A stretch of DNA of 334 bases. It comes from Escherichia coli (GTDB lineage: Bacteria > Pseudomonadota > Gammaproteobacteria > Enterobacterales > Enterobacteriaceae). The DNA lies in NCBI RefSeq assembly GCF_003334765.1, contig NZ_QOWT01000136.1; one strand, given 5' to 3'. Each line of letters begins with the position of its first letter. Within the stretch, counting starts at the first letter, position 1. A program made the translations under genes and the position numbers. The notes beneath the pieces are model-generated. The model did no database searches and had not been told where the DNA came from. It was given only the letters and a program-made list of their open reading frames with translations. Below are positions 1 through 334 of this stretch, one piece after another.

Positions 1-334
1 AGCATTCTTTCCAGGTCGACGAGTCGGTCAGTCTGTTGCCCGGTGATAAGATGAAACCCCCACCGGTCCCACCTCACTAGGTTGTTGTTGACGATAATTT
101 TACTGCCAAATTTGCAGGGGCAATTGGTTTTGTAATTCCAGTTCAGTCCCCTGAAGACGTTGATCACCCCTCGCTCAAACACCTCATCCTTATTCTGGTG
201 TAGTTGTTCAAATGTGCTCAGAATGTTCGCTTCACTGATTTCCGGAAAATTATCGTGCTCCAGTGACCGGTACCATGTATCACGGGCCTGTGCATCCATT
301 AAGGAAAGCATCCCTGAACGTTGCATCAGGTCAC
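1..334 (-). CDS. Partial CDS (internal fragment, both ends outside the window or start unresolved), hypothetical protein of unknown function. In-frame codons occupy + coordinates 3-332. Translation (N->C): DLMQRSGMLSLMDAQARDTWYRSLEHDNFPEISEANILSTFEQLHQNKDEVFERGVINVFRGLNWNYKTNCPCKFGSKIIVNNNLVRWDRWGFHLITGQQTDRLVDLERM
   Basis: Seen in sequence: manual six-frame translation gives one frame on the reverse complement that is open for all 110 codons across the window. Both other minus-strand frames have stops within the first 60 nt, and + frames 1, 2 and 3 have stops at 52-54 and 133-135, 44-46, and 78-80 respectively. A 110-codon stop-free run at about 48% GC is unlikely by chance (rough estimate well under 1%). 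Codon choice and composition look like a real protein, with a mix of charged, aromatic and hydrophobic residues and no low-complexity runs apart from NNN. Product is unassigned: I see no catalytic motif I can name with confidence (no Walker A, no clear PD-(D/E)xK, no SAM-binding or DPPY-type methyltransferase motif in this fragment). Confidence 0.8.

Follow-up and report, generated by a model that had tools for sequence, protein, structure and literature searches.

A short Escherichia coli fragment with rare arginine codons as a probable piece of the DUF4942 gene closing tRNA-integrated islands

The 334-bp stretch of E. coli DNA presented above, referred to here as the window, raises two questions, namely whether it belongs to a horizontally acquired gene, as its codon usage had led the original prediction to propose, and what the product of such a gene would do. 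The claim that a single minus-strand ORF runs across the window was confirmed. Read on the reverse complement of positions 1-332, this frame is open end to end over 110 codons, with a translation of 110 residues running from DLMQRSGMLS to LVDLERM; the two remaining minus-strand frames are stop-rich, and a six-frame listing of ORFs lying wholly inside the window returned 20-25 aa at most for the other frames. Since neither a start nor a stop codon occurs in the minus-strand frame within positions 1-332, it represents an inner segment of a longer gene. Aligned with the 280-aa E. coli protein WP_001280493.1, the window covers residues 97-205 and has one additional Asn, and the DUF4942 domain of this protein continues past both window ends. 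The window spans the middle third of a DUF4942 gene, whose start and stop codons are located beyond it. Regarding other elements, an Rfam search of the window gave a single sub-threshold snoRNA match (E = 0.53), no promoter- or terminator-like sites and no direct repeats were found in it, and one 11-nt inverted pair, with 144 nt between its arms, is probably the product of chance. The features are located in Table 1.

Table 1. Positions of the features in the 334-bp window and the basis of each assignment.
Feature	Position	Strand	Basis or content
Inner part of a protein-coding gene of the DUF4942 family	1..332	(-)	Open frame, Pfam PF13708, near-identical E. coli loci
(GTT)3 on the + strand, i.e. 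(AAC)3, Asn-Asn-Asn on the coding strand	81..89	(-)	Alignment to L001
Nine Arg codons (fragment codons 5, 17, 22, 54, 61, 87, 90, 103, 109)	6..320	(-)	Seven are CGA/CGG/AGA/AGG

The frame had been described as unassigned and devoid of a recognisable family, a statement that does not stand, since the fragment matches Pfam DUF4942 with E = 1.5e-33 (model positions 11-117 of 190) and RefSeq names the gene in thousands of genomes. For the full-length 280-aa relative, the match reaches E = 5.5e-66, with protein residues 87-275 covering model positions 1-189; the Pfam search of this protein revealed no domain besides DUF4942, and its NCBIfam and PADLOC searches were empty. By megablast, the window was found in 3,588 of 5,426 complete E. 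coli genomes. The best matches were all named 'DUF4942 domain-containing protein', and the first of them, the locus L001, is identical to the window at every base save a 3-bp insertion (99.1% as a BLAST figure). The whole DUF4942 gene is present in 4,068 of the 5,426 genomes (75%), at a median of two places, and its distribution, with 1-8 copies per genome at differing chromosomal sites, supports the proposal of an accessory, horizontally acquired gene. The same gene was listed as orf56, equivalent to L0010, in a paper on the Shigella SRL island (PMC6980539). Additionally, an exhaustive HMMER search of the family retrieved 2,112 clusters at 50% identity (E <= 0.001), most of which are standalone proteins of 255-300 aa. 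In the literature, no experiment on any DUF4942 family member was found, the four papers that mention the family doing so in annotation tables. The gene is already known and annotated, and functionally uncharacterised.

Phage records gave two side observations. The Escherichia phages vB_EcoP-683R2 and relatives encode a short stretch with 51% identity to the DUF4942 protein over residues 76-151 only, which is named solely 'hypothetical protein' in two records and also 'A-kinase anchor protein 5' in three, and which may be an N-terminal sub-domain that was truncated or repurposed. The record OR844783.1 ('Escherichia phage ECO111 5-P', 3,236 bp) has, at its end, codons 1-110 of a DUF4942 gene of the island type, at 92.7% identity, and probably derives from a chromosomal island and not from a phage.

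In the alignment of the window with L001, a 3-bp in-frame gain is the sole difference. Window positions 81-89 read GTTGTTGTT, whereas the relatives present GTTGTT, i.e. (GTT)2, so that the coding strand carries (AAC)3 in the window and (AAC)2, encoding Asn-Asn, in the relatives. The (GTT)3 variant was absent from the 5,426 complete E. coli genomes, where the 66 bases around it match at 95.5% or less, and the extra Asn was likewise absent from 16 diverse homologues and from GTDB species-representative genomes. Judging from these comparisons, the extra codon appears to be private to the window among the relatives examined. The protein was modelled by AlphaFold2 from a 99-sequence alignment, with confident results (pLDDT 88.8, pTM 0.80), as a long N-terminal helix, a helical bundle and a C-terminal alpha/beta part. 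In this predicted structure, the extra Asn falls in a turn (178-180) between two beta-strands, and it is probably harmless given that position. The invariant residues W95, D201, H254 and N267 and the conserved motifs are found mainly in the C-terminal part. The best 50 Foldseek matches in AFDB50 all carried names of the family itself (DUF4942, YdiA, Aec79, methylase/methyltransferase); the PDB search by sequence was empty, and the one by profile gave, at best, augmin with E = 0.57, which is noise. As modelled, the DUF4942 fold is without relatives outside the family.

Concerning codon usage, the rare Arg codons that had motivated the idea of foreign origin were recounted exactly as described, with CGT 2, CGG 2, CGA 2, AGG 2 and AGA 1 in the 110-codon fragment, i.e., 7 rare codons out of 9. 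The genes of the genome holding the nearest relative of the window served as the host comparison, and the eight genes flanking this relative, melR to dcuS, constituted the core set for Arg. In these flanking genes, CGA, CGG, AGA and AGG account for 29 of 143 Arg codons (20%), a rate from which the window deviates with a binomial p = 3.4e-4. On the other hand, half of the Arg codons (62/123, 50%) are rare in ten other genes of the same island, against which the window gives p = 0.09, and the bias is kept in other island DUF4942 copies (11-15 of 20-23 Arg codons). A comparison of codon adaptation and GC3 had also been suggested, and its two parts gave different answers. When a CAI-like index is derived from 19 core genes, the window (0.611) lies below the core genes (0.713 +/- 0.054), the lowest of them included (0.621), whereas GC3 is 59% in both window and host. 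When Arg codons are left out, the index is 0.684 for the window and 0.728 +/- 0.047 for core genes, a distance within one standard deviation. This shrinkage indicates that the codon signal comes almost entirely from Arg.

The other compositional arguments were less fortunate. The Leu codons of the fragment are CTG 5, CTT 2, TTA 1, CTA 2 and CTC 1, so that TTA, CTA and CTC had been counted correctly, but CTG and CTT, given as 4 and 1, had not. Moreover, their mixture, which had been taken as a foreign sign, is ordinary, with CTG at 45% in the window vs 47% in core genes. The GC content of about 48% was accurate (48.2%) and is no mark of foreign DNA, considering the 48% of the window vs 51% of the host. 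Thus, relative to the host, Arg usage and the CAI-like index deviate, while GC and GC3 match. The rare-Arg signal is real and typical of island genes, and it simply reflects the mobile-element origin of the DUF4942 gene. Within the same island, a 'RepB' gene (L001 20129-21148) with 37% GC and 16 rare codons among its 17 Arg codons departs much further from the norm than the DUF4942 gene does, and was probably acquired separately.

The loci of the relatives provided the genomic context. In all six E. coli loci inspected, the near-identical one included, DUF4942 is the last gene of a same-strand block with the order (DUF905, DUF932), antirestriction, JAB/RadC-like, DUF987, YeeU/CbeA antitoxin, CbtA toxin, DUF5983, DUF957 and DUF4942, beyond which core genes or a tRNA (cadC, yghD or tRNA-Ser) are found. 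The islands, tRNA-integrated and CP4-like, are inserted at pheU, pheV, serX and other sites. One full island of ~43 kb is organized as tRNA-Phe (pheV), integrase, Dpt/Dnd phosphorothioation defence cargo and, finally, the DUF4942-terminated block. In three loci (L001, L010 and L013), the 3' end of tRNA-Phe recurs as an imperfect 22-nt copy 111 nt past the DUF4942 stop codon. This copy contains a 17-nt exact match (17+5 nt, one deletion; L001 14648-14664, L010 8874-8890, L013 8874-8890) and is present at both pheU-side and pheV-side insertions. Since this copy is the attachment repeat expected of such an element, the DUF4942 gene is placed at the very end of the island. The suggested inspection of flanks, carried out on the loci of relatives, recovered an integrase, a tRNA site and toxin-antitoxin genes, and the proposed island setting was verified, with DUF4942 terminal in islands bounded by tRNA-Phe plus integrase and by the partial tRNA-Phe repeat. 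The window itself comes without flanks, and we infer its membership of the block from the near-identical E. coli gene, which has the same domain and the same nucleotides save one codon and whose island position the window would share.

Two further observations concern the content of these islands. In L001 and L013, the repeat is followed by sequence resembling an integrase-proximal island end and then by an integrase pseudogene, an arrangement suggestive of what is left of a second, tandem island beside cadC. The cargo of the pheV island (L019 23614-38466) comprises a complete DptFGH/DndBCDE phosphorothioation defence system; defence and putative counter-defence genes travel on one element.

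Among five island copies diverging by ~10% in DNA, pairwise dN/dS ranged from 0.08 to 0.18, and these alignments give a clear indication that the island copies are under purifying selection, with intact copies being maintained. The explanation best fitting the whole of these data, and one held with high confidence, is that the window is a fragment of a selected DUF4942 gene that closes tRNA-integrated E. coli islands. The earlier reading was therefore half right, in that this is an island gene but not an unassigned one; the gene is ordinary and already annotated.

Homologues of DUF4942 are also frequent in plasmids. By tblastn, they were detected in 4,352 of 72,556 plasmids, 3,997 of the 4,352 being conjugative, with 32-38% identity over 94-95% of the query and E values of ~1e-42 to 1e-46. 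In an IncI1 plasmid (L008), the gene order is ssb, DUF905, ParB, psiB, psiA, ArdA, further genes, DUF4942 and then nikA/oriT; in an IncL plasmid, DUF4942 is found among JAB, DUF1380, antirestriction and ssb; and in another plasmid (L007), it comes after ArdA, the block including PsiB, PsiA and an AcrVA2-like gene as well. The leading region of this last plasmid (L007 15235-16293) also encodes MqsR/MqsA and is a dense anti-defence island. Supplementary file 3 of Samuel et al. (2024, PMC11541004) lists two DUF4942 families as enriched in leading regions, one (n = 2,171) with a median gene position of 1 from oriT and the other (n = 551) with a position of 6. These YdiA/YgfB-type proteins (families 24 and 76 of Samuel et al. 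2024) have the same domain over 95% of its length and are standalone like the island protein, with about 265-285 aa. They differ from it in being plasmid-borne, in having only 32-38% identity and in lacking an adjoining CbtA/CbeA module. Plasmid leading regions and the island block have DUF905, DUF932, antirestriction and JAB/RadC as common neighbours, and in both settings DUF4942 comes last in a co-oriented block, beside oriT in plasmids and beside the island end in chromosomes, an adjacent oriT being known for the plasmid homologues only. The anti-restriction proteins ArdA and KlcA/ArdB keep the same genomic company as DUF4942 in islands and leading regions, presumably with the same timing of expression, but no similarity of sequence or fold to the DUF4942 protein was found for them in Pfam, PADLOC, PDB or AFDB.

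A few family members of 460-545 aa combine an N-terminal DUF4942 with a C-terminal MTS-type SAM methyltransferase. The catalytic region of these fusions is separate, spans about 190 aa and carries the motifs VLEPSAGxG and NPPF/NPPY. DUF4942 matches phrog_6263, named 'DNA methyltransferase', as well as phage genes annotated as methyltransferases, and the phage copies include both standalone forms and methyltransferase fusions. Phage and bacterial fusions, such as Pseudomonas phage phiPSA1 gp22 and phrog_6263, have DUF4942 in common with the island protein at 23-40% identity, but their added C-terminal domain, with motif I (LEPSAGxGGL) and motif IV (NPPY/NPPF), has no counterpart in the latter. 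MTS-type domains methylate rRNA and proteins too, and for this reason the name 'DNA methyltransferase' given to the fusions is only putative. The proteins phiPSA1 gp22 (L002 2240-3871), P0188, P0201, P0216 and P0258 are small MTS-type fusions with no other candidate targeting domain. A role of DUF4942 as a target-recognition domain is kept as one option only, since the conservation of its motifs is unusually high. Two other suggestions raised by these proteins were discarded. An obligate partnership of DUF4942 with an adjoining methyltransferase gene is seen in some contexts and is missing in others, islands included. The name 'Lar family restriction alleviation' of phage MR13 gp23c was not supported by its phiPSA1 counterpart gp22, which has the same CDS length and locus position and gave no Lar match when the Pfam families of an eight-protein alignment including it were checked.

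The function of the island protein can be weighed on these grounds. The island protein proved to be a conserved, selected and non-catalytic protein of mobile elements. A DNA (restriction) methyltransferase activity of the protein itself is what database names such as 'restriction methylase', 'restriction endonuclease subunit M' and 'methyltransferase' imply, in line with the phrog_6263 matches and the methyltransferase domain of the fused relatives. This is, however, very improbable, because the 280-aa protein consists of DUF4942 only, with no [DNS]PP[YFW], GxGxG or ExSxGxG motif and without the C-terminal catalytic region of the fusions, from which, on comparison of the sequences, names like 'restriction methylase' look like having been carried over. 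Even less credible is a native core gene with odd codon usage, or a decaying and functionless remnant. The equality of GC and GC3 with the host average and the many partial copies and pseudogenised neighbours would agree with it, but presence, copy number and location vary, an att repeat, a tRNA and an integrase delimit the islands, and the low dN/dS denotes maintained intact copies.

The neighbourhood of the gene invites two other explanations. Given that, in each inspected E. coli island, DUF4942 shares its strand with cbtA and is located two to three genes downstream, it could act as a third component or regulator of the adjoining CbtA/CbeA type IV toxin-antitoxin module. This is quite unlikely, since plasmid and phage homologues occur without CbtA/CbeA, the 2,112 clusters reach far beyond the enterobacterial loci with the toxin-antitoxin pair, and the three K-12 CbtA-type pairs were characterised as two-gene systems (PMC5371832). 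A service in DNA transfer rather than in counter-defence, for instance in oriT/relaxosome processing or in priming of the incoming strand, would suit a gene that is nearest to oriT in plasmids and terminal in islands, and the TAI islands of O157 have been proposed to be oriT-carrying and mobilisable (10.64898/2026.01.13.699239). It is nevertheless unlikely as well, considering that phage copies, standalone or methyltransferase-fused, have no conjugation context and that leading-region genes work in the recipient and not in transfer.

The reading preferred here, put forward tentatively, starts from the place of DUF4942 relatives in conjugative plasmids, at the end that enters first and next to known anti-restriction genes. 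The island protein would come into play soon after a new host is entered, as an accessory of establishment or anti-defence, and may bind the partner that the domain serves in the fusions, either DNA or a restriction-modification component, without methylating it. A broader proposal, possible though doubtful, is that standalone DUF4942 proteins constitute an unrecognised establishment/anti-restriction class with an orphan fold, a methyltransferase-targeting module devoid of the catalytic domain, and that the antirestriction-to-DUF4942 block of pheU, pheV and serX islands represents a chromosomal 'leading region'. If this were true, such islands would reach new hosts through conjugative mobilisation, the DUF4942 end leading. 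A 2026 preprint (10.64898/2026.01.13.699239) reports that the TAI islands of O157:H7, a family of this kind, have an oriT only, with conjugation as the probable means of their mobilisation.

Taken alone, the fragment is of little import, being part of an annotated accessory gene, and the greater interest resides in the DUF4942 family. Its members are among the commonest uncharacterised genes of enterobacterial islands and of the leading regions of conjugative plasmids, where the DUF4942 gene is often the first to enter the recipient. If DUF4942 proteins overcome recipient defences, this would bear on the spread of resistance plasmids and pathogenicity islands.

Follow-up and report, generated by a model that had tools for sequence, protein, structure and literature searches.

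Three clustered ATG codons in an Escherichia coli DUF4942 gene are very probably internal methionine codons downstream of the annotated start

In Escherichia coli, the DUF4942 gene is the terminal gene of the CbtA/CbeA (CP4-44-like) integrative genomic island, where it follows, in order, genes for a GTPase, Ag43, an antirestriction protein, RadC/JAB, DUF987, CbeA, CbtA, DUF5983 and DUF957, and where the DUF4942 end of the island adjoins cadC, an integrase or a tRNA. The DNA analysed here, a 334-nt stretch of E. coli (hereafter the window), derives from a gene with the position that defines this CP4-44-like gene set (downstream of cbeA-cbtA-DUF5983-DUF957, at the island end). The RefSeq DUF4942 protein WP_001280493.1 (280 aa) is identical over the window and has the same start, neighbours and island-end position, except that the window carries (AAC)3 and not (AAC)2, giving one extra Asn and a product of 281 and not 280 aa. 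The same domain is found at the N terminus of phage and mobile-element DNA methyltransferases (the profile phrog_6263 and the protein P0301), but these continue into a SAM-methyltransferase domain, whereas the window's protein ends after DUF4942. In the parts of the literature consulted, DUF4942 is mentioned in passing only.

The window also bears a likeness to internal in-frame initiation sites of bacterial genes, as it holds in-frame ATGs within an ORF, one of which (Met108 of the full protein) comes with a Shine-Dalgarno-like pentamer. Here, however, the spacing is poor, the synonymous sites of the Shine-Dalgarno-like element and of its spacer are unconstrained, and the residues are conserved as hydrophobic amino acids and not as start codons.

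The minus-strand frame read from + 332 (DLMQRSGMLSLMDA..., translated as DLMQRSGMLSLMDAQARDTWYRSLEHDNFPEISEANIL...LVDLERM) is stop-free across the window and runs off both ends; it occupies positions 1..332 (minus strand) and corresponds to codons 97-206 of a DUF4942 (PF13708) gene of 281 codons. The remaining two minus-strand frames contain many stops, and the + strand of the window holds no ORF of more than 20 codons. Three ATGs lie in the open frame, at + 324-326 (Met99), 309-311 (Met104) and 297-299 (Met108), and a pentamer, AGGGA, lies at + 311-315 (minus strand), made up of the wobble base of Ser102, the complete Gly103 codon (GGG) and the A that opens the Met104 codon. The initial annotation had placed the ATGs and the pentamer at these same positions and described the frame as open up to the window edge, all of which was confirmed. 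Its location of AGGGA also stands, but the element does not abut the second ATG as had been claimed (its last A is the A of that ATG, a 1-base overlap), and the gap to the third ATG, given as about 12 nt, is 11 nt.

Clustering of Met residues to this degree is not unusual for such a composition: when the residues were shuffled, at least three Met fell within 10 residues in 20% of cases for the full protein (10 Met in 281 aa) and in 6% for the window peptide of 110 aa. A search of Rfam with the window gave a single sub-threshold match, on the + strand, to snoZ163 (E 0.53), which scored 16.7 bits where the gathering score is 39 and was rejected as chance. A promoter/terminator scan of the L010 stretch that matches the window found no internal promoter-like site, with counts not above shuffle expectation.

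The identity of the gene was established by profile and nucleotide searches. The window peptide (110 residues) matched the Pfam DUF4942 profile (PF13708) with an E value of 1.5e-33 over model positions 11-117 of 190, and for the full 281-aa protein the match was significant over the entire domain (E 6.1e-65; residues 87-276 on model positions 1-189 of 190). By megablast, 3,588 of the 5,426 complete E. coli genomes contain the window, in each case within a CDS that bears the annotation 'DUF4942 domain-containing protein'; in E. coli 300709 (L001), this CDS consists of 280 codons, with the window starting 286 nt inside it and with the same stop/start arrangement as described below. Furthermore, a 281-aa query, built as the reference plus one Asn, is recorded in 44 blocks of an assembly collection, and exact lookup of this constructed product returned three independent public assemblies (L009, L010 and L011) in which all 334 nt of the window recur unchanged at 3287-3620, within a CDS at 3001-3846 (281 codons). 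The sequence upstream of the window was read from these identical copies, and so we infer it for the window's own copy.

In all three assemblies the frame remains open for 372 nt further upstream of the window edge, up to a TAA at 2914-2916, the closest in-frame stop on that side, with which the preceding DUF957 gene ends. Past this TAA, no ATG, GTG or TTG comes before the ATG at 3001; this ATG is preceded by AAAAGGGAAACCGATA, which places AGGGA at -13..-9 and gives an anti-Shine-Dalgarno duplex of -5.3 kcal/mol at 8-nt spacing. Extension of the sequence past position 334, as proposed in the initial annotation, therefore led to an in-frame stop and then to a Shine-Dalgarno element with its ATG, both outside the window. 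None of the three window ATGs is the first start codon after an in-frame stop, and in loci identical to the window Met99 is preceded by six in-frame ATG/GTG codons. The three ATGs (Met99, Met104 and Met108) thus very probably lie in the interior of a 281-codon DUF4942 gene, the start ATG of which is located 286 nt past the high-coordinate edge of the window.

The same start, 84 nt past the DUF957 stop, is called by PGAP in 8 further E. coli paralogues (88-96% DNA identity), and the PGAP/RefSeq start is identical in all nine E. coli copies inspected. A purine-rich AAGGA, AGGGA or GGAG is kept at about -13..-9 in 12 loci despite divergent intergenic sequence, in a comparison that included the copy of Yersinia pseudotuberculosis and the more distant L005. 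Translation would then begin at the first start codon past the DUF957 TAA, served by the purine-rich Shine-Dalgarno (AGGGA/AAGGA/GGAG) at -13..-9, and ribosomes would probably use this upstream ATG only.

The N termini of homologues lie far upstream of the window ATGs. In a 23-row alignment spanning Escherichia, Salmonella, Serratia, Enterobacter and Klebsiella, the 22 full-length proteins share an N terminus of the form MS(D/E)xT... (one begins MQ), about 98 residues upstream of the first Met of the cluster; their segment H15-T-D-V-I-C-S-T-S23 is well conserved, and Met99, Met104 and Met108 are invariant among them. The N termini of the homologues thus coincide with none of the three ATGs. 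HMMER, run exhaustively against 1.84 billion representatives, returned 2,112 relatives; at 30-45% identity, most of these have a length of 255-300 aa, and they align from about residue 13-20 to residue 278. From 80 to 118 residues precede the Met99 column in 72 of 72 representatives (28-73% identity), a statistic biased toward full-length forms because these representatives were picked for a length of 250-300 aa. The protein has the stand-alone architecture of these 72 length-selected sequences (about 260-290 aa, with about 85-100 residues N-terminal of the domain).

Moreover, all three Mets come after the beginning of the Pfam domain, which is at residue 87, and among 10 DNA copies the ratio of nonsynonymous to synonymous codon differences is 0.84 for codons 21-98 and 0.85 for codons 109-281; the equal ratios on both sides indicate that the part upstream of the Mets is coding. 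The view of the initial annotation, which placed the start upstream of the window and took the Mets as internal, is therefore upheld, by the position of the window inside the 281-codon ORF of three assemblies and by the upstream N termini of the full-length homologues. A start inside the window would be indicated by a stop just upstream of position 334 together with homologue N termini at these Mets, and this combination was not found; the proteins beginning at these Mets that were seen in the course of this comparison are pseudogene or contig-end artefacts only.

Such proteins appeared in the first protein search, with starts at the equivalent of Met99 (P0029 and P0032) or of Met108 (P0007 and P0065), and their DNA (stops, truncations, contig ends) ruled them out as real isoforms. 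For P0032 (Yersinia pseudotuberculosis), the codon of Trp96 upstream is changed from TGG to TAG (L002 2698-3567, CP008943.1), and a separate gene call covers the N-terminal 97 codons. P0029 is preceded by a stop at Trp74, the change carried by the decayed copies at L005/L006 1207-2052. P0065 (Salmonella) is a remnant with homology from residue 93 onward, and P0007 begins either at a contig end or behind a junction that has a stop directly before it. 5'-truncated copies, with homology from about residue 93-95, lie at L004 1465-2031 and L007 31-591. Many copies of the gene are decayed in such ways, and gene callers then restart at the equivalents of Met99 or Met108, so that the databases hold 'proteins' of 173-187 aa with the look of an internal start.

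The existence of these copies (Trp96 to TAG in Yersinia pseudotuberculosis, Trp74 to stop in L005/L006, homology only from residue 93-95 in L004 and L007), together with the commonness of a form in which residues 26-117 are deleted in frame, raises the alternative that the window's own copy is a 5'-truncated or interrupted pseudogene, with its longest product beginning at one of these Mets. We consider this exceedingly improbable: the exact 281-aa product with the rare NNN allele is recorded in 44 assembly blocks, the three loci that were read (L009, L010 and L011) are intact and hold the window verbatim, and 3,666 of the 5,426 complete E. coli genomes hold the upstream region and the 5' end at a coverage of at least 80%.

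Rearranged forms of the gene were also observed. In a widespread E. coli variant of 189-190 aa (P0021 and P0024, with 1,455 and 1,361 member sequences, respectively), an in-frame deletion joins residue 25 to residue 118 and removes 92 residues, so that all of the Met cluster is lost, as are positions 1-31 of the Pfam domain. Tandem in-frame duplications of precisely the segment with the Met cluster (EIWRDLMQRSGMLSLMDAQARDTWYRSL, or AITRNLDREIWRDLMQRSGMLSLMD) are carried by two singletons of E. coli, P0121 (308 aa) and P0123 (313 aa); these duplications may be real or may be assembly artefacts.

The substitution patterns at the three Met columns were examined in the 72 diverse homologues. The Met99 column holds Met in 57 of 72 and otherwise Leu, Phe, Ile or Gly; the Met104 column is divided mainly between Met (33 of 72) and Leu (28 of 72); and the Met108 column holds Met in 69 and Leu in the other three. 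In the intact E. coli paralogue L019 (PSS-13), codon 104 is ATA (Ile), and so the second ATG is dispensable even within E. coli. These patterns are apparently those of buried hydrophobic residues and not of start codons.

An AlphaFold2 model, built with the 72-sequence alignment, has a mean pLDDT of 87.7 and a pTM of 0.79, and only residues 1-18 fall below a pLDDT of 50. Residues 24-102 are modelled as confident helices packed with the rest of the protein. The predicted helix 79-102 has Met99 (+ 324-326) at its C-terminal end; it is followed by a break at Ser102-Gly103, a short helix 104-107 that holds Met104 (+ 309-311), and then Met108 (+ 297-299), a nearly invariant core residue that directly precedes helix 110-121. 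The Met-rich segment W95-x-x-L-M99-x-x-S-G-M104-x-x-x-M108-D-A is a conserved hydrophobic motif at a predicted helix-break-helix junction opening the DUF4942 domain, and the model suggests that the three Mets help to pack this junction. A search with the model found no fold relative in the PDB.

As for initiation within the window, the duplexes between the anti-Shine-Dalgarno and the upstream -20..-4 region are -1.5 kcal/mol for Met99, +0.6 kcal/mol for Met104 and -4.9 kcal/mol for Met108. The earlier statement that no convincing Shine-Dalgarno is present thus holds for Met99 and Met104 and needs qualification for Met108, where AGGGA provides the pairing, but at 11-nt spacing. None of the three ATGs has a Shine-Dalgarno 5-10 nt upstream; the Shine-Dalgarno-like element of Met108 lies at 11 nt, and its wobble positions are not conserved.

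The bases of AGGGA follow the amino acids that they encode. All 72 homologues have Ser or Thr at residue 102, and 69 of them have Gly at residue 103; the first A of the element varies with the wobble base of Ser102 (TCA/TCC/TCG), GGG is replaced by GGA in L005, and the codons between AGGGA and Met108 vary synonymously (CTT TCC TTA, CAG AGT CTG, CTG TCA TTA). The pentamer therefore resembles a Shine-Dalgarno but is explained by the coding sequence, with nothing in the aligned copies that points to Shine-Dalgarno selection beyond the coding requirement.

These observations bear on whether a second product could arise from an internal start at Met108 (+ 297-299), with AGGGA (+ 311-315) as its Shine-Dalgarno, as a 174-residue form without the N-terminal region. 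The pairing of AGGGA (-4.9 kcal/mol) is close to that of the true start (-5.3 kcal/mol), Met108 is Met in 69 of 72 homologues, and Gly103 is encoded by GGG in each of the 9 E. coli copies as well as in Yersinia. However, AGGGA stands 11 nt from Met108, where the true start has a spacing of 8 nt; its first A follows the wobble base of Ser102 (TCC, TCG), GGG becomes GGA in L005, and the 11-nt spacer is free at its synonymous sites. Moreover, the substitutions of Met108 are to Leu, which fits a role in packing and not in starting translation; the shortened form would lose the first 21 positions of the Pfam domain together with helix 79-102; and every inspected database protein beginning there is a truncation artefact. 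Such a second product is thus highly improbable.

Low-level internal initiation at Met108 by way of AGGGA at 11 nt, yielding a shortened DUF4942-only protein beside the full-length form, is likewise considered very unlikely, and the evidence argues against even weak initiation at this codon. If it did take place, the short form might, for example, be one that is without the N-terminal helical region and behaves differently, and pseudogenised copies that keep this part open would still yield a functional fragment. Initiation at the upstream ATG, with Met99, Met104 and Met108 as internal residues, remains the reading adopted here.

The window represents a distinct allele of the gene. Its (AAC)3 at positions 81..89 (minus strand) encodes Asn178-Asn179-Asn180 and, in alignment with L001, is an in-frame insertion that changes VNNL to VNNNL; it is one AAC longer than in every complete E. 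coli genome searched, with a product of 281 against 280 aa. Among the 5,426 complete E. coli genomes, there are 3,591 matching records, the best of which all reach 99.1% identity and span 331 nt. A 50-nt pattern across the insertion had 0 matches in GTDB species-representative genomes and 0 in JGI metagenomes, and the allele is present in public assemblies (281-aa product in 44 blocks). In the AlphaFold2 model the extra Asn falls in the turn of a predicted beta-hairpin, between strands 174-177 and 182-185; because members of the family vary in this region, it is probably a tolerated insertion.

The island of K-12 differs at this end. CP4-44 of MG1655 (L020, 2074000-2081000) ends after cbtA-yeeW, without a DUF957 or a DUF4942 gene, and tblastn of the DUF4942 protein against the K-12 CP4-44 end gave no match. 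YoeF was considered as a K-12 counterpart and rejected (BLASTP 21 bits, with a gappy 24% alignment).

In islands that carry both genes, DUF957 and DUF4942 are in one frame and are separated by the DUF957 TAA (L001 3628-3630; L010 2914-2916) and 84 stop-free nucleotides. With no other stop between them, a single change in this stop codon would fuse the two ORFs, and longer database entries of 375-385 aa may be DUF957-DUF4942 fusions or miscalls. The 84-nt spacer, which lies outside the window, also contains a terminator-like element (L010 2944-2980), in which an 11-pair hairpin, GACGTCAGCC...GGCTGGCGTT, is followed by TTTCGTTTATA. The 3' arm of the hairpin, GGCTGGCGTTTT, is kept across the E. 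coli paralogues and is recognisable in Yersinia and in L005. This suggests a conserved terminator or attenuator just 5' of the DUF4942 gene, although the count in the scan was not above shuffle expectation.

The relation of the protein to DNA methyltransferases was examined with further profiles. In PHROGs, residues 83-281 match positions 81-287 of the 548-position 'DNA methyltransferase' profile phrog_6263 (E 5e-15), and the representative P0301 (468 aa), which has DUF4942 at 85-264 and the Pfam MTS domain at 305-411, aligns over residues 16-278. The full 281-aa protein has no Pfam match besides DUF4942 and contains neither a [DNS]PP[YFWH] nor a GxGxG motif; NCBIfam and PADLOC hold no match or model for it. 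The catalytic domain, SAM-binding motif I and catalytic motif IV of a SAM-dependent DNA methyltransferase are thus absent from it, and with DUF4942 only and no methyltransferase motifs, the label 'restriction methylase' in some records is not supported as regards catalysis. At most, DUF4942 may be seen as an accessory module that works elsewhere with a methyltransferase.

Thousands of genomes already carry an annotation of this gene with its start, and the observation of the Met cluster is real but ordinary. The function of the gene and the absence of a solved structural relative form a separate question, more interesting than that of the start site. For the start itself, the existing annotation very probably places it correctly, and the Met cluster would be an internal motif of the protein; DUF4942 entries that begin at these Mets, being gene-caller restarts, should accordingly be treated with caution and not as evidence for an alternative start.

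Follow-up and report, generated by a model that had tools for sequence, protein, structure and literature searches.

Which residues encoded by a 334-nt stretch of Escherichia coli DNA (the window, i.e., the whole stretch that was analysed) form a functional core, and what might the protein that contains them be doing? The initial annotation had proposed such a core in a Trp-rich segment with a closely spaced Cys pair, followed by a tandem Arg-Trp repeat, and had called for a profile search, an AlphaFold prediction of the full-length protein and an inspection of the W, C and R positions among homologues. A single frame, on the minus strand from base 332, is open across all 334 nt (110 codons; translation DLMQRSGMLS...NWNYKTNCPCKFGSKIIVNNNLVRWDRWGFHLITGQQTDRLVDLERM). 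The other five frames are broken by stops, and the scan of the window gave no alternative ORF of at least 60 aa on either strand. The best Rfam match on both strands was a chance snoRNA match (E=0.53). The features discussed below are collected in Table 1; residue numbers follow the common 280-residue allele, and for the 281-residue allele one is to be added after residue 177.

Table 1 Features of the window, with positions counted from its first base
Feature	Position	Strand	Basis
DUF4942-domain ORF, internal fragment, residues 97-206 of 281, both ends outside the window	1..332	-	Open frame and Pfam
Signature block L159-I176 (LNWNYKTNCPCKFGSKII)	93..146	-	Conservation; coil in model
C167-P168-C169; Pro conserved, both Cys not	114..122	-	Alignments
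N178-N179-N180, (AAC)3, plus strand GTTGTTGTT; one AAC above the common allele	81..89	-	Genome comparison
R183-W-D-R-W-G-F-H190 (281-aa numbering), variable indel-rich β-hairpin	51..74	-	Model and alignment
Direct repeat CCCACC, copies 59-64 and 68-73, encoding the two (R)W(D/G) units	59..73	+	Exact positions
D202-L-E-R205 (281-aa numbering; D201/R204 in 280-aa numbering), inside helix 194-210	6..17	-	Alignment

The profile search assigned the fragment to Pfam DUF4942 (PF13708) with E=1.5e-33 over model positions 11-117 of 190, and the full-length E. coli protein covers the whole domain (E=5.5e-66, model positions 1-189 of 190). The invariant and nearly invariant family residues W116, P126, F137, G151, L159, W161, N166, P168, G172, D201, L202 and R204 are all found in the window translation. 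Altogether, every conserved residue inside the window is present except S160, which is N here; the window allele shows no substantial departure from the family, its peculiarities being an extra Asn (NNN vs NN) in a variable turn and Cys at the variable position 167. The gene is present in 3,588 of 5,426 complete E. coli genomes (megablast), in up to six places per genome, and these matches are always annotated ‘DUF4942 domain-containing protein’. No NCBIfam family was matched, PADLOC defence-system profiles gave 0 families at E≤0.1, and the PHROGs matches were to two families of unknown function and to PHROG 6263, ‘DNA methyltransferase’. The DUF4942/YdiA family is common on conjugative plasmids and genomic islands. 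Literature mentions of DUF4942 were confined to gene lists, with no functional study found; ‘PF13708’ does not occur in the full-text literature, ydiA gave nothing useful in the plasmid-context literature, and the gene is not mentioned in the I-complex plasmid genetics paper.

What the window encodes has already been annotated, as a member of a known family of unknown function, and in that sense the finding is ordinary. Taken alone it adds little, since the conserved block is no more than the core of a family that is already in Pfam; of greater interest is the family as such, which is worth experiments. Roughly two of every three complete E. coli genomes and ~6% of the plasmids in PLSDB carry it, its plasmid members typically reach a recipient with the earliest genes transferred, and it has no structural relative.

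We identified the most conserved part of the protein from alignments. The family comprises 2,112 clusters at 50% identity, and the alignments were drawn from the full-length members among 150 of 2,112 clusters that were listed. Per-position counts refer to 112 relatives, alignment A3 contains 108 relatives (27-55% identity) plus the query, and the comparison of close relatives is based on 114 enterobacterial clusters. Among the 108 diverse relatives, no 15-residue block is better conserved than L-[S/N]-W-x-Y-K-T-N-x-P-x-K-F-G. The family consensus of the whole signature block reads L-S-W-D-Y-K-T-N-x-P-x-K-F-G-K-R-I-I, the loop being followed by K/R-K/R-I/L-I/V. Residues 159-173 are the top 15-residue window for conservation, with 3.15 bits per column vs a protein mean of 1.89. 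In the 112 relatives, L159 is conserved in 96%, S160 in 90% (N in the window), W161 in 92%, Y163 in 87%, K164 in 89%, T165 in 87%, N166 in 96%, P168 in 95%, F171 in 79% and G172 in 92%. Beyond the block, D201 (window bases 15-17) is kept in 112 of 112 relatives and R204 (bases 6-8) in 96%.

The first peptide singled out in the initial annotation, NWNYKTNCPCKFGSK, lies on the minus strand at 143..99, exactly where it had been placed, and the idea of a candidate core holds for it, because this block is the most conserved in the family. It does not hold for the Cys pair or for RWDRWGFH: the inspection of the W, C and R positions bore out W161, but neither of the two Cys nor the Trp residues of the hairpin (see below). 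‘Trp-rich’ applies in a weak sense only, with 3 W in 31 residues. What exceeds chance in this segment is conservation, not composition. It is plausible that the conserved loop binds nucleic acid or a ligand.

The AlphaFold prediction, run on the full-length protein with a 109-sequence alignment as the AlphaFold2 input, returned a confident model (pLDDT 90.2, pTM 0.82). A long N-terminal helix (residues 24-54) and a helical part (79-159) are followed by the signature block, which forms a 14-residue coil (160-173, DSSP) linking the helical part to the first β-strand; pLDDT is 82 for residues 161-170 vs 93-97 on either side. The second and third strands of the small sheet (181-184 and 187-190, 280-aa numbering) are the RWDRWGFH hairpin, with a pLDDT of 96. 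The C-terminal part contains more helices and a strand-strand-helix unit bearing H254 and N267. Searches of solved structures (PDB) gave no significant fold match for this confident model, and PDB searches by sequence, with the single protein as well as with the 109-sequence profile, returned nothing up to E=10. In AFDB50, the structure matches were only the DUF4942 family itself and its methyltransferase fusions.

RWDRWGFH occupies minus-strand positions 74..51, again exactly as first described. The initial annotation had regarded its tandem Arg-Trp repeat as a possible nucleic-acid-binding or ligand-binding surface and had pointed to an underlying DNA repeat. On one reading, RWDRW would be a functional nucleic-acid-binding Arg/Trp motif created by a short duplication. 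The DNA repeat is real: an exact 6-nt sequence recurs with a period of 9 nt and encodes both units. Its second copy had been located correctly at 68-73, while the first lies at 59-64 and not at 58-63, which reads CCCCAC. A count of 6-mers that recur within 12 nt gives three for the window, of which the GTT run at 81-90 accounts for two; after mononucleotide shuffling the mean is 0.84 and 10% of shuffles reach three, and the CCCACC repeat is therefore not beyond chance. At the protein level, aromatic, Gly and basic residues are generally abundant in the high-confidence hairpin across the family, and 95-97% of close relatives retain the second Trp and the Gly after it. In the same close relatives, however, the first Trp is W, Y, C, H or F, and K and R are equally frequent at the position of the first Arg. 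Family-wide there is no positional conservation: both hairpin Trp residues occur in 3-4% of diverse relatives, the columns contain 5-54% gaps, and with 0.57 bits the segment ranks 258 of 273 among windows of equal length. A motif born from duplication is thus improbable, and on the alignment RWDRWGFH is a lineage-specific hairpin and not a motif.

The Cys pair fared no better. It had been suggested that the CxC could contribute to metal binding if further Cys/His partners existed elsewhere. The E. coli protein does have C20, C71, C73 and His residues that might complete such a site, and C169 is present in 99% of the 114 close enterobacterial clusters; C167, and with it the complete pair, is found in just 21% of them. 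In diverse relatives C167 drops to 4-5% (the usual residue is S, N, Q or L) and C169 to 19-20% (usually V, C, F or Q), with 2-3% each for C20, C71 and C73. The family alignment lacks any conserved Cys column, its sole invariant His is H254, and a conserved set of three or four Cys/His metal ligands was not found in the family. With both Cys variable and all other Cys columns likewise, the data lend no support to a CxC metal site, which we regard as very improbable; by all appearances in the alignments the two Cys are lineage-specific substitutions, not a motif. A ββα-metal (HNH-like) reading of H254 and N267, prompted by the strand-strand-helix order, was considered separately and dropped, with neither fold nor profile support.

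Another question is raised by the database names. Some records of the family are called ‘restriction methylase’, ‘Restriction endonuclease subunit M’ or ‘Methyltransferase’, and together with the match to PHROG 6263 these names would make the stand-alone protein a DNA methyltransferase or the M subunit of a restriction-modification system. The names, however, derive from fusion relatives, and the PHROG 6263 match is partial, covering only profile positions 81-287 of 548. The motif test looked for SAM-binding motif I (FxGxG-like) and catalytic motif IV. Motif IV, (D/N/S)PP(Y/F/W/H), was found in 0 of 109 stand-alone members, and DUF4942 is their only Pfam domain, none of the 109 having a methyltransferase domain; motif and profile tests were therefore both negative for the stand-alone protein as an N6-adenine/N4-cytosine methyltransferase. 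By contrast, 23 of 23 fusions carry LEPSAGxG and NPPF in their additional C-terminal part. Methyltransferase motifs sit only in the fusions, so the ‘restriction methylase’ label on the E. coli protein is an inherited name, and the probability that the stand-alone protein is itself a methyltransferase is close to nil.

The 23 fusion proteins are 441-578 aa long and consist of DUF4942 followed by LEPSAGxG and, ~60 residues on, by NPPF. Fusions were noted in P0188 (metagenomic), P0201, P0216, P0258 and P0270-P0356 and in L002:2740-4371, which is gp22 of phage phiPSA1. The fused module is compact; it ends ~75-90 residues after NPPF and has no recognisable target-recognition domain. A Pfam MTS domain was detected in P0188 and in gp22 of Pseudomonas phage phiPSA1 (YP_009043572.1), and phage relatives are annotated as DNA methyltransferases owing to the same fused module. 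All 23 share the LEPSAGxG/NPPF pattern, and the fusions therefore look like one methyltransferase type and not like repeated independent events. They resemble the E. coli protein in the N-terminal helix and in DUF4942, including the signature loop (LAWDYKTNLPVRFGKR in P0201), whereas the E. coli protein ends with DUF4942, without the C-terminal LEPSAGxG...NPPF adenine-methyltransferase module.

This architecture admits a different connection with methylation, namely that DUF4942 provides DNA binding or target recognition within a split methyltransferase and that its stand-alone form needs a separately encoded partner. DUF4942 is the only other domain in the fusions, and methyltransferase genes occur near stand-alone DUF4942 in several elements (L004, L005 and Halomonas phage QHHSV-1). 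Moreover, the fused-type module is common as a stand-alone leading-region gene of ~187 aa (‘class I SAM-dependent methyltransferase’), present on at least 5,000 PLSDB plasmids including R100. In R100 itself (L012:6920-7483), however, the stand-alone methyltransferase gene immediately follows a DUF3560 gene and precedes ssb, and DUF3560 is unrelated to DUF4942; as a possible analogue of DUF4942 it was rejected, with an hhalign probability of 0.1%. The island of E. coli has no adjacent methyltransferase gene. A complete IncI-gamma/K1 plasmid encodes DUF4942 without the fused-type module, so an obligatory pairing of the two was discarded and the methylation link is not obligatory. Recognition domains of methyltransferases are normally their most variable part and vary with specificity. 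DUF4942, unlike these, has invariant polar residues and a fixed signature loop; so many conserved polar residues point to a constant ligand or to catalysis, and an enzyme-like or fixed-ligand site fits better than a target-recognition domain. Overall, we consider the split-methyltransferase explanation rather unlikely.

Two further observations come from phages. In Halomonas phage QHHSV-1, the stand-alone DUF4942 ORF (L003:2756-3837) overlaps the stop of an 86-aa ‘DNA methylase’ ORF and is preceded also by two ‘site-specific DNA methylase’ ORFs. The arrangement may reflect a methyltransferase cluster that has been split or has decayed. Escherichia phages (H36-H39: vB_EcoP-683R2, vB_EcoS-733R5 and others) contain only a short piece resembling residues 76-151, with 51% identity, which lies under ORFs called ‘hypothetical protein’ or ‘A-kinase anchor protein 5’.

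The genomic setting of the family on plasmids deserves special attention. We identified a homologue in 4,352 of the 72,556 plasmids of PLSDB (~6%), and 3,997 of these plasmids (92%) are conjugative. The stand-alone gene is widespread in the leading regions of such plasmids, and often no other ORF is closer to oriT. In the IncI-gamma/K1 plasmid pCS0010A_95 the order is ssb, a ParB-family gene, psiB, psiA, ardA, further ORFs, DUF4942, a small ORF on the opposite strand, nikA and nikB. Here DUF4942 (L010:8968-9816) is the last of the ssb/psiB/psiA/ardA run of equal orientation before nikA-nikB and thus occupies the end of the leading region that is nearest to oriT. A pOXA-48-like IncL plasmid (L011) carries DUF4942 with JAB/RadC, antirestriction and ssb genes, upstream of the mobA/traI relaxase gene, and in other elements it stands beside ArdA, KorA/IncC/KorB, primase or RadC genes. 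Additionally, DUF4942 in pCS0010A_95 is preceded by two divergent genes, one for a small HTH regulator and one hypothetical.

A published survey of leading regions (Samuel et al. 2024; PMC11541004, Supplementary Table 1) has two entries for DUF4942. Family 24, annotated ‘Uncharacterized; DUF4942; Methyltransferase’, comprises 2,171 members and lies on the T-strand with a median position of 1 relative to oriT and a reported FDR p of 0; the same annotation is given to the 551 members of family 76. Neither family resembled known anti-CRISPR or anti-restriction proteins in sequence or structure (PMC11541004). The plasmid DUF4942 homologues, 33-37% identical over 94-95% of the protein, are like families 24 and 76 in being on the T-strand next to oriT, with ardA, psiB, ssb and klcA-type genes. 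The copy in the window differs: it lies on the chromosome, where it ends a degraded CP4-type island that adjoins cadC, and we found no oriT or relaxase within 10 kb of this locus.

Shared company with ardA and klcA-type antirestriction genes, in the same orientation, might suggest that DUF4942 is a DNA-mimic anti-restriction protein of the ArdA/Ocr type. It is indeed comparable to ArdA and ArdB/KlcA in gene neighbourhood and presumed early expression. It has neither sequence nor fold similarity to them, and it is near-neutral where they are strongly acidic: this protein has a pI of 7.7 and a net charge of +1, the family medians are 7.6 and +1, and only 5% of the family members are below pI 6. 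As the family pI is ~7.6, mimicry of DNA is an unlikely mechanism. The search of the PDB, without a significant fold match, and the published screen of families 24 and 76, without a match to known anti-restriction proteins (PMC11541004), count in the same direction, and we judge this explanation exceedingly improbable.

The reading we favour, with a probability of roughly 0.6, is that the signature loop belongs to a family of leading-region proteins that are not methyltransferases, act early in establishment by means of a working site and are linked to adenine methylation or to escape from restriction. DUF4942 is probably an establishment factor or a factor linked to anti-restriction. The protein would be made early after the mobile element enters a new cell; its target, bound or acted upon, would be DNA or a nucleotide ligand, and the process would be one connected with adenine methylation or with escape from restriction. 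The working site would be made up of the signature loop together with the invariant Asp (D201 or D202, depending on the numbering), R204, H254 and N267. A more far-reaching version is possible, in our view with odds clearly below even: DUF4942 could be an enzyme or a DNA-acting effector of new fold, with a site composed of the loop and the Asp/His/Asn residues, encoded by the oriT-nearest ORF of IncI plasmids and serving an undescribed step of anti-restriction or establishment in the recipient cell that is functionally linked to adenine methylation.

For experiments, the analysis offers W161, Y163, K164, N166, P168, D201, R204, H254 and N267 as a residue set for point mutants, from which the Cys pair and the RW repeat are left out. 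Such mutants would be useful for testing the part that this leading-region gene plays in the spread of IncI1 and pOXA-48 plasmids.

As to the window itself, the extra AAC is its sole difference from the best E. coli genome matches, which have (AAC)2. The NNN form occurs in 0 of 5,426 complete E. coli genomes, and the exact 40-nt pattern across the AAC insertion had no match in IMG/VR, GTDB representative genomes or JGI metagenomes. An exact protein look-up did retrieve the 281-aa NNN protein (P0384; EFF9769069.1 and others) from 41 contigs, and the window is 100% identical over 334 nt to positions 10287-10620 of three loci (L015, L016 and L017), inside the gene at 10001-10846. With the exact protein on record and three identical loci, the window represents a real minor allele. 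In the model the extra Asn falls in the turn before the variable hairpin, and the AAC gain has the look of slippage by one trinucleotide at a point where the structure is tolerant.

The gene closes a degraded CP4-type island with the order DUF987, CbeA antitoxin, CbtA toxin, DUF5983, DUF957 and DUF4942, immediately followed by cadC-cadBA; in a related strain the same island has GTPase, Ag43, antirestriction and RadC/JAB genes upstream. The chromosomal copy is probably a carried-over passenger of this decayed island, and because it is chromosomal and lies in a degraded island its current role may be nil. Some E. coli DUF4942 calls are fused to antirestriction, CbtA, GTPase, DUF932, RadC or integrase domains (P0006, P0031, P0040, P0043, P0050 and P0076; one contig each). 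Most likely these are deletion or frameshift joins in decaying islands and not real architectures. The upstream genes of the island are variably deleted among the strains with the NNN allele, CbeA and DUF987 being present in L016 and absent from L015 and L017. In all three of these loci the island remnant adjoins type VI secretion genes (PAAR, DUF2931, a Tle1-like lipase, TssG/IcmF-like genes and VipA/VipB) ~9 kb upstream of the gene.
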